Virus record (IMG/VR): IMGVR_UViG_3300044713_000232
Coordinates: 1 to 64,000 of that record
Direction: 5' to 3' (one strand)
DNA length: 64,000 nt
Origin: a virus
The notes under the pieces were generated by a model, which saw nothing but the letters and a program-made list of their open reading frames with translations, made no database searches and had not been told where the DNA came from. Position numbers and translations under genes: made by a program. Shown here in pieces: positions 1 to 64,000 of the stretch; the first letter of the stretch is position 1; every line of letters starts with the position of its first letter.

Positions 1-897
1 GCTCTCGATGACATAGGCATCGCCGTTGGTAGGGGTCGCTTCGGTGGGCGGATTCGTCGGGACTACGAGCTGCGAGACGCGCGCGACGCCGGCGCTGATG
101 TTCTTCGCGACCCACATCTCGTCGCCGGCGCGTGCGCCCGCGGTGATGCGGAGTCGCTGACCGATGAACGGCGTCCAACTAGCCCCGCCGATAGCAGCGT
201 CGGTCACCTGCCATGCCTGGTTCGTAGCGCGGTTCAGCGCAGTCGTCGCTGCCGTGAAGCTACCTGTGTGCAGCGTAGTAGCCGCGGTGCCCTGTACCGT
301 CAAGGAGCCGTCGGGCGGTAGCACGACGAGTAGATTCAACGGATCGCTTGAGGGAATGTTGGAGTCGAGGTTGATGGTGACGCTCGCCGCGGTGATGTTG
401 CCATAGTGGCCAAGGCGGTTCTCGAGCTCCGCGCACGTCTTCAGCGCGGTGCCGGCAGTGAGGCCGTTGTTGGCGTCGTTACCTGTCGAGGCGTTGATGT
501 GCCATGTGGCTTGCGCGAGGGCAGCCGGCAAACCGCTGCCGGAGGGGCCGCCGGGGAGCGTGACAACCCCGCCCTTGACGAACAGGGAGATCAACCCCGT
601 CACAGGGTCCACGTTGATGTCGCCGGCCTGCGCTGGCGCCGACGATTGGAGGAACCTGAGAAGCCCGAGACCGGCAGGGAACCTGAATCGGTTGACGCCG
701 TTGGTACGTACGTTGAGGTCGTTGTTATCGTTGGTGCCTAGCACCCCCGAAGCGCCGAAGGCGTTGCCCCCCTGGACGAACGCGTTGACGGCTGAGCCGG
801 CGGCTTTTTTCGCCGCTTCAAAGGCTAGCTCTACCTTCGATTCGAGGTACGCGAGAAAGGTGTTACGCGCCTGGCCCGAGGATCTATTCGCGCCCAC
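1..897 (-). CDS. Spike/receptor-binding protein, probably beta-helix (pectin-lyase-like); 3' end lies beyond the window edge
   Basis: Not in the ORF track; translated by hand from GTG 897: MGANRSSGQARNT...FVQGGNAFGASGVLGTNDNNDLNVRTNGV...WHINASTGNDANNGLTAGTALKT. The N-terminus is paralogous to 1269..2822; GNDxNxG...KT is typical of the cap of beta-helix proteins. Confidence 0.7.
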   Translation of the reverse strand, partial: MGANRSSGQARNTFLAYLESKVELAFEAAKKAAGSAVNAFVQGGNAFGASGVLGTNDNNDLNVRTNGVNRFRFPAGLGLLRFLQSSAPAQAGDINVDPVTGLISLFVKGGVVTLPGGPSGSGLPAALAQATWHINASTGNDANNGLTAGTALKTCAELENRLGHYGNITAASVTINLDSNIPSSDPLNLLVVLPPDGSLTVQGTAATTLHTGSFTAATTALNRATNQAWQVTDAAIGGASWTPFIGQRLRITAGARAGDEMWVAKNISAGVARVSQLVVPTNPPTEATPTNGDAYVIES

Positions 898-904
898 GCT
901 CCGG

Positions 905-919
905 AGTATCGCACAGTAG
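905..919 (-). promoter_or_regulatory. Putative leaderless promoter CTACTGTGCGATACT (extended -10), copy 1
   Basis: Identical 15-mer at 2830..2844; both lie exactly 7 nt upstream of a spike start codon, with no SD. Confidence 0.65.
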
Positions 920-930
920 GAGAGTGGCGG

Positions 931-1242
931 CTACTGCGCCGGCTTGATCGTGCCCTTACTCCAGTCGATGGCGTAGTTCTTACTCTCATCGAGCTTGTGA
1001 GCCTTGAGAATCTCCGCGGAGCGCTTCTGAAGCGCGGCGGCGGAGCGCTCGATGTCGTCGAGCAACGTGGCGCGTTTCTTTTCATATTCGCGCCGTTGGT
1101 ATTCAAAGCTCAGCGAGACGTGTAGCCACGCTGTCTGGTGCTGTTGACTATCCTCATTGAGGCGCCGGAGCTCAGCTTTTTCCACGTCAGTCATCACGGC
1201 TTCCGTCGGCTTCGCGCCGGGTGCCTGCTTGTTGCGAGTCAT
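931..1242 (-). CDS. Hypothetical coiled-coil protein, possibly a spike assembly chaperone
   Basis: Helical charged ORF between the two spike genes; GGAG SD upstream. Confidence 0.55.
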   Translation of the reverse strand: MTRNKQAPGAKPTEAVMTDVEKAELRRLNEDSQQHQTAWLHVSLSFEYQRREYEKKRATLLDDIERSAAALQKRSAEILKAHKLDESKNYAIDWSKGTIKPAQ

Positions 1243-1268
1243 GCTCCACCTGCTGTGCAGGCGCGGCT

Positions 1269-2822
1269 TTAGGCAGCCCTAGATTCCAGCTGCGCGATAC
1301 GCGCGTGCAGCTCTTGGATAGCTCGGACGCAGTAGGGCGTCAACTTGGAGTAGTCGACCTGCATCAAGCCACGCCTGTCAGCCTCGACAGTCACGGCGCT
1401 CGGTACGACTTCGATTAGCTCCTGAGCGATAAAGCCGGTGCGCTTAGCGACGCCAGGTTCGTCCACCTTGAAGCCGAAGTCACGCACGCGCATCTTGAGG
1501 ATGTCGGTGAGGCCATGGCTGGTGTCCTCGATGTCTTTCTTGAGGCGCCTGTCGGAGCTCGTGTTGAACGCCGTGGCGCTCGTCGTGATGGCGATGGAGC
1601 CTACGACGGTACCGCTAGCAGCTGCCTCGCGGAAGTCGATGATGATGCGGCTTGTCGCGCTATCGTCGCCGCCCCAGAAGGTCGCGCACCCGGCCGTGGA
1701 GTTGTTGGCGGTGTTCTGGAATATGGCGATGAAGTTCTGCCCCGTACCGCCAAGCTGTACACCCGCGGTACCGTCGACATCGAGCGTGGTGCGCGGTGTG
1801 ACCGAACCGCCGCTTGCGATGCTGAAACGCGCGTTCGTGCTATCGAAGATGGCGAACTCGTTCGTGAGCGCCGCGTTGGCGACCACGAAAGCGGCCGTAC
1901 TGTCGGTGCCAGGCGACGCGAAGATGGTCCCCGTACCTTTCGTGGAGATCTTGAGATTGACGGCCGCGTCCGAGCCCGAGGAGGTGAATAGCGGTGTGCC
2001 TGCCGTAGCTGCGTTGTCGATGGTGATGAAGTTGACAGCGCTCGCGATGGCCACCGTCTTGAGAAGCGCGTTGCCGTTGCCATCGATGAGGAAGACACCG
2101 GCCGTGCCCTTGCCCTTGAGGCTCAGAGCGATCGTTGCGTCTGTACCGACTGCCTGGATCGTCGGGCTCCCACCGGTCGCGGCGTTCGCGATCGTGACGA
2201 AGTTGACCGCGCTACCGACAGCAGTGTTCGTAAGCCAGGTGTTGTTGTTCGCGTCGTTGAAGGTCGTGGTTCCGCGCAGTGTCACGCTGGTCGTACCGGT
2301 GATCTGCATCGCGGTGCCGAGCAGTGTGACAGTGTTGCCTCCGGCCGAGCCTATGTTGATGGGAACCGTGCTCGAGGCTCCGAAGTTCAAATTGCCGGCG
2401 CTGGTGTTGATGTTGACGTTGCCGGCGAAGCCGAGTGTACCGGCGCCGTTGCTCGTCAACGTGACGGCGCCGACGGTCATCGTCAGGCTGGGGTTGGCGG
2501 CACCGCCGATGGTTACGGCGTTGGCGTTCGTGCCGCCGATGACGAGCCCCGTGACCGTCAGCGTGTCGAACGAGTTGGCTAGAAAGTTGCCCGAGGTATC
2601 CGCCTCAGCGCGCGTGACGCCGTTGGTTCTGATGAGAAGTGGGTTGGCGTCGTTGGTCCCTAGGACCGCAGGCACGCCGAAGGAGTTGCCGCCCTGCAAG
2701 AACGCCCCGGCGGCGATCGACCTCTCGGCGGCCTGCGCTCGTGCTAGCGCCAGGATCTCGATACTGGAGATGTAGGCCATCTCCGTATTGCGAATTGCGC
2801 CCGAGCTGCGTAGTGCTCCCAT
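1269..2822 (-). CDS. Fibre/spike protein with C-terminal intramolecular chaperone (peptidase S74)
   Basis: Gly/Thr/Asn-rich with a duplicated AVNF[VI]TI.NAAT.G.P...G.D unit; C-terminal SSDRRLKKDI...GFIAQEL...VDYSKL...AIQEL is the S74 auto-cleaving chaperone signature. Confidence 0.9.
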   Translation of the reverse strand: MGALRSSGAIRNTEMAYISSIEILALARAQAAERSIAAGAFLQGGNSFGVPAVLGTNDANPLLIRTNGVTRAEADTSGNFLANSFDTLTVTGLVIGGTNANAVTIGGAANPSLTMTVGAVTLTSNGAGTLGFAGNVNINTSAGNLNFGASSTVPINIGSAGGNTVTLLGTAMQITGTTSVTLRGTTTFNDANNNTWLTNTAVGSAVNFVTIANAATGGSPTIQAVGTDATIALSLKGKGTAGVFLIDGNGNALLKTVAIASAVNFITIDNAATAGTPLFTSSGSDAAVNLKISTKGTGTIFASPGTDSTAAFVVANAALTNEFAIFDSTNARFSIASGGSVTPRTTLDVDGTAGVQLGGTGQNFIAIFQNTANNSTAGCATFWGGDDSATSRIIIDFREAAASGTVVGSIAITTSATAFNTSSDRRLKKDIEDTSHGLTDILKMRVRDFGFKVDEPGVAKRTGFIAQELIEVVPSAVTVEADRRGLMQVDYSKLTPYCVRAIQELHARIAQLESRAA

Positions 2823-2829
2823 GGAGAGC

Positions 2830-2844
2830 AGTATCGCACAGTAG
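2830..2844 (-). promoter_or_regulatory. Putative leaderless promoter CTACTGTGCGATACT, copy 2
   Basis: Exact repeat of 905..919, 7 nt upstream of ATG 2822. Confidence 0.65.
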
Positions 2845-2855
2845 AGGAGGGGGTG

Positions 2856-3410
2856 CTACGCGCGCTTCGCAGCTATCAGCTGAGCTACTGCCGCCTCACG
2901 GTCGCGCACATCTCGCAGGTAACGCCATGAGAGCTCTTCGCCGAGCACGACGTTGGGCCCGGTGCCTCGGAAGTGCCAGCCGTCGATGCGGTATTGGCCG
3001 ACGCCGGTGCCGTCGATGCGGCATGTACCTTCGCGGCGAACCCAGATGCCGGCGGCGGCCGCCGCTTCGTAGATGAGGAGGATGAACTCCTCTCTCGTAG
3101 CCGGAGGCCAGGCGGAAAGCAGCACATCAATCCAGTAGTGGAACATCAGCCTGAAACCTTTCTCGGCGAACGTGATGTCTTCCCAGACGTCGCCCCGCGG
3201 CTCTTCGACGTGCGGTACGGGTAGACACGCGAAGATGCGGCAGCCCCGAGGCAGTGGTCTGTCACGCCAGTCGGTGAGGAAGGCGGCGTCGGCCGCCATC
3301 GCGAATTGAATGCAGGTAACGCAGACGGCGACAGGTGGGTGCTCCTCATCGTTGTCGGCGTAGTCTGGGAGCTCACACCAGCCTTCGCATTGGAAGCACT
3401 GTACCCTCAT
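2856..3410 (-). CDS. Hypothetical protein with N-terminal Zn ribbon
   Basis: CxxC...CxxC; start overlaps the upstream stop (ATGA). Confidence 0.55.
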   Translation of the reverse strand: MRVQCFQCEGWCELPDYADNDEEHPPVAVCVTCIQFAMAADAAFLTDWRDRPLPRGCRIFACLPVPHVEEPRGDVWEDITFAEKGFRLMFHYWIDVLLSAWPPATREEFILLIYEAAAAAGIWVRREGTCRIDGTGVGQYRIDGWHFRGTGPNVVLGEELSWRYLRDVRDREAAVAQLIAAKRA

Positions 3411-3901
3411 TCCCGTGGATCCGTGGCGCTGTACATGTGCTCCACGACGCCGCCTTTCTGAATCTCGATGATGACGCGCTCCTGCTTCAGCGCTATGCGA
3501 AGCGACTCGCCGAGCTTCAACATGTTTTGCACGAAGTCAGCTTCGCCTGTGAGATTCAAGAGAATCACCTGCGCAGCGTCTTCGTCGATGCGTTCTCCCC
3601 CGGCGGCTTCGTAGATACCGCGCTGCAAGAGGAAGCTTGCATCGCCTGATGCACCCTGCTTCTTGCGAATCGCGTAGACAGCGTCGGCGACTTGCTGAAG
3701 TGTCCACGCCGGGCGCCCCCCGACGTTGAAGCCGACGAACAGCCGTGCCCCCTCTGCCCCGAAGTCTTCGATGTCACGCGCCTCGGCGCCGTCGGCGCCT
3801 GAGGGCTGGTAGCGGTATACGGCGCCGTCGGGGCGCCACCTGAAGGTACCGCACTTCGCGTGATGCACGGCTTCGCCGAGGTAGAGGGGGATGATTGCCA
3901 T
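3407..3901 (-). CDS. Hypothetical protein
   Basis: Globular-looking ORF; TAGACT 6 nt upstream of ATG. Confidence 0.6.
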   Translation of the reverse strand: MAIIPLYLGEAVHHAKCGTFRWRPDGAVYRYQPSGADGAEARDIEDFGAEGARLFVGFNVGGRPAWTLQQVADAVYAIRKKQGASGDASFLLQRGIYEAAGGERIDEDAAQVILLNLTGEADFVQNMLKLGESLRIALKQERVIIEIQKGGVVEHMYSATDPRE

Positions 3902-3925
3902 GCGGCTAGTCTAGCGCTTGTGGCG

Positions 3926-4180
3926 CTATTCGGCAGCCGGCGCTGGCGCGTCCTGCGCCTGTCGCCGCTTGAAGTTCTCGATGCGCTTGGCTGCCCCGAG
4001 CTTCCCGATGCGGCTCATGTGCTCGCGGTCCTGCGCAACCTTCTCCCCGCCCTTGGCGCCGGCCTCGACGGCCTGCTCGGGGGTGAAGCGATGCGCGCGG
4101 CCTTGCGCGTGCGCTGACTTGCCCCCCTTGCTGGCGATGGCGCGCTGCTTCTCGGGGCTCATTCCTGCGAATCCTCTCAT
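3926..4180 (-). CDS. KGG-repeat general stress protein (YciG/GsiB/Con-10-like)
   Basis: RGFAGMSPEKQRAIASKGG...AHRFTPEQAVEAGAKGG...IGKLG. Confidence 0.85.
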   Translation of the reverse strand: MRGFAGMSPEKQRAIASKGGKSAHAQGRAHRFTPEQAVEAGAKGGEKVAQDREHMSRIGKLGAAKRIENFKRRQAQDAPAPAAE

Positions 4181-4910
4181 GACGGTTCTCCTTTTCTGTC
4201 GGTGTCGGGTGGCTTTGCGCCGTCGGCGCGGCCGAAGAGCTCGTTGATCTCTTCGATAGTGACGTCGGCCGGGAGTAGCTTCAGCACTTCGGCTGTCTCC
4301 GCGCAGACGAGGTGGCTCTCGGTGAAGGCGTCGATGAAGTCGTCGCGCGTCGTCGCTACCTCGAGTAGCAAGTCAGCTGCCGCCATGCGCGTCTCGAGAC
4401 GCTTGACGCGCACGAGGAGCTCGGGGGGAATGGTGAAGCGCATCAGTAACCGTCGCTTTCGTTGCGCAGCTGTCGCGCTGCCGCGCGCGCCCCGAGGGCG
4501 TCGATGCGCAGAGTGGCCGGCACCTTCCACACCCCGACGACGCCGGTGAAGCGCTTGCGGGGCTTGCCGTCGGCGCCGGTAGGCGCTCCGGGGATGTCTT
4601 CGTAGCATCGCTGTCGGAGGTACTCGCCCTCCTTCAGATAGCGGCCTACGGCTGCTGCCTCGCGCCGGGGGCCGGGGCGAATGACGCCGATGGCGATGAG
4701 GCACCTTCTAATCGCGGGGCCGTCGAGGCACTCGAAGATATCTTGCAGCGGTTCGCCTTGGCGAAGACGCATCAAGTGCGCGGTGACGTCGATGACGCTG
4801 GGCGCCAGCGGCGCCTGCGGGGTGTTAGCGGGCATTGACTTTCTCCTGTAGCTTGACGGCTTTGTCGAAGGCGGCGAGCACTTGCTTCCGTTTGGTGTCA
4901 TTGAATGCGA

Positions 4911-4991
4911 TCACGCGTAGAGCGACTTTAGTTGCGCCTGGTTTGTCTTTTCTCTAGTAGAGGCGAGTGTCTCGCCGAGCTTTTCGTCGAC
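4911..4991 (-). pseudogene. Orphaned duplicate of the SNF2 helicase C-terminus
   Basis: Reads VDEKLGETLASTREKTNQAQLKSLYA*, versus helicase LDERLGESLSSIRAKTSQEQLRLLYE (15/26 identical); lies directly after the HNH stop. Confidence 0.75.
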
Positions 4992-4992
4992 G

Positions 4993-5661
4993 CTAGCGCC
5001 ACTTGCGCTTCGAGTATTCTACGAACGGTTCGGTGAGCGCCCGCGCGTACGTCCAGCCGTACCTTCTAACGCGCGCCCACACGCGGTGGTACTTGAGGCC
5101 CAGAGCTCGGCACCACTCTTTCAACGTCTTTGTCTCTCCGCGGAAGCGAACGTACACGTTAGCTGCTGTATTATTGGCCTGCTGCCGCAAAGTGGCCCAA
5201 CGGCAATTGCCTGGGGCGTAGTTTCCACGCCTGTCGGGGAACCTATCGACAGAGTGCGCCTTGGACGGACGTTTGCCCATGTCCTTGAAGAAGGCGCTGA
5301 AGTCGTGCCATGCGGCGGCTACGTGAATACCCTTGGCCCCATATCGTGGGTAGTCCTTGTGGTTACGGTTGTAGCATCGCGCCATGATCCCTGACCACAC
5401 ACGAAACTCCGGCGTGTTCGTCATGCCGTGGGTCTTGATCGCGTCGCTTATGTGCTTACCCCTCAGGCAGCCACAAGACCGAGTGCCATTGTACACGAGG
5501 TTAGCGTGTTGTACCGTCTTGACGGTTCCGCAATCGCAACGGACTATCCACGTCCACGTACTCCACTTAGTAGCCGGCCCTTCAGCTATGATCGTCAGCG
5601 CACCGAAGCGCGCCCCCACCTTAGCTATCGGCGTCCGCCGCTTGTTTTTTGAGGCGCTCAT
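4993..5661 (-). mobile_element. Free-standing HNH homing endonuclease
   Basis: CDCG...SCGC...HGM...W..IMARC...YGAKGI.V...F..DMG.RPS..HSVDR....GNYAPGNCRWAT..QQANN; overlaps the helicase 3' end. Confidence 0.9.
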
Positions 5662-8188
5662 AGAGAAGGCGTAATTGCTCCTGAGAGGTTTTGGCGCGGA
5701 TAGACGACAAGCTTTCCCCCAACCGCTCGTCCAGAGGGCCGATCGCGCGCTCGAACGTGTCTAGCTTCGTCAATATAGCCTTCGCCACCAATTCGTCAAC
5801 CGACGAACGTGCGAGAGGGAACTGAAACAGCGTCGGCATCTCCTGCCCGGGGCGGTGCAATCGCGCCATCGTCTGGAGAATCTCGTGCGGCTCCCAGGTG
5901 AGCTCCGCGTAGACACCGACGCTCGCCTGCGTGAGGCTGATACCTCCGGCAGTGACGTCGATGTTGGCACACAGGATGCGCCAATCGCTATTGATACGCC
6001 GTTGGCGCTCGCGCTGCAAGACGCCCCCGTGAATGAAAGCGGCGCCTTCGCCGAAGGCGGCTGCGAGCGCTTCGCAGACGGTGCGGCGCCAGCAGAAGAC
6101 AACGACGCGGTTGCCGGAGGCGACGTGACTCTTCACCAACTCGACGACGTGCGGCAACTTACCGTCAGCAGCAAGATCCAATGCACGCCTCAGTGCTTTC
6201 TCTGACACGCGCTTGTCGCCGATGATGCTCTTCGGGGGCGCGATGTTGGCGCGCTTGACATCGACGAGAAACGTCTGCATCGTGCGCGGTGGTAGTTGCA
6301 ACGCGACGTCTTTCTTGGTGCGCCGTAGCATGAAAAAGCGCAAGCGCTTATTCAGCTCCTCGAGATTGCTGGCGCCCTCGAATCGCCACACTGCCTTCGG
6401 CAGCTTGCTTCCGCGCTGAGGCACCTCCTCTTGATGCCCATCGCAGTTCTTACTCGCGTAGCCGTACACGACGTAGTTACCAGTATCGGTTGTTAGGGAT
6501 ACGACCTCACCCTCACCGTGCGGCTCTACGCTTACGATAGTATCCTGAGTCCTGAACCGCCCGTTCAGAATCAGCTCCTCTATGCGTTTACGTCGAACCG
6601 GCGCGCACCACGTCAAAAACTCTAGATTCCGTTGGCGCCCACCGGCTATACGGAAACGGTCACACTCGTACTTTCGGTGTGGCCCCATACCGTCAATAGT
6701 GTACGGTACGCCCAACGTAGCTAACGCGCTCTCGATAGCTGCGCAGACATCGGGGTTATGCTTACGGGATTGAGATATATTGATAGCGGTGTAAGTACAG
6801 TTACCCTCTCCGTCGTAGATGCCGCCGAGCCAACGAGCTATGCCGACATACTCCGGAGCCAACGGTCTAGGCGTGTCTATGACGTGGGCCAGATGGTTGC
6901 CCTTACGCGTACGACACCAGATGTACTTACCGTTCGACTTGTGCATGCTCGCCCACATGTGATCCGACGTACATACCAGCGTTCTGCCGGAGGCCATAGT
7001 AACTTTGACTAGCGGGGCCACACGCCTACCCACGGCTAGTACTTTAGCTGTACACAATCTGTTCTGGCCGCCGAAACCTTTACGGGGCCTGTCCGGTCTA
7101 TCGTTGGATCGCTTCCACCCTACAACGCTGTCTCCGGGCCGGATATCGCCGATAGGTTTGAACGTAAGGTCCCCCATCCACACAGGAGCGTCCGGTGGGC
7201 AGCAGTAACGTATACCGTGCGCGACGAACTTCCCGAACCTTCCGGGGCTGATGGTGTCCACGAGATTCCACAAGTCACGCGGTCTGTTTGTCAAAGGCGT
7301 GCCTGTCAGAGCTATGCGCTGTGTGCACCCCGCGGCAATCGATGCGAGCGCTTGGCTTCTGCCGCTCTTGGCATTGCTAATGTAGTGCGCCTCGTCACAC
7401 ACGAGCGTCTTCACGGCGCCGACGAGGTGCGGCGTCCACGCGTGGAGGATGGAGTAGTTGCAGACGGTCAGCGGCGCTTCTGGCAACGCGGCGGGCGCGA
7501 AGCTGACGCCGAGGCGCTTGCGCTCCTCGGGCGGGAAGCGCTTGTCGGCGAAGTCTTCGGCGTCGTCTAACGTCGGGAAGGTGTCTGCATCGTAGAACGA
7601 TGTCGTCCAGCCGATGGGCGCTTGGCCTCGCCAGTACCACGAGCGCCCCTTGTTGTCTTCTCGCGAGACTACCCAAGGGCCCGCCTTCACGCCCTCCAGC
7701 ACCTGCGGGGGCCAGGCGTCGCGCCACCACTTCTTCACCTCGGAGAAGTCGTCGTCGCCCCAGATGCCCGTGACGAAGGCGGGGCACACCACGAGAGCCG
7801 GTTGTTTGAAAGCGCGCGCGGCGCGTAGCGCCACTGCTGTCTTGCCGAGACCCATGTCGTCTGCAAGCAACACCCCCTCATCGGCGTGCGTGACGACGAA
7901 GCTGATAGCTGTGCACTGGTGATCGCGCATGTCTTCGTAGCTAGGCTGAAACCTCGTCGGCGCCTGTGACGAGATTGCTTCCACAGTGCCGTTGACGCGG
8001 ATGCCTTTTGCGGCAAGCGCCTCGACGGCGAGCGACGCGGCATCGCGATAGCCTTCCCAGACGCGCGCCTCTTTATTCCACGCCATCCCCGGCGTTTCGC
8101 GCGCCGCCTTATACAGCGCGGGGCTGTACGTGGAGCTGCGGAGGCGCCAGAGAGGGCCGTGGGGGAGCTTCTCGACGCTGATTGCCAC
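5621..8188 (-). CDS. SNF2-family (SF2) helicase containing an intein
   Basis: LADDMGLGKT, DEAHY, ALTGTP..N, MLRRTK, GISLT.A, Q..ARLHR.GQ; probable GTG start at 8188 with GAAAGG SD (the ORF-track start at 8665 is over-extended). Confidence 0.92.
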   Translation of the reverse strand: MAISVEKLPHGPLWRLRSSTYSPALYKAARETPGMAWNKEARVWEGYRDAASLAVEALAAKGIRVNGTVEAISSQAPTRFQPSYEDMRDHQCTAISFVVTHADEGVLLADDMGLGKTAVALRAARAFKQPALVVCPAFVTGIWGDDDFSEVKKWWRDAWPPQVLEGVKAGPWVVSREDNKGRSWYWRGQAPIGWTTSFYDADTFPTLDDAEDFADKRFPPEERKRLGVSFAPAALPEAPLTVCNYSILHAWTPHLVGAVKTLVCDEAHYISNAKSGRSQALASIAAGCTQRIALTGTPLTNRPRDLWNLVDTISPGRFGKFVAHGIRYCCPPDAPVWMGDLTFKPIGDIRPGDSVVGWKRSNDRPDRPRKGFGGQNRLCTAKVLAVGRRVAPLVKVTMASGRTLVCTSDHMWASMHKSNGKYIWCRTRKGNHLAHVIDTPRPLAPEYVGIARWLGGIYDGEGNCTYTAINISQSRKHNPDVCAAIESALATLGVPYTIDGMGPHRKYECDRFRIAGGRQRNLEFLTWCAPVRRKRIEELILNGRFRTQDTIVSVEPHGEGEVVSLTTDTGNYVVYGYASKNCDGHQEEVPQRGSKLPKAVWRFEGASNLEELNKRLRFFMLRRTKKDVALQLPPRTMQTFLVDVKRANIAPPKSIIGDKRVSEKALRRALDLAADGKLPHVVELVKSHVASGNRVVVFCWRRTVCEALAAAFGEGAAFIHGGVLQRERQRRINSDWRILCANIDVTAGGISLTQASVGVYAELTWEPHEILQTMARLHRPGQEMPTLFQFPLARSSVDELVAKAILTKLDTFERAIGPLDERLGESLSSIRAKTSQEQLRLLYERLKKQAADADS
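6446..7204 (-). mobile_element. Intein (~253 aa) with a LAGLIDADG-type motif, inside the SNF2 helicase
   Basis: Starts CCPPDAPV, block B CTSDHMW, WLGGIYDGEG, ends NYVVYGYASKN followed by Cys; excision restores RY|CDG. Confidence 0.88.
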
Positions 8189-8459
8189 TATAGCCGCGCC
8201 TTTCTGAGAGCAGTGCGCGCCACGTCGGCGATAAGGCTCCACTCGTCTGTGGCGTGGAGCATGCGCGCGTCGGCGATGAGAGCTATTGCCTCGAGCGCCG
8301 TATTCATGCGTTGGATAGTCTCCTTGGCCGTCTGCATGATGCGTACCGCTTCGCCAAGCTCGCCGCGCAGCTCGCGGTTGTCTTGACGCAGCTTCAAGAG
8401 CGCCTCCTGAAGCTGGAGGCGCGTTAGCTTGCGAAGCTCCTGCGGCACTTGCGCCGGTT

Positions 8460-8861
8460 TCACTTCTGCACCGCCTCTTCCTTCTTCGCCTTCGGCGCCA
8501 TGTCGAAGTTGCGCCGACCGTAAGCGTCGACGCTGAAGACGCGCTGCTCCGTGGGCGTAGCGGCCCCACCGTGCTTGATGGCGAGCACGCGCCACTGGAA
8601 GACGCCGTCGACTTCGACCCACTCACGCCTGAAGATCGCGAACGGCCTATCGCGCTCGGCAACACCGTATCCGGCGTCGCGGTTGTGGGTGACGGTGCGC
8701 CCGTCGTAGCTCCTGTCGACGCAGGCGCCAGCGGTGTGGTTGGTGAAGAAGGTGCGTGCGGGGTTGCGCCCGCGGTTGTGTACCTTCCCCTTCTTCGAGC
8801 GCGAGGGCGCGACGGGGTCCTTCTTCTTGCCTTCGGGCTTGTTGGTCTGACGCTGAGGCAT
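8460..8861 (-). CDS. Hypothetical basic protein
   Basis: AAAGGA SD; part of a tightly packed minus-strand run. Confidence 0.5.
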   Translation of the reverse strand: MPQRQTNKPEGKKKDPVAPSRSKKGKVHNRGRNPARTFFTNHTAGACVDRSYDGRTVTHNRDAGYGVAERDRPFAIFRREWVEVDGVFQWRVLAIKHGGAATPTEQRVFSVDAYGRRNFDMAPKAKKEEAVQK

Positions 8862-8868
8862 TGGGTGT

Positions 8869-9417
8869 CTATCCTTTCAAGATCGTACCGGTCGCATCAC
8901 AGTGAACGCAGCGCTGCCACCGCGCATCGGCGCGTTCGAGCGGAGTCGAATCACGCCACTCGCGGAGTTTAGCTTCGAGAGCTTGCCAAAAGGCCTCCCC
9001 CTGCTCCCGGTTCACGCGATCATGGTGTGCCCGCGCGAGCGCGTCTGCTTGTGACACGCTCGTGAACTCGCTGCTCCCGCCGTAGCACCGACCGCCGGCA
9101 ACATATGCGCACGCCCGGCCGCGATAGTCAGACATCACCTGCTCGCGGTCGTAGCGGAAGCCGACGTGCATCGTGAGGTCCGAGGCGATGAGCCCGTCGC
9201 GCTCTTTGGCCCGCTGAACGACGTCCTCAGGCACCGTTGCCGGATAGATACGGGAGTACACCGACAGTACGAGCGCGAAGTCCCCTTCGGAGACGATGTA
9301 GACCCACTCGTCGTTGTGGATGCCGTGGTTCGAGCCGGGATGTACACCGCACCCGTTTCGGCCACACGGCGCTCGGATGCAGTCCCACCCCGGCACCGTT
9401 TCGATGCTTCGCTTCAC
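8869..9417 (-). CDS. Hypothetical Cys-containing protein
   Basis: ORF coupled to neighbours; C-terminal CxxC. Confidence 0.5.
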   Translation of the reverse strand: MKRSIETVPGWDCIRAPCGRNGCGVHPGSNHGIHNDEWVYIVSEGDFALVLSVYSRIYPATVPEDVVQRAKERDGLIASDLTMHVGFRYDREQVMSDYRGRACAYVAGGRCYGGSSEFTSVSQADALARAHHDRVNREQGEAFWQALEAKLREWRDSTPLERADARWQRCVHCDATGTILKG

Positions 9418-9953
9418 GCGTGCCTCATCGCCGGCACCACGCGCACCGGCGTCGGTCTGTCGTAGAAGCCATCGTCATCGGCGTCACCGTCGAGCTCTTC
9501 GAGCTCGAGAGCGATGGTACCGCTGCTGAGGCGCAGCCATGCGCTCCAGAGTCGATGCACAGCGGCTTCGAGCTTCGTCTCGTCGGCGCCGTCGATGGCG
9601 ACGATGAGGTTATGTTGCTTCGCGTCTTCCGCGTCGCGCACCTGCACCATCACGTACAGCCCCGCCTCGCTCTCGACGCGCGCCGCCGCGAAGGTACACC
9701 AAGCGAGGAAGTCGCTCTCGTCGGCGCCACCGAAGACGTCACCGCGCCCGAGCATGATAAGCGCCACATGGCGCTGTCGAAGATGCTGCTTCGCAAGATA
9801 GCCGTTGGTAGTCATGTTTATGTCGTCGCTTTCTGGCGCTTCTCGCGCCGATGTTTTGAGATTGATGGTGATGAGGCGCGTCAACGCTGACAGCGCCGGC
9901 GCCTTCGCACGCGCGAGCGTGGCCTCGAGTACATCGAGAGTCGGGGGCTTCAT
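9414..9953 (-). CDS. Hypothetical protein
   Basis: Likely start MKPPTL, coupled to the upstream stop. Confidence 0.5.
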   Translation of the reverse strand: MKPPTLDVLEATLARAKAPALSALTRLITINLKTSAREAPESDDINMTTNGYLAKQHLRQRHVALIMLGRGDVFGGADESDFLAWCTFAAARVESEAGLYVMVQVRDAEDAKQHNLIVAIDGADETKLEAAVHRLWSAWLRLSSGTIALELEELDGDADDDGFYDRPTPVRVVPAMRHA

Positions 9954-10158
9954 GATTGCTCTCGATGGCGCAGTGCCTTCAACTTGCACTGCGCGTGCGC
10001 GAAGAGCACCGTACCGCCGCCGTCGATGCCGTAGGTCTCTCTCGTTTTGATGGAGACCGCGCGTCCGCATAGTTGGCACGGCTCGGCGCAACACAGCGCC
10101 GCGTTATGCGCCGTAGTGAAGGTGTCGCCGCAGACGCCGCACACCCACCTGTCGCCTT

Positions 10159-10356
10159 TCATGTCTTCAGTGTCTTTCTGACGCCGCTCTTCTGCTGCAA
10201 GAGCCCCGTGCCCCCGCACACCGGGCACCTGACGGCCCGGTGGTCGGCAAGCTTGGTGGGGGGCAGCTCGATGATCTTGGCGCCCTTGCAGTTCATGCAC
10301 ATGGGCGCCTCCGGCTTGGTGTCCGGGAGATCATCGTAGTCGGGCGTCGGCGTCAT
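10159..10356 (-). CDS. Small DnaJ-type Zn-finger protein
   Basis: CMNCKG...CPVCGGTG. Confidence 0.55.
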   Translation of the reverse strand: MTPTPDYDDLPDTKPEAPMCMNCKGAKIIELPPTKLADHRAVRCPVCGGTGLLQQKSGVRKTLKT

Positions 10357-10597
10357 CTGGGTACCTTGCAGGCAACATCGACCAGTTTCGAGGCTTTACT
10401 CGTGCGGTGCAGCAGCTCACGCTCCGCGCGCTCTACGAGCTTGCAGAGCAGCCCGTTCACGGCATCGTTGACTATCGGAGCGATACACTCCTCGGCCCCA
10501 TCGTAGACGTAGGCGGTGAAGCCTATCTGGGGCTCGTAACGAATACGGATCGTCGTGCCGGCCAACGAGGCGGCCAGCTGTACCTTCTCTTCGAGGG

Positions 10598-10966
10598 TCA
10601 TCGCGCCGTAGCTCCCTTCTTGCGGTACACGCCGACGTAGCACTGAAACTGCCCGACCTCCGTCAGGGCGTAGCTGAAGGCGTTGCCCGCCGCCATGTCG
10701 GCGTGCAGCCGCTTGAAGAAAGCGCGCTTCGTCATCGCCGGTTCGGATTCGCTGCCGAACCCCGAGCTGTCGACGAAGAGCTCCTCGACTTTCTCGTACC
10801 CTGGCGGCGTGTAGCTGCCCAGGAACGGGAACGGCAACGGCTTCGTGCCCGCTTCGAGGCGGCGCAGCTCCGCGACGTCGAAGATGGCGTAGGGCTTCTT
10901 ACGCTTTTGCGAGGCTTCGCGGGCGGCGTCATCGGAAAGACTGCGGATGTACTCGGGGCTCATCAT
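10598..10966 (-). CDS. Hypothetical protein
   Basis: AAGGAG SD before MMSPEY; phage early-gene style. Confidence 0.55.
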   Translation of the reverse strand: MMSPEYIRSLSDDAAREASQKRKKPYAIFDVAELRRLEAGTKPLPFPFLGSYTPPGYEKVEELFVDSSGFGSESEPAMTKRAFFKRLHADMAAGNAFSYALTEVGQFQCYVGVYRKKGATAR

Positions 10967-11514
10967 GGCGTCGACTCCTTGGATGCAGTTGCGTTGCTGG
11001 CGGTTGCGCCCGGCGGCGTCAGCGCCGTCAGTGCGAAGCCGTGGTTGCACCCCCCGATGCTCGGGTGGCATACATGTGTGGTGTCGTCGGGCTGAAGCCC
11101 CTGTAGCGCCTCAGGTAGGCGCACGACAGCGAAGTGCTTACATAGCGGGCACTTGTGTGAGACGACACTCTCGTGGATGGCGCCCTTGGCGCGCCAGAAG
11201 AAGGTGTATCCGAGGCGCATCACGCCTCCGTGTCGACTGCGCTTGCGACGAAGTCGGCGTCGAGCTCGGGGTCGGCAGCGAGCATGCGCATCGCCGTTTG
11301 GTGCATCCATTCGTTGCGTGTCATGGCTTGTCTTTCTGCTCGAGTCTCTCGAGCTGTTTGCATGCGTGCCTGAGGAGGTCGGAGAGGAAGCTCGCTTCGA
11401 TGCGCGTGAGGTACACCGAATCGTTGCCTCCGACATCGAGCTCCACGAGGGGATCTGCGTCGATGGTGTGCTCCAACGCGATGCCGATCTCCCCGACCTT
11501 ACCGAGATGTTTCA

Positions 11515-12870
11515 TCATCGAAGCACCGTCAACCTTTCCGCGCTGCGCGTTACTGCTGTGTACTTCCAGCGCATACTCGCCTCGCGATCCATCCCAAACG
11601 TTTCTGAAACCACGAGCACGTCGGGCCACCCGGACCCCTGGCTCTTGTGGCACGTCATCGCGTAGCCGAAGTCAAACAACGAGCCGAGCATGTCCCAGCT
11701 GTAGGCCTCGATGCCGCTCTCGTCGCGCGCCTCGTCGGGGTCCTTGAACGTCTTATCGCGATTGAACTGCAAACCGCACATCCTGAAGTCCTGCGCGGCG
11801 AGCCCCTCCTCGGGGAACTCGATAGAGGCTCTGTAGAGCCACGGCGTCGGGTCGGCATTGGGATCCTTAGGAACCACTTGCGCGCTATCAGCGAGTAGAT
11901 ACCCACGCATGCCGTTGAAGACACCGAAGCTTTTCTGGTTCCGCAGGCATACGACAAGCTCCGACGCTGCCGGCGGGCCCCTCAGGGCCCGGGCCTTGCG
12001 TGCCAGTCCGTTCAGCCCCACGCGACGCTTGTTCGTATAGCAGATGAGCGCGCTGTCAAAGAGAGCGTCGCGCGTCATGCCTCGCTTGAAGCGCGCCTCG
12101 ACTTCACGGGGGATGTCTCTCAAGCTGCCGAATCTGACACGCGCGCCGTCGGCGAAGCGCGTATCGTAGTCGCCGGTCTCGCGAATCGCTTTGCTCAAAG
12201 CGATGATGGGGTTGCCCTCGGCTTGGCGGTGGATGCGCTCCAGCCGAATGTCGGGGCGCTGCATCAGACTGCCGGTGCCTGACACGGGCGGCAGCTGGCC
12301 GTGGTCGCCGACGGCGAGAATCGGCAGGTCGAAGCGCCTGATGTCGGCAAGCATGTCATCTGACACCATTGACGCCTCGTCGACGACGATGAGGTCGTAG
12401 GCTCTATCGAGTTCCGTGCGCAGCGAGAAGCGTTTCTCGTGGCAGATCTCACACGGCCTCTTGACGGGCGCTTCCCCCTTCTTCCGCGGCTCCGTGCATG
12501 GGCACGGGCGGTAGATGAGGCTGTGGATGGTACCGCAGAAGTGCCTTCCCCCGAAGTCGGCGCCGTCGCGCTTCTCTTTCGCAGTGAGAATCTTGTTCGT
12601 CGTGGCGATGCCCGCGGCTTGCAGCTTGCGAGACAGCACGCTCGATGCTTTGCCGGTGAAGGCGACGAAGGCGATGAGACAGTCGGCCTCGGTGGCGAAG
12701 ACGGAGAGGAGCGTCGTCTTCCCGGTACCGGCGTAGCCCCCCATCGTCAGCGTGCCTCGCCCGCCGCGCCCACCGTCGCCGCTGATGGGCACGTCGCCGA
12801 CCCAGTCGGCGATGGTTTCGTAGGCTTCGAGCTGGTCGGGGGAGAGATCACTACGCGTTAGAGGCATCAC
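11515..12870 (-). CDS. RecD/Dda-like SF1B helicase
   Basis: GYAGTGKTT, VDEASMV, GDHGQLPPV, YAMTCHKSQGS, YTAVTRS. Confidence 0.92.
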   Translation of the reverse strand: MMPLTRSDLSPDQLEAYETIADWVGDVPISGDGGRGGRGTLTMGGYAGTGKTTLLSVFATEADCLIAFVAFTGKASSVLSRKLQAAGIATTNKILTAKEKRDGADFGGRHFCGTIHSLIYRPCPCTEPRKKGEAPVKRPCEICHEKRFSLRTELDRAYDLIVVDEASMVSDDMLADIRRFDLPILAVGDHGQLPPVSGTGSLMQRPDIRLERIHRQAEGNPIIALSKAIRETGDYDTRFADGARVRFGSLRDIPREVEARFKRGMTRDALFDSALICYTNKRRVGLNGLARKARALRGPPAASELVVCLRNQKSFGVFNGMRGYLLADSAQVVPKDPNADPTPWLYRASIEFPEEGLAAQDFRMCGLQFNRDKTFKDPDEARDESGIEAYSWDMLGSLFDFGYAMTCHKSQGSGWPDVLVVSETFGMDREASMRWKYTAVTRSAERLTVLR

Positions 12871-13184
12871 GCCCCTCCTTTCAATTGCCTGGCGCCGCCA
12901 CCGGCAAGCGCACCCTTGTTGTGCAGCGCCGCGCCTGCGCGCCGCCCCGCCTCGCGCGCCGCGCCGTTGACGTTGCTTTGAATCCGACGGGACCCCTTCT
13001 GTTTACCGTCGTCTTTGAACTTACCGGGGCGAAGCTTGCGGTGCAGCTCCGTCGCCGTGTCGAGGCGCGATGCGAGCACCATCGCGGCGCTGGAGCCGCT
13101 AGTCGCCGTGTGCGCCTGCACGGCGCCTTTGCGCGTTTGATACATCGCATCGATGACACCGTCGACAGCGCCCTTACGGTGCAC
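12867..13184 (-). CDS. Hypothetical protein, possibly a C-terminal remnant of a DUF2786-like protein
   Basis: Ends A..AG..AG..L....L.GG..RQL, a C-terminus common in that phage family; N-terminal part appears absent. Confidence 0.35.
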   Translation of the reverse strand: MHRKGAVDGVIDAMYQTRKGAVQAHTATSGSSAAMVLASRLDTATELHRKLRPGKFKDDGKQKGSRRIQSNVNGAAREAGRRAGAALHNKGALAGGGARQLKGGA

Positions 13185-13617
13185 TACGCCGCGCGCATTC
13201 GGGCCCCATTCCCTTCGCGATGCTTTCCGGCGTCGTCAGGCGTCTGCCGCACCTTCCGCAGGTGCCTTCGTGCCACACCTCAAGATCTTCTGGCAGCTTG
13301 CCGTCGCGCAGGTGAAACCAGCTCCACGCGAAAGCCATGGCGCTCGGCGCGGCGGCATCGATAGTACTCTTGCGCCCCCGCATGTAGTAGCGGTCCCGCG
13401 TGTAGATCTGGCCGAGGTAGACGTAGTCGGCGCCGTTGTCGGGCCCCATCAGCACCGCGACGAAGCGGATGTTGTCGCCTTCGGCTGGCGCCTTGATGCG
13501 ATACGTGAAGCGCGCGCCAGTCTTGCGGCTCACGAGAGTCACGATAGCGTGCCCGCCGAGTATGTAGGCGCAAGCGTCGGATGCTCGCGTGAAGCGCGCG
13601 CCGCCGCCGTCAGTCAT
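13174..13617 (-). CDS. DUF6011-like Zn-finger protein
   Basis: EVWHEGTCGRCGRRLTTPESIAKGMGPEC. Confidence 0.75.
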   Translation of the reverse strand: MTDGGGARFTRASDACAYILGGHAIVTLVSRKTGARFTYRIKAPAEGDNIRFVAVLMGPDNGADYVYLGQIYTRDRYYMRGRKSTIDAAAPSAMAFAWSWFHLRDGKLPEDLEVWHEGTCGRCGRRLTTPESIAKGMGPECARRSAP

Positions 13618-14248
13618 GGTAGTCACACGGGCGCGGCGCGCCACACTTGCAACATAGGTCGGGGTGCGCGGGCGTTCTGAAGAACGCCATCAGCGCCGAC
13701 GGCGCTTCAGGCTGCGCAGCCGCATGCTCCGGGGCGCCACCGTCGACGTCTTTGACGAGCGGGTATCGCTCGACGTTCCATTCCGCGCGTCCCTCCTCGT
13801 CGAGGTATCCGAACCGTTCCTCCTCGCCGCCTTGAGATCCGTACGCAAGGCCCGGTTCGGCGCGTAGGCGCGCCGCATAGCTATCGGCGCTGAACGACTC
13901 CAAAGGCTGCGCGCACCCGTATGAGACGCACGCCTCGACTAGAACAAGCTCGCATCGTGGCCCTTCGGCAACCAAGTCGCCGCTATGCGGACAGATGATC
14001 CCTTCCGGGGAGGCCGCTAGGCCTACCCAGTCGAGCGCGCTTTTTAGCGACAAGTCGCCCAAGTCGACGCGTTTGACCTCGCACACGTATTGCGCCTGCC
14101 CGTCGCGCTTGCACTCTTCCTCCCCGCAAGCGTCGTACATGTTCATGAAGTCGATCACGTAGTAGCTCCCGTCGAGAGCGCGTCGCGCCCACTTGCCCCC
14201 GTACTCGGGCCAGTTGACGTCGGAACCTATGTCGATCCAGCCCTTCAT
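13610..14248 (-). CDS. Hypothetical protein with C-terminal Cys/His cassette shared with 62611..63099
   Basis: Ends ALMAFFRTPAHPDLCCKCGAPRPCDYHD. Confidence 0.6.
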   Translation of the reverse strand: MKGWIDIGSDVNWPEYGGKWARRALDGSYYVIDFMNMYDACGEEECKRDGQAQYVCEVKRVDLGDLSLKSALDWVGLAASPEGIICPHSGDLVAEGPRCELVLVEACVSYGCAQPLESFSADSYAARLRAEPGLAYGSQGGEEERFGYLDEEGRAEWNVERYPLVKDVDGGAPEHAAAQPEAPSALMAFFRTPAHPDLCCKCGAPRPCDYHD

Positions 14249-15176
14249 AGCTACACCTGCATTCCGTCTTCAAAGCGCCGCACACGGTGCGGCTCCGGGC
14301 CCGTGAGATACCACTCACGCTTTGCTTGGTGCACGCCGACGTTAGGTACGCCCGGCGAGGTACGCGAGCGCTTCGCTATACGCGCTGGCGACGGTCGTGG
14401 GTTGAAAGGTACGCGGATTCGAGCTCATGTCAGTCCTTCGTTAGTAGCCCTGTTTCCTGCCTTCAAAGAGCATGACAGCCCTCCTTTGCATCGGTCAACG
14501 CTCGCGTGCAGGCGAATGCTGACCGATACACCGGACGCGCGCGATGCGAACGTGAGCTCCGACGTGCCAATCGTCGTAGCTTGTCGCACCGGAGAGGCAA
14601 CTAGCGCCGTTACGCTTGCCGCCTCTTGCCCTAACGCGCTTGCGCGCGTCCGATATCCTCGGGCTTTGCATCATTCCTTGGGTCGCGTGGTTCCGCCACG
14701 CCGTTCGGGCTTTCATTCTTAGTGCCCCGGGCTTCCGGGCGTTTGGGTAGCCGATCGACTAACGGAGTCAGTCAACTAGCCCCTTCGCGCCAGCCCCACC
14801 CTTTGCGACGCTACGCACGCCGCACGCGGGATGTGGATGCTATGGCCGTCGCGCCGCCCCTTCGCGTGGGGCGTATCGCCGAAGCATACCCTGCACTGCC
14901 GAGCACCGAAGGCTTTCCCTTCGATCGGACCCCGTGCTGAGCGGGCGGGGAGTCGCGCTCCCCATTCGGGACTGGTTACCCTGCCTCGGCGCCTACTGCG
15001 CGCCGTCGTGTCTCTCGTGAGTACGCGGGGAAGCGAGACGCCCTTCCCACGCGCGCCCCGTTTTCGCGGGGCCCCTCGGGCGCCTTTTCCGTCGCGCCGT
15101 CACAAGGGGATGATGCACCCCCCGTGCCACGGCTAAGTGCACGAAAAGCCGAGCGCGACTTTGCCCTAGGCGCGAA

Positions 15177-15449
15177 GCGTACGCACCTCCCCGCGTAGCC
15201 GCGTACGCACCTACGCGCCTCGGCGCGTCGGCAAAAGGGCGTGCCAGGCTCGTGCGGGTTTTCATGCGACAAGGTGGGTGCGACTCCTACCTCAGCCGTA
15301 GCGCGCCAGCCGCGCCAGAAAACGCGCACGAGCGCCGAAGCCTCCCCCCTGCCCCCGCGCCCGCCGACGTCGCCACGAGACTAGAGCGCCTCCCCGCGCG
15401 CCAGAAACCCGCACGAGCGCCCCTGACCCCCCTGGCCCCCGGGGGCCCC
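15177..15449. repeat. Direct and inverted repeats upstream of the recombinase (candidate att/res site or origin)
   Basis: GCGTACGCACCT at 15177 and 15201; CGCGCCAGAAA..CGCACGAGCGCC at 15311 and 15397; perfect 14-bp inverted pair 15248..15261 / 15405..15418; four C-runs at 15420..15449. Confidence 0.6.
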
Positions 15450-15570
15450 GGGGAGCCTTTATCCGCCTTTCCCACACACGAGAATACCGGCAAAACCCTT
15501 GCCAACGGCCTTCGCGCGAGGGTATTCTCAGCTAACAGCTATTAGCCTGACGTTACAATCGGAGGCCGTT

Positions 15571-16530
15571 TTGGACGAAAAAAGCAGTAAAATCATACAC
15601 TTAGATGATACTTCGCACGGGGCGGAGCTCGTATCACGTAGGAATCCGGAGGATAACTACGTCGGGAGGCTCCACACCCTCGCCGCGAAGCGCACCGGTA
15701 GGCAGGCGATAGCCCGCTTTAGGACTGTTTACGGGCTTCCTCCCTCCTTTAGTGACTGGGGAAGGCTAGATTCGGCCGCCGCGGGGGCTATTCGCGATGC
15801 TTTACTGAGCTCCCCAAAGAGGTACAGCCCCAAAACGGTCGCCGTCACGCTCGCTGCACTGCGCGGGGTGATGGGGGAGAGCTTCGATCTGGGGTTGATT
15901 ACGGCCGAAGAGTACGCGAAGGCCATGCGTAAGCTCAAAGCGCCACGCGGAAAGCGCATGCTTACGGCTCGGGAGATACCTGCGGAGGAGTTGAGGCGCC
16001 TCCGAACGTGGCTTGAGGGTCTCCCCGGGGCCTACGGGGCCGCCCTGCGGGCCATATTCACCGTCCTGATTGATGGCGGGCTGCGCGCCAGAGAGCTCTG
16101 CGAGCTCCCCGTGGCAGCGTATACGGGTGCCGGGCTGCGCTTCATCCGTAAGGGTGACAAGGAATCTACGGTCCCGCTCAACAAGCGGGCTCGCGGCGAT
16201 GTGGAAGCATGGCTCGAGGCGCGCGCGGAGGAGGGGATCACGACACCGCACCTGTTCGCGCGTGTACAACGAGGGTTCATCATCGACCGACCGCTCAACG
16301 TGAGCGCTGTGGAGTACCTCTGCGACTGCGCCGCCGAGGAAGCCGGGGTACCGCGCATCAAACCGCACGACTGCCGACGCACACTGGCGACCGCGTTACT
16401 GCGCAAGGGAGTGGATGTCTTCATCGTGCAGGACATCCTAGGGCACGCGAGCTCCAAAACGACGGAGCTGTACGATATGCGCGGCGCGGATGATGTCGCT
16501 AAGGCGCGCGACGCCGTCGAGATCTGGTAG
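15571..16530 (+). CDS. Tyrosine recombinase (integrase or resolvase)
   Basis: GLRAREL, RKGDK, HDCRRT, LGHAS, TTELYD; TTG 15571 follows GGAGG and TACAAT. Confidence 0.92.
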   Translation: MDEKSSKIIHLDDTSHGAELVSRRNPEDNYVGRLHTLAAKRTGRQAIARFRTVYGLPPSFSDWGRLDSAAAGAIRDALLSSPKRYSPKTVAVTLAALRGVMGESFDLGLITAEEYAKAMRKLKAPRGKRMLTAREIPAEELRRLRTWLEGLPGAYGAALRAIFTVLIDGGLRARELCELPVAAYTGAGLRFIRKGDKESTVPLNKRARGDVEAWLEARAEEGITTPHLFARVQRGFIIDRPLNVSAVEYLCDCAAEEAGVPRIKPHDCRRTLATALLRKGVDVFIVQDILGHASSKTTELYDMRGADDVAKARDAVEIW

Positions 16531-17146
16531 GCGTCAACAGAAAACCTAGCGTCACGCGACTCAACGCTATGAACTCGTTCACTCTGAGCCCCAAAGCAGA
16601 ACGCGAGTACTCCTCGCGCCTTTTTGGGGAGAAGAGGTCCAACGGATCGAGCAGTGCCGCAGTAGCAGCATCGATCCGACCGCCGGTGAGGTATGGGATG
16701 ATGAGCAGCGCGTCTCCGGCCTCTGCGGCGCGCAGCGGTTTCGCCGGATTCAACGTGCCGCATTCGACGAATAACGAACCGTCTTCCGCGCACACGTCTG
16801 CCCAGCCGCCGGAGTACGCGCACCCCGACGCGCCGTCCACCCGCGCCTTCTTGTTGAGTGCATACGCGATGTATAGGCATAACTCTCGGTGCTTCCGTGT
16901 CCTACCAGAGAAGTTGGCTAGGAATCTATCGTCATCTAGTAGCTCCAACTCTTCTTGCGGTACTACATGCGGCATCGACAGGACACGGAGGACTACATCG
17001 CCGTTGTCGATCGTGTCGGCGAGTGGTGCAGCGTAGTAGTCTGGCGCAGGATCGTAACCGGGGCCGTCGTTCAACACCTCGGCAACGACAACGTCGATGG
17101 TCGCGCGCTCGCCGAACGGTTCGATGCAGCGGCGGAACGTTTTCAC
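16499..17146 (-). CDS. Hypothetical protein, possibly PD-(D/E)xK-like
   Basis: WADV.....FVECG resembles a nuclease motif; coupled to the upstream gene. Confidence 0.4.
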   Translation of the reverse strand: MKTFRRCIEPFGERATIDVVVAEVLNDGPGYDPAPDYYAAPLADTIDNGDVVLRVLSMPHVVPQEELELLDDDRFLANFSGRTRKHRELCLYIAYALNKKARVDGASGCAYSGGWADVCAEDGSLFVECGTLNPAKPLRAAEAGDALLIIPYLTGGRIDAATAALLDPLDLFSPKRREEYSRSALGLRVNEFIALSRVTLGFLLTPTRSRRRRAP

Positions 17147-18177
17147 AGCACCGGCGCCGGGCACAACGCGAGCCACTGTTGCAGCTGCCCTGCTGTGAGC
17201 TCGATCTCGTCTGTCTCCACACGCGCAATGTAGCTCGGAGGCACCGACATCGCATCAGCGAGTGCTTCTTGCGTCAGTCCTGCGTGCTCGCGGCGGTAGC
17301 GCAGCTTGATGCCGACGTTGCGCGCGTTGCGAAGCGCATCGATGTGCACGCGGGTATCGAGCTGCGTCTCGCGCGGCTCTTGGTTGTCAACGGTGAAGCC
17401 GAGCTCCGCGAGGTGTCTGTCGAGGGCGCTCCTGTAACCGAAGCTGCCCCAGTGCACAAGGCGCGTGCTGATGTCGAGATACGACTGCCCCCCGATGGCT
17501 TTGAAGCGCTGCCCTATGACGATGTCGTCGCTTTGCCAGATGCCGTCCTTGTTGACGGCGTTGTCGAAGAGCATCATGCCGGGGTACGCTGACATCAGCG
17601 CTTCGATAGCGGCGCGGCTCATGGCGAAGAAGCCACCACCGACCCAATCGGCTTCGATGAACTGGTGCCCGAGGCACTTGAAGCCCCGCAGCTGCTTGCC
17701 GACGAAGTCGTGGTTCACGGGGATGTTGCCGCAGTAGTGCGGGGCAGCATCCTCGATACACTCTTCGTAGCTTTTGCCTGCGTCGGCGCATGCTGCGCGA
17801 AACGCTAGGGGATTCAGAGAGCGCTCGGCGTAGCTGCCACCGCTGAAGTGACTGCGCCCCGACAGGATGCTGCCGACGACTGCCTTCGCATCCTCGAGAC
17901 GGAACTCGGTGTCGTCGTCGAAGCTGAAGTAGACATCGTCGTCGCGCCCGCCGCCGGTGCGAGAGTGGCTCCACTTGAGGAATTCGTCGGCAAGTACGCT
18001 GCGCGCGAGATACAACGGGCACCGGCGGCTTCGCGTCGGCAGCGGCGCATCTGTGGCGTTGGCGAGCAGTAAGTCGCGGAACTCGTAGCAGCGCTTCTCG
18101 ATGTTCTCGGGGAGGCCTCTCAGCGAGGGGCAACAGATGAAGACGCCGGGGACGGCGTCGGGGGGCATGAGCGACAT
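17143..18177 (-). CDS. GT-A glycosyltransferase-like domain fused to a C-terminal XRE helix-turn-helix
   Basis: ARS.L, FDDD, GGGFFAMSR, SDD..IG.RF...GG..YLD....LVHWG; then LRYRREHAGLTQEALA....VPPSYIARVET. Confidence 0.7.
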   Translation of the reverse strand: MSLMPPDAVPGVFICCPSLRGLPENIEKRCYEFRDLLLANATDAPLPTRSRRCPLYLARSVLADEFLKWSHSRTGGGRDDDVYFSFDDDTEFRLEDAKAVVGSILSGRSHFSGGSYAERSLNPLAFRAACADAGKSYEECIEDAAPHYCGNIPVNHDFVGKQLRGFKCLGHQFIEADWVGGGFFAMSRAAIEALMSAYPGMMLFDNAVNKDGIWQSDDIVIGQRFKAIGGQSYLDISTRLVHWGSFGYRSALDRHLAELGFTVDNQEPRETQLDTRVHIDALRNARNVGIKLRYRREHAGLTQEALADAMSVPPSYIARVETDEIELTAGQLQQWLALCPAPVL

Positions 18178-18488
18178 CAGCTCCTCACTTTGATGGGGTT
18201 CTCAGGGTCGATGGTGATGCCGTTCTCGGTACACCACTTCACGTAGTCGGGGTCGGGCTTCATCAGGATGTAGACGCTGCCGCTGGCGGTAGTGACGCGG
18301 CGCCCTCTTGCGGAGACGACTTCGCTCGTCAGCACCTTGTAGTCAGCTAGCCGCGAATCTGGCTCGGGATCCCTGTAGCCCCTGAGACAGAGCCCCCCGC
18401 ATTCCGGCGCGAGGTACGGATCGCGGTAGGTGCTCCACTTGTGGAGTTTGTAGACACGCTCGAGGGTCTGTTTTGCTTCCTCACGCAT
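18177..18488 (-). CDS. Hypothetical protein
   Basis: Coupled ORF; VTTASGSVYIL. Confidence 0.55.
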   Translation of the reverse strand: MREEAKQTLERVYKLHKWSTYRDPYLAPECGGLCLRGYRDPEPDSRLADYKVLTSEVVSARGRRVTTASGSVYILMKPDPDYVKWCTENGITIDPENPIKVRS

Positions 18489-19628
18489 TAGCGCTCCCAG
18501 GTAGTGAGAATCACCGGCAAGTGCGAAACGCTGCTACTGTACTCACGCGTGCGCCAGCCGCTTGATGGCGGTACGCCCTCTTCGATGGCGGTACCTTCGG
18601 GGTAGTTGCCGGTGTCTGGTAGATCCCACGGCGGCGCGCCGTCGTCGTCGAGCGCCGCGAGCTGCATCGACGTCGCCTCCGTCGTCGGGGGCGCCTCTGG
18701 CGCCGCAGGCGGTGCGAAGATGTCTTCGGGCGCTACCACACCACACTCGTAGCAGTGCGACACTACGGGGCCGCGTACACGCCTGGAGTGCGTACACTCC
18801 ATAACAAGTAGCAGCGTCTTCTTCGCCGCGGGCGGCTTCTTGCGCTTCTTGCGAGACATGTCGACTCCCTTTCGAGTCGATGCTAAGTCGCGCCGAGCCG
18901 TTGCGCTAGTAGCTAAGGCGTTTCTGTTTCGTCGCCAGCAGGCGCTTCCGGCGCGCCTTCGGGGGCGTCTTCGCCCTCGAGCTCGCTGATGATGTCGTCG
19001 CCGATGTAGAGGTCGCCTTCCGACATGTAGGCGAAGACAGCGTCGCACTCGGCTTCGTAGGCATCCTCGACGATGGTGTGCGCGGTGGTGTGCGCGACAC
19101 GCACCCAGAGCCCCTCACCGTTGCCGTAGGGCACCCAGAGAAAGCAGTCGTTCGCTCGCCGGATCATCCCGGCGAGCTCGCGCGGCGTCACGACATCCGA
19201 AGCTTCTTCGTCGGGCATAGCGTCAGTCCTCCTCCGTGGCGTCATCGTCGTAGGCGTCGCGCAGTTTCTCCGCGCGCGTCTCGATGTCTTTGATCTTGCT
19301 GCGTGCGCGCTTGGTGCGCGAAGAGACCTCGCGCGCGCCAGCGTCGACGTCCTCAAAGACGGCGTCGAGCGCGCGCCCCACGGCCTTGACGCCGGTGGCG
19401 TAGAAGCTACGCAGGAGGTGCTTTGCGGCGGGGTGCATGGGGTTAGCCTAGCATGTCAACGGAACAGCCACGAGGCGCACTCCTTCACTACGTGCGGGTA
19501 GCCACACGAGGCGCCAGCGGTGTAGCTAATCGCTACCACCGTCAGCAGAAAGAGCAGGAAGTTGCGGCACCCGCGGGGTTCGTCGTGGGTATCAGTCTCG
19601 TAGTCGCTCTGCAACGGGTACCTCATTC

Positions 19629-20375
19629 TCATGCAGCGTAGCGACAGCCGCGCCGGCTAGCACGGCTCGAGTGGTGCTTCTTGTTCTCGAATGCGCGTCC
19701 TGTCAGACTGCCGACCAGTCTCACGCCGCTTGTCGGCACAGCGACGATAGCGGCGTCGATGTACGCGCCTGGCTGCCTGAGGATGACGTAGCCACCAGGG
19801 GTACAGCCAGTTACCGACGTCAACGCACCTTGCTTGTCGTAGGGGCCGCTGGCGCCTGGGTCGAAAGCGGCAGTATAGAGGAAGTTCGGCACCATGACGC
19901 TATCAGCGTCGGCGTAGTCAGTGCCCTGCACGCGGTCGCACGTCTCGAAGGCCTCTTCGGTGCCATCGGCTCTGTCGGCCCAGCGGTTGGCGCCCGGGTC
20001 TCCGGCTGTTTCCGCTAGCTCGTGCCCCACGCCGACGCTGACAGGCATCTTGCTGCTGCTGTCGCCGAGCCAGCTGTCGAACTCGTCGAGCATCGCGTAG
20101 ATGATGGGGGTGCCATCGGCTTGCCGGTCGTGGTACGCGGCCGCATTCGGAACCGCGGTGTTGTCGTCGACGAGGTAGACGGGCGCTTCGCCTGATTGCG
20201 CGATGCCGTCGGCGGCGTAGCGCGCTTCGTAGTCGCCACCCCACACCGGCGCGAAGTCTTGGTTCAGCCAGTTAGCCAGCGACGTGGCCATCTGCTCCAG
20301 CACTGGGGCCGTGACGGGGCCGTACCCCGGATCCTTCGTCGATTGATTGATGAGGCAGAAACACATCGAGGGCAT
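19629..20375 (-). CDS. Putative zincin-like protein (HExxE...DP)
   Basis: AAYHD...GHELAETAGDPGAN...ETCDRV. Confidence 0.55.
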   Translation of the reverse strand: MPSMCFCLINQSTKDPGYGPVTAPVLEQMATSLANWLNQDFAPVWGGDYEARYAADGIAQSGEAPVYLVDDNTAVPNAAAYHDRQADGTPIIYAMLDEFDSWLGDSSSKMPVSVGVGHELAETAGDPGANRWADRADGTEEAFETCDRVQGTDYADADSVMVPNFLYTAAFDPGASGPYDKQGALTSVTGCTPGGYVILRQPGAYIDAAIVAVPTSGVRLVGSLTGRAFENKKHHSSRASRRGCRYAA

Positions 20376-20846
20376 CAGTTACTCTCCTCTACGGCCTGTT
20401 CCGCGCGTCGTTCGCGCGCCATGCGGGCGAAGTCGAGCGCGTCTTCGCTTGCTAGAAACTCATCGCAGAAGGGAAGCGTGTGCAACGCAGCGGCAGTTGA
20501 CTCGAAGACACCAGGCTCCACCTCAAAGGGGAACTCGCTGTCGAGGGTGTACTCCCCGTCGCAGAAGGGGCACGGCGCCGTTACACACGTCGGAACCGCG
20601 CCTTTACGCTGCCACTTGACGTTAGCCATCTTTCTGCTCCAGCAGCTTCGCGTACTCCAGCGCAACCTTATCAGCTCGGCGTTTGGCTGCCATGTAAGCT
20701 CTGTTGAAGCCAATGCCGGGGCCGGGTTGCTGCCACAAGAGCTGCATGTCTTCCAGCAGCTCTCGCAGCTCCTTGCGCACTTCCGCGAGAGACCGTGGCG
20801 CCGAAGCTGTCACTGAGTACAGCGTACGGCGCCTCGGGGCGGATAG

Positions 20847-21167
20847 CTAGTGGCTTTCCTTGGCGGGGTGGTTCACCGTCGGAGCGCCACCGTCAGTGAC
20901 GGCCTTGATGGCGAACGGCGGGGCGCCCTGCGCTGCGAGCAGGCTCGCGATGATGTCTTCGACGACCGAGAGCTCCGCGCCACCGCAGTGCATGGCGATG
21001 TCGGCGACGTTCGTATCGCCACTCTGGAGCTGGCCCTCGACGCAGGAGACGAGGTTGCCGACGTCGACGGGCGTCGAAGCGGGCGGCGTGTTGCACGCCA
21101 CATCGCTCGCTACGAGCGCGGCGATGATGGCGACTGCGCCGATTATGAGTCTATCGTTCTGGTGCAT
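20847..21167 (-). CDS. Putative lipoprotein
   Basis: Hydrophobic signal ending VAC; AAAGGA SD. Confidence 0.55.
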   Translation of the reverse strand: MHQNDRLIIGAVAIIAALVASDVACNTPPASTPVDVGNLVSCVEGQLQSGDTNVADIAMHCGGAELSVVEDIIASLLAAQGAPPFAIKAVTDGGAPTVNHPAKESH

Positions 21168-21670
21168 GGGGTCCTTTCTGAGGAACGTGTTTACCGTTCC
21201 GTGACACACGTCTGTACGTACGAAGAGGCGGAGAAGAGATCGCTTCTGAGGGGTTCCAGTCGTCTCTGGCAATGCGCTGGCGAATCAACGCCGCAGGTAC
21301 ACCTGTTAGCTTAGACCACTGCGAGATTGTTCTAGTGACACCGTCGACGGTCACGTAGTGATTGGAGCTCTTATTGTTCTGCTGCACTTCGGGGAGAGCC
21401 CACCGCACGTTGCCTGGCTCCGATGCGGTCGATCTGGTGCCGCGGTGATGGGCGAGGCCCTACAGCAGCAAAGAAGGCCTCGAATGATTCTGCGAAAGAT
21501 GGGTGCACACTGATATTGACGTAGCGCTCGTTACCGCGCTCATTCGAGCCCTTCCCGCACCGCCACTTCAACTGCTCCCACGCAGAGTATTCCGGAGACG
21601 TGGACATTCCGTGACGAGTATTACCGTGACCCATCACCGTTACGCACGGCGCGCCTCGCGGGGGAATCAT
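21151..21670 (-). pseudogene. Frameshifted HNH homing endonuclease
   Basis: HGMSTSPEYSAW..LKWRC...GPRPSPRHQIDRI then shifts frame at 21420/21421 into EPGNVRWA...QQNN; the DNxGxY segment is missing. Confidence 0.8.
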
Positions 21671-22004
21671 CGTCCACAGCTATGCAAGCATAATGCCAGC
21701 TCAAAAACACGTCTTTGCCGTCAGGGTCTTTGAACCACTCACGAGGCGCAGCGTCGTTCACCAGCACGCGGTCGCCGGGTATGACTTCCACAGGCCAGAA
21801 GCGGCCTTGGTTATCCGTGTTGCCGGGACCGACGGCGATGACTGTACCCCAGTGCGCCTTCTTCTTCTCGCCCTTCGATACGTCGCGGGCGGTAGCGGGG
21901 ATGATGATACCGCCCTTCGTGGTCTCTTGGGGCTCGTCGGGGCGAATGAGGATGTGGTCCTTGATAGGACGCAGCCTATCGAGGGTGGGTAGCGTCATCG
22001 TCAC
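21621..22004 (-). CDS. groES: Co-chaperonin GroES (Cpn10)
   Basis: LRPIKDHILI...TTKGGIIIP...GTVIAVGPG...V.PGDRVL. Confidence 0.9.
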   Translation of the reverse strand: MTMTLPTLDRLRPIKDHILIRPDEPQETTKGGIIIPATARDVSKGEKKKAHWGTVIAVGPGNTDNQGRFWPVEVIPGDRVLVNDAAPREWFKDPDGKDVFLSWHYACIAVDDDSPARRAVRNGDGSR

Positions 22005-22267
22005 GGCGTCGACTCTCCGTCGCCACCGCCGCTGGTGCCGCGCTTGCGATGAGTAGCCTTGCCACCCTTGCGACCGGCTTCGCGCGCCTCTTCGTGTGTA
22101 AACTCATGCGCAGTCCCCGCGACGTGTGCCGCCTTGCCGCCTCTGCGGCTGATCTCGCGGACGAGCGCGGGGTCCATCGCCGCGAATCCGCGGCGCTTCT
22201 TCGGGGGAGTGTTGGTGTCGTTGGAGGTGGCGTCGCCGTTGGCGCCGCCAGAGTTGGTGTCTTGCAT
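22001..22267 (-). CDS. Second KGG-repeat stress protein
   Basis: RRGFAAMDP...ISRRGGKAAH..GTAHEFT.EEAREAGRKGG; TACGCT 7 nt upstream of ATG 22267. Confidence 0.85.
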   Translation of the reverse strand: MQDTNSGGANGDATSNDTNTPPKKRRGFAAMDPALVREISRRGGKAAHVAGTAHEFTHEEAREAGRKGGKATHRKRGTSGGGDGESTP

Positions 22268-22314
22268 GGGGGAAAGCGTAAGCTCACCCCCACGCGAGTG
22301 CAAGTAGCGTCGAG

Positions 22315-22566
22315 CTACTTTTTCTTGAAGCCGAGCACGGCAGGCTTCGCAGTTGACTTGGCGGCGAGCGCGGCGGTGACGGCGGCGCTGCCCGGCGTCT
22401 TCAGCACGGCGAGGGACATGAAGAAGATGGGCATCACCATGATCAGCACCGTGACGACGTCGAGCTTCTGCCCACTCGCGAGAGCGGCTTGCAGCGCCTT
22501 GATGAGCGCCGGCAGGAAGCTACTGAGGAAGAGCAGGATGTCTTTCCAGTCCAACTTCGCGAGCAT
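22315..22566 (-). CDS. Small two-TM membrane protein (holin-like)
   Basis: Two hydrophobic helices and a basic C-terminus (FKKK). Confidence 0.55.
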   Translation of the reverse strand: MLAKLDWKDILLFLSSFLPALIKALQAALASGQKLDVVTVLIMVMPIFFMSLAVLKTPGSAAVTAALAAKSTAKPAVLGFKKK

Positions 22567-22568
22567 GA

Positions 22569-22931
22569 CTACACCTTCTTGCTGGTTCGGCGCCGAGCGC
22601 CGTCGTTGCTAAGCAACTCGTCGATCTTACCTTCGATGCGCGTGACGCGTTCGTCGATACTGCTAGCGAGGCGCTCTACGACTTGGGTGATACTTTTGTG
22701 CTCGGCGCGAGCAACTTCCACCTGCCCCTCGAGCCCCTTGCTCACCAACTCCGCGGCGTGGATACGCTCCTCATGGCGCACTAGCTGCGCCGTCTGCGCC
22801 TTTATGGTCTCAGCCTCGGCGGCTCTCACTTGATCGCGGAGCTTCTCGCGTGAGTGCGCGAGCCCCTGCACCGCCGCTGTGATGAGCGTGAGGAGTAGGG
22901 CGGTGAGCCCGATAAAGGCTTCGAGCGTCAT
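22569..22931 (-). CDS. Membrane-anchored coiled-coil protein
   Basis: N-terminal TM followed by heptads (RVTRIEGKID). Confidence 0.55.
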   Translation of the reverse strand: MTLEAFIGLTALLLTLITAAVQGLAHSREKLRDQVRAAEAETIKAQTAQLVRHEERIHAAELVSKGLEGQVEVARAEHKSITQVVERLASSIDERVTRIEGKIDELLSNDGARRRTSKKV

Positions 22932-22938
22932 GCGGTCC

Positions 22939-23802
22939 TTACCGCCGGCGGCGACGCAGACCTCGGTGGTGCACGACGACGCGCTTACCCTTGTGTTTCT
23001 TCAGCCACCACGCGCCGCCCACGATGGCGACGGCTGCGGCAGCAGCGCCGCCGAGGATGAGGAGGTTGATCGACGCGGCCGGCGTGCTGGGGGAGGGCCC
23101 GGGGCCAGGGCCGGGTGAGGGGCCGGGGCCATGCCCGCCGGAACAGCCGGGGGGCGCTCCCGCGCTCAGACTGTTCAACGCCGCCGCCACTGACGGCTCG
23201 TAGTTGCCGGTGTTGATAGGGACCTGATTGCCCGGGTTGGCTGCGTTCCAGGCTGCCTTGAAGGCGTGCACCGCTGAGTTGACGGCGCTGCCGGGTACCG
23301 CGACGTCGGCGCAGTAGTTGTTGATGTCGGCGTTGAGCGCCGAGATGGCGTTGGACGCGAGAGTCGCGAGGCCCGCACCGCCGCCCCCACCGCCGCCGCT
23401 CGCTTCCTGCTGGCACGCGCCGACAGCGTCGGACACGCTGCCCGCGGTGATGACGGCGCCGTCGGGGCAGGTATAGGTGCCGTCACCGTTGTCGACGGGG
23501 AGAGAGCTCTGCCCCGCGCCCACGTGCGGATGTCGCAACGAGACAGGCGCGCCGCTGTGTACTCGCATGCGTCGGTTGACGGCGGCGAGCCCGATGGCCT
23601 CGCTGCGCGCGGCACCCACGCCAGCGCCTACGGCGCCTCCGGCGGTGTAGCTGAAGACGCGGCCGTCCTTTTGGCGGAACCAGTAGCGGCCGTGCGCTAC
23701 GACAGGGCTCGCACCCATGCCGATGACGAGGGGCTTGCCAGCCTCGGTCTTCGTCGGCACGCTTCCGACGCCGACGTGTTCTTGCCATTTCTGCTGAGTC
23801 AT
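22939..23802 (-). CDS. Putative virion membrane protein with a peptidoglycan-binding-like domain and C-terminal TM
   Basis: AVHAFKAAWN...TGNYEPSVAAAL resembles PG-binding helices; GP linker, TM, then KKHKGKR...RRRRR. Confidence 0.55.
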   Translation of the reverse strand: MTQQKWQEHVGVGSVPTKTEAGKPLVIGMGASPVVAHGRYWFRQKDGRVFSYTAGGAVGAGVGAARSEAIGLAAVNRRMRVHSGAPVSLRHPHVGAGQSSLPVDNGDGTYTCPDGAVITAGSVSDAVGACQQEASGGGGGGGAGLATLASNAISALNADINNYCADVAVPGSAVNSAVHAFKAAWNAANPGNQVPINTGNYEPSVAAALNSLSAGAPPGCSGGHGPGPSPGPGPGPSPSTPAASINLLILGGAAAAAVAIVGGAWWLKKHKGKRVVVHHRGLRRRRR

Positions 23803-24041
23803 TCGCGAGCCGCTCCTCTCATGAGCCATCCTAGCACGCCCCCAACGAGGAGGCTGCCGATGACGGCACCGCCGGACACGTACGTCGACGATGGCGTCGA
23901 GGGCGCCAAGGGCGCGGATGGCACAGTAGCCGGTGGCGCCGCCGGGGGCGCAGAGGACACCGTCTGCGGCGGGGCCCCGGGCGGCTGCCCTAGAGTCTCG
24001 CCCGGGGCACCGGTACCGGTGTGTAGCGCCAGATTAGCCAC
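23799..24041 (-). CDS. Small Pro-rich tail-anchored virion protein
   Basis: GGAGG SD before GTG 24041; C-terminal TM. Confidence 0.55.
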   Translation of the reverse strand: MANLALHTGTGAPGETLGQPPGAPPQTVSSAPPAAPPATVPSAPLAPSTPSSTYVSGGAVIGSLLVGGVLGWLMRGAARE

Positions 24042-24948
24042 AGGGGCCTCCCGAGGCTCCGAAGAAGCCGCCGTCACTGTCGCACTCGTCGGACTCGTAC
24101 TCGACGATGAGACTTCCGCCGACGGCCCCGATGTAGGCGTTGGGGAAGTTGAGGAGGAACTGCTCCTCAGCGCTGAGACCGTTCGGGAAGAACGTGGAGG
24201 GGGGGCTCAGCGCGATACGGGTCGAGGTGTTCGTCTGGCGCACGCTCGCGAAGAGCGCGTAGATACCGGGGCTGGAGCAGGGGATGTCCAGCGAATCCCA
24301 GGCGTGTGAGTCGTCCCAGGGGGTGCTCACACCGTAGAAGGTACCGAGGTTCGCGAGAGGCTCGCCCGGGGGACGTCCTTGGGCCGGCGGCACGTAGTCG
24401 AGCAAGTCGATGTAGCCGGGGTCGCCCGCGGCGACGAGCATGGTCTCGTAGAGGAGAGACGACGTATCCGTCCAGCGGTACGCCGTGCCGTCGAGGTTCA
24501 CGACGGTGCCGTCGTTCTGGTTCACCGGCTTCGCGACGCCGGCACCTTGGCGCAGCGACTCTTCGGCCGTTGTGGGGATGTACCGAAGGTGCCAGCTCCA
24601 GTTGGCGTCAGACAGCGTAAAGGAGGGGTCGTAGACGGTCTGCCGCACGAAGCGGTTCCCGGTGTCGCTAGTCTGCTCGGCCCAGAGCTGTACGAGGAGC
24701 CGGTAGCCCTTGATGCGCGCACAGCCGCCCGAAGCGCCGACCTTGAAGCTCGCCAGCGCGAAGAGGTATCTGCTTTGCGCGCCGGTGTTCTTCGGCGTCG
24801 CACTCGGCAACGACACGGTTGCCAGCGTCGGCACCTTGAGGCCTAGCGACGCGCCGCCGTTATAGGGATCCGTGCCGATGAACTGCGCCGTCGGATCGAA
24901 GCCGTTGCTCTGAATCTCGACGCGACTCTTAGGGGGCGCCACCTTCAT
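24034..24948 (-). CDS. Putative minor capsid/penton-like protein
   Basis: AGGAGG SD; beta-strand-rich; in the same operon as the MCP candidate. Confidence 0.45.
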   Translation of the reverse strand: MKVAPPKSRVEIQSNGFDPTAQFIGTDPYNGGASLGLKVPTLATVSLPSATPKNTGAQSRYLFALASFKVGASGGCARIKGYRLLVQLWAEQTSDTGNRFVRQTVYDPSFTLSDANWSWHLRYIPTTAEESLRQGAGVAKPVNQNDGTVVNLDGTAYRWTDTSSLLYETMLVAAGDPGYIDLLDYVPPAQGRPPGEPLANLGTFYGVSTPWDDSHAWDSLDIPCSSPGIYALFASVRQTNTSTRIALSPPSTFFPNGLSAEEQFLLNFPNAYIGAVGGSLIVEYESDECDSDGGFFGASGGPCG

Positions 24949-24958
24949 GGGGCACCTC

Positions 24959-25576
24959 CTAGCAGTAGATCTCGGTGTAGACTCCCGTGTCGCAACCGAG
25001 CGCCTGGAGCGCGTTGAGCGCATCGCCTGAGGACATCTCGACGAGCTTGGCCCAGTGGGTCGTGCGGCCCTCGAAGACGAACGTGATCTTCACGGGGAAG
25101 AACGGTAGCGTCACGTTGGACTGGAAGTCCATCCGGATGCCTTGGGTGTTACTGAGTACCCACCCGCACGTCGGGCGCCGAATCTGCGCGATGGGCGTGT
25201 AGTTCGGGTAGATGTCGAACCGCGGGGCGCCGGTGACCTTCAGAGTCGCCTCGAAGTTCGACTGAAGCGAGAAGAAGTAGTCATTCAGGTAGTCGAAGTC
25301 GCCCGAGCCGGTATTCTGGTTGTCGACCTGGTACCGGATGTCGTCGATGATGACGTCCTGAATGAGCTTGACATCCTGCCCCTGGTCCAGCGCGGCGGCC
25401 TGACTGGCCGTGCTGAACGTCGCCGCCACGCGGATGGCGTAGGGTGCCATCGGCACGCCGAGGGCCTTCGCCAGGGCAAGCCGGGGGCTGCCCATCGCGA
25501 GCATCTGGCGGATGTCCTCCGTCGAGCAGCAACAGCCCGCGGCACCGACCTTGAGACAGTAATCCTTCAGACTCAT
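24959..25576 (-). CDS. Putative single jelly-roll capsid protein
   Basis: Alternating hydrophobic strands (WVLS...IRMDF...VKITFVFEG); directly downstream of the MCP candidate. Confidence 0.45.
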   Translation of the reverse strand: MSLKDYCLKVGAAGCCCSTEDIRQMLAMGSPRLALAKALGVPMAPYAIRVAATFSTASQAAALDQGQDVKLIQDVIIDDIRYQVDNQNTGSGDFDYLNDYFFSLQSNFEATLKVTGAPRFDIYPNYTPIAQIRRPTCGWVLSNTQGIRMDFQSNVTLPFFPVKITFVFEGRTTHWAKLVEMSSGDALNALQALGCDTGVYTEIYC

Positions 25577-25594
25577 GCTTTGCCTTCGGCTTTT

Positions 25595-25639
25595 CCGCCG
25601 TCGACAGCAGCGTCAACTACCCGCCGCTGTCGACGACGG
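25595..25639 (-). terminator. Strong stem-loop after the major capsid candidate (attenuator or mRNA stabiliser; no U-tract)
   Basis: CCGTCGTCGACAGCGGCG...CGCTGCTGTCGACGGCGG, ~18-bp stem with G-U pairs. Confidence 0.55.
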
Positions 25640-25672
25640 GCGACACGGATGTCGCCCGCCGGAGATGCTGGC

Positions 25673-26968
25673 TTACGAAGCCCAGCCGACCGCGCAACCG
25701 CACTCGGAGCAGATCTGAGCCTGGAGGACGGCGTCCCCCTTGATCTGGTCCGCGAGAGGCTCCGTGATCTCGTACCCTTTGATCTCGACGCTCATGAGGC
25801 CCGTTCCGCCCTTGAACACGTAGTGCTCCGTGTTCTGGGTCTGGAGCACGTCGACGTTGTCCGCCGAGAGCTCGTCGAACGTCGCGCCCGCGCCCTGCGC
25901 GATGAGCGCCTGGCTCGGCGTGATGGCGTAGGGCGGGGTGCCGCCGAAGCCGCCGGTCGCGTCGAACTGCTGACGGAAGAGCGCCACTTCCGCGTTGTTG
26001 TTGTTGGCCTCGAAGATGAGACCCGGCGGAACGCCCGGCTTCAGGATGTACGGCTGCTCGAGGGTACGGAACTCCGAGTTGCCCTTGAGCATGCTGCGGA
26101 GGTCCATGCCGCCGTACGTCGCGTCGACGATGACGTCGTCGAAGGGGCGGAACTTGCCCTGGGTCTCCGTCGAGGTCGTCTGCGCACCGAGGGTGCCGAC
26201 GCGCACGAGGTTCTGCCAGAGGAAGATCTTGTTGCCGCCGATCTTCGTCGGGTCCGTGTAGCGGGCGTTGACCCGGTTCACGAAGTCGACGATCGACACC
26301 TGGCTCGAGGACGCGCTGCCTTCCTGCGCCGCGGGCGGGGTGTAGGCGGTGTCACGGAGCTGCTCGTCCATGATGTTGATGAGCGAACCGTAGGTCCACC
26401 GCAGGTTGTAGCCTCGGGCGAGGTGCCAGAAGCCGTAGTTGACCCACCAGCCCCACTGGAGGAGGGCTCGCCGCATGTTGGCCTGGACCTGCGGCGCGGA
26501 CTGGGTAGCGCCGCCGTAGACGAGGTTCGTCTGGTCGTTGACGCTGTAGTTGTCCGGGCTGTTCGGCATCGCGATGGACGACCCGGGGGTCGGGATCGCG
26601 TTGCCCTGCGCCGTCCAGCACATGGGCTCCGGCTCGAGGTGGACGCCGATGGCGCACGCGAGGACGTACGTCTGGAACTCGCCGTTGATGAGACCATCGG
26701 TCGAGTAGACGTTGTCGACGCCGTTGGGCGAGGTCCCGGAACCCAGAAGCGAGATCTGGTTGCCGAGGGTCTGCGTCACGGCGGCGTTGGTGATGGGTCC
26801 CTCGAACTCCCACTGCACCTTGGCCACCGTCGGCAAGGCGTAGATGGGACAGCTCGTCGCGCTCTTCATGAGAGCGACGATGTCAGCGTTGGGGGTGCCC
26901 TGCCCCAGCCCGGCCCCGAGGGTGAGGCGCGGGTTCTTCTGATTGGGCCTACGAATCATCTGCGGCAT
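25673..26968 (-). CDS. Putative major capsid protein (non-HK97, jelly-roll-like)
   Basis: 431 aa, very strong GC3 codon bias, beta-rich, basic N-terminal leader ending LGAGLGQ, followed by a stable hairpin; no HK97 features recognised. Fold is inferred. Confidence 0.5.
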   Translation of the reverse strand: MPQMIRRPNQKNPRLTLGAGLGQGTPNADIVALMKSATSCPIYALPTVAKVQWEFEGPITNAAVTQTLGNQISLLGSGTSPNGVDNVYSTDGLINGEFQTYVLACAIGVHLEPEPMCWTAQGNAIPTPGSSIAMPNSPDNYSVNDQTNLVYGGATQSAPQVQANMRRALLQWGWWVNYGFWHLARGYNLRWTYGSLINIMDEQLRDTAYTPPAAQEGSASSSQVSIVDFVNRVNARYTDPTKIGGNKIFLWQNLVRVGTLGAQTTSTETQGKFRPFDDVIVDATYGGMDLRSMLKGNSEFRTLEQPYILKPGVPPGLIFEANNNNAEVALFRQQFDATGGFGGTPPYAITPSQALIAQGAGATFDELSADNVDVLQTQNTEHYVFKGGTGLMSVEIKGYEITEPLADQIKGDAVLQAQICSECGCAVGWAS

Positions 26969-27019
26969 GTTTCTTTTCTCTTTGCTTCAGGCGCCACTAC
27001 GCGCGCTTTGCCTGTTGCG

Positions 27020-28699
27020 TTATTCGCCGACCACTCGGCGGATGTTGGGATTGTAAAGAGGCCGGATGACGCCGGACGAACCGGCTCCCGAGCCAAGAGG
27101 GGCGCCACGGAGGGAGCCCGGAGGAGGTGCCGCCGTTGCGGGCGGATTGCCCGGGGGCGTGAAGACGTTCGGGGGCTTCATGACGCCAGGGCTAGGAGGT
27201 GAAGGCGGAGACTCGCCGGGCGGAACGAACGGGTTGGGGGCCGGAGCCGTCTGAGGCACGCCACCCGCGCGCTGCGCCGTACCCTGCTGCACCTGAGCCA
27301 GAGTGGTTCCGGCGCAGCAAGCGCCGACGCCCGTCTGGCAGTTGGTGCACTGGCACCCGGAGCCCATGAGGCCGACCGAGACGCCGCCCGCCGACGGAGC
27401 GGCGAGCTGTGCGGGCGCGCTCGAAGGCGTGAGCACCGACTGCGCACTGACCTCGGGCATGAAGAGTCGCTGCCCGAAGGGTGCGTTGTTGCGGAGCAGG
27501 TATGCGACGCCGTCTGAGAGCACCTTTCCGCCCGTGCGCATCAGCGCGCCGAAGCCGAAGAACTGGACGCAAGAGCGCAAAGACGAGCTCTCGATCATCC
27601 CGCCCGCGGCGAGCGGCACGACACCGAGGCCGAGGCCCGCGGCGAGGCGCATCCACTGTCCCGCACCCCACATGGGGCCGATGACGTAGGTGGGGTTGAG
27701 GTGGCCGTTGGCGCCCGGGTCGACGTAGATCTCGTTGCCCGAGCTATCCTTGGCGCCGGTGTCCTTGAGCGCGTGCGTCGCGAGCAGACGATCGACGACT
27801 TCGGCAGCGCCGAACCCGACGAGACCGCACACGCCGCCGAGCACGCCATCCATCAAGCTGATGGGGTTCTCCATCGCGCCTCGGCGAGAGTGCCGGTGGC
27901 GACGGTGGCGACGGGGTGCCTCGTGGCTGCGGTGGCCGCGCACGTAGACGCGCTTACGGCTGCCACGGCTCTTCTTGCGGTAATAACCGCGCACGGAGTG
28001 CTTGTGGTGACCGGGCCGGCGGCGCTTGCTGCTACGGCGCCGCTTGACGGAGCCACGGCGCCTGCGACGACGCGGGGCCTCAACCGCATGAGCGGCGTGC
28101 TTACGGCGGCGCTTGCCACCCTTGCGGCGACGCTTGCGCGGGGCTTCCCACGCCGACGTCATGCCGTGGCTCTGCGAACCCCGACCGAGGCGGCGCTTGC
28201 GGGTGCGGGCAGCCTTACGGCCAGCCGCCACGCGTTTGGCGCTCTTGCGGTGATGAACCGCGTGCTTGCGCGGCTTCCGACAGCGCCTCCGGCCCCGCGG
28301 GCTCTTCAGCTTCCCGTTCTTACAGCTACGCTTACGCTTTCGCGCCATGGTCGAGGACTCCCTTGAGCGGTGCTTCTTGCTCCGGTTTCTCCGACGAGGC
28401 TTCTCCCCTGCACGGTGAGAAGTGTGCACTGTCTTACGCGCCCGTGTCAAGCGACGCGTACGTTTTTTCTCAGAAGCGCCTCGGCGCTTAGCGCGCCTCT
28501 TCTTCGCAGCGTTGCAAACGGCCCAAGGATTGGCTTTCTTGCCGCGACGCTTGTTGGAGCGCTTTACACCCTTGACACAGCGCTCGAACTTCTTGCGACT
28601 CCACGGCTTTTTGCCTTTGGAGCGCTTGGCGCGTCGACGCTTACTTGCTGCGGACACTTCGTCCTCCTCGCGCTGCATGTAATCAATATAGTCAGGCAT
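27020..28699 (-). CDS. Arg/Lys-rich DNA-condensing core protein with a hydrophobic/membrane C-terminal half
   Basis: About 250 aa of poly-R/K punctuated by EAPR, then MENP and hydrophobic helices, then a Pro-rich tail; directly upstream of the MCP candidate. Confidence 0.65.
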   Translation of the reverse strand: MPDYIDYMQREEDEVSAASKRRRAKRSKGKKPWSRKKFERCVKGVKRSNKRRGKKANPWAVCNAAKKRRAKRRGASEKKRTRRLTRARKTVHTSHRAGEKPRRRNRSKKHRSRESSTMARKRKRSCKNGKLKSPRGRRRCRKPRKHAVHHRKSAKRVAAGRKAARTRKRRLGRGSQSHGMTSAWEAPRKRRRKGGKRRRKHAAHAVEAPRRRRRRGSVKRRRSSKRRRPGHHKHSVRGYYRKKSRGSRKRVYVRGHRSHEAPRRHRRHRHSRRGAMENPISLMDGVLGGVCGLVGFGAAEVVDRLLATHALKDTGAKDSSGNEIYVDPGANGHLNPTYVIGPMWGAGQWMRLAAGLGLGVVPLAAGGMIESSSLRSCVQFFGFGALMRTGGKVLSDGVAYLLRNNAPFGQRLFMPEVSAQSVLTPSSAPAQLAAPSAGGVSVGLMGSGCQCTNCQTGVGACCAGTTLAQVQQGTAQRAGGVPQTAPAPNPFVPPGESPPSPPSPGVMKPPNVFTPPGNPPATAAPPPGSLRGAPLGSGAGSSGVIRPLYNPNIRRVVGE

Positions 28700-28763
28700 T
28701 AGGCTCAGCTCGCACCTTGTGTCTGCAAGGCGCAGCGTAGCGCGTTACACGCCTGGCGTCGAC

Positions 28764-29240
28764 TTACGGAGCGACGAGACCGCGGTCGTCGAGGTGACAC
28801 CAATCGGGCAGCTCGAGGCGATACGCCTTCTCTGCGCCGGTGCCACGGCTGTATAGAACTGCATCGCCGGAGCGAAACAGCGACGCGAGACTGCGCTTGC
28901 CGAAGGTGTGCTTGAAGTCGCCGGGGTAGCGCGTGCCGTCACGGTAGTACCAGATACGGCGCACGAAGCCGACGCGATGCCACTGACAGAGATCCGACGG
29001 CGGTGTGTCGACTGCGCCGCGATGCAGCTTGTGCCCCTTGCCGAAGTAGTCGACTGCTTCACTATCAGCTGTCTCATAAGGCGCGTCAGAGTGCGTGAAG
29101 CGCATCACGAGAAGGCTGCAACGGGGCCACAAGGCGCCTTCGGGGTCGTGGAGCATTGCCGCGTCGGGGTGCGGCAAGACGTCGCGCCCGTCGTGCATCT
29201 CAAACAAGATGTCGAAGCCTTTAGCGATGAGGCGCGCCAC
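28764..29240 (-). CDS. Hypothetical protein of the morphogenesis block
   Basis: GAGG SD; I.Y...G.....FKHTF motif. Confidence 0.55.
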   Translation of the reverse strand: MARLIAKGFDILFEMHDGRDVLPHPDAAMLHDPEGALWPRCSLLVMRFTHSDAPYETADSEAVDYFGKGHKLHRGAVDTPPSDLCQWHRVGFVRRIWYYRDGTRYPGDFKHTFGKRSLASLFRSGDAVLYSRGTGAEKAYRLELPDWCHLDDRGLVAP

Positions 29241-29252
29241 GACGGTTACCTC

Positions 29253-30989
29253 TTACTGCGCTTGCCCATACCTTCGACAGCGGCTCGTCACGATGCTCAA
29301 GCCGTAGATGGCGGCGGCGGCGACGGCGACGACAGCGACGCCTTTCACGATGGAGGTCACCGCATCTGCCGTGGTAGGCGGGGGCACGTAGTTGGGGTTG
29401 CGCTGGTCATCGCTGCGCAGCGGGGGCAAGTCGGGGGCCTGATTGCCGCCGGTGCTCTTGCAGTGTTGATCCACCAGAGCGCGCCACTTCTTGTAGATGT
29501 TCTCGAAGTCGTAGCCGCGCTGAATCTCGGCGTCGGCATCGCAGAGCGGTATGTCGGCGTTGTACCAGTTCATGAACGCGATGCGGTCTGCGATGTAGTC
29601 GTACTTCTGCGTCAGCGTGAAGCCGTCGGGGGCACCGTTCGGGAACGCCGCCGTCGCCGCACAGACGCTCCTGCCATCCTTGCAGAGCGCGCAGTTGTCG
29701 ACGTCGTCGGTGAGCTGGTCCCAGCCCACCAGGAGGCGGGTCTTCTGACCGACGAGCACATCGATGTTGCAGCTGATGCCGGGGATGTGCACAGCACCGG
29801 CGCCTGTAGCGCCGACGCCGGCAGGCAAGGCGCACGCGAGCTGCACCTTCAGATCCCACAGCTGTCGGGCGCGCGCGTAGTCTTTCAAGCGGCTGTAATC
29901 CGCGGGCGTAAGCGCCTGTGCGCTGAAGGCTTGCCAGTCAGCCATCGCGCTGGCGAAACCGGCGGCGTCGCTGGCGGATAGATTGGTGCACGCCTGCACC
30001 GCCGCCGCACTCTGCTTCCACGCGCTGTCGACCTGGGCTTTCAGCCCATCGACAGAAGCCTGGTCAGGCGTCTGCCCGATGCCAGCGCGGCACCAGCCGG
30101 TGCCGGTGTTGTACTCGATGCCGTGCATGCCGGAGCGGAACCACGTGCCGCTACGGAAGATGGTGCTGCCTGCCTGCGGGCGCCCGGTGTCGACGGCGGT
30201 GTCGTCGCCTGGCGCGGGGCGCGACATCGAGCCGCCACTGTTGTCGCCAGGCGCCGGGCGCGAGACGTAACCGCTGCCGCCTTGCTTGAAGCCGCCGCTC
30301 GGTGAAGCTCCCATCGTAATCAACTGCGCTCCTGAAATGCCGACGGGGCCCACGGGGGCCGTGTCGAGCGGGTTGTAGAAGGTCTGCCCCGGGACGTTCG
30401 GGGGACACCCCATGCTCCCCAGAGGCCCGACGCGGTAGGTATTGTTGGCGCCGTCGACGCCCAGCTTGTTGCCGCCTTCGTCGATGGCGATCAGCAGCAC
30501 ATGTGCCTGCTCCTTGAAGGGCTGCACACAGATCATCACCGGAATCGCGAAGGATAGGATCATCGCGCCGAGTGCCGCGGTGGCATCATCGCAATCGCCA
30601 CGTCGAAGGCACAGACCCGCTTTGCCGCGGAGGCACATCGTCGCGGATGCCGACTGTACCTGCTCCGTCTTAGCGGGGTCGGAGGCGTACATGACGAGGC
30701 GTCTGTATTCGTCGAGGCACGCCTGGCACGTCTGCGCGACGGAGGGGCGTCTTGCTCGACCGTCGAAGCCGGCGGCGCGCAACGCCTCCGCGGCGATGCC
30801 CTGCACGTCGGGGTCGTTCTGCCCTTCGCGAATCTTCTGCGCGACGGCGTCCACGCTCGCCCCGGCACCGACTGAGCCGTCGGCGTAGGGGACGACGTTG
30901 ATACGCGCACCTTCGGCTTGAGCCCTCGGGATGCCGGGGGTGAAAGACTGACTGAGCCCTAGGCCGATGCCGCGAATGCCGTTACGCAC
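29253..30989 (-). CDS. Transglutaminase-like cysteine protease with C-terminal TM (putative maturation protease)
   Basis: GDCDD (Cys 30591-30593), AHV (His 30501-30503), GVD (Asp 30453-30455) form the TGase/papain-like triad. Confidence 0.75.
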   Translation of the reverse strand: MRNGIRGIGLGLSQSFTPGIPRAQAEGARINVVPYADGSVGAGASVDAVAQKIREGQNDPDVQGIAAEALRAAGFDGRARRPSVAQTCQACLDEYRRLVMYASDPAKTEQVQSASATMCLRGKAGLCLRRGDCDDATAALGAMILSFAIPVMICVQPFKEQAHVLLIAIDEGGNKLGVDGANNTYRVGPLGSMGCPPNVPGQTFYNPLDTAPVGPVGISGAQLITMGASPSGGFKQGGSGYVSRPAPGDNSGGSMSRPAPGDDTAVDTGRPQAGSTIFRSGTWFRSGMHGIEYNTGTGWCRAGIGQTPDQASVDGLKAQVDSAWKQSAAAVQACTNLSASDAAGFASAMADWQAFSAQALTPADYSRLKDYARARQLWDLKVQLACALPAGVGATGAGAVHIPGISCNIDVLVGQKTRLLVGWDQLTDDVDNCALCKDGRSVCAATAAFPNGAPDGFTLTQKYDYIADRIAFMNWYNADIPLCDADAEIQRGYDFENIYKKWRALVDQHCKSTGGNQAPDLPPLRSDDQRNPNYVPPPTTADAVTSIVKGVAVVAVAAAAIYGLSIVTSRCRRYGQAQ

Positions 30990-31005
30990 GCGGCTAGTGT
31001 AGCAC

Positions 31006-31425
31006 CTAGCGCTTGCCCTTCAGCCTTCGCTCCAACAGAGCGCGCTGTACGGCTGCTTGAGCTTCGGCCCGCGCATCACCGCCGGCAGCGAGGCCGGTGC
31101 CCGGCACCCGGGGGAGCTCGCGTGCGAAAGTGACTTCGTCGACCTGCCAGCCGATATCGCGAAGCGTTTTCGCGGAGATGCCGACAAAGCCCACCTGGCC
31201 GTTGGGCAGCGCTTGCTGGAGGCAGAGAGCAGCCTGACCGCTGTGCCAGAACCAGATGGGGCTCACTTGTAGCGCCAGAAAGGCTTTCTCTTCCTCGGCT
31301 GTCAGCTCCTCGGGCAAGATAGGCTCCACGAGGCCCTCTGTCTTCACCATGTAGCCGAGCACGGTGTATCCGCGCATCCGCTTCTCGAGAGGCATCGCAA
31401 CGGGAGTCAGCCACATGCTACGCAT
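31006..31425 (-). CDS. Hypothetical protein
   Basis: TATAGT 6 nt upstream of ATG. Confidence 0.5.
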   Translation of the reverse strand: MRSMWLTPVAMPLEKRMRGYTVLGYMVKTEGLVEPILPEELTAEEEKAFLALQVSPIWFWHSGQAALCLQQALPNGQVGFVGISAKTLRDIGWQVDEVTFARELPRVPGTGLAAGGDARAEAQAAVQRALLERRLKGKR

Positions 31426-31472
31426 ACGGAGACTATAAGACAGCGCGGCGCAAGGCGCCAGTGCGTAAGACT

Positions 31473-32003
31473 CTACACGCCTGCGGTGAAAGCGGCGCGC
31501 GTCACGCCGAGAGCTGCGGCGGCGACAGCGGCGACAAGCATCTTCGTTGATGCCGGCACCAGCACAGAGACGCCAGCAGCGGCGGCGTCGTTGAACAGCT
31601 TCGAGGCGTCGGTGTCGAGCTGCGACAGCGCGGCTTGCGAAGCCGGGGGCTTCGTCGGCGTACCGTTGGGGGTCTCCACCATGTTGGCCGCATCGTTAGC
31701 GACGTCGTACGCGTCGTTGTAGACGCTCCACGCGGATGGAACGTTGACGCCGACGTCGGCGCGCAGGTTGTTCGCGGCGAGATTCAAGAGCTGCGTCTGC
31801 GTCTTGAGATCGGCCCAAGGGTCGACCTTGGGTTTCAAGTTGTTACCGCCGCCAGAGCCGCCACTAGAGCCGCCTGACGGCGAGCCGCCGCCACTTGCCG
31901 GAGGTGTCGAGGCGCTGACGGCGTGGGCTACCAGCGCGACGGCTCCCAGAGCCAGCGCCGCCATACCGCCGACAGCAATCAAGTCGCGCGTCGATTCGCG
32001 CAT
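31473..32003 (-). CDS. Membrane protein with N- and C-terminal hydrophobic helices
   Basis: TM, Gly/Ser linker, helical domain, TM. Confidence 0.55.
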   Translation of the reverse strand: MRESTRDLIAVGGMAALALGAVALVAHAVSASTPPASGGGSPSGGSSGGSGGGNNLKPKVDPWADLKTQTQLLNLAANNLRADVGVNVPSAWSVYNDAYDVANDAANMVETPNGTPTKPPASQAALSQLDTDASKLFNDAAAAGVSVLVPASTKMLVAAVAAAALGVTRAAFTAGV

Positions 32004-32010
32004 GCTGTCG

Positions 32011-32577
32011 CTATCGAACGTGGCGCTTCAGCGCCTTGTGCACCGGCGACTTCTTGTGGAAAAGGAGCCACCCGAGACCGCCGACAGCGACGACGCCACC
32101 GCCGACGGCAGTAGCCTTCTGCCATGTGGCCGCGGTGTCCCACCACAACTTGAGGCCCGTCTCCGGAGGGCACCCGTTGGCGGGACGGCTGCCGTCGGTG
32201 CAGATGGGCGTGCACTGCCCAGTGACGAGATCCACCAGCGATCCCTGCGGACAGTTGCCATCGCTCAGGCCCGTGACGTTGGAGACACAGGGGCTCGTGA
32301 CGTCATTGGGGTTCTGAAGGCTGAAACCCTGCGGGCATCCGCCATTCGCCTGGCCGACGCCGATGGGCAACCCGACGGTGCGCACATGATGCCCGCCGGA
32401 GAGTACGGCGAGGTTGGTGCGCGCCGTCATCGCGGCCTGAAGGGGCGTCGTGACGCGCCTGTTGCGCGCCGTCTGCCCGACGCCCGTCGGCGCCCCAGCG
32501 TTGCCCGTCATGGCGATGGCCTTGGGGCCGTCTCCAGAGCACGGAAGACCTTTGTCGCAATCTGAACAACATCCCAT
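32011..32577 (-). CDS. Cys-rich tail-anchored virion membrane protein
   Basis: Two GVGQ motifs, CPQG repeats, C-terminal TM plus basic tail. Confidence 0.55.
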   Translation of the reverse strand: MGCCSDCDKGLPCSGDGPKAIAMTGNAGAPTGVGQTARNRRVTTPLQAAMTARTNLAVLSGGHHVRTVGLPIGVGQANGGCPQGFSLQNPNDVTSPCVSNVTGLSDGNCPQGSLVDLVTGQCTPICTDGSRPANGCPPETGLKLWWDTAATWQKATAVGGGVVAVGGLGWLLFHKKSPVHKALKRHVR

Positions 32578-32598
32578 GGTGTTGCAGTGAGAATACTC

Positions 32599-32769
32599 TT
32601 ACGCACCTGGCGGCGCAACCGGCGGCTTAGGAGGGCGCCGGCGGTTGTGGTACCTGAAGCGCGCGACGCCTATCTCTGTGAGCCCCGCCAGCAGTAGCAG
32701 CAAGCCGAAGGCGCAGAGCGCAATGACGCTCTTCCAGTCAGCGGGGATGTTGTCGAAAACGTCTGCCAT
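32599..32769 (-). CDS. Small membrane protein (56 aa, not in the ORF track)
   Basis: MADVFDNIPADWKSVIALCAFGLLLLAGLTEIGVARFRYHNRRRPPK...; TAGACT 6 nt upstream. Confidence 0.55.
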   Translation of the reverse strand: MADVFDNIPADWKSVIALCAFGLLLLLAGLTEIGVARFRYHNRRRPPKPPVAPPGA

Positions 32770-33109
32770 GTCGCGAGTCTACAGCAAGTAGGCACGCGTG
32801 TCGTTCCAGGCGCGAATCTGCCTGGTGCGCATCTCGGAAACGTCACGAGATTCGTCGTCTTTGGGCGGTCCGATGATGGTGTGGCCGATGAGATGGGCGC
32901 CCCACCACGGCCCGGCGATGGGAAAGGGCTTCAGGCACGAGACGCGCTGCTCGCTGAGAGCCTCGCCGCATGCTCCGGCCCAGGCCGCTTCGGTGCTTTT
33001 CGTGTCGGTGGCGTCGAACAGGAACAGCTTGTTGCTGCCGAACGCCTTGAAGTAGTTATTAGCGCGGCGCTTTTTGTTGGTAGAGGAGATGACGTGGAGG
33101 ATCATACCT

Positions 33110-34444
33110 CTATCGATGCAGCTTACGCATCTCGCGTTTCACGGCGCCGACGACTTTTCCGCCGGTCTTACCCCACGCCCACTCGACCGTCTTGCCGAAA
33201 GCCCAGCCTTTGGCGAGCGCGACAAGTCCGATACCACCGAGAACAGCGACACCGGTACCAGCTGCAACTTTCACCGCCGTGGCGCCGACTGTCGACTTCG
33301 CCGGGGCCCCGGGCAGCGTGACGTTGCTCGCCTGAGGCGGCGGGATCAACGGCCCCGTATTGACGACGAGGTTGCCGTTCTGGATCGGTACGAGACTGTC
33401 GCCTTTGATGTTGTTGACGACATCGGTGACGAGCATGTGCTCGTAGCCGACGGTGAAGTCGGAGCAGGCCGGGTCCACTGCGAGAGCCAGCGGCGACGGC
33501 GCCATCAGGAACGGGGTGCCCGGGGCGTGCGCCATGTTCCACAGTCGAATCGCGTGCGCGAGCACCTGCCAATCTGGTTGCGCCTTGAGCCCGTTGAGGG
33601 CGTACTCCTGATTCGCTTTCCACGCGCTGAAGAAGTGCCTGAGGAAGTCGCCGGCAAACGTGCCCGCAGGCGTCTGTAGCGAACACGAGATCGTATTGTA
33701 CGCAGGGAACGCGACGTCGATGAGGCGGTAACCGAAGCCGGGGATGCCGCCCGACCATTGGCCGTATCCGGGAATACCGCTCCATCCGTAGAGAGAGCTG
33801 TCGAACCAGTGTGCGTCGTTGGGGTTGTTCACCGAAGGGAACGACTTCCAATTCGCCGTACCCGGCCCCGCTGTTACGGGGTCCAGCCCGAACACAGCGA
33901 CGCAACCCACGGAGTAGTTCGGCGCCTGTGAGAAGGTGGTGCCGGGGCACCCGGGGATGCTGAACCCCGGGCTTCCGCCGCCGAGCAGCAGATCGCTGAT
34001 GATGCCGATGGCTCCGACGATGGCGGCACCAGCGCCAGCGCTGACGGCACCCGCCAACACTGCGACGCCGATCATCGTGCCGGTGAAGAGCTGCACCGCT
34101 TGTGGTGCCGAGACGCCGTTGTTGGCAGCTTGGATGAGTTGTGTCACCGTGCTGAACGCGCCCTGGATCGTGTGTCCGGCGATGGTGTACTGCTGCGCGG
34201 CGTTGAGGATGTCCGCTCCCTGCGCTTCGGGGGCCTGCGCCAGCTGCCCCACGGCGTTGGCGAAGTCGTTCTGCGCCAGCTGGTACGCGAAAGAGCCCGG
34301 AGCGTTGCCCTCGGCCTGTAGCTGTGCCCCGACCGGGCCCCAGCTCGCCAGAAAGGCTGCGTTGTTCGTGAAGTTGCCGAAGGAGCCTCCCTGACCGACG
34401 CCGCGACGCAGGTGGGGCATAAGGTACAGCTCTCTCGCGTGCAT
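33110..34444 (-). CDS. Putative virion membrane/entry protein
   Basis: Leader ending RRGVGQ, internal hydrophobic hairpin, C-terminal TM plus basic tail. Confidence 0.55.
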   Translation of the reverse strand: MHARELYLMPHLRRGVGQGGSFGNFTNNAAFLASWGPVGAQLQAEGNAPGSFAYQLAQNDFANAVGQLAQAPEAQGADILNAAQQYTIAGHTIQGAFSTVTQLIQAANNGVSAPQAVQLFTGTMIGVAVLAGAVSAGAGAAIVGAIGIISDLLLGGGSPGFSIPGCPGTTFSQAPNYSVGCVAVFGLDPVTAGPGTANWKSFPSVNNPNDAHWFDSSLYGWSGIPGYGQWSGGIPGFGYRLIDVAFPAYNTISCSLQTPAGTFAGDFLRHFFSAWKANQEYALNGLKAQPDWQVLAHAIRLWNMAHAPGTPFLMAPSPLALAVDPACSDFTVGYEHMLVTDVVNNIKGDSLVPIQNGNLVVNTGPLIPPPQASNVTLPGAPAKSTVGATAVKVAAGTGVAVLGGIGLVALAKGWAFGKTVEWAWGKTGGKVVGAVKREMRKLHR

Positions 34445-34488
34445 CCCGTGTAGCTTACGCTCAGGTGTCGATGTAAGCTAACGCCAGG

Positions 34489-35460
34489 ATGAAAGCCTCT
34501 ACTAAGGTGCTCCTGGGTGTCGGCGTCGCCGCCGCGCTAGGGCTCGGATTCGTCTTGATGAGCGGCAAAGCCACCGGCGGCGGTTCGCCGGGCAGCGGCG
34601 GTAACGCGGGGCTGCCCGCCAACATCCCGCTCATCGTGGGGCAGCACTACAAGCTCGTCCTCCCCGATATGCCCTCGCAGGGGCAGTCGTGGGTCATGAC
34701 GACTTCGGCACCCGGAATCGTCAGCGTCGTCGACGTCGGCTATGCCGGCGGCGCACCGACGTCAGGGCCGGGGCTACACGCGTTCACGCTGACCGGTATC
34801 TCGGCGGGCACCGCGACCATCACGGCGACGTTGATGAACAGCTCCAACGGCAAGCCTGTCTCGGGCGTATCGCCACTGACCGCTTCGGTGTCTGTCGTCG
34901 CCGGCATCGGCACCGGCACGCCGCCAGGCGGTGGCGGCAAGGGGGGTGTTGCTACCATCGGCGGTGTGACTGCACCCGCGCAGAAGGGCGGCATGACTGC
35001 CACCGGCGGCTTGAAGACGAAGGGCGGGGTCAACACTGGCGGCATCATCAACCAGCCTCCGCCTCCTCCACCGCCACCTCCCCCGCCGCCTCCGGCGAAG
35101 ACGATCACGCTCACGTGGCCCGCCTCGTTGAATCAGGCGCTCTCCAACGGACCGCAGCTCTCGAGCAGCCCTGTGTATCTCAACGCCGGTGATACACTCG
35201 TCGTCGACATCACCGGGGATACGACGTCGCTACCGACGTGCAACCAGTGGGCTGGCTGCGGCGTGTGGGGTGTCACGGGTACACCCCCGACGCTCGTATG
35301 GGTTCCCCAGGGGCTCGCGACGTCGTCAGCCTACGCGCTGACGTACATCGGGGCCGTCGTCTTCAACGCGGTGCAGACTGGTACCGGTACGCTGGTACTC
35401 ACGAAGACGTTCCAGAACGGCGCCGTCGTGACGTGGAGCATTCCGGTTTCTGTCTCTTAG
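34489..35460 (+). CDS. Membrane-anchored protein with two chagasin (I42 protease inhibitor)-like Ig domains and a 13-Pro linker
   Basis: LIVGQHYKLVLPDMPSQGQSW...GPGLHAFTLTGISAGTATI resembles the chagasin pattern (L..NPTTGY.W...G.G...F.F.A...G...I); the second domain is weaker. Confidence 0.5.
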   Translation: MKASTKVLLGVGVAAALGLGFVLMSGKATGGGSPGSGGNAGLPANIPLIVGQHYKLVLPDMPSQGQSWVMTTSAPGIVSVVDVGYAGGAPTSGPGLHAFTLTGISAGTATITATLMNSSNGKPVSGVSPLTASVSVVAGIGTGTPPGGGGKGGVATIGGVTAPAQKGGMTATGGLKTKGGVNTGGIINQPPPPPPPPPPPPPAKTITLTWPASLNQALSNGPQLSSSPVYLNAGDTLVVDITGDTTSLPTCNQWAGCGVWGVTGTPPTLVWVPQGLATSSAYALTYIGAVVFNAVQTGTGTLVLTKTFQNGAVVTWSIPVSVS

Positions 35461-35730
35461 ACGCGCCATTGGTGACGGCAGCGGCAGCCATGCCGGCAGC
35501 GATGCCGTCGGCGATATCATTGTTCTGCACTTCCTCGAGCTTGTCGGCGAGTGCGCGTAGCGCCACGGGGATGTCGTGGGGATTGATGTCGACCTTCGGC
35601 AGCGGGCCGCAGTATGAGAGCGCGACGTTGCCGCCGGCTCCCGAGCTGAAACCGAGCTTGAAGTCGACGATGACAGGCGGTGTGTTCATAATGCCGTAAC
35701 GTTTGCCGCGCTTGATTCGCTTCTTCGTCA

Positions 35731-37188
35731 TCACAGACCTCCACCTTCGTTGTTGCCTTCCGGTTCCTGAGGCGGCGCACTAGCGCCGACGCCAGCGTCG
35801 ACTGCACCGCGGGGAATCTCTCGCACCACCTGCGCCGGCTGTTGCGGCGCTTCGCCCAGACCGGCCTTCTGATTCCCTAAACGCCCGAGTATCTCCAGAG
35901 CGCGGCTTCCAAGCTCGATAGCCTTCTCGGCAAGCCCGGGGTTTGCCATGAGGAAGCCCTCGCGCGAGAAGCCGCCGGTCTCCTTGTCGACGGCGTACTT
36001 TGCAGGGTGCCCGAGGAAGTTGGTCTCAGGAATCGGAATCACCTCGAAGGGCAACGAGTCCTCGGGCTTCGGGGGCGTCACGACAGGCTCCGCCACGAGA
36101 GTTTCGGGTGGAGGCTCCCGAGGGCCGACATCACCATCGTCGTAGACGTCGTTGAGCTCCTTGGCGAGACTGCGCAGCTCTCTTCCGAGGCCGACGACGG
36201 TTTTGAAAGCGCTAACGCCAGCGTGCAGCTCCGAGGCTACGTTCGTCGACGTCTGGGGCGGCGTGGCTCCGACGCCGACCTTCACGACGCCGAGGCGCTG
36301 AAGTAGCGCCACCATGCGCTCCTCGAAGTCTTGCGGCGGCGCCGCAGGCACCGCGCCGAAGCCAGGCGCCACAGGAGGTGCAGCCGTCGGCATGGGGCCG
36401 CCCTTCGTCAACGCGGCAACGAGCTGCTGGAGCTGTCCGGAGAGGTAACCCACCTGGCCGCGCAGGTAGCCGACTTCGTCATTCGGAGCAGGCGTCGAAG
36501 GCGGCTGCGCGCCGAAGCCGTAGCTGGGCGCCGGGTACACGGGCGCCTGCTGTGCCTGACGCCGCGGGGGCGGCGGGGGCGGTTCCTCCGCAGCGAAGTC
36601 GTCTTCGTAGGGGCTCGGCACAGAGACGCCGCCGTAGGGCTTTTTGTTGCGCATCTGCTCGGCGGCGCGCCTAAGCCCGACGACTTCCTCGCTGGAGGGC
36701 ATATTGAGCCTTCCTCTGCCGATGATGCGCCCCGTGGTCTTCCACACGAAGCGCACCTCGTACTCTTCGGGGCCGCGCCCGGAAGGCACGTGGTAGTAGT
36801 CCTCGATGGCGCGGCGCAAAGCGTCGCCAGGCGATACGCCTTTGCCTCCGCAGATCATGGTGCCCTCGATAGCGCCAGGCAGCGTCGTCGCCTGCGGCGA
36901 GAAGCGAACTACCTGCACGTTGATGTCGTAGGGCGTCTTCGCCGGTTGCATGCGGGGGATGCGCTGGAGAATCTCCGGCCACATGAGCTCCGCCTCGCGG
37001 CTGTTCCAGCCCTCGCCCGGGGGCTTGTGCGTGCCGCCCTTATCGTTGCGGGACTTACGCTTCTTGCCGTTCGGCTTCGCCGCAGGTGCAGCGGCTTCCT
37101 GCTGCTGCGCCTCTTCCTCTGTCTCTTCCTCGCCTTCGGCGAGAGTTTCCTCGTCGAAGTTCTCGAGGCCGTCGTCTTCGGCCGGCAT
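35731..37188 (-). CDS. Acidic/Pro-rich protein of the morphogenesis block
   Basis: AAAGGA SD; five G[FVL]G[AE] motifs. Confidence 0.6.
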   Translation of the reverse strand: MPAEDDGLENFDEETLAEGEEETEEEAQQQEAAAPAAKPNGKKRKSRNDKGGTHKPPGEGWNSREAELMWPEILQRIPRMQPAKTPYDINVQVVRFSPQATTLPGAIEGTMICGGKGVSPGDALRRAIEDYYHVPSGRGPEEYEVRFVWKTTGRIIGRGRLNMPSSEEVVGLRRAAEQMRNKKPYGGVSVPSPYEDDFAAEEPPPPPPRRQAQQAPVYPAPSYGFGAQPPSTPAPNDEVGYLRGQVGYLSGQLQQLVAALTKGGPMPTAAPPVAPGFGAVPAAPPQDFEERMVALLQRLGVVKVGVGATPPQTSTNVASELHAGVSAFKTVVGLGRELRSLAKELNDVYDDGDVGPREPPPETLVAEPVVTPPKPEDSLPFEVIPIPETNFLGHPAKYAVDKETGGFSREGFLMANPGLAEKAIELGSRALEILGRLGNQKAGLGEAPQQPAQVVREIPRGAVDAGVGASAPPQEPEGNNEGGGL

Positions 37189-37199
37189 GTGGATTCCTT

Positions 37200-38003
37200 T
37201 CAGCTAAACGTCGGAGCTGGCGCAAAGACCTTGCAAGACAGCTGCGTCTCGAAGTAGTTGGTCAGCAGGTTGGCAAGGGGGCCTTGGAGATTGTTAGCGG
37301 CGGGATACCTGTAGAGGTACCCGGGCGTCGTCGACACGCTGGGGGCGTTGTCGTATCCAGAGCCGCCGTACAGCAAAGCCAGCGCGTTGATCTCCATGCT
37401 CGGCACAGCGAGAGCGCCGGCACCGCCAGTGGAGCCGACGATGAGGATGAGGGGCTGCGCCGTATATCCAGAGCCCTTCGAGACCACCGGCACCGTGGCG
37501 ATGGAGTTACCGGCGCCCGTGGTGGGCGTACCGAAGACAGCGGCGACTCCGCCGGGGCCGAGGCCGCCAACAGGCACCGCGGTCAGAGTGCCCGTGTACC
37601 CCAAACCGCCGTCGATGATGGTAACGGTATTGACATCCAGCGTACACGTGGCTTGTGCGGGGTGCAGCGGCACCGCATCGCCGGGCTGGGGCGTGAAGGT
37701 GATGGTGGGCGGTTCCGCCAAACCGTTGCCTTTGCTGATGAGCGTCAGACTGCCTACTGGCGCGCCGTGGCTACCGGGCAGCAAAGCTGCGCTGATGCTC
37801 GGCACTCCTGACTCGTAGCTGAAGGTCAGCGTACGCACGACGGGGCTCGTACCGCTCATGCTGTCACCGGTGAGCACGAGACCGATCTTGTTGAAGAGAT
37901 CCACCGGCAGCGGCACCGCAGCGAACGCGGCGCTCAACGTCGTCGACGACGCGGAGCCTGTGGGGATGATGTTGTAGCGCAGAGTTGCCGTCGTGAAAGC
38001 CAT
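37200..38003 (-). CDS. Virion surface protein with I...G.GY...P.V repeats
   Basis: Four repeats: SKGNGL, DGGLGY, SKGSGY, YGGSGY. Confidence 0.6.
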   Translation of the reverse strand: MAFTTATLRYNIIPTGSASSTTLSAAFAAVPLPVDLFNKIGLVLTGDSMSGTSPVVRTLTFSYESGVPSISAALLPGSHGAPVGSLTLISKGNGLAEPPTITFTPQPGDAVPLHPAQATCTLDVNTVTIIDGGLGYTGTLTAVPVGGLGPGGVAAVFGTPTTGAGNSIATVPVVSKGSGYTAQPLILIVGSTGGAGALAVPSMEINALALLYGGSGYDNAPSVSTTPGYLYRYPAANNLQGPLANLLTNYFETQLSCKVFAPAPTFS

Positions 38004-38602
38004 CAGGAGACTCCCTCTTCATCGCCGCCATCGTCTTCCACGTCGGCTTCGTCGTCGAGCTTCTGTGCGATCTGCTCGAGAGTCAGCGCGGCGCCGGTGG
38101 CGGCGTCGATGCCGCCATTCTTGGCGAGATTGCGCAGGTACTCCACGCACTCCTCGCGGCCCTCGGCGCGGCCGATGTCACGGGGGCTCATCTCCGACTC
38201 GAGCGCGTTGAGCTCATCGACGACACTTTCGCGGAACGTCGCGAGGCTCATCGTCTCGACGCCGTAGCTAGGGGCGTCCTTGCGGAGGATGTAGCAAACG
38301 TAGGGGCCCGGCTTCGCGGGGGCCCCGTAGGCGCGAACCTCCTCACTGGATTCAGAGTGGAACATCGCCATGATCGTGTACGCGGCGTTGACCGGGGCGG
38401 GCTTGCCCCACTCCCACGCCGTGTCGCCCCACTGAAAGCGCATCAGCTTCCTGAGATCGGCCATCTGCACATCGGCCTCTTGTTTGATCTCGTCGGCGAG
38501 CTCCTTGGGGGTGAGCGGCTTCGTAGGCACCGCCTGCGGTTGGTGGACGGAGGTATCTTGTGCGGCGGTGTCGAGCACCGCTGCCTCTGCGGGCTGCGTC
38601 AT
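38003..38602 (-). CDS. Hypothetical protein
   Basis: TACGCT 7 nt upstream of ATG. Confidence 0.55.
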   Translation of the reverse strand: MTQPAEAAVLDTAAQDTSVHQPQAVPTKPLTPKELADEIKQEADVQMADLRKLMRFQWGDTAWEWGKPAPVNAAYTIMAMFHSESSEEVRAYGAPAKPGPYVCYILRKDAPSYGVETMSLATFRESVVDELNALESEMSPRDIGRAEGREECVEYLRNLAKNGGIDAATGAALTLEQIAQKLDDEADVEDDGGDEEGVS

Positions 38603-38668
38603 GGGGAAGAGCGTAAAGCGCTATGCGCTTTAGCGCAAGTAGCGGCGCACTTTATTACGCGCGAAAGT

Positions 38669-39958
38669 CTATCGCTTTGCGCGAAAAAGTTTACGCAGGC
38701 GAATGCTGGTGAACTGGTCGAGCCCGACGACGATGTGGTCAACGAGCTTGAGATTGTTGCCGAAAGGCTTGCGCGCCTTCTCGATCGCCTTCGTGAGGTC
38801 TTTGTCGGCCTGGCTCGGCGTCGCCTTTCCAGAAGGGTGGCAATGCGCAATGACGAATCCCTTCGCCTGACGCGCCAACGCCGCACCCAACGCGGCGCGC
38901 ATGACGTCGTCGATTCCGACGTTGACGCGGTCGATCTGGCCCCGGGCGACCTCGTCGATACCGCGCAGGTGCCCGTGCAAGTCGAGGCTGATGACGAGGA
39001 AGACCTCCTGCGGCTGCGAGACGCAGTACTGTCGAATGAGCTTGTAGATGGCCGTGGGGGTCGTGAGGGGGCCGATCTGGTCAGCGAGCGCGACGCAGGC
39101 GCGGAACTTCTCTTCGTCTATGCGCACCTCGGTGAAGGGGGCGCACATGGGCGCGACGGGTACCGACGTCTGCGGCGCCAGCGGCGTCGACGGAAGTAGC
39201 GCACCCGTCTTGTTGTGCTTCTCGGCGAAGCGCTTCGCCTGTGCGACAGTCTCGAAGCTGCGCAGCTCGCTGGCATCGAGCGTCAATACCCACGGGAAGC
39301 GCTTCAAGCGGCGTGACACCCGCTGGTGCTGCGGTGAGATGCGGTAGCTCGACGTCTTGTTGACGGCACGTGCGTAGAGACCGTGCTTGTCGCGGTGCCA
39401 CTTGAGAGGCTTGACAGCGCCGCGAGGCGTCTCGCCTGACATAGCGAAGCGCATGCGCGTATCAGGCGCGTCGACGAACTTCACGTACCCACCGCGGCTG
39501 TCGGCGAGAGCCTTCGCTTCGGCGTAGTCCTTGGTGACGACGCCGAGACGCTTTCCGTTTGCATCCACGGCGACGTAGTCACGCGCCTCAGTCGCAGCGC
39601 TGATAGCGATAGCGTCGACGGGGCGCGCCTGTACGAAGTCGTGGCGCGCAGCGATGTGCCACTTACCCGCCTCGAAGAACAGCACCTTGCGCTTGTGCCC
39701 CTCGTTGGAAGGGGGCGAATAGAGGTAGAACGGCCCGTCCGGCGAGGCATTGGGCCTGATGGGGTAGTAGTAGACGTAACCGTCAGCTTTGGCCTTCGCT
39801 AGAGCGCTACTGAGCTCGGGGAAGTCGGCCGCCTTCTGCTCGAGAGCGCACTCGCCCATCGGGCACGGCACCTGCGGCGCGTGGGGGCACCCGCCTCCCG
39901 CCGGACACTCACCGACCGGCCCGGCACCTGCTTCATAGACAACGGGGACTCGCGGCAT
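38669..39958 (-). CDS. Multidomain protein with C-terminal RadC-type JAB domain
   Basis: QEVF...AHCHPSGKATPSQAD..LT...LVDHIVVG. Confidence 0.85.
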   Translation of the reverse strand: MPRVPVVYEAGAGPVGECPAGGGCPHAPQVPCPMGECALEQKAADFPELSSALAKAKADGYVYYYPIRPNASPDGPFYLYSPPSNEGHKRKVLFFEAGKWHIAARHDFVQARPVDAIAISAATEARDYVAVDANGKRLGVVTKDYAEAKALADSRGGYVKFVDAPDTRMRFAMSGETPRGAVKPLKWHRDKHGLYARAVNKTSSYRISPQHQRVSRRLKRFPWVLTLDASELRSFETVAQAKRFAEKHNKTGALLPSTPLAPQTSVPVAPMCAPFTEVRIDEEKFRACVALADQIGPLTTPTAIYKLIRQYCVSQPQEVFLVISLDLHGHLRGIDEVARGQIDRVNVGIDDVMRAALGAALARQAKGFVIAHCHPSGKATPSQADKDLTKAIEKARKPFGNNLKLVDHIVVGLDQFTSIRLRKLFRAKR

Positions 39959-39991
39959 GCAGAGATTCTAGCACCAACGGTGCCGCTAGAG

Positions 39992-40702
39992 CTAGCGCTT
40001 GCGGGCCACCACGACATGCTGAAACGCTAGCGCTTCGGGCCAGAGCGATACCAACTGCTCCTCGAGATGCCTCACGTGGCGCTTGTAGAAGCCGTAGATG
40101 CGCGCGTCGAGGCGCCGTGTATCGGCGTCGATATCGAGCCAGCGACGCATCCTCGCGAGACCTTCGCGCGCGATACCCGGCGTCTGGTCGACGGCGTCGA
40201 CGACGAGACCGGCGTCGAGCACCAGCTGTATCGCGCTCGCGCGCGTGAAGAAGCGCAGGTGCGTGATGTCGCGGATACCTTTGTCGCTGTACTCGAAGTT
40301 GCCTTTCAGCAAGTGAAGCCGCATGCCCCAGTTGGCGACATTGGGCAACGAGACGATGACGCTGCCGTTGTGCACCAAGAGCGGTAGGAAGCGCCTCAGC
40401 GTCGTCAGAGGCGCCTTCACGTGCTCCAGCACATCACCGAAGACGAGACACTCGACGCGCTTGTCGAGGATGCGATTCATACTCCACTCTTGCTCGATGT
40501 CGATGTCGTAGACATCATCGAGACGCATCGAGGCGATGTGCGTTGATGCTCTGAAGTTGTCGATGCCGATGACATAGGCGCCGTCGTTGTGCGCCGCGAG
40601 AGTGTTCTGACCGGCGCCACAGCCGATGTCGAGGATGCTCTTAGGGCGTAGGCGCCGCAGCTGTCGTGCGATGGCGGTGTTGACTTCCTCGCCGTATGTC
40701 AT
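39992..40702 (-). CDS. Class I SAM-dependent methyltransferase (glycan-type)
   Basis: ILDIGCGAG, FGDVLEH, VSLPNV, GIRDITHLRFFT. Confidence 0.85.
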   Translation of the reverse strand: MTYGEEVNTAIARQLRRLRPKSILDIGCGAGQNTLAAHNDGAYVIGIDNFRASTHIASMRLDDVYDIDIEQEWSMNRILDKRVECLVFGDVLEHVKAPLTTLRRFLPLLVHNGSVIVSLPNVANWGMRLHLLKGNFEYSDKGIRDITHLRFFTRASAIQLVLDAGLVVDAVDQTPGIAREGLARMRRWLDIDADTRRLDARIYGFYKRHVRHLEEQLVSLWPEALAFQHVVVARKR

Positions 40703-40933
40703 CGTGGCGGTAGCCTCATCGAATGCGCCACCTGCACCGGCGATGCGCCGTTGTCGTCGAGCGACTCGACGAGAGCCACCATCTTCTCGAGGGCAGCAAC
40801 CAGTGCTTGGCGTTGCTTAGGCGTCATCGCCATCGCGACTTGGATGAAGCTGGTGCCGCCGACGGCAGCCATAACGACAGCGTCATCGCTGACGCGCAGC
40901 TGGTCGCCTAGCGACGCCGCCGCCTCGTGCGCC

Positions 40934-41347
40934 TTACTTCGCTTCGTCTTCGCCATCGACGGCTCCCATCTTGAACTTGGGCGCTGGTGCACTCAACGTG
41001 TACACATCATCGCCGATCTTCGGCGCTACCCTTAGCGGGTGTGTTACGTGACCGAACTTCTCGAGGTAGTACATCTCCATCATTGCGTTGTACGCGATAG
41101 CAGCCAGGTGCATCTTCAAGTCGCCGAACTTGTCGTGCGCTTCACCGAGCTGGTACTGCCGGAGGTGCTCGTAGATGTGGTTGATACAGCTCTTGTCGCC
41201 TTCGAGGCGCGCGGCGGTGTACTGGCTCCAGCTGCCGTACTTCTCCTCGGCATACTTCGCGATGCGCGCCAGCGCCTTGAGGAAGTCGGGATTCAACGCG
41301 GTGTAGATGTAGTCCACCGGCACGCGCTTCACTTTGTCGTCAGCCAT
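40934..41347 (-). CDS. dATP/dGTP diphosphohydrolase domain protein (DUF5664-like)
   Basis: ALARIAKYAEEKYG..W...HL..Y..GE..D.....HLAAIAYNAM. Confidence 0.7.
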   Translation of the reverse strand: MADDKVKRVPVDYIYTALNPDFLKALARIAKYAEEKYGSWSQYTAARLEGDKSCINHIYEHLRQYQLGEAHDKFGDLKMHLAAIAYNAMMEMYYLEKFGHVTHPLRVAPKIGDDVYTLSAPAPKFKMGAVDGEDEAK

Positions 41348-41356
41348 TCTGAAACC

Positions 41357-41896
41357 TCACTTGAATTGTTTGAAAGCCCTGCTCGCCACCGGCCCAATGG
41401 CGGAGATACCGGTGTAGTTGCCTCTGTACGGCTCCACCAAGCGGTCGATGCTGTGGAAGCGCACCTGTGCGATGCGCATGCCGGGGTACAATCGCGTCCT
41501 GTACTTACACGTGACTTCGAGTGTGTACTGACCGTCGAAGCCCGGGTCGCCGAAGCCGGCTGTCTGATGCACCTGCACGAACAGCCTGCCGATGCTTGAC
41601 TTGCCGTCGATGACGGGTACGTACAGGTCACTCCAGACGACTTCGTTGGTGTGCATCAAGTAACCGGTATCGGGAGTCAGGATGAATCCTTCGGGGCCCA
41701 TCGCGGTGTACACCGTCGCGTTGTCCACCTGCGCGTCGAGAAAGACGCCTCGTGGTCCATGACAACAGTACTCGACAACGCCAGCGCCTAGCGTCAGGTC
41801 GTAGCTGACGGGGTTCAACTGGTCTGCGTTGAATGGCGAGATGCGGATGTTACGGTTGCGCACGGCGCCTTCGATGGCTTTGCCGGAGAGAATCAC
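41357..41896 (-). CDS. dcd: dCTP deaminase
   Basis: LNPVSYDLTL, GKSSIGRL, TAGFGDPGFDGQYTLE, YPGMRIAQ, Y.GNY. Confidence 0.92.
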   Translation of the reverse strand: MILSGKAIEGAVRNRNIRISPFNADQLNPVSYDLTLGAGVVEYCCHGPRGVFLDAQVDNATVYTAMGPEGFILTPDTGYLMHTNEVVWSDLYVPVIDGKSSIGRLFVQVHQTAGFGDPGFDGQYTLEVTCKYRTRLYPGMRIAQVRFHSIDRLVEPYRGNYTGISAIGPVASRAFKQFK

Positions 41897-42684
41897 TTCG
41901 CCCTCTTAGTTTTCTTCCATGCCTTGAACTCCTGCCACTCGGCGCGCTGCAACTCGAAGAGGTCCCACGTGCGTGGATGGAGCTCTTTGATGAAGTCGCC
42001 GACAGCGTTGGCGTAGGCGCGAATCTCGTACTGCGCGTTGGGATCCATACGAAGCGTGAGAAACGCGAGCCAATTGCGCAGACACGTCGCGGCGCGCATG
42101 CGGCTGTAGCGCCCGACTGGCAGCACGACGCGCGCGAGCTCCTTCGGCACACCGTTCTTCAAGGCGCTCTGGTACACGCTCTCGGCTTGGAAGTACATGT
42201 CGCCGAGTATGCCGCGAAACGTCTCGGCAGCTTCCTCCGTCAGCGCATCGGCACCGGCGACGGCGCCGGCCTGCTTGTTCGCCTTCGACGTCATCATGAG
42301 ACGCTCGACGGTGGGGACGTAATTGAGATCTGGTAGCGGCGCGTACCTAGCGCTCATCTCGTTGTAGCTCTGGGTCCTGTGACGGTGCCACTCTCTGAAG
42401 ACGAAGATGGGCGCTTGCACCTCGATGACGAGCCCGGCGAACTCGAAGGGGGTCGCGTGCGCGTTCTCGTAGAGGTAGGCTAGAAGCCGCTCGTCGCCCG
42501 GTGCTGCGTTGTGCACGGAGCACGTCATCCCGTCGTCGTGGCACATCGTGCACTTCGTGCCCCAGCCCTCGAAGCCCTTCTGCGTCGACATGCGTGCCGC
42601 TTCGATGATGCGCTCGTCTGAACCCCACGAATCCACTAACTCGACGTACCCGAAGTCGAGCACCTTCACCCTGCGCGCAACCAT
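41893..42684 (-). CDS. thyX: Flavin-dependent thymidylate synthase
   Basis: HATPFE, REWHRHR..SYNEMSARY, E.ARVVLP, AQYEIR. Confidence 0.95.
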   Translation of the reverse strand: MVARRVKVLDFGYVELVDSWGSDERIIEAARMSTQKGFEGWGTKCTMCHDDGMTCSVHNAAPGDERLLAYLYENAHATPFEFAGLVIEVQAPIFVFREWHRHRTQSYNEMSARYAPLPDLNYVPTVERLMMTSKANKQAGAVAGADALTEEAAETFRGILGDMYFQAESVYQSALKNGVPKELARVVLPVGRYSRMRAATCLRNWLAFLTLRMDPNAQYEIRAYANAVGDFIKELHPRTWDLFELQRAEWQEFKAWKKTKRAK

Positions 42685-43022
42685 CAGTTCCCCCGAATCC
42701 TCTCGTGTACCGGCGGTGGCGGCGGTCTCGGCGAGCAGCTCGCCGTACCGCACGTAGCGCCTAGATGAGGCGGTGCCGTATCGCTACCGGGCCCTACGTA
42801 GCAGCACATCTTCACGGGGCAGGTATTCGTCGGGTCGTCGACGGTATCGTGCCCGCAGATCTCCTGCTCATCGCAGCACCCATCGCCGCTCTGGAGACTA
42901 CAGTGATGAGCGCGATAGCGCCCGCACGGATAGCCGACCTTAGGCGGCAGCAACACCGACGGCGTCGCGCAGGCGACGACGGTGACAGCCGCCACCAGCG
43001 CTGTCGCTAAAAGCCGCTTCAT
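42684..43022 (-). CDS. Cys-rich lipoprotein
   Basis: MKRLLATALVAAVTVVAC lipobox and many Cys. Confidence 0.6.
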   Translation of the reverse strand: MKRLLATALVAAVTVVACATPSVLLPPKVGYPCGRYRAHHCSLQSGDGCCDEQEICGHDTVDDPTNTCPVKMCCYVGPGSDTAPPHLGATCGTASCSPRPPPPPVHERIRGN

Positions 43023-43775
43023 GCTGCCTTGCCTCGGGCGCTCGGGGGCAACGCCTCAATCATGTCGCGCCCCACAGAAACCTTGCTGTACTCACCAGCG
43101 CTGACGGTGAATCTCGCCACCGTACCGTCGTCGCGCCAGCGCACCTCCAGCACGCATCCGGGGAGCTTCTGTAACACGTCACCCTTGCGCATCTTCTGAC
43201 ACATTACTTCCTCCTCGAGTACATCACGAGCCACATGAAGCTATCCCAAACGCCGAGCCAGAAAGGAATGCGCTCGACGCGCCAGTCACCGGTGTTCACG
43301 AGCGACGGCTTGCCGAAGTGCTCTGCGGCCTCCATCGACGTCCAGCGGTACAGACCGCCGGTGGAGAGCGTGAACCACCTGTCAGGCACAGTATCCCCAG
43401 GCATAGCGGTGTAGCTCGTGGGTACGACCTCGCCGCACGACAGCACCTTCACGTAGAGCCTTAGGCCCCACATCCGCTTGCGTCGGGGCATCGTGGTGAG
43501 CGCCAGCGTCTTCTCGGTGGCAGTACGCGCCGCCATGACATCGTTGTTCAGAATCACTCGCGGTCTCTGTTCGTGGCTATTCATCCGCCGAGCTCCTTTC
43601 ACGCAAGCCGCGCGCTACGCTAACGGCGCGGGTGAGTAACATCGCCAGCCTCACGGCCTCGATGGGCGACAGCGTAAAGCGGTGCGCCTCGATGGTGCGC
43701 TCGACTTCGATACCGCCGCTAGAGGCGCTGACGTAGATACTTCCCCGCCCCGGCACCGCGACGATTCCGATGTGC

Positions 43776-44354
43776 TCATCGCCAACACCACCTCTCCAGC
43801 CCCATGGCTCCCGGGGCGTACTTGCACAGCATCAAGTCCTTGGGGTACGGGTCCACCTTGCCTGTCTTGGGATTGACAGGCGTACCGTCGAAGGTAAGCC
43901 GGGGATGCAGCGCGTACACCTTCGCAAAGCTCCAGACATACTCCCAGAACCAGTTGGCGCCGATGCTCGCCGGCACGAGAAGGTACACAGCGCGCCCCGG
44001 CAGACGCGTGGCGCCTGCGCACTTCGAGGCCCATAGCGAGATACGCTCGTAGGGCGGATTGAGCCAGAGATTGCCTTGGAGCTTGCCCCAATCTTGCGCC
44101 AACGAGTTGACTCCGATACACCCCTCGTTGTCCATGTTATGCGCCAGCGGCGTGCCGAGAGGCCCGTAGAAGCGGGGCGCCTTCGCGTTGCTGTAGTCGG
44201 CAGCGAGGTCGTAGTCCATCTTGCCGAAGCGCTTCTCGACGGCGTCCATAAAGTCGCGGGGAGTGCCGTAGTCTTGCTTCGACTCGCCTGGCTTCTGTCG
44301 CGGCATCTTGCGACGCACCGCCAAGCGGGGCGCCAACTGCACTAGCTTACCCAT
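43776..44354 (-). CDS. Phage DNA N6-adenine methyltransferase (Dam-type)
   Basis: TP..F...DLAA...N.K...W.....WLNPPY...LVPA...RLTF. Confidence 0.85.
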   Translation of the reverse strand: MGKLVQLAPRLAVRRKMPRQKPGESKQDYGTPRDFMDAVEKRFGKMDYDLAADYSNAKAPRFYGPLGTPLAHNMDNEGCIGVNSLAQDWGKLQGNLWLNPPYERISLWASKCAGATRLPGRAVYLLVPASIGANWFWEYVWSFAKVYALHPRLTFDGTPVNPKTGKVDPYPKDLMLCKYAPGAMGLERWCWR

Positions 44355-44737
44355 CACTGCTCCTTCACCCATCCTGCCGTGGCCAACCGACACCCCACCT
44401 TCACACCCACGCGCTTCACCCACCCTGCTGGGGCTTCGACTACCCACCTGCCGGGCTCGTCGATACTCCACAATACGAACGGGGGCCCGACGGGCACCCA
44501 CTCGAGAGCGTCCAGTAACATAGCCTCCTGTGAGAAGAACAGCAAGTCGAGCGGGAAGCTCACACCTTTCATCCAGAATCGTTGCGTTTTCACTTCTGGC
44601 ATGATGAAGAGCATGCCTTCAGCGGGGCCCAGCCCCAACCGCCCGCCGAGGCCGAGAGAGATCTGCGCGGGCGTTTCGGCGATGTCGCAGACGAGGCGCG
44701 CGCCGGGCGGATTGAAGGCGAGGATGACGCGCCTCAC
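44354..44737 (-). CDS. DUF192-family protein
   Basis: IAETP.....GL.GR.......GMLF......FWMK.V.FPLDLLF. Confidence 0.8.
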   Translation of the reverse strand: MRRVILAFNPPGARLVCDIAETPAQISLGLGGRLGLGPAEGMLFIMPEVKTQRFWMKGVSFPLDLLFFSQEAMLLDALEWVPVGPPFVLWSIDEPGRWVVEAPAGWVKRVGVKVGCRLATAGWVKEQ

Positions 44738-45360
44738 TTGTGCACCGCATCGTAGGCTTCCGCCAGCACGTCGTGGCATTCGGAAGGCATGTCTTGCCAC
44801 GTCATCTTGTGGCGCACGACGCCGCCCATACCGCCCAACACCCGCGCCGGTTTGTCGTCGAAGTTGCATCTGTAGACGACAGTGACAGTAAGCGCTTCGA
44901 CGCGCGACGTGTGCCAATCGCGATGCGCGATGCTGTAGTGTTGCCCGGCCTCGTAGCGCCGAGGCACTTGCGGCTTCGCCCACGCGGGCCCAATCAGCTG
45001 CCCTTCGGTACCTTCGCCAGCCTGAATCTTGGCGTGCTTGATGGCGAAGGCTTCCGTCTCGATGAAGCCGGTGGCGAACCGAGGCGCGAACGGCTGCGCG
45101 CCGACAAGCACGGTGTAGGGTGTGTCGATGATGGTGCCGTAGACGATGGCGCTGTGGATATCGAAGCGGTGGTCGTGCACAGCGCGCATGCCGTCAGCGG
45201 GGATGTGGCGTAGGCTCTCGTGCCACACATGAATCCTGATGCTGTCGTCGAGCTCCGCTTGCAACATGCCGAGCCCGTGCCAGCGCCAAGTCAGGTTTCT
45301 GAAAGCGACCAGCTTGACGATGCGTGTCGCCAGCGCGACGAACTGCGGGTTAGTCACCAC
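44734..45360 (-). CDS. Hypothetical cupin-like protein
   Basis: RIHVWH...VHDHRFD..S.I..G...H.S. Confidence 0.5.
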   Translation of the reverse strand: MVTNPQFVALATRIVKLVAFRNLTWRWHGLGMLQAELDDSIRIHVWHESLRHIPADGMRAVHDHRFDIHSAIVYGTIIDTPYTVLVGAQPFAPRFATGFIETEAFAIKHAKIQAGEGTEGQLIGPAWAKPQVPRRYEAGQHYSIAHRDWHTSRVEALTVTVVYRCNFDDKPARVLGGMGGVVRHKMTWQDMPSECHDVLAEAYDAVHK

Positions 45361-45782
45361 TGGTGTCCTCTTGGGGCTCTGCGCGGATGTCGATGACAGC
45401 ATCGCGGAGCGTCGCGATGACGTTGTCGAGCTTCTCTTTCGCGTCGGCGTCGTCCTTCGCGTACATGTCGATATACTGCGCCAGCGTGACGATGAGCCCC
45501 GCCACGACAGACTTCGGCGACGTCGCCGCAGCGAGCATGGCACACAGCAGCCGCATCTGGCCGAGAATCAGGTCCGCATCGCGCTCAGTCGTCATCTGCT
45601 ACCTCTTTCAGAACCTCGCACGTCTTCGCGCCCCCGTGCGTCGGGCAGAACCCATGACTGTAGTTGCAGCCGCACTCCTTGCAGTAGTAGATGCCGTACG
45701 TCTTGTGCCAATCGGCATCCACCTCGGAAGGCGTCACAGGCTTCGTCTTCTTCTTACGATGCAGCATCGGACATTCCGTTGC

Positions 45783-48326
45783 TCAGAAGTCGCTCCAGCG
45801 CTCGCCACACTTTGCGTCAATCGGCATGACGAACTCCTTACCACTCGTCGGTACGAAGATCTTACGGCTCCACACTTCCTTCACGATGTCGCTGATGTCT
45901 TGCGCATCTTGTGTCGGCACCTCGATGATAGCGGCGTCGTGAATCTGTGCGATGATGTGCGCACATCGAGGAAGCTGTGCGTCGATAGCGAGAAGGCGCT
46001 CATTCATCAAGTCGGCGATGCAGCTCTGTACGACGAAGTTCGCCGTCTCGGTCGGCTTCGGGAAGTACGACATGCGGCGAATGCGCCCTGAGAGCGCTGT
46101 GCGCAAGAACCCCTGACGGCGGCAGGATTCAAGATTCTCGTCGCAATACGCGTTGTAGCGCGCATACGTCTGCTTCACAGCGTCGAACATAGCTTCGACG
46201 TCGCCGAGTGATACATCGAAGCCTTGACTCAACAAGTAGGCGAGCACGGTGCTCACATCGGCGCGGTATAGAATCGCGAAGAGAGCGTTCTTAGCAACGT
46301 CGCGGTAGATCTTCCCCTTGCCTTTGGGGTCGGTGCGCAGCAGTTCGGCGGCGTCGGGGAATAGAATCGCCGCATTACCAGCGTGCACGTCGCCATTCTC
46401 ACAAACTTGAATGAACGCGTCGTCGCCAGACAGATATGCCGCCGCGCGCGCTTCGCTTTGCGCAAGGTCGAAGTAGATCCATAGGTGCCCTGGCGCCGCG
46501 ATGTACATCTCGCGCACGCGCGACTCTAGCTCGTAGGCTTCGTCACCCAACTCCTTGATACGCTCCTTTGAGGCCTTCTTCAAGTCTGCGCGCAGCACAC
46601 GCCTTACGAGGTTCTGCAAGTTGGGGTCGCGGCAAGAGAGCCGCGCGGTCACCGTGCCGAAGGCGCGCCACGAGGCGTGTACTCGCCCATCGCGTGCGAT
46701 ATCGATACCCTCAAGGAACGTCGATACAGTCTTCAGCGCGGAACGCCAGCGAATGAGCAAGTCGGCCAGCTGTCCAGCGCGTGACTCCGTCTTCTGTAAC
46801 GCCTCGAGAGTGCCTGCCGCTGTCGACGGAAGCCCTGTGGGCGTTAGCTGTATCAACGGCGCCCTGAAGCGCTCGAAGAGCGCAGCGCGAATATCAGCTG
46901 TCTTGCTTGGCTGGAAGGAAGGCTTACGTAGTAACTTCCGCATCTCGCCTTTGAGCCCCGCGGCTCGAGAGCGGAGCTTCCTCGCGAGGTAGTCACGCTT
47001 TGTGATATCGACGCGAATGCCAACGCGCTGCATCTTGCAGCACAACTCCGCTAGATTTTTGTCGGCCTCGTAGACAGCACGCTCCGGGGCGAGGTCGTTT
47101 TGCATCCGGCACCAAGAGAGCGCAGTTAGCCCCACGTCGCTGGCGTTGTAGCGCGCGAGCTCTTTGACGGCGAAGCCTTGCCCCTTCTCATCGGCACCGC
47201 GAGACTTGTGAATCACCTTCCAAGGGGCGCTGTCGCAGTAAACGCTCGCCACATGGTCGAGCCCCTGCCTGACGTGTGAGGCGAAAGCATGATGCGCCAG
47301 CAACGTGTCTTCTTTGCCGCCGGTGAAGTGCACCCCATAGCGGCGGCAGACAGTCTCGTCGAAGCTAAGAAGGTTGTGCCCCACGACGACGCGCGTCTTT
47401 AGCGCATTGTTCAGCATGGGGCCGAAGTGACGGCGCCACGGATTCATCACCAGCGCAGGACCCGTCAAGACGCCTCTCTTGACGTCGACGCCGACGACGC
47501 CGATGCAATCGAGCTTGGAGTGCAGCGGGTCGGGGCCATCAGTCTCAACGTCAAGAGAGACAACCTTAGGCAGTCGCTCGAGATGCTTGCGAATCACCGC
47601 GATGCTGTCTGTCTCGACGAAGGGCACGTTGTCTTCGAGCTTCAACGGCGCTTGCGCATAGCGTACCGCCCGCCGCACGTCGACGCGCAACAGAGGTGCC
47701 CAGGCGTCGGCACCGCGAAGCAGAAACGCCGGATGTAGCGATGGGATGACGATGCGCCCCTCGAGCTTCGCGCGTGCCTGTAGTAGCCAAAGGCTACTCT
47801 CGGCTTTTGCCAGGCGCTCGTCGTTATAGGCTGTCTTACGAGTCGCGCGGCGCTTAGCCACGGCGCGCGCTGCGCCTTTCAGCGCCGCTGGCTTGACGGC
47901 ATCGATCTTCCAGATGAAGCCGCGCGCTTTGAGGATGCCGCCTTTGCCGATAGTCGACTTCGCTGCACTGGCGCCAAGGGCTAGCGTCGGCACCTGCGGC
48001 TCCAGAGCCGCTAGTTCGTTCGCCAGGCGCATGCTGCAACACGCCGCTGCGCGCGGGAGGTCTCTGTCGTCGTCGAGGCGGCAAAGCACGGCGTTGCTTA
48101 TCAACGCCTCGCGTCTGTCGAAGCCGGCTTCCTCGAGCATCGAGTCGAGCAAACGGCCCGACGGGCCCACGAAAGGCGCCTTCTCGCGCACCTCAATCTT
48201 GCCGGGGCCCTCGCCGACGATGGCTAGCTTGATTCTGCCCTTGGGCACCGTCGGGGGCACCACCGGCTGGCCGTTGAGGGGACAGTCAGAGCAGCGCGCG
48301 CCGTGGTCCTGCGGGCTGTACGGCAT
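45783..48326 (-). CDS. polA: Family A DNA polymerase with N-terminal family-4 uracil-DNA glycosylase and 3'-5' exonuclease domains
   Basis: C..CPL, VGEGPG..E....PFVG.SG, NAVLC, HPAF (UDG); DVET, GHN..FD, YNASD (exonuclease); DLAQSEAR, RDVAK...F...Y, QIHDA (polymerase). Confidence 0.95.
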   Translation of the reverse strand: MPYSPQDHGARCSDCPLNGQPVVPPTVPKGRIKLAIVGEGPGKIEVREKAPFVGPSGRLLDSMLEEAGFDRREALISNAVLCRLDDDRDLPRAAACCSMRLANELAALEPQVPTLALGASAAKSTIGKGGILKARGFIWKIDAVKPAALKGAARAVAKRRATRKTAYNDERLAKAESSLWLLQARAKLEGRIVIPSLHPAFLLRGADAWAPLLRVDVRRAVRYAQAPLKLEDNVPFVETDSIAVIRKHLERLPKVVSLDVETDGPDPLHSKLDCIGVVGVDVKRGVLTGPALVMNPWRRHFGPMLNNALKTRVVVGHNLLSFDETVCRRYGVHFTGGKEDTLLAHHAFASHVRQGLDHVASVYCDSAPWKVIHKSRGADEKGQGFAVKELARYNASDVGLTALSWCRMQNDLAPERAVYEADKNLAELCCKMQRVGIRVDITKRDYLARKLRSRAAGLKGEMRKLLRKPSFQPSKTADIRAALFERFRAPLIQLTPTGLPSTAAGTLEALQKTESRAGQLADLLIRWRSALKTVSTFLEGIDIARDGRVHASWRAFGTVTARLSCRDPNLQNLVRRVLRADLKKASKERIKELGDEAYELESRVREMYIAAPGHLWIYFDLAQSEARAAAYLSGDDAFIQVCENGDVHAGNAAILFPDAAELLRTDPKGKGKIYRDVAKNALFAILYRADVSTVLAYLLSQGFDVSLGDVEAMFDAVKQTYARYNAYCDENLESCRRQGFLRTALSGRIRRMSYFPKPTETANFVVQSCIADLMNERLLAIDAQLPRCAHIIAQIHDAAIIEVPTQDAQDISDIVKEVWSRKIFVPTSGKEFVMPIDAKCGERWSDF

Positions 48327-48619
48327 CGGCAGCTAGGCTGCCTTCGCAGCGCGCCTCGCGCGCCGTCGCGCGTTGATAGCGTCCTTGCGCCTAGCGTAGT
48401 ACGCCGCACGCCACTGCTTGTACGCAGTCGTGCGCGAGAACTTGCGGAACGCGGCGCGGCGTGTCTCCATGGCTTTCTCGGGATTGAGGCGCTCCCACTC
48501 TCTGAGCCTAGCGATGCCTGCCGCGGTGCTGCGCCAGTTGAGCCCCGATGTGAGAATCTCGACAGAGGCCTTGCCAGAGGCCTCGGCGAAGAGCTCCGCG
48601 ACGCCCTCGTGCAAGTCAA

Positions 48620-48964
48620 TCACGACACGCGCCTCACAGCGACGCCAAACTTTGTAGCTTGGCGCGTCATGTCGCGTGTGCCGGGGCCTCCGGGAAAGGC
48701 CACGACGAGCTCCGGGCGCCCTTCGACGAGCATGCGCTGGTTACGCAGAGGGCCCGCCAGAGAGCCGTTGCGCGCCCAGTTGGCGGTGAAGACGCGCACC
48801 GGGATGTCTCTCTCGTGCGCCCACACGCGCGCCAGCTTATCGGCGCCACGAGCCCCGCCGTTGACGAGGAGGCTAAAAGCGTAACGCTTGTGTAGCTCAT
48901 CGAGCAGCTCGAAGAGGCGCTCGCGGTCGGCGTAGTTACGACCGCCACAGACCAAGAGGCGCAT
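48620..48964 (-). CDS. SLOG-family (YspA/DUF2493-like) protein
   Basis: LLVCGGRNY, NGGARGAD, AGPLRNQRM, VAFPGGPGT. Confidence 0.85.
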   Translation of the reverse strand: MRLLVCGGRNYADRERLFELLDELHKRYAFSLLVNGGARGADKLARVWAHERDIPVRVFTANWARNGSLAGPLRNQRMLVEGRPELVVAFPGGPGTRDMTRQATKFGVAVRRVS

Positions 48965-49236
48965 CACACGGCCTTTCGTTTGACTACACGGTACTCCCAT
49001 AGCCCGGCGCGTCCGTGGCCACGACGACGCTTGTCGACGATGAACGCTCCGAAACGCGGTTTGCGCAGATGGCGCAGCTGCGCAGAGATAGAGGCTTGGG
49101 GGTACCCGAGCAAGTCCTCGATCTCTCCAAGTGTACGCCAACGGCCATCGAGCATCAGATGGCGTATACGAAAGTGTTGGTCGGTAAGACGCTCCTTATC
49201 GAGGGACGGACTGTAGTCGGGGCCGTTGAACCGCAT
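48964..49236 (-). CDS. Winged HTH DNA-binding protein
   Basis: WRTLGEI....GYPQASISAQLRHLRK...WEYR. Confidence 0.7.
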   Translation of the reverse strand: MRFNGPDYSPSLDKERLTDQHFRIRHLMLDGRWRTLGEIEDLLGYPQASISAQLRHLRKPRFGAFIVDKRRRGHGRAGLWEYRVVKRKAV

Positions 49237-49490
49237 CTATCAACCCTGCCCGCAGCGATCGTTGAGGCGCACGAAGCCGAGAGCGTGAAGCGCGGTGTGG
49301 AGCTCGCAGCCGTTGACGCGCATGAAGCGCTTCTCGCCAAGGTTCAAGACGAGCTCCCCGTCATCGGCGGCCATCGCGATACGAACTTCGCTGTTGTTGA
49401 CCGTAGTCGGCACGACGATGGTGAGCGTGCTCTCCTTCGGTTTGTCGTGGTGATGACATCCGAGCATTCCGCGCCGCTTCGCCTTCGCCA

Positions 49491-49904
49491 TCAGTCCTTC
49501 CTCACTTCCTTGAGCCACGTGAGCGCCTCCTCGTGCGTTGCGAATTGCTTGTCGACGAGCTGTAAGAAGATGCTGCCCTTGACGTCGCCGCTGGCGATGA
49601 TCTGACAACGCGGAGATGCGAGAGCGATACCTAACTCCACCCAAGCGCCCCTGCCTTTGCCGTCGGGCGGCACAATCAGCCAGACGATGTCCGACGACTG
49701 TACCGCGTTGACGTCTTCGTCGGCGTAGCGGCGCGCGTCTTGCGCCGTTAGCTGCCTATCAGTGACTCCGGCGGCTTCGTGTTCCTCGATGCTGAGAGTC
49801 CAGTCGAGCGTGAGGTGGTACCCGAGCTCACTCACAGCGCGCATCATCCGGCGCGCTTGCTGCCACTCGACTGCTGCGCCAGCAATGTAGATGCGCCGTC
49901 TCAC
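49491..49904 (-). CDS. Nucleoside 2-deoxyribosyltransferase-like protein
   Basis: IYIAG...D..AV..SD...GAWVELGIAL. Confidence 0.75.
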   Translation of the reverse strand: MRRRIYIAGAAVEWQQARRMMRAVSELGYHLTLDWTLSIEEHEAAGVTDRQLTAQDARRYADEDVNAVQSSDIVWLIVPPDGKGRGAWVELGIALASPRCQIIASGDVKGSIFLQLVDKQFATHEEALTWLKEVRKD

Positions 49905-50315
49905 GGTTTCACAGCCTCGCCCAGTACCTCGTCGCAATAGCGCTCGAACTGCTCCTCGGCGTGCTCGCGTGAGGCGTAGGGCCCGATCTCACCATCGTCT
50001 TCGGTGCGAAAGAACCACTCGCCGTTACGCTCGTACACTTCGGGATTGTCGTAGCGCGGCACTTCGCTGAAGCCGTCCATCACACCCAGCTCTTCTTCTG
50101 CGCGAACCAGTAGTGAATCACGAGCTCGCCGTCGGTGCCTTCGGTGTAGACCTCGCTGTCGTCGTGTACGACAGACTTCGGAATCCACACCTCGGGATCA
50201 TCCGAGACGTCCTCGAAGAACGGGGCCTCGACGCGAATCGCGGCGCCTGTCTCGCCGACGCATACGGCGTCTGCGATGGTGAAAGTCTCGTCTGAAGGCA
50301 TCTCTCGAATTCCTC

Positions 50316-50726
50316 TTACAGACCGTAATCGTGGTGTATCTTCTTCAGGCGCCGTACCTCTTTAGAGATACTCGCGAACACATCACGTTGCGCTTGCGTA
50401 TATCCTTTACCGCCGCGAACGTTCAACCGTCGTTTGATAACGTGAAGCTTCAACGCCAAACGTGCCTGATCACGTCGCTCGACAAGGTACGGCAGCACGT
50501 CTGTCAAGAACGCGGCGGCTTTCTGCCCGGTAATCTCCCACCTGACACCTGGCCTGCTACGGCTAGCGTCAGACCACCGAGCTAGTACGACGCGGCCTCC
50601 CCACCGCGCGGCAAACTTATCCAACAGCCCGGGTTTGAAGCACCCACTAATCACAACACGGACGTTGCGTGCGATATGGACACACCCTTCACCGTCGAAA
50701 AAGCCTGCCGCGTAGTGGAGATTCAC
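50316..50726 (-). mobile_element. Free-standing single-motif LAGLIDADG homing endonuclease
   Basis: YAAGFFDGEGCV...FL..VLPYL..R..QA; lower GC than neighbours. Confidence 0.85.
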
Positions 50727-50735
50727 TCGCCTAAC

Positions 50736-51332
50736 CTAGCGGCGCGCCGTCTTACCCTTCGCGCCCGCCTTGCCAGCGGGCTTCCTGTTGTGGCGCTCCT
50801 CCGGCTCTTCCTCCGTCGTCTCCGCCGCCAGCGTCACCGCGCCACGGGGCGCCGTGTAGTTGACGTTGGTGCGCATCTCACCGCTGCTCTTGTCCTCGCG
50901 CTGAGACACCCACACCGTCGCGCCCTGGCCCTTCGCCTCCTTGATGAAGTCGAGGAAGTCGGCCTTGCTCTCGAGGCGCGCCGGGATGATGTCGGGGTCG
51001 ATCTGGAGAAGCTCGCAGAGCTGAGCGTACTTGACCTTCCCCATCCGCCCGCGCCGGTCACCGGCGGGGAAGAAGACGAGGAAGTCGGTGACGCTAGCGC
51101 CGACGCTCTTCTCCTGCGCGTCGCCGCCGTCGAGGGCTTCGGTCAGCTGCCACTCGAGGACGAGCATCGGCATCTCGTCCTTGCTTGTCTTGCTGACCTT
51201 CACCTCTTCGAGGGTGGCGTTGTACTGCCCGACGGCCGCGTCGGGCTCGATGTTCCGATCGAAGTCGATCGGCTTGAAGTCGTAGGCCCCCTTGCCGTTG
51301 GGGCGCGACTCTTCTCGCTGAGTCTGAGCCAT
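50736..51332 (-). CDS. Single-stranded DNA-binding protein (DUF669/gp2.5-like)
   Basis: G.Y.A.L.EV....SK...PML.L.W; acidic segment near the C-terminus; next to the Sak4-like ATPase. Confidence 0.65.
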   Translation of the reverse strand: MAQTQREESRPNGKGAYDFKPIDFDRNIEPDAAVGQYNATLEEVKVSKTSKDEMPMLVLEWQLTEALDGGDAQEKSVGASVTDFLVFFPAGDRRGRMGKVKYAQLCELLQIDPDIIPARLESKADFLDFIKEAKGQGATVWVSQREDKSSGEMRTNVNYTAPRGAVTLAAETTEEEPEERHNRKPAGKAGAKGKTARR

Positions 51333-51356
51333 GATGTGCTTCCCTTTCCTTTTGCT

Positions 51357-52166
51357 TTACCGGTTTGAAACGAATCGTCGCCCCGGCGCCGGTGCGGCGA
51401 CGGTTCTCTTGGGCGCAGGGCTGCCGTTAGCAACGGCTGTACTGTCGCCAGGAGTCTTGAGGTCTTTGCCTCGATTCTTGAACGCCTTCAAGAGCTGATT
51501 GATGTCGGCGGGGAGAATCTTCGTACCGTCGATGTTGCGACAGCCGGGGCCCCACCTGCCCTCGGGGCCAGTGACGATGATGCGCTCCTTTTGACGCATC
51601 TCCATCCACACGACGTCGTTGAACTTCGCCGCCACGAGCGCGCGCGCTTTGCCTGCAAGCAACGGCACGATGCCTTCGCCGGTCTTCGCCGTCTGCCCGT
51701 CGATCTCGCCGCCGGTCTCGATGTAGTGGCTGATGACAACGACGTGGCACGGAAGCATGAAGAGCTTCTCGACGAAGTGCCGAAGGCGCTTGTTGTACTC
51801 GGGGTACGCGCGCCTGCCGTCTTCGCCGTTGCCGTTGTTGGTGGCGGCGAGACACTCCTCTTCGAGGTGTGCGGCGAAGTCGCTCATCGGGTCCACGACG
51901 AGCGTCTTGATCTTGCCGTCAGCCGCGAGCTTCTTAGCGTCGAGCAACGCCTGCGACATAGAGTTCCACCCCTTGATACGGTCGAACTCGAAGTCGGGGT
52001 ACACCTCACGCGCATAGAGCAGCGCGTCGTCGCCTTCGCAGTTGAGCACGTACACGGGGCGCGGAGACGTCGTCACCGCGCACGCGGTCTTGCCGCACTT
52101 CGGGGCCCCCATGACCAGGAGACGCAGATAGTTCGTTTTGTCCAGCGCACTAGCCGGAATCGGCAT
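51357..52166 (-). CDS. Sak4-like AAA_24 ATPase (recombination)
   Basis: GAPKCGKT, TLVVD, VVVISH, FNDV. Confidence 0.8.
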   Translation of the reverse strand: MPIPASALDKTNYLRLLVMGAPKCGKTACAVTTSPRPVYVLNCEGDDALLYAREVYPDFEFDRIKGWNSMSQALLDAKKLAADGKIKTLVVDPMSDFAAHLEEECLAATNNGNGEDGRRAYPEYNKRLRHFVEKLFMLPCHVVVISHYIETGGEIDGQTAKTGEGIVPLLAGKARALVAAKFNDVVWMEMRQKERIIVTGPEGRWGPGCRNIDGTKILPADINQLLKAFKNRGKDLKTPGDSTAVANGSPAPKRTVAAPAPGRRFVSNR

Positions 52167-52305
52167 TGAGTTCCCTCTTCCTTCCCTACGATGCACAAGG
52201 ACGCTTCGGCGTTTCAGGGCGGAAGCATCGCCGTCGCGCGCCACTCGGCGCCGCCGGTTCAGACTACGTAAGCCCCGGGGCGCGTTGGCGCAAGTGCCTA
52301 CCCTG

Positions 52306-52343
52306 AAAAAACTACGGCCCCCGGGGTGAAGTGCCGGGGGCCG
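52306..52343 (-). terminator. Rho-independent terminator after the lysin gene
   Basis: Perfect 10-bp stem CGGCCCCCGG/CCGGGGGCCG followed by TAGTTTTTT on the minus strand. Confidence 0.75.
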
Positions 52344-52442
52344 GAGCCTTGTGCAGGTTGGGAAGCTCGGGGGGAACCGTGCTTACGAGAGACACTGTAG
52401 CAGCTGACGCGGGGGGCGCCAGCAAGGCGTCGGGAGCGCCTT

Positions 52443-53087
52443 TCAGGTGGCGCATACCCAACGGGGCAAGCCCCCCAGATAATCAGCTCCGATGACGTCG
52501 AAGTCAATGCTCACGCCCGCCACCGTCTCACTCGGTAGAAGCTGCGTCATACAGTACCCCCTTCTCTCGACGTTAGGCACGTCTGATTGGCTCTTCCAGT
52601 AACGGCTCAGATTCAGCTTCTCGAACAGAGCCGTGCCGTCGAGCCCGCAAGCGGCGCCTACATAGATGCCGGTGTCGTACCCGGCGGCGCGCACGCTTTG
52701 GTTCCAGGCGTTGCAATAGGCGATGACTGTCTCCGCGGGCGCCGCACTGGACACCCCTTCGAGATCCAACCAGACCGTCGTGCCGGCCCCCAGGCCCGCG
52801 CCCACGGCGTGCGTAGCGGCGACGCCACCATCGGCGGTGCCCTGCGCCATCGACGGCAGCCAGCCGGGGTAGCGCACGTGCTGGACCGCCATCAGGGCGA
52901 GCCCGGCGTTGAGGATTGCCTGCGTCTCGGCGAGGTCGAGGTCGCCTGGTGACTCAGTGGCGCCGAGGCTGAGATAGCGAATCACGAACTTCAGCTCGGC
53001 GGCTTTCAGAGCGGCGGCGCTGGCGCTTGACAACTTCGTGTCACAATCACACCCTAACGCTCCAACGTATGCCTGGCGGACGATCAT
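52443..53087 (-). CDS. DUF1906 (GH25-like) peptidoglycan hydrolase, putative endolysin
   Basis: FVIRYL, L..AE...I..AGL, VWLDLE, GYDTGIY. Confidence 0.8.
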   Translation of the reverse strand: MIVRQAYVGALGCDCDTKLSSASAAALKAAELKFVIRYLSLGATESPGDLDLAETQAILNAGLALMAVQHVRYPGWLPSMAQGTADGGVAATHAVGAGLGAGTTVWLDLEGVSSAAPAETVIAYCNAWNQSVRAAGYDTGIYVGAACGLDGTALFEKLNLSRYWKSQSDVPNVERRGYCMTQLLPSETVAGVSIDFDVIGADYLGGLPRWVCAT

Positions 53088-53578
53088 ATGACGCCAACCC
53101 TTCTTTCAAGCACGGTCATGCGTGCCGTGGAGGGCACACACCTACGTACGAAACTTGGTCCGGTATGATTGCTAGATGCACTCGGCCTACACACTCTAGG
53201 TTCGCCGACTACGGAGGTCGCGGCATCAAAGTTTGCAGTAGATGGCTCTCTTTCGAGAACTTCCTCACCGACATGGGCGAGCGCCCTGACGGCCGCACGC
53301 TCGATCGTATCGACAACGACGGTGATTACCGTAAAGAGAATTGCCGTTGGGCAACGCCTCAAGAGCAGCAGGAGCATAGACGCCGCCGCGAAGACGCCCG
53401 TACACTTACGGTCAACGGTGTAACGCGTACGCTCGCTGAATGGGCACGCCTGACCGGCATAGGGCAAGAGACACTCGCCTACCGGCTCAAAAACGGATGG
53501 CCGTCGGAATACGCTCTCGACACTACGAAGTACCACAAGAACAGACCCCCACCTTGGAAGAACCATACCATGTGCTAA
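53069..53578 (+). mobile_element. HNH homing endonuclease
   Basis: HG...TY.TW..M.ARC...YGGRGI.VC.RW..F..F..DMGERP...TLDRIDNDGDY..ENCRWAT..EQ. Confidence 0.9.
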
Positions 53579-53590
53579 AACTACGCCAAG

Positions 53591-54055
53591 GTGACCTTCA
53601 GCGTAGCTCAACTACAGGGTCTCGCGGCCAGCGTCGGGTTCCCGGCGTCGGCGGTACCGACGGCAGCCGCTGTTGCGATGGCGGAGTCGGGGGGCAATCC
53701 GAGCGCCGTGGGAGATCTCAACATCACCCCCGGGGGCAGCGAAGGCCTCTGGCAGGTAAACCTCCACGCGCACCCCTCGTACGACCCGACGAAGCTGTTC
53801 GACCCCGTCTACAACGCGAAAGCGGCACTCGCCATCAGCTCCGGGGGCTCGAATTGGCACCCGTGGAGCACGTTCAACTCGGGGGCGTACCAGAAGTACC
53901 TCCAGCCCTACGGCCCGTCGCCGTTCCCGTCACCGTCAGCGGTGCAACAGGCACCGTGGCTTCTCGCGACGGTGCTCGTAGCCGGCGCCATCGGTGCGGC
54001 GTGGTTGATTCACAACCCGCAGGCAATGAGGCGGCTCGTGAGGCGCTTCGCGTGA
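53591..54055 (+). CDS. Lytic transglycosylase with C-terminal TM (probably virion-associated)
   Basis: AMAESGGNP.A, GLWQVN, LFDP..NA.AA, W.PWST; TM plus basic tail. Confidence 0.85.
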   Translation: MTFSVAQLQGLAASVGFPASAVPTAAAVAMAESGGNPSAVGDLNITPGGSEGLWQVNLHAHPSYDPTKLFDPVYNAKAALAISSGGSNWHPWSTFNSGAYQKYLQPYGPSPFPSPSAVQQAPWLLATVLVAGAIGAAWLIHNPQAMRRLVRRFA

Positions 54056-55852
54056 GACACCCTCTGGCGTGGCTAGTGACTGGCGCGTTGGCGCTGTACG
54101 CTATCGGGATGGCGGCGGCGTGCTTGGCGCAGCCTTAGCGCGGGTAGCCGGGCTCACTTCCCACCCCGTCGTCGATGCGTGCGATGGCGGCGCGGGCCCG
54201 ACACGCGGCGCAGACATCGCACGGCTGTTCGCGGTGTCCATGAGGCCGACACGTCGACCTAGCTCCTCGATGCGCTCTCGCAGGCTGAGTTTCATGTCAA
54301 TCCTCCACGGGCTTTGCATACTCGAGCCGGCGTTTTGGCGGCGCGCCACTCCTCGGCCAGCTTCGCGCGGAGGGCAGCGATCTCTCTGGTGGCCTCGTGC
54401 AGATCGGCGCGTACGTCATTCAGCAGTCCCGTTGCCTCGTCTCTTTGCCTATGAGCCCTACGGACCTCCTGCCTTCATACGTAAGGCACCAGTCCCGCAA
54501 TCGCCACCACCCCAGCGCTTCCGCCGGCAAGCCGATGGCTATCTTCCACCACGGCACCAACAACCCGACCTCTTCGTACGTGATGCGGTGCGCTAGCGTA
54601 CCCTCGACGAGCCCGTCTGTTCCGGATCGCATTCGACGCATGTGCACACCTCTTTAGGTACCAACCCGTGGTTCACACCTCGCGGCGAGTTGCAAGGACA
54701 ACCATCGGCGATGCGCATGTTGTCGCCCCAAAGCGGAGCACCGCAACCACGACATCGGAATGACGGCGTGGACGAGGTAGAGAAGCACGCCTACGACGAT
54801 GAGGACGAGGTTCTAGGTCCACGAGTGATCGAGCACGCGGACGTCCTTCAGCTTTCGGCGTGTGACGATCTCCTCCGCCTCGAATCGAGACGCAAAACGC
54901 CACGCCATTGGATCGTTGAACGTTACCCACCGTATGCAAGCCCCGTCATGGGCGAGGCAGAGCAGCACGTCCGTACGCTCGATGAGCCATGCCTGCATGC
55001 TCGCCTCCTCGCCTTGGATTCTGTTGACTCAAAAGCACATCCGGACCCGAGCAACACCATGTCGGTGCACACGGCGTGAGCGGGGGCTCCCGCGGGGCCC
55101 CATCCGGAAGCGTCTCCACCACGATGAACGCCACGCACTGAGAGGGGTCCGCATCCGTGGAATACGCGCTTGGGGCGCTTGGGGGCACCGCCGCGGGTGA
55201 CCGGCGCACCAGCTCCGTTCGTGGCGTCATGACGGCTTATTCAACGCCTCTTGGCGCCGCGTTTGGAGATACGCCTTCGCGCGCTTGATGGCGCTCTCGA
55301 ACTGCGCCTTGTGGCAGTCTTCGTCAGCAGCGACGCAACAGAAGCGGCAGCCCTCGACGGCGGTCAGCGCCGCGAGCAGCTGCTTCAACACTTCGACGGC
55401 GCGCGTGTCTTCAGCCATTGCGCCTCCTGCGAATCTCTTCCTCGAGCGCCTTGAAACTGGTGCATGGACCGAACTGCTGACCGGTACCCTCAGCGCAGCT
55501 GGCGTAGTAGTGCCAATAGCCTCCGGCGTCGTAGGCAAAGGCTGTGAAGCTGTGGCCTCCGAGCGTGAAGTGGCGCTTGAAGTCGAGCGGTGTCAGCATC
55601 CGGGTCCTTTCAAGAGGGCATCAGCCAACGCGTCGAGCTCCGCCACCGTCTCGGCGGAAGCGCCATCGGGGCTTAGCGCCAGCGGTGTGCGCAGTCCACC
55701 GGGACAGTGCAAAGCGTCTACTTCCTTACCGCACTCGTGGCATATGCCCCCGCGGGGCTTGCCCGCCACGATATCCCATCCGTGCGAGCAAGACTTTTCC
55801 TCGCCGTGGTAGAAGCGCTTCAAGCAATCAGTGCAAACCATGAAGCGCTTAG

Positions 55853-56398
55853 CTAACATCCCAGCACCCTGCAAGCCGGCTTGTAGTCCACCGACTTGAT
55901 GTCGCCGTCGGGTAGAACAACCGTGCCGATGTCCTCGCGCATAAAGCTTTCCACGTCCTCGTTGTGCTTCAAGCCCCACATGTGCCCCAACTCGTGAATC
56001 GCAGTCGCGCGCAGACGCTTCGTAGATACGATGTCGATGACGCCCGTTTCGGTGTGACAGAGCCCCACGAGCACGTTGCCGTTGGGGGCGAAGCCGAGCT
56101 CCCCCATCGTGTACTTACGGAAGTGAATGAGGCTCCAGCGAGGCTCCTCTTCAATCATCACGAGGTGCCCGTTGGCGGCCTTCTCCCACGCGGCGACGCC
56201 GTCGCGAATGTCGTGGCGCTCCTCGGCGGTGAAGCTCGCGTCGATGCTGTAGCCCGCCTTGTGGTTGGCGCGGAAGCCGATGTCGCCCGCCGGGTGGAAA
56301 CAGGAGATGCACGAAAGCAACGTCACACTCGTTACCAGCATCGCCAACGCTCCTCCTGCCTTCGCCATCTGCTCCAACTTACTGCTTGTGCTGCCCAT
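55853..56398 (-). CDS. Matrixin-like (metzincin) metalloprotease, probably exported or lipid-anchored
   Basis: HELGHMWGLKH...FM Met-turn; N-terminal hydrophobic segment with Cys. Confidence 0.85.
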   Translation of the reverse strand: MGSTSSKLEQMAKAGGALAMLVTSVTLLSCISCFHPAGDIGFRANHKAGYSIDASFTAEERHDIRDGVAAWEKAANGHLVMIEEEPRWSLIHFRKYTMGELGFAPNGNVLVGLCHTETGVIDIVSTKRLRATAIHELGHMWGLKHNEDVESFMREDIGTVVLPDGDIKSVDYKPACRVLGC

Positions 56399-56412
56399 CC
56401 ACTAGAGTAGCG

Positions 56413-57513
56413 CTATGGCGCTAAGACGCACTCACCCCCGTTGGGGCCCAGGATGTCGCTGCGCCAGTTCTGCTGAATCAGCCACCAATCCCCGGGCGCG
56501 AGCTCCACGTTGCCGTAGGAGCCCCCGTAAGGACCGGGGAGGTACACCACCGGGTCGAAGCGCCACTCACACTTATCAGCGGATTCCACATAGCCGTTGA
56601 TGACGTCTTGCCAGGCGGGGTTGATGGTAGGGTCGGGGTCGTCGATGGCTTCCGCCAACTCGTGGGCGAGAGCGTTCGCCATACCGTCACCGGCCCAATC
56701 GACGCTGTGCGGGGCCGCCATCGCGCCGTAGCCGGCGGCCGTGGATTGGACGGTGCAGCCTACCAGACAGCTGTAGTCGACGACGCCGCCGTCAAACGGA
56801 TCAGGCAATGGTTCGTAGTCGGGCACATACGCATACCTCACCGGCGCCGCGCCAACGGCGGGGACGAAGCTGTCGTGGTATGCACAGAAGTAGTTGCACG
56901 CGTTGATGCTGTCGTACTTCACCTCGTTAGAGGTGAGCACCACGTAGACGGCGTTGTTGTCTTGTGGTACCGCCCCGGCGTCGATGGCGTCAGTGACGAT
57001 CTGCATCACGCGGTCGCTGGAGACATTATAGTCAACGCCGCTGTCGTCTGGCTCCAACGCCGAGACGTTGACGCTAGCAGCCAGCAGCATCCGTGTTGCC
57101 GGCACCGTGCGGGGACCGCCGTCCCAGGGGTCCGTCTCCATGTTGCTCTCGATGGCGAGCCACGGGGAAGCCGACAGCTCTTGAATCAGACGTGTGATGA
57201 GAGACTGCCTCTCGGCGGCGTCGTGCCAGGCGCCGTACCAGAGGAGGTACACATCGACGGGGTCTTGCAGCACGGGTCCGCCGAGGTACTGCATCGGACC
57301 TAGCGTCGGTGGCTCGAGGTCGAAGGGGGGTGCATCGTACGCACCGGCGTCGGGGAAGAGAGGCGCGTCGTTGGAGATGCCACCGTCGGATGCTTCTACG
57401 CCAGCGTCAGTGGCGCTGCCCCAACCTGCCTTCGAGGCGCCACAGGCGGTCAGTAGCAGCACCGCCGCTACGACAGCGGCGCCGAGCGCTAGACATGCTT
57501 CTCGTCGAGACAT
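56413..57513 (-). CDS. Phi-1/EXORDIUM-like lipoprotein
   Basis: Lipobox LTAC, DAG/DA linker, VYLLWYG.W, FCAYH, AHELAEAI.DP, E.ADKC, LIQQNW. Confidence 0.7.
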   Translation of the reverse strand: MSRREACLALGAAVVAAVLLLTACGASKAGWGSATDAGVEASDGGISNDAPLFPDAGAYDAPPFDLEPPTLGPMQYLGGPVLQDPVDVYLLWYGAWHDAAERQSLITRLIQELSASPWLAIESNMETDPWDGGPRTVPATRMLLAASVNVSALEPDDSGVDYNVSSDRVMQIVTDAIDAGAVPQDNNAVYVVLTSNEVKYDSINACNYFCAYHDSFVPAVGAAPVRYAYVPDYEPLPDPFDGGVVDYSCLVGCTVQSTAAGYGAMAAPHSVDWAGDGMANALAHELAEAIDDPDPTINPAWQDVINGYVESADKCEWRFDPVVYLPGPYGGSYGNVELAPGDWWLIQQNWRSDILGPNGGECVLAP

Positions 57514-57936
57514 CACTTCACTCCTTACCGAGCCAACGTGACAGATGCGCGTGAAGCGCACCGGCTTGCGCCTCGTCGAGTTGCAGTTCGCCGATGCGGA
57601 ACGTCTTGAAAGCTTCGGGGACTCCGGTGTCGGGGCAATATACGTAGGCGTCGCTGGGCCCCAGCGCGAGGCGCTTATCGTCAACGGTGTAGATAGCGCC
57701 CCAGGTGGCGCGGTATCCAGATTCGTTGAATGTGCTCACGGCCGCGCCTCGTCATCATCGCTTGGCGGGGCGAATGCCCAGAGTAGACATCCGAACACCC
57801 CTACCGCCAGAAAGAAACCGTCGAAGAACGCGAACCACGGGTGCCCGGCGGCGGTGTCCCTGCGCGCTTCGATGAGACACACCAGCGCGCTGAAGACACC
57901 CGGCACGATCCACAACGGACGCTTCACGGCTTTCAT

Positions 57937-59082
57937 CTAGCGCCCCTTATCGTTTTCCGCGCGAAGCTCCTCGCGCTCGTCCTTCTTCAGACAGCCACGC
58001 TTACGAAGCTTAGCCAGCTCTTTTTCGCCTTCGACGGCGCCTAGCGCCGTCATGAGACTCGTCTTCGACAGCGTCTCGTACTCGCGCTTCACGATGTCGA
58101 GTACTTTGCCGTCGGGCCTGACAGCCGGCCCGTTGGTGCGCACCCACGCCTTCAACTGGCTGCGCAGTTGCTCTGCAAGCGAATCGTACTGCTGAAGCGC
58201 CACGTGAATCGCGCCGACTCTCTCGCTAGTCAGCGCGAGATTCCCTGCGGAGCCTTTCTTCAGCTCCACGAGCATGCTCGATTGCGTCGGGCACGATGTC
58301 AGTAGCGGGCAGTACTGACACACAGTGCCCGGGCTCATCGACAAGCCCCGCTGCTGCCACGCAAAGCACAGCGCATCGCGGTGGTATGCGATGTCCTTGG
58401 CGCTGAGGGTGTCGACGTAGACAGTCGGCACGCCGGTGCGCCGGGGCGCGTGGAGCAACCCTACGATGACTTGCTTAGCCTCGGGGTAGATGTCCACGAG
58501 CGCCACCGCGAGGCTCTTCAGCTGCCCCGACTGCGAAGGTTCGGGGACATCCTCCCCCGTCTTGTAGTCGAGGATGCACAGGTACTCTTTGCGGCGGTAG
58601 AAGACGACGTCGGCGGTGCCTGGCAACTCAGTCTCGTAGTCGCAATCGCCGTAGACGTGCGTGGCTTCGTTAGGTGACTCGCACTCGCGCGCGGTCGTCT
58701 CCGTGACGTTGTAGGCGACGCTGTACTCGTACTTGGCGAGCCCCTTGTCGTGGAAGTTGATGCGGAAAGGGTTCGCACCCTTCATCCACTGGCTGAAGAC
58801 AGGCCAGCTCTGCACCACCAGTGACTCGACTTCTTTGGCGTCGACCTTGAAGCTATCGCCGACGGCGACGCACGCGGCGCGTAGCGCCTTTGTATCCTTG
58901 AGAGACAAGTCTTCGGCGCCGAGCTTCGCGTAGATGTCGTGGCAGGCGACGCCGAAGCGCGAGGCATCACTGCCGGTATCACGGGGCGCCTGGCGACCCC
59001 AACGCCAAGCACAGGCGAGCAAGTCGTCAGTCTTGCTCATCGTTGCGTGAATCGTGGCTAGTTCTTCAGTCATCGCCGCCAC
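57937..59082 (-). CDS. Cas4-like PD-(D/E)xK exonuclease
   Basis: One N-terminal Cys plus CQYCP...CP; GTAD, ILDYKTG, Q. Confidence 0.82.
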   Translation of the reverse strand: MAAMTEELATIHATMSKTDDLLACAWRWGRQAPRDTGSDASRFGVACHDIYAKLGAEDLSLKDTKALRAACVAVGDSFKVDAKEVESLVVQSWPVFSQWMKGANPFRINFHDKGLAKYEYSVAYNVTETTARECESPNEATHVYGDCDYETELPGTADVVFYRRKEYLCILDYKTGEDVPEPSQSGQLKSLAVALVDIYPEAKQVIVGLLHAPRRTGVPTVYVDTLSAKDIAYHRDALCFAWQQRGLSMSPGTVCQYCPLLTSCPTQSSMLVELKKGSAGNLALTSERVGAIHVALQQYDSLAEQLRSQLKAWVRTNGPAVRPDGKVLDIVKREYETLSKTSLMTALGAVEGEKELAKLRKRGCLKKDEREELRAENDKGR

Positions 59083-60016
59083 TCCTCTTATCGAGCCACT
59101 CGAAGCAGAAGGCGGCCACCACGAGTAGCGTCAGAAACACCCCCGTCGGTAGCAGCACCCACCAGATTAGGAACCTCCACATCTCCGCGAGGAAGCTACT
59201 CACGTGACGCCTGCAACGCTGCGGTGCTCCTGGCTGTCATCCCGCGGCTCCAGGTTGTGAATGTGTCGGCCAGACGCCCGAAGCCGACGCCTAGCTTCAG
59301 ATACCGCTTTGGGTAGCGTCGTGGCTTCCAGTACAGCTTGTCGCCGCGATTCAACGACGCGTTGGCGAGCTTCAAGAAGCCACCGGCAATCCACAGCGCC
59401 GCAGCACTTGTCTCGAGCGCCACGAGAGCCCAGATGAAGAGTAGCGTCTTCACGCGCGCGCCTTTCTTTCCACGAGCGCTTGCTCGTTGATAACCCGCGC
59501 GATGGCATTGCGCATGCGCAGCCTCTCGCCGTAGCCGGCTTCGATGTCGATGTAGCGCCGCTTGGCGACGGGTGTGTTGTAGGGAGCGTTGTCGACGATG
59601 TCGTCGATGCGTACGCGGATGGTGCGGCGCGCGACGCGCTCGAAACGCGGTTCGTGGTTACCCTCGAAACTCATCGCGTCGGCTCCACTCCGCGCCTAAC
59701 GCGCACGTGCGTTGCGCGGCGCGCTTCTTCCTGCGCGGTGTTCCACGGCGCCTTCGTGCGAATCTTACGCCCTCGTGCGTCGATACCCACTACGCGGTAA
59801 GGTCGGGGCGTCATGAAAGTCGTGTGACTGACCCGCGCGCCTTTGCCCCAAGGCGCCCCTTCGACTTCGACGCTAGGGTCTTCCTGTTCGTAATCGTTCT
59901 CGTGCATCGCCGTCTTCACCTCCGGCTTCGAGCCTCTTGCTGTTGGGCTCTATGAGAGCTATACATTCAGTCCGCGGTGAGCGCAAGCTCGCGGGTGAAG
60001 GAAACGGGGAACCGAC

Positions 60017-61465
60017 ATGTCGACGAAAACCAAGGCGCCTTCCAGCGCCAAGAAACCTACATCTACCGATAAGTGGCAGAACCTCCTCGTCACAGGGCAT
60101 ACGAAAAGCGGTTCCTACGTAAAGAGCTGCGGAGCGAACGTGAGCATCATCCTCTGCCACGACCCGAGGTGGAAGGACACGCTCGCCTACGACGAGCTGG
60201 GGGGCAACATCGTCTTCCGTAAGGAGCCGCCGTGGCTCGCCGAGGACCGTATCGGGAAGCAGAGCGGCGCTACGTGGCAAGATGACGATGCGGTACGGCT
60301 TTCGCACTGGCTCGCACGAAGCACGTGGGAGATCAACGTACACTCTGCGACGGTACAGGAGATCGTCAGCGTCGTCGCGAAGCGCAACGGCTTCCACCCC
60401 ATCAAGGAGTGGTTCGACACATTGAAGCACGACGGCAAGAAGCGTATCGACGATTGGGCTATCAGGCTTGCCGGCGCCGAGGACAACGAAGTCAACCGCG
60501 CCATCTGCGCCAAGTTCCTCATCGGCGCCGTCGCGCGCGTCTACGAACCGGGGTGCAAGGTCGATACGGTCCCCATCTTCGAGGGGGAGCAGGGGGCCGG
60601 CAAGTCGACGATGCTGCGCGAATTGTGCCCGTCGACGGAATGGTTCCTCGAGACCTCCATCGAGCTCGGTAACAAGGACAGCTTCCAGCTACTTCGGGGC
60701 AAGTGGATCATCGAGCTCGCCGAACTCGACTCCCTGAACCGCAGCGAGCTCTCTCGCGTCAAGGCGTACATCACGAGCCAGAACGATACCTACCGAAAGA
60801 GCTACGGCCGCATCGCGCAGACGTTCCAGCGCATGTGCGTTTTCGCTGGCACCACGAACGCCGATGAGTACCTGAAGGACGACACCGGCGCACGCCGCTT
60901 CTGGCCTATGCGCATTACACGCGTCGACATCGCGGCGCTGCACGCAGAGCGCGATCAGCTCTGGGCCGAGGCCGTTGCGCGGTATCGCAAACGAGAGCGG
61001 TGGCACCTCACCGATATGCGCCTGATGAAAGAATTCGAGAAGGTGCAAGAGACGCGTCGCCAGTTGGACCCCTGGGAGCCCATCATCAAGCGCTACTTCG
61101 ATCTCGGATACGACGTTGTCATCGACAAGTACAACGACGAGCGACGGCACTACTCGCCCCCGGGCAAGAGCGTCAGCATGGCGACCATCCTCACCGGGCC
61201 CCTGGGCATAGAGCCCGCGCGCATCACGCGCTCGGAGCAGATGAGAGTGAGCGCCATCCTCAAGAAACTGGGGTGGGAACGTCGGCGAACGTACATCGGC
61301 AGTGCGCACGCGGGCTATGAGTACGTCAGACCCGATAAGAGCCCCGAAGCTCTACAGGAGGGCGGAAAGAGAGCTCAAGTGATAAAACTAGCGGAAAAGA
61401 AGGCTGGTAGCCGACCATCCCTAAACTCACCGGCACACCTCAAACCCCAGGGGAATAATTCGTAG
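60017..61465 (+). CDS. VapE/VirE-family replicative helicase-like ATPase
   Basis: FHPIKEW, PGCKVD, GEQGAGKST, IELAEL, FAGTTN, DDTGARRFWP, DQLWAEA. Confidence 0.9.
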   Translation: MSTKTKAPSSAKKPTSTDKWQNLLVTGHTKSGSYVKSCGANVSIILCHDPRWKDTLAYDELGGNIVFRKEPPWLAEDRIGKQSGATWQDDDAVRLSHWLARSTWEINVHSATVQEIVSVVAKRNGFHPIKEWFDTLKHDGKKRIDDWAIRLAGAEDNEVNRAICAKFLIGAVARVYEPGCKVDTVPIFEGEQGAGKSTMLRELCPSTEWFLETSIELGNKDSFQLLRGKWIIELAELDSLNRSELSRVKAYITSQNDTYRKSYGRIAQTFQRMCVFAGTTNADEYLKDDTGARRFWPMRITRVDIAALHAERDQLWAEAVARYRKRERWHLTDMRLMKEFEKVQETRRQLDPWEPIIKRYFDLGYDVVIDKYNDERRHYSPPGKSVSMATILTGPLGIEPARITRSEQMRVSAILKKLGWERRRTYIGSAHAGYEYVRPDKSPEALQEGGKRAQVIKLAEKKAGSRPSLNSPAHLKPQGNNS

Positions 61466-61539
61466 GGGGTACAGAGTATTCTGTATGGATCTTTCTGTTC
61501 CACTCAGCTTAGGGTTGGTAGGTTACTAAAGGGGAAAAG

Positions 61540-61968
61540 ATGCGTAGATATTACCTCTGGGGCAGCATCGTTCCGGGCAGTACTCTCGAAGGGCTCGAGG
61601 GCTTCATCTACCTCGCCCAACTCGTGGACGCCGACGGGCCGGGGCTCCTCAAGATCGGCTGGTCCACGAGTCCCCCGAAACGGGTGGCGTTCATCTTGGC
61701 GCAGATGAGGCGCTACGCGGCCCCCGCCAAGCCCGATCTTAGACTGCTCAAAGTCTTCGTCGGCTCGCGTAAGGATGAGACCGCTCTCCACCGCGCTCTA
61801 CGTAAGAAGTACCAGGACTACAACGGGTACATAGGCACCGGCGACAGTTGGCGGGAGTGGTACAGCCCCGCGCAGGAGGTACAGGAGACCTTCGACAGCC
61901 TGGCCTCCGAACGTGGAGGGTTACTGGAGTGGAAGAGCATGAAGTTTCCGGTAGAGGTATCCAAGTGA
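61540..61968 (+). CDS. T5orf172/GIY-YIG-like nuclease
   Basis: FIYL...KIGWS..P.KR...E.ALH....REW. Confidence 0.75.
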   Translation: MRRYYLWGSIVPGSTLEGLEGFIYLAQLVDADGPGLLKIGWSTSPPKRVAFILAQMRRYAAPAKPDLRLLKVFVGSRKDETALHRALRKKYQDYNGYIGTGDSWREWYSPAQEVQETFDSLASERGGLLEWKSMKFPVEVSK

Positions 61969-62230
61969 GCCGCTGGGTCTTCTTCGGCATTGGGGGTACC
62001 CCGTGGCTCATCGTCGAGGCCCCGTGGTGGTTCCTGGCGCGCGCTGTAGCGCTTCGTGAGACAGGCCTACAGCCTGACCAGATGTACGACTACGAGACGC
62101 TCGTACACGCAGCGGATATAACCGTCTCGTGGGCGGGCTCAGCAGCCGGTACGCCAAACGACTTACGCGTTGTCGAGACGCGCAACCCCGACTACAAGCG
62201 ACGCATCGTAGGGGATACAGGAGGTACTAC

Positions 62231-62611
62231 GTGAGTGACGACGGCAAGAAGGTGATCACCGAGAGCGACAAGCAGACGGTGTACTGCCTCGACGCGTTGC
62301 TCGACACCGTCAACCTCTTGGCTGCCAAGGGCTACCCCGGCAAGGCCGTCGGGCAGGCACTTCTGACAACGCTGGCGCGCTTCATCGGCCAGCAGTCGGA
62401 GCCTTTAGCAACACTCGTCGTGTGCATCCGTGCTGTCGGTATCTGCGTCGTCGGCGAGATGCGCCAACGGGGCCATATCGTGGATAATGCCGCCGTCGAG
62501 CGCGCTTACGCCGCTGCGGCAGATTCCACTGTAGAGATCGTGAGGCTCGACGAGGAGACGTTGAAGCAAACAGCTGGCGGCGGTGGTGCCGACGGCGGTA
62601 AGAGCAACTAA
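62231..62611 (+). CDS. Hypothetical protein
   Basis: GGAGG SD before GTG 62231. Confidence 0.5.
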   Translation: MSDDGKKVITESDKQTVYCLDALLDTVNLLAAKGYPGKAVGQALLTTLARFIGQQSEPLATLVVCIRAVGICVVGEMRQRGHIVDNAAVERAYAAAADSTVEIVRLDEETLKQTAGGGGADGGKSN

Positions 62612-63099
62612 TGCTGGTGAAGGTTCGTAAGGGGCGCGGCGTCGATGTCGCTATGCCCGACGGTACCATCTGCGCTGTGATGTGCATCGACCCTAGCTAT
62701 CGATTCTTTAGACTCGTCGGCGAAGAGTACGAAGGGAGATTGTACCCCCGTCGATACTTCCACGAGGGCAACCCCGACAAGCTATGGCTAGACTGCATCG
62801 ATAGCGGTAGCGGTACAGATGCCCTGCGAGCGTTGCACGTGGGCGCTATCTATCCGTGCGCGGACCCAGCCAAGTGGGCTGACGGGCACGGCGTCGTGGA
62901 ATTGCCTTGCCGTCCGGGGTACTTCTACAGCCCCTCGCGCTTCAAAGTCGTACCGTTCCCAGCGCCGCCCGATGGCGCCGCAGGCGATGATATCGAGCCA
63001 GAACACAAGATGGCGTTGATGGCGTTCTTCAAAAAGCCGCAGCACGATGACTTGTGCCGGAGCTGTGGCGCCCCGAGGCCCTGCGCATACCATGGCTAA
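62611..63099 (+). CDS. Hypothetical protein with C-terminal Cys/His cassette shared with 13610..14248
   Basis: Ends ALMAFFKKPQHDDLCRSCGAPRPCAYHG. Confidence 0.6.
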   Translation: MLVKVRKGRGVDVAMPDGTICAVMCIDPSYRFFRLVGEEYEGRLYPRRYFHEGNPDKLWLDCIDSGSGTDALRALHVGAIYPCADPAKWADGHGVVELPCRPGYFYSPSRFKVVPFPAPPDGAAGDDIEPEHKMALMAFFKKPQHDDLCRSCGAPRPCAYHG

Positions 63100-63646
63100 C
63101 ACACTCCTCATCCCGATTGTGCCCCAGCAACACCGCGGATACCTCATCGAGTACTCCGGATGCTACGGAGCCGTCGTAGCGACTGTGCGCTCGCCGGGAG
63201 TAGCTGACGCGCTACACGAGGTCTCCCCGCGGGGCTCCGTGGAGTACGCCGAGCGCGCCGCGCGCGAGTGGATTGACGCGCGAGTCAACTACGACGGGCT
63301 ACGTACTCGTCTCGAACGAGAAGCCGCCGACGCCCAGCGCGCTAAAGAGGCAAGCTACCGAGAATCGGCGAAGCCGCCTACTCCGCCGGAGCGCTACGGA
63401 TTCATCAGCTGCCCACACAACCGCGTCAAGCCGCACATGTGCGCGACGCCCGGTTTCTTCGCTAGGCTCTTCACCGACGTGCGGGAGGGCGATATGTGGC
63501 GATGCGCAACGTGCGGCAAGGCCTGTGTCTGGAAGAGATACGGAGATTGCGCGGGGTGGGTGGAAGCGTCGCTTGCCGAGTGGCGCGAGGCGTGCGCCAA
63601 AGCCGCCGACGGCGCCGACGATGATGGCGATAGCGTCGTAGGCTAA
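63092..63646 (+). CDS. Hypothetical protein with Zn ribbon
   Basis: Coupled start; HMC...WRCATCG. Confidence 0.5.
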   Translation: MANTLLIPIVPQQHRGYLIEYSGCYGAVVATVRSPGVADALHEVSPRGSVEYAERAAREWIDARVNYDGLRTRLEREAADAQRAKEASYRESAKPPTPPERYGFISCPHNRVKPHMCATPGFFARLFTDVREGDMWRCATCGKACVWKRYGDCAGWVEASLAEWREACAKAADGADDDGDSVVG

Positions 63647-63651
63647 GTCAG

Positions 63652-63912
63652 ATGCGTGGCTTGACGAGCGAAGAGTACACGGCGCTGAAGGCGTGCGCCC
63701 CCGGCTTCCCCGATAAGACGCTGGATGACTCCGAGATACCTCTGTACGACGGTCTCGCGACGAGAGGGCTGCTACGCGAAGAAACCTACATATTCCAGAA
63801 AGTGGTAACAGACCCCGACGGCTCCGTGTGGGATGAGGAGTGGGAACGTACCAACTACCATCTCACCGCGCTAGGCGCGCTGATGATACGCGTCTATGAG
63901 ACTACAGTCTGA
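63652..63912 (+). CDS. Hypothetical protein (wHTH-like)
   Basis: L.SEEY.AL...L..RGLL...YHLTALG. Confidence 0.45.
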   Translation: MRGLTSEEYTALKACAPGFPDKTLDDSEIPLYDGLATRGLLREETYIFQKVVTDPDGSVWDEEWERTNYHLTALGALMIRVYETTV

Positions 63913-64000
63913 CGCGCCAACTGGTGGCGACTGCCTCGACGCGCCCCTCGCCGAACACATCGCAGACTGCACGCTTCAAGTGCGGCTGGTCGTAGTCGTG

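Follow-up and report, generated by a model that had tools for sequence, protein, structure and literature searches.

A conserved protamine-like protein with a membrane-like domain and an apparent nested start, encoded beside a capsid-like gene in uncultured bacterial viruses

In uncultured bacterial viruses that form a lineage with genomes of roughly 65-80 kb, a capsid-like gene has as its signature partner a gene for a highly basic protein of 559 amino acids (aa). We analyzed this partner gene in a window of 64,000 nucleotides, positions 1 to 64,000 of the IMG/VR virus record IMGVR_UViG_3300044713_000232, where it occupies 27020-28699 on the minus strand. The ORF list and the comparison with orthologues indicated that the gene is genuine. 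Sequence comparison supported a conserved, protamine-like protein that is fused to a membrane-like domain and encoded in a virion-type module. Two nested sizes of the protein appear to be made from the one gene.

The 559-aa protein and its family

Single long ORFs orthologous to the gene were found at nine IMG/VR loci and 32 metagenome loci. Soil samples of the Ga02103xx-Ga02104xx series contained many members of the family, and one fragment fell within a Polyangiaceae bin. The layout of the gene and its product was as follows.

27020..28699, minus: whole gene, long isoform, 559 aa, net charge +107 (ORF list; orthologous ORFs)
28640..28699, minus: N-terminal head, aa 1-20, Met-x-Asp-Tyr-Ile/Leu-Asp ... 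Ala-Ala-Ser/Thr (conservation)
28349..28699, minus: segment unique to the long isoform, aa 1-117 (third-position excess; protein motifs kept)
27875..28642, minus: polycationic region, aa 20-275 (composition count)
28397..28405, minus: Glu-Lys-Pro motif, aa 99-101 (sequence)
28190..28249, minus: block conserved within the basic region, aa 151-170, with an Arg-Val-Ala-Ala-Gly-Arg/Lys-Lys-Ala-Ala-Arg-Thr-Arg core
28136..28147, minus: Glu-Ala-Pro-Arg motif 1, aa 185-188 (kept in relative L002; absent in L003, L004 and L005)
28070..28081, minus: Glu-Ala-Pro-Arg motif 2, aa 207-210 (sequence, orthologue alignment)
27911..27922, minus: Glu-Ala-Pro-Arg motif 3, aa 260-263 (Ser-His-Glu invariant in the close clade)
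27863..27877, minus: domain junction Ala-Met-Glu-Asn-Pro, aa 275-279, with MENP at 276-279 (82-sequence alignment)
27794..27862, minus: hydrophobic Gly-rich segment 1, aa 280-302 (family-averaged hydropathy)
27584..27655, minus: hydrophobic segment 2, aa 349-372 (family-averaged hydropathy)
27524..27574, minus: conserved weakly hydrophobic segment, aa 376-392, with a Gln-Phe-Phe-Gly-Phe-Gly core (alignment, hydropathy)
27314..27355, minus: Cys cluster, aa 449-462 (C451 and C454 nearly invariant)
27110..27259, minus: Pro-rich linker/tail, aa 481-530 (sequence)
27023..27118, minus: conserved C-terminal tail, aa 528-559 (conservation in relatives)
27020-27022, minus: stop codon

The polycationic region contained 75 Arg, 42 Lys and 17 His residues, no Asp and seven Glu, giving a net charge of +110; the full protein carried +107 and its C-terminal 284 aa +2. 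In the head, D3, Y4, A17 and A18 were invariant in six orthologues, and the head consensus was kept in 28 lineages. The block at aa 151-170 was also invariant in six orthologues and was found in L006 and L028 too. Both hydrophobic segments were kept across the family and contained Gly-x-x-x-Gly pairs. Their hydrophobicity was moderate only, and they may not span a membrane. An earlier note, made from the letters alone, had described an Arg/Lys/His-rich protein fused to hydrophobic helices and a Pro-rich tail, and composition, hydropathy and conservation bore this out.

The family comprised 314 clusters at 50% identity, and a four-part plan was common to every member. A short, conserved, acidic/aromatic head is followed by a polycationic body, an Asn(-Pro) junction and a conserved C-terminal domain, which in all members consists of two Gly-rich hydrophobic helices, a Cys cluster, a Pro-rich linker and a conserved tail. 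The body was of low complexity and variable in length. Across the family, the basic N-terminal extension measured about 180-350 aa (183-350) and carried net +53 to +123. Basic charge showed no trend with size among the few long contigs, whose size range was narrow.

No Pfam family matched the 559-aa protein at E up to 0.1, and neither Pfam nor PHROG gave a match among 82 family members. Searches of PDB sequences returned nothing for the protein, its family or its neighbours, and Pfam and PHROGs likewise. Among 50,697 GenBank phage records, neither blastn nor tblastn returned a match to the region, to the C-terminal domain or to the capsid candidate described below. In the ESM Atlas, the C-terminal domain matched unnamed clusters only, with scores <0.9.

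Public gene calls shorten most members by beginning at either the internal ATG or the junction Met, so the family is systematically mis-annotated. Short database proteins beginning with 'MENP...' or 'MAKK...' were considered as separate subfamilies. This was rejected, as all 32 loci that were complete on the 5' side had an ORF that continued to the head.

The nested internal start

An in-frame ATG at 28348 with its own AAGGGAG Shine-Dalgarno (SD) sequence had been pointed out in the earlier note. Both were present in the sequence, and the comparison of relatives supported a start there.

28346..28348, minus: internal in-frame ATG, Met118, start of the 442-aa short isoform (comparison; public calls P0001 and P0002 start here)
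28358..28364, minus: AAGGGAG SD-like core, 9-nt spacer to the internal ATG (sequence; kept in L002 and L003)

Of 32 full-length relatives, all 32 had an SD-like core 4-12 nt upstream of the first ATG beyond the head, against a background of 19%. Before other internal Met codons, such a core was present in 4 of 55 cases. The residues encoding the core varied among lineages. At the start of the head, 9 of 32 loci had an SD-like core, and 12 used GTG. The junction Met was considered as a third start and rejected; its SD-like core, present in 6 of 28 loci, was at background.

Relatives differed mainly at third codon positions in the head segment (21/19/45 for the three positions, compared with L003), indicating that this segment is coding. 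The gene thus has what marks nested in-frame isoform genes, namely a conserved start with a ribosome-binding signal of its own, lying within a longer ORF that is likewise conserved. Of all claims of the analysis, the nested start has the best support, and the comparison supports it strongly. An SD sequence is missing from most genes of this virus, and in 14 of 41 the core is only weak, so the use of SD sequences by the host is uncertain.

Lambda C/Nu3 and herpesvirus UL26/UL26.5 also give 3'-co-terminal long and short products in one frame, beside a capsid gene. There, the nesting fixes the ratio of a majority form to a minority form that has an additional N-terminal module. In those genes this module is a protease, and the part common to both forms is an acidic scaffold that leaves the capsid, whereas in the 559-aa family the extra module is a head of 50-120 aa and the shared part is polycationic and hydrophobic.

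The capsid-like partner and the type of virus

The 559-aa gene lay directly upstream of the capsid-like gene in 36 of 36 testable loci.

25673..26968, minus: capsid-protein candidate, 431 aa, partner gene directly downstream (adjacency; AlphaFold model)

The capsid candidate had a GC3 of 0.93, the highest in the genome, and a net charge of -11. Its AlphaFold model, from a 63-sequence run, had a pLDDT of 82.5. The best fold matches (Z 4.0-4.8) were capsid proteins of SPV1, HCIV-1, PRD1/PR772 (P3), STIV and P23-77, and the fold search gave no HK97-type match to the model. These matches were weak, all at Z <5, and were mixed with non-viral beta-sandwiches. The one to HCIV-1 had Z 4.8 (rmsd 4.0, 135 aligned), an SPV1 capsid chain was among the top matches at Z 4.4-4.6, and PRD1 P3 reached Z 4.2. 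The virus looks tailless, and its capsid candidate may have a jelly-roll fold; because all matches have Z <5, we treat a tailless, membrane-containing architecture as a candidate reading. A BFVD match was I1ZBH9 (probability 0.97). It led to a comparison with the Salisaeta phage SSIP-1, whose 211-aa structural protein showed no similarity by profile; this cultured phage has no protamine-like protein.

The genome is complete at 75.6 kb, with a 144-nt terminal repeat (143 of 144 identical). Its six frames gave no match to the terminase profiles Terminase_6N and TerL_ATPase or to Pox_A32 and FtsK_SpoIIIE, and Pfam identified no portal or terminase among the large ORFs. Walker A motifs were confined to VapE, an SF1 helicase and an AAA_24 protein. 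The block around the 559-aa gene was rich in tail-anchored membrane proteins, and the many single-pass membrane proteins of the module are indirect evidence for a lipid membrane in the particle. It also encoded a chagasin-type protease inhibitor, and a transglutaminase-like Cys-His-Asp protein was encoded two genes upstream.

These results largely refute the reading that the virus is an ordinary tailed phage whose HK97-type head has diverged strongly and that the 559-aa protein is its internal or scaffolding protein; we regard this reading as highly improbable. In its favour, the gene occupies the scaffold position, a Peptidase_S74 fibre chaperone domain is encoded in 1269-2822, and SU10_MCP was present in 11-35% of the members of the capsid candidate's nearest ESM Atlas clusters (score 0.94). 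However, comparison with the SU10 capsid profile was null (probability 0.4%) and the good capsid model matched jelly-roll proteins only, and these weakly, and an SU10-type HK97 capsid was rejected on these grounds. The complete genome without terminase or portal and the lack of PHROG matches also argue against a tailed phage.

Among known viruses, Tectiviridae, P23-77 and HCIV-1 are tailless viruses of bacteria or archaea, with a jelly-roll capsid over an internal membrane with small membrane proteins, and their capsid proteins gave weak fold matches to the candidate. PRD1-type and sphaerolipovirus-type phages are described as packaging naked DNA through a special vertex with an FtsK/A32-type ATPase (PMC4267777). 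Their genomes are 10-30 kb. An FtsK/HerA/A32-type ATPase was not found in the virus studied here. We know of no protamine-like protein in these phages. Particles of Portogloboviridae (SPV1) have three layers, with protein-condensed DNA at the core, lipid around it and a jelly-roll shell outside, a precedent for a nucleoprotein core within a membrane and such a shell (PMC8459092). Unlike the virus studied here, SPV1 (capsid proteins VP4 and VP10, nucleocapsid protein VP1) is an archaeal virus with a 20-kb genome. Its VP1 is a small separate protein with no fused hydrophobic domain.

Proposed role, rival explanations and meaning

The explanation we favour, and to which we give an even chance, is a two-isoform particle protein that binds DNA and is fixed to the membrane or to an inner layer of the shell. 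The gene would give two 3'-co-terminal products: a weakly initiated, minority long form carrying the head, and a strongly initiated short form of 442 aa from Met118. Both would be particle components. The polycationic body would bind and neutralise the 75-kb genome, the hydrophobic domain would fix this body to the inner membrane or inner shell layer, and the head on the long form might serve as a handle for assembly or targeting. As for the Glu-x-Pro motifs, the simplest reading is that they would mark where each of the successive cationic helices starts. That the protein condenses DNA and is tethered to a membrane is plausible. Several points stand against this core-protein explanation. By the positive-inside rule, the +110 domain would lie on the cytoplasmic face, which in PRD1-type assembly becomes the capsid-facing and not the DNA-facing side of the vesicle. 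The weak capsid fold matches, the moderate hydrophobicity of the segments, the uncertain SD use and the lack of scaling between charge and size count against it as well.

The same topology would suit a polycation that does not bind DNA and acts as a glue between the anionic membrane and the acidic inner face of the shell, or as a scaffold or tape measure. Its basic domain would lie on the capsid side in PRD1-type assembly, the capsid candidate is acidic, and a position directly upstream of the capsid gene is the usual scaffold site. We nevertheless consider such a role very unlikely. With +53 to +123 per chain and almost no acidic residues, the protein is charged far more highly than known membrane-capsid linkers, a low-complexity body of 183-350 aa is unlike a ruler, and no packaging motor was found that would handle the DNA otherwise. 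The protein might also be a pilot or ejection protein that enters the host with the DNA, its Gly-rich helices forming a membrane conduit and its polycation shielding the DNA from nucleases or defence systems. The Gly-x-x-x-Gly pairs fit this idea, and adenovirus protein VII remains on the incoming genome (PMC5491326). The amount of charge, however, suggests a bulk and not a pilot role, and we think this role unlikely as the main one; it is compatible with the core-protein explanation.

Processing at the acidic motifs had been proposed in the earlier note. The motifs do punctuate the basic tract (EKP at 99, EAPR at 185, 207 and 260, and MENP at the junction), and they are enriched beyond chance. 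In 89 family representatives, EAP was observed 24 times against 2.9 expected from shuffles (z 13.5), an 8-fold enrichment. Glu-x-Pro was enriched 4-fold: 16% of all Glu residues in basic bodies were followed by x-Pro, compared with a Pro frequency of 4%. However, Glu-x-Pro punctuation was present in only about 44% of lineages, and Glu-Ala/Thr-Pro was absent from the basic body in 18 of 32 full-length relatives. The suggestion that 3407-3901 and the JAB protein contain similar motifs was not supported; EAP followed by Arg/Lys was confined to the 559-aa protein among the 48 predicted proteins of the genome.

On the processing reading, the protein would be a core polyprotein that a viral protease cuts at Glu-x-Pro into protamine-like peptides of about 20-50 aa, as with adenovirus pre-mu/pVII, and a last cut at MENP would free the peptides from the membrane anchor. 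The enrichment favours it, as do the six regular EAP-Arg-rich units of 19-29 aa that run up to the ENP junction in L052 and the junction Glu present in most lineages. The transglutaminase-like protein is a possible protease, in one relative an intein is inserted at its active-site Cys, and the chagasin-type inhibitor lies in the same block. Adenovirus offers a precedent: its core precursors are trimmed during maturation by a virus-encoded Cys protease, and mu has ~19 aa (PMC4246237), similar in size to the EAP-delimited units. Against the reading, besides the relatives and other viral proteins without the motif, L004 and L005 lack it at aligned positions, the junction Glu is replaced by Ala or Ser in close relatives, and nothing links the neighbouring enzyme to Glu specificity. 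The case for cleavage at Glu-based motifs is weak, a helix-start role accounts for Glu-x-Pro equally well, and we judge the polyprotein reading improbable.

Adenovirus pVII and pre-mu (pX) are rich in Arg, condense DNA independently of its sequence and are packed together with the genome in a jelly-roll capsid (PMC4246237). Motifs fitting the consensus of the adenovirus protease AVP, (M/I/L)-x-G-G↓x or (M/I/L)-x-G-x↓G (PMC4246237), were not found in residues 1-279, and the three matches were all in the hydrophobic/Gly-rich C-terminal part. Pfam detected no sequence homology to adenoviral core protein families in the protein or the 82 members. Unlike the 559-aa protein, adenovirus core proteins have neither a membrane-like domain nor a nested start. 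Adenovirus also has a packaging ATPase, whereas none was found in this virus, and the host here is bacterial.

A single self-cleavage at Asn278-Pro279 is another possibility of low probability. By the succinimide chemistry of reovirus mu1 and aquareovirus VP5, it would part the DNA-bound polycation from the hydrophobic domain at maturation or entry. In the 82-sequence alignment, N278 was the sole invariant residue within the N-terminal 350 residues and P279 was at least 90% conserved; the junction was Asn-Pro in 30 of 32 full-length loci. The 559-aa protein therefore shows the conserved Asn-Pro at the would-be cleavage point that distinguishes autocleavers of the mu1/VP5 type. Autocleavage at Asn42-Pro43 is documented for VP5 and mu1, where N42A abolishes it and the conserved Asn-Pro borders a membrane-active segment of a particle protein (PMC9148132). 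However, Asn-Pro is also a common helix N-cap and N1 pair that could open the hydrophobic helix, and two lineages have Asn-Ala. The 559-aa protein has no homology to mu1/VP5, in which the membrane-active part is the N-terminal fragment, and cleavage here is hypothetical. No other protein of this genome was found to have the basic-Asn-Pro-helix design. L004 encodes several small proteins of this design.

A more far-reaching form of the core-protein explanation, which we put forward as a rather doubtful possibility, would dispense with a packaging motor. A membrane-anchored protamine, in two isoforms at a fixed ratio, would condense the replicated genome on a patch of membrane, and a jelly-roll shell would close around it. 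The long isoform would nucleate or position the assembly, and Asn-Pro self-cleavage would release the core at maturation or entry. To our knowledge, every well-studied dsDNA phage, whether tailed or membrane-containing, pumps its DNA naked into a shell formed beforehand. Cores of protein-condensed DNA occur in eukaryotic viruses (adenovirus, baculovirus) and a few archaeal viruses. Motor-free encapsidation by a protamine, if true, would be a route so far without a known example among bacterial viruses.

The family-wide nested start is a clean case of nucleotide-level selection for a ribosome-binding site, and it offers a testable handle on the use of the two forms. Because the pairing with the capsid-like gene is constant and the complete genomes have no recognisable packaging ATPase, the family, with its >300 clusters, may mark a widespread lineage of soil and freshwater bacterial viruses built on a different principle.

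The protein and its family

The protein under study is a candidate particle protein with the following parts.

27020-28699, minus strand: ORF encoding 559 aa
Residues 20-275: basic body with 75 Arg, 42 Lys, 17 His, 7 Glu and 0 Asp (net charge +110)
Residues 275-279: Ala-Met-Glu-Asn-Pro junction
Residues 280-302: Gly-rich hydrophobic segment 1, C-terminal to the junction
Residues 349-372: Gly-rich hydrophobic segment 2, C-terminal to the junction

Its other 284 residues are close to neutral. The two hydrophobic segments are followed by a weaker third segment, a Cys cluster, a Pro-rich stretch and a conserved tail. The motifs listed in the earlier note were found: EKP at 99, EAPR at 185, 207 and 260, and MENP at 276-279. 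The Cys cluster (27314-27355) is one of several at the ends of module proteins, with others at the C-terminus of the capsid candidate (431 aa, 25673-26968, minus strand) and at the N-termini of a 205-aa protein (24959-25576) and a 188-aa protein (32011-32577). These clusters could be metal sites or interlayer disulfide cross-links.

The protein and its neighbours had no Pfam or PHROGs match, and no GenBank phage record matched the region in blastn and tblastn searches. A word-indexed search gave three relatives of the C-terminal part. A profile of this part gave 314 matches with E ≤ 0.001 among 1.84 billion cluster representatives, 123 of them at ≤ 1e-30. None of the 82 family members checked had a Pfam or PHROG family. 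Family DNA was retrieved from IMG/VR (9 loci) and from metagenomes (36 loci). Short database entries, starting at the junction Met or within the basic region, are common. Wherever the 5' side of a locus was complete (32 loci), the upstream reading frame stayed open to a conserved N-terminal head, indicating that the short entries are truncated gene calls or contig ends. Gene callers cut the family systematically at an internal ATG or the junction Met (for example, public entry P0015 versus its locus, L021:3275-4789), and many entries of 250-450 aa cover only the 3' part of a gene encoding 470-640 aa.

The basic bodies in these 32 loci are 183-350 aa long, with net charges of +53 to +123. The head consensus is Met-x-(x)-Asp/Asn/Ser-Tyr-Leu/Ile ... 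Asn-Arg ... Pro-Glu-His-Ala-Ala, often continued by Pro-Val-Phe-Tyr-Glu and Leu-Thr-Lys; the window's own clade has a diverged form. Universal in the family is the order of head, polycation, Asn-Pro junction and hydrophobic domain. A variant on an 83.5 kb IMG/VR contig (L006:9458-11026) has a basic body punctuated by Asn-Pro, not Glu-x-Pro, including Met-x-Ser-Asn-Pro twice. It keeps an Arg-Val-Ala-Ala-Gly-Lys-Lys-Ala-Ala-Arg-Thr-Arg block, continues with a hydrophobic segment and acidic Gly-Glu-Tyr-Ile-Glu-Thr-Gly repeats, and is followed by a LAGLIDADG-type ORF (11428-12108). The sole match among 185,579 species-representative genomes was a short contig (DATJYG010000466.1, 2.3 kb) binned with a Polyangiaceae (myxobacterial) MAG, a weak hint at the host.

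The nested start

The in-frame ATG at 28348-28346 (Met118) and the AAGGGAG at 28364-28358 were exactly as first described. The two closest genomes retain GGGAG 9 nt upstream of Met118, and Met118 is the start of two public gene calls. In every one of the 32 full-length loci, the head is followed by a first Met (at residue 52-130, usually before Ala-Lys/Arg) that is an ATG with an SD-like core (GGAG, GAGG, AGGA, GGGA or AAGG) 4-12 nt upstream, against a background of 19% per codon in the same basic bodies. This strongly supports the earlier suggestion of an internal start with its own SD. Five-base cores precede 18 of the 32 (background, 3%). Other internal Mets have an SD-like core in 4 of 55 cases, and the conserved junction Met is at background (6/28). 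Of the 32 annotated head starts, 9 have such a core and 12 are GTG. The amino acids encoded by the core vary widely among lineages, indicating that the conservation is of nucleotides.

Upstream of the internal start, differences between relatives (seven pairs) fall mainly at third codon positions, and the head motifs are conserved; the region is thus coding as well. On the simplest reading, the gene gives two 3'-co-terminal products, of which the long one is initiated weakly and the short one strongly. The short form, from Met118, is 442 aa long, and its basic part has a net charge of +68. A caveat on this reading is that only 14 of 41 genes of the window virus have an SD-like core, even a weak one. 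Many genes instead carry a TA-purine-x-C-T-like hexamer (TAGACT, TACACT, TAAGCT or TAGAAT) just a few bases upstream of the start codon, for example within 3902-3916, 30990-31004, 34470-34488 and 39959-39973. The hexamer might act as the -10 box of promoters for mRNAs with a short leader or none, or as a different signal for initiation.

Punctuation and junction

The Glu-x-Pro punctuation motif is real. Among 89 family representatives, EAP was seen 24 times (2.9 expected, z = 13.5) and ETP 12 times (1.0 expected). In the basic bodies, x-Pro follows 50 of 306 Glu, at a Pro frequency of 4%. The consensus is a small or aromatic residue, Glu-Ala/Thr-Pro and three Arg/Lys. In the relative L052, six such units of 19-29 aa run up to the ENP junction. 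The earlier note read these motifs as protease sites, which they could be, making the protein a processed polyprotein. However, only 14 of 32 full-length relatives have the motif, 35%-identical orthologues lack it at aligned positions, and no other protein of this virus carries it. The motifs could equally mark where successive cationic helices start, each with Pro and an acidic residue at its N-terminus.

The junction Asn is the most conserved position of the N-terminal half. It is invariant in 82 sequences, with the following Pro at least 90% conserved. A single self-cut here, which would make the protein a self-cleaving anchor, is a testable alternative: reovirus mu1 and aquareovirus VP5 are documented to cleave themselves at Asn-Pro (PMC9148132), but a helix cap would account for the pair too. 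Several small proteins of a relative (L004:5430-5885, 6098-6544, 6554-7165, 14595-14996 and 15006-15398) are smaller versions of the design, with a Met-Ala-Arg-rich start, (Glu)-Asn-Pro and one hydrophobic helix. This suggests that these viruses use the Asn-Pro-helix junction as a general module of membrane proteins.

The capsid candidate, the module and a proposed role

A capsid-candidate homologue is the next gene in 9 of 9 IMG/VR loci and in all 27 metagenome loci with ≥ 300 nt downstream. The candidate's GC3 (0.93) exceeds that of every other gene in the genome, and its family has at least 162 proteins, mostly from 60-80 kb contigs. Its AlphaFold model (63-sequence alignment) is mostly beta and confident (pLDDT 82.5, pTM 0.82). 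Foldseek and two VIA-align runs gave weak matches only, with jelly-roll capsid proteins topping every list and no HK97-type protein among the matches.

Structural matches of the capsid-candidate model
HCIV-1: Z 4.8
SPV1: Z 4.4-4.6
PRD1/PR772 P3: Z 4.0-4.2
STIV: Z 4.1
P23-77 VP16 and VP17: Z 4.0
Papilloma and polyoma L1/VP1: among the list tops

A language model pointed to SU10-type capsid proteins, but a profile comparison did not bear this out.

The whole IMG/VR virus record (75,631 bp; the window is its bases 1-64000) is classed as linear. It has a 144-nt terminal direct repeat (1-144 versus 75488-75631, 143/144 identical), indicating a complete circular or terminally redundant genome. A six-frame search of the complete genome gave no match to two terminase families, Pox_A32 or FtsK, and Pfam found no portal or terminase among the large ORFs. 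Walker A motifs are confined to replication proteins, and the module is rich in single-pass membrane proteins. The earlier picture of a tailless, probably membrane-containing virus would fit this evidence.

In the protein two genes upstream of the basic protein's gene (29253-30989), Cys127, Asp132, Cys133, Asp134, His163 and Asp179 are invariant, as are Gln161 and Asp170 in this transglutaminase-like protein's orthologues. One orthologue (L005:5973-8276) has an intein of ~330 aa directly before Cys133 (Gly-Asp, intein Cys-Phe-Pro ... Ser-Asn, then Cys-Asp-Asp), marking Cys133 as essential; the four others are without it. The module's only plus-strand gene (34489-35460) matches chagasin-family cysteine-protease inhibitors (Inhibitor_I42, E = 7e-9); its product has an N-terminal hydrophobic segment and shares a block with the Cys-His-Asp protein. 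Three paralogues (1-897 and 1269-2822 in the window; L011:1805-3211 in a relative) share a Met-Gly-Ala-x-Arg-Ser-Ser N-terminus, and one carries a terminal Peptidase_S74 intramolecular chaperone domain, like fibre/spike proteins. The L011 locus also encodes a 565-aa beta-helix protein (9964-11661).

The sequence comparisons establish the gene, its family and architecture, its pairing with the capsid candidate and the start signals. From these we infer that both products of the nested gene are particle components. The polycation would neutralise and compact the 75-kb genome; offsetting a substantial share of the ~151,000 phosphate charges would take between hundreds and a couple of thousand copies. 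The hydrophobic domain would anchor the polycation to the inner membrane or shell, and the head, on the minority long form, may have an assembly role. Topology is the main difficulty for a DNA-binding, membrane-tethered polycation. The positive-inside rule places the basic domain on the cytoplasmic face, which in PRD1-type assembly becomes the capsid side, not the DNA side. Rivals to this proposal, besides the processed polyprotein and the self-cleaving anchor above, are a lipid-capsid glue, with the polycation joining the two layers, and a pilot protein.

By function, the nearest analogues are pVII and pre-mu of adenovirus (PMC4246237) and the SPV1 nucleoprotein core (PMC8459092). The protein has no homology to them and no AVP-type site; a membrane-like domain and nested isoforms are absent from both. 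In the literature searched, such a protein was not described for any bacterial virus. Compared with known viral polycationic core proteins, the kind to which it is assigned, it is new in its putative membrane anchor, its family-wide nested start and its occurrence in a bacterial virus for which no packaging motor could be recognised.
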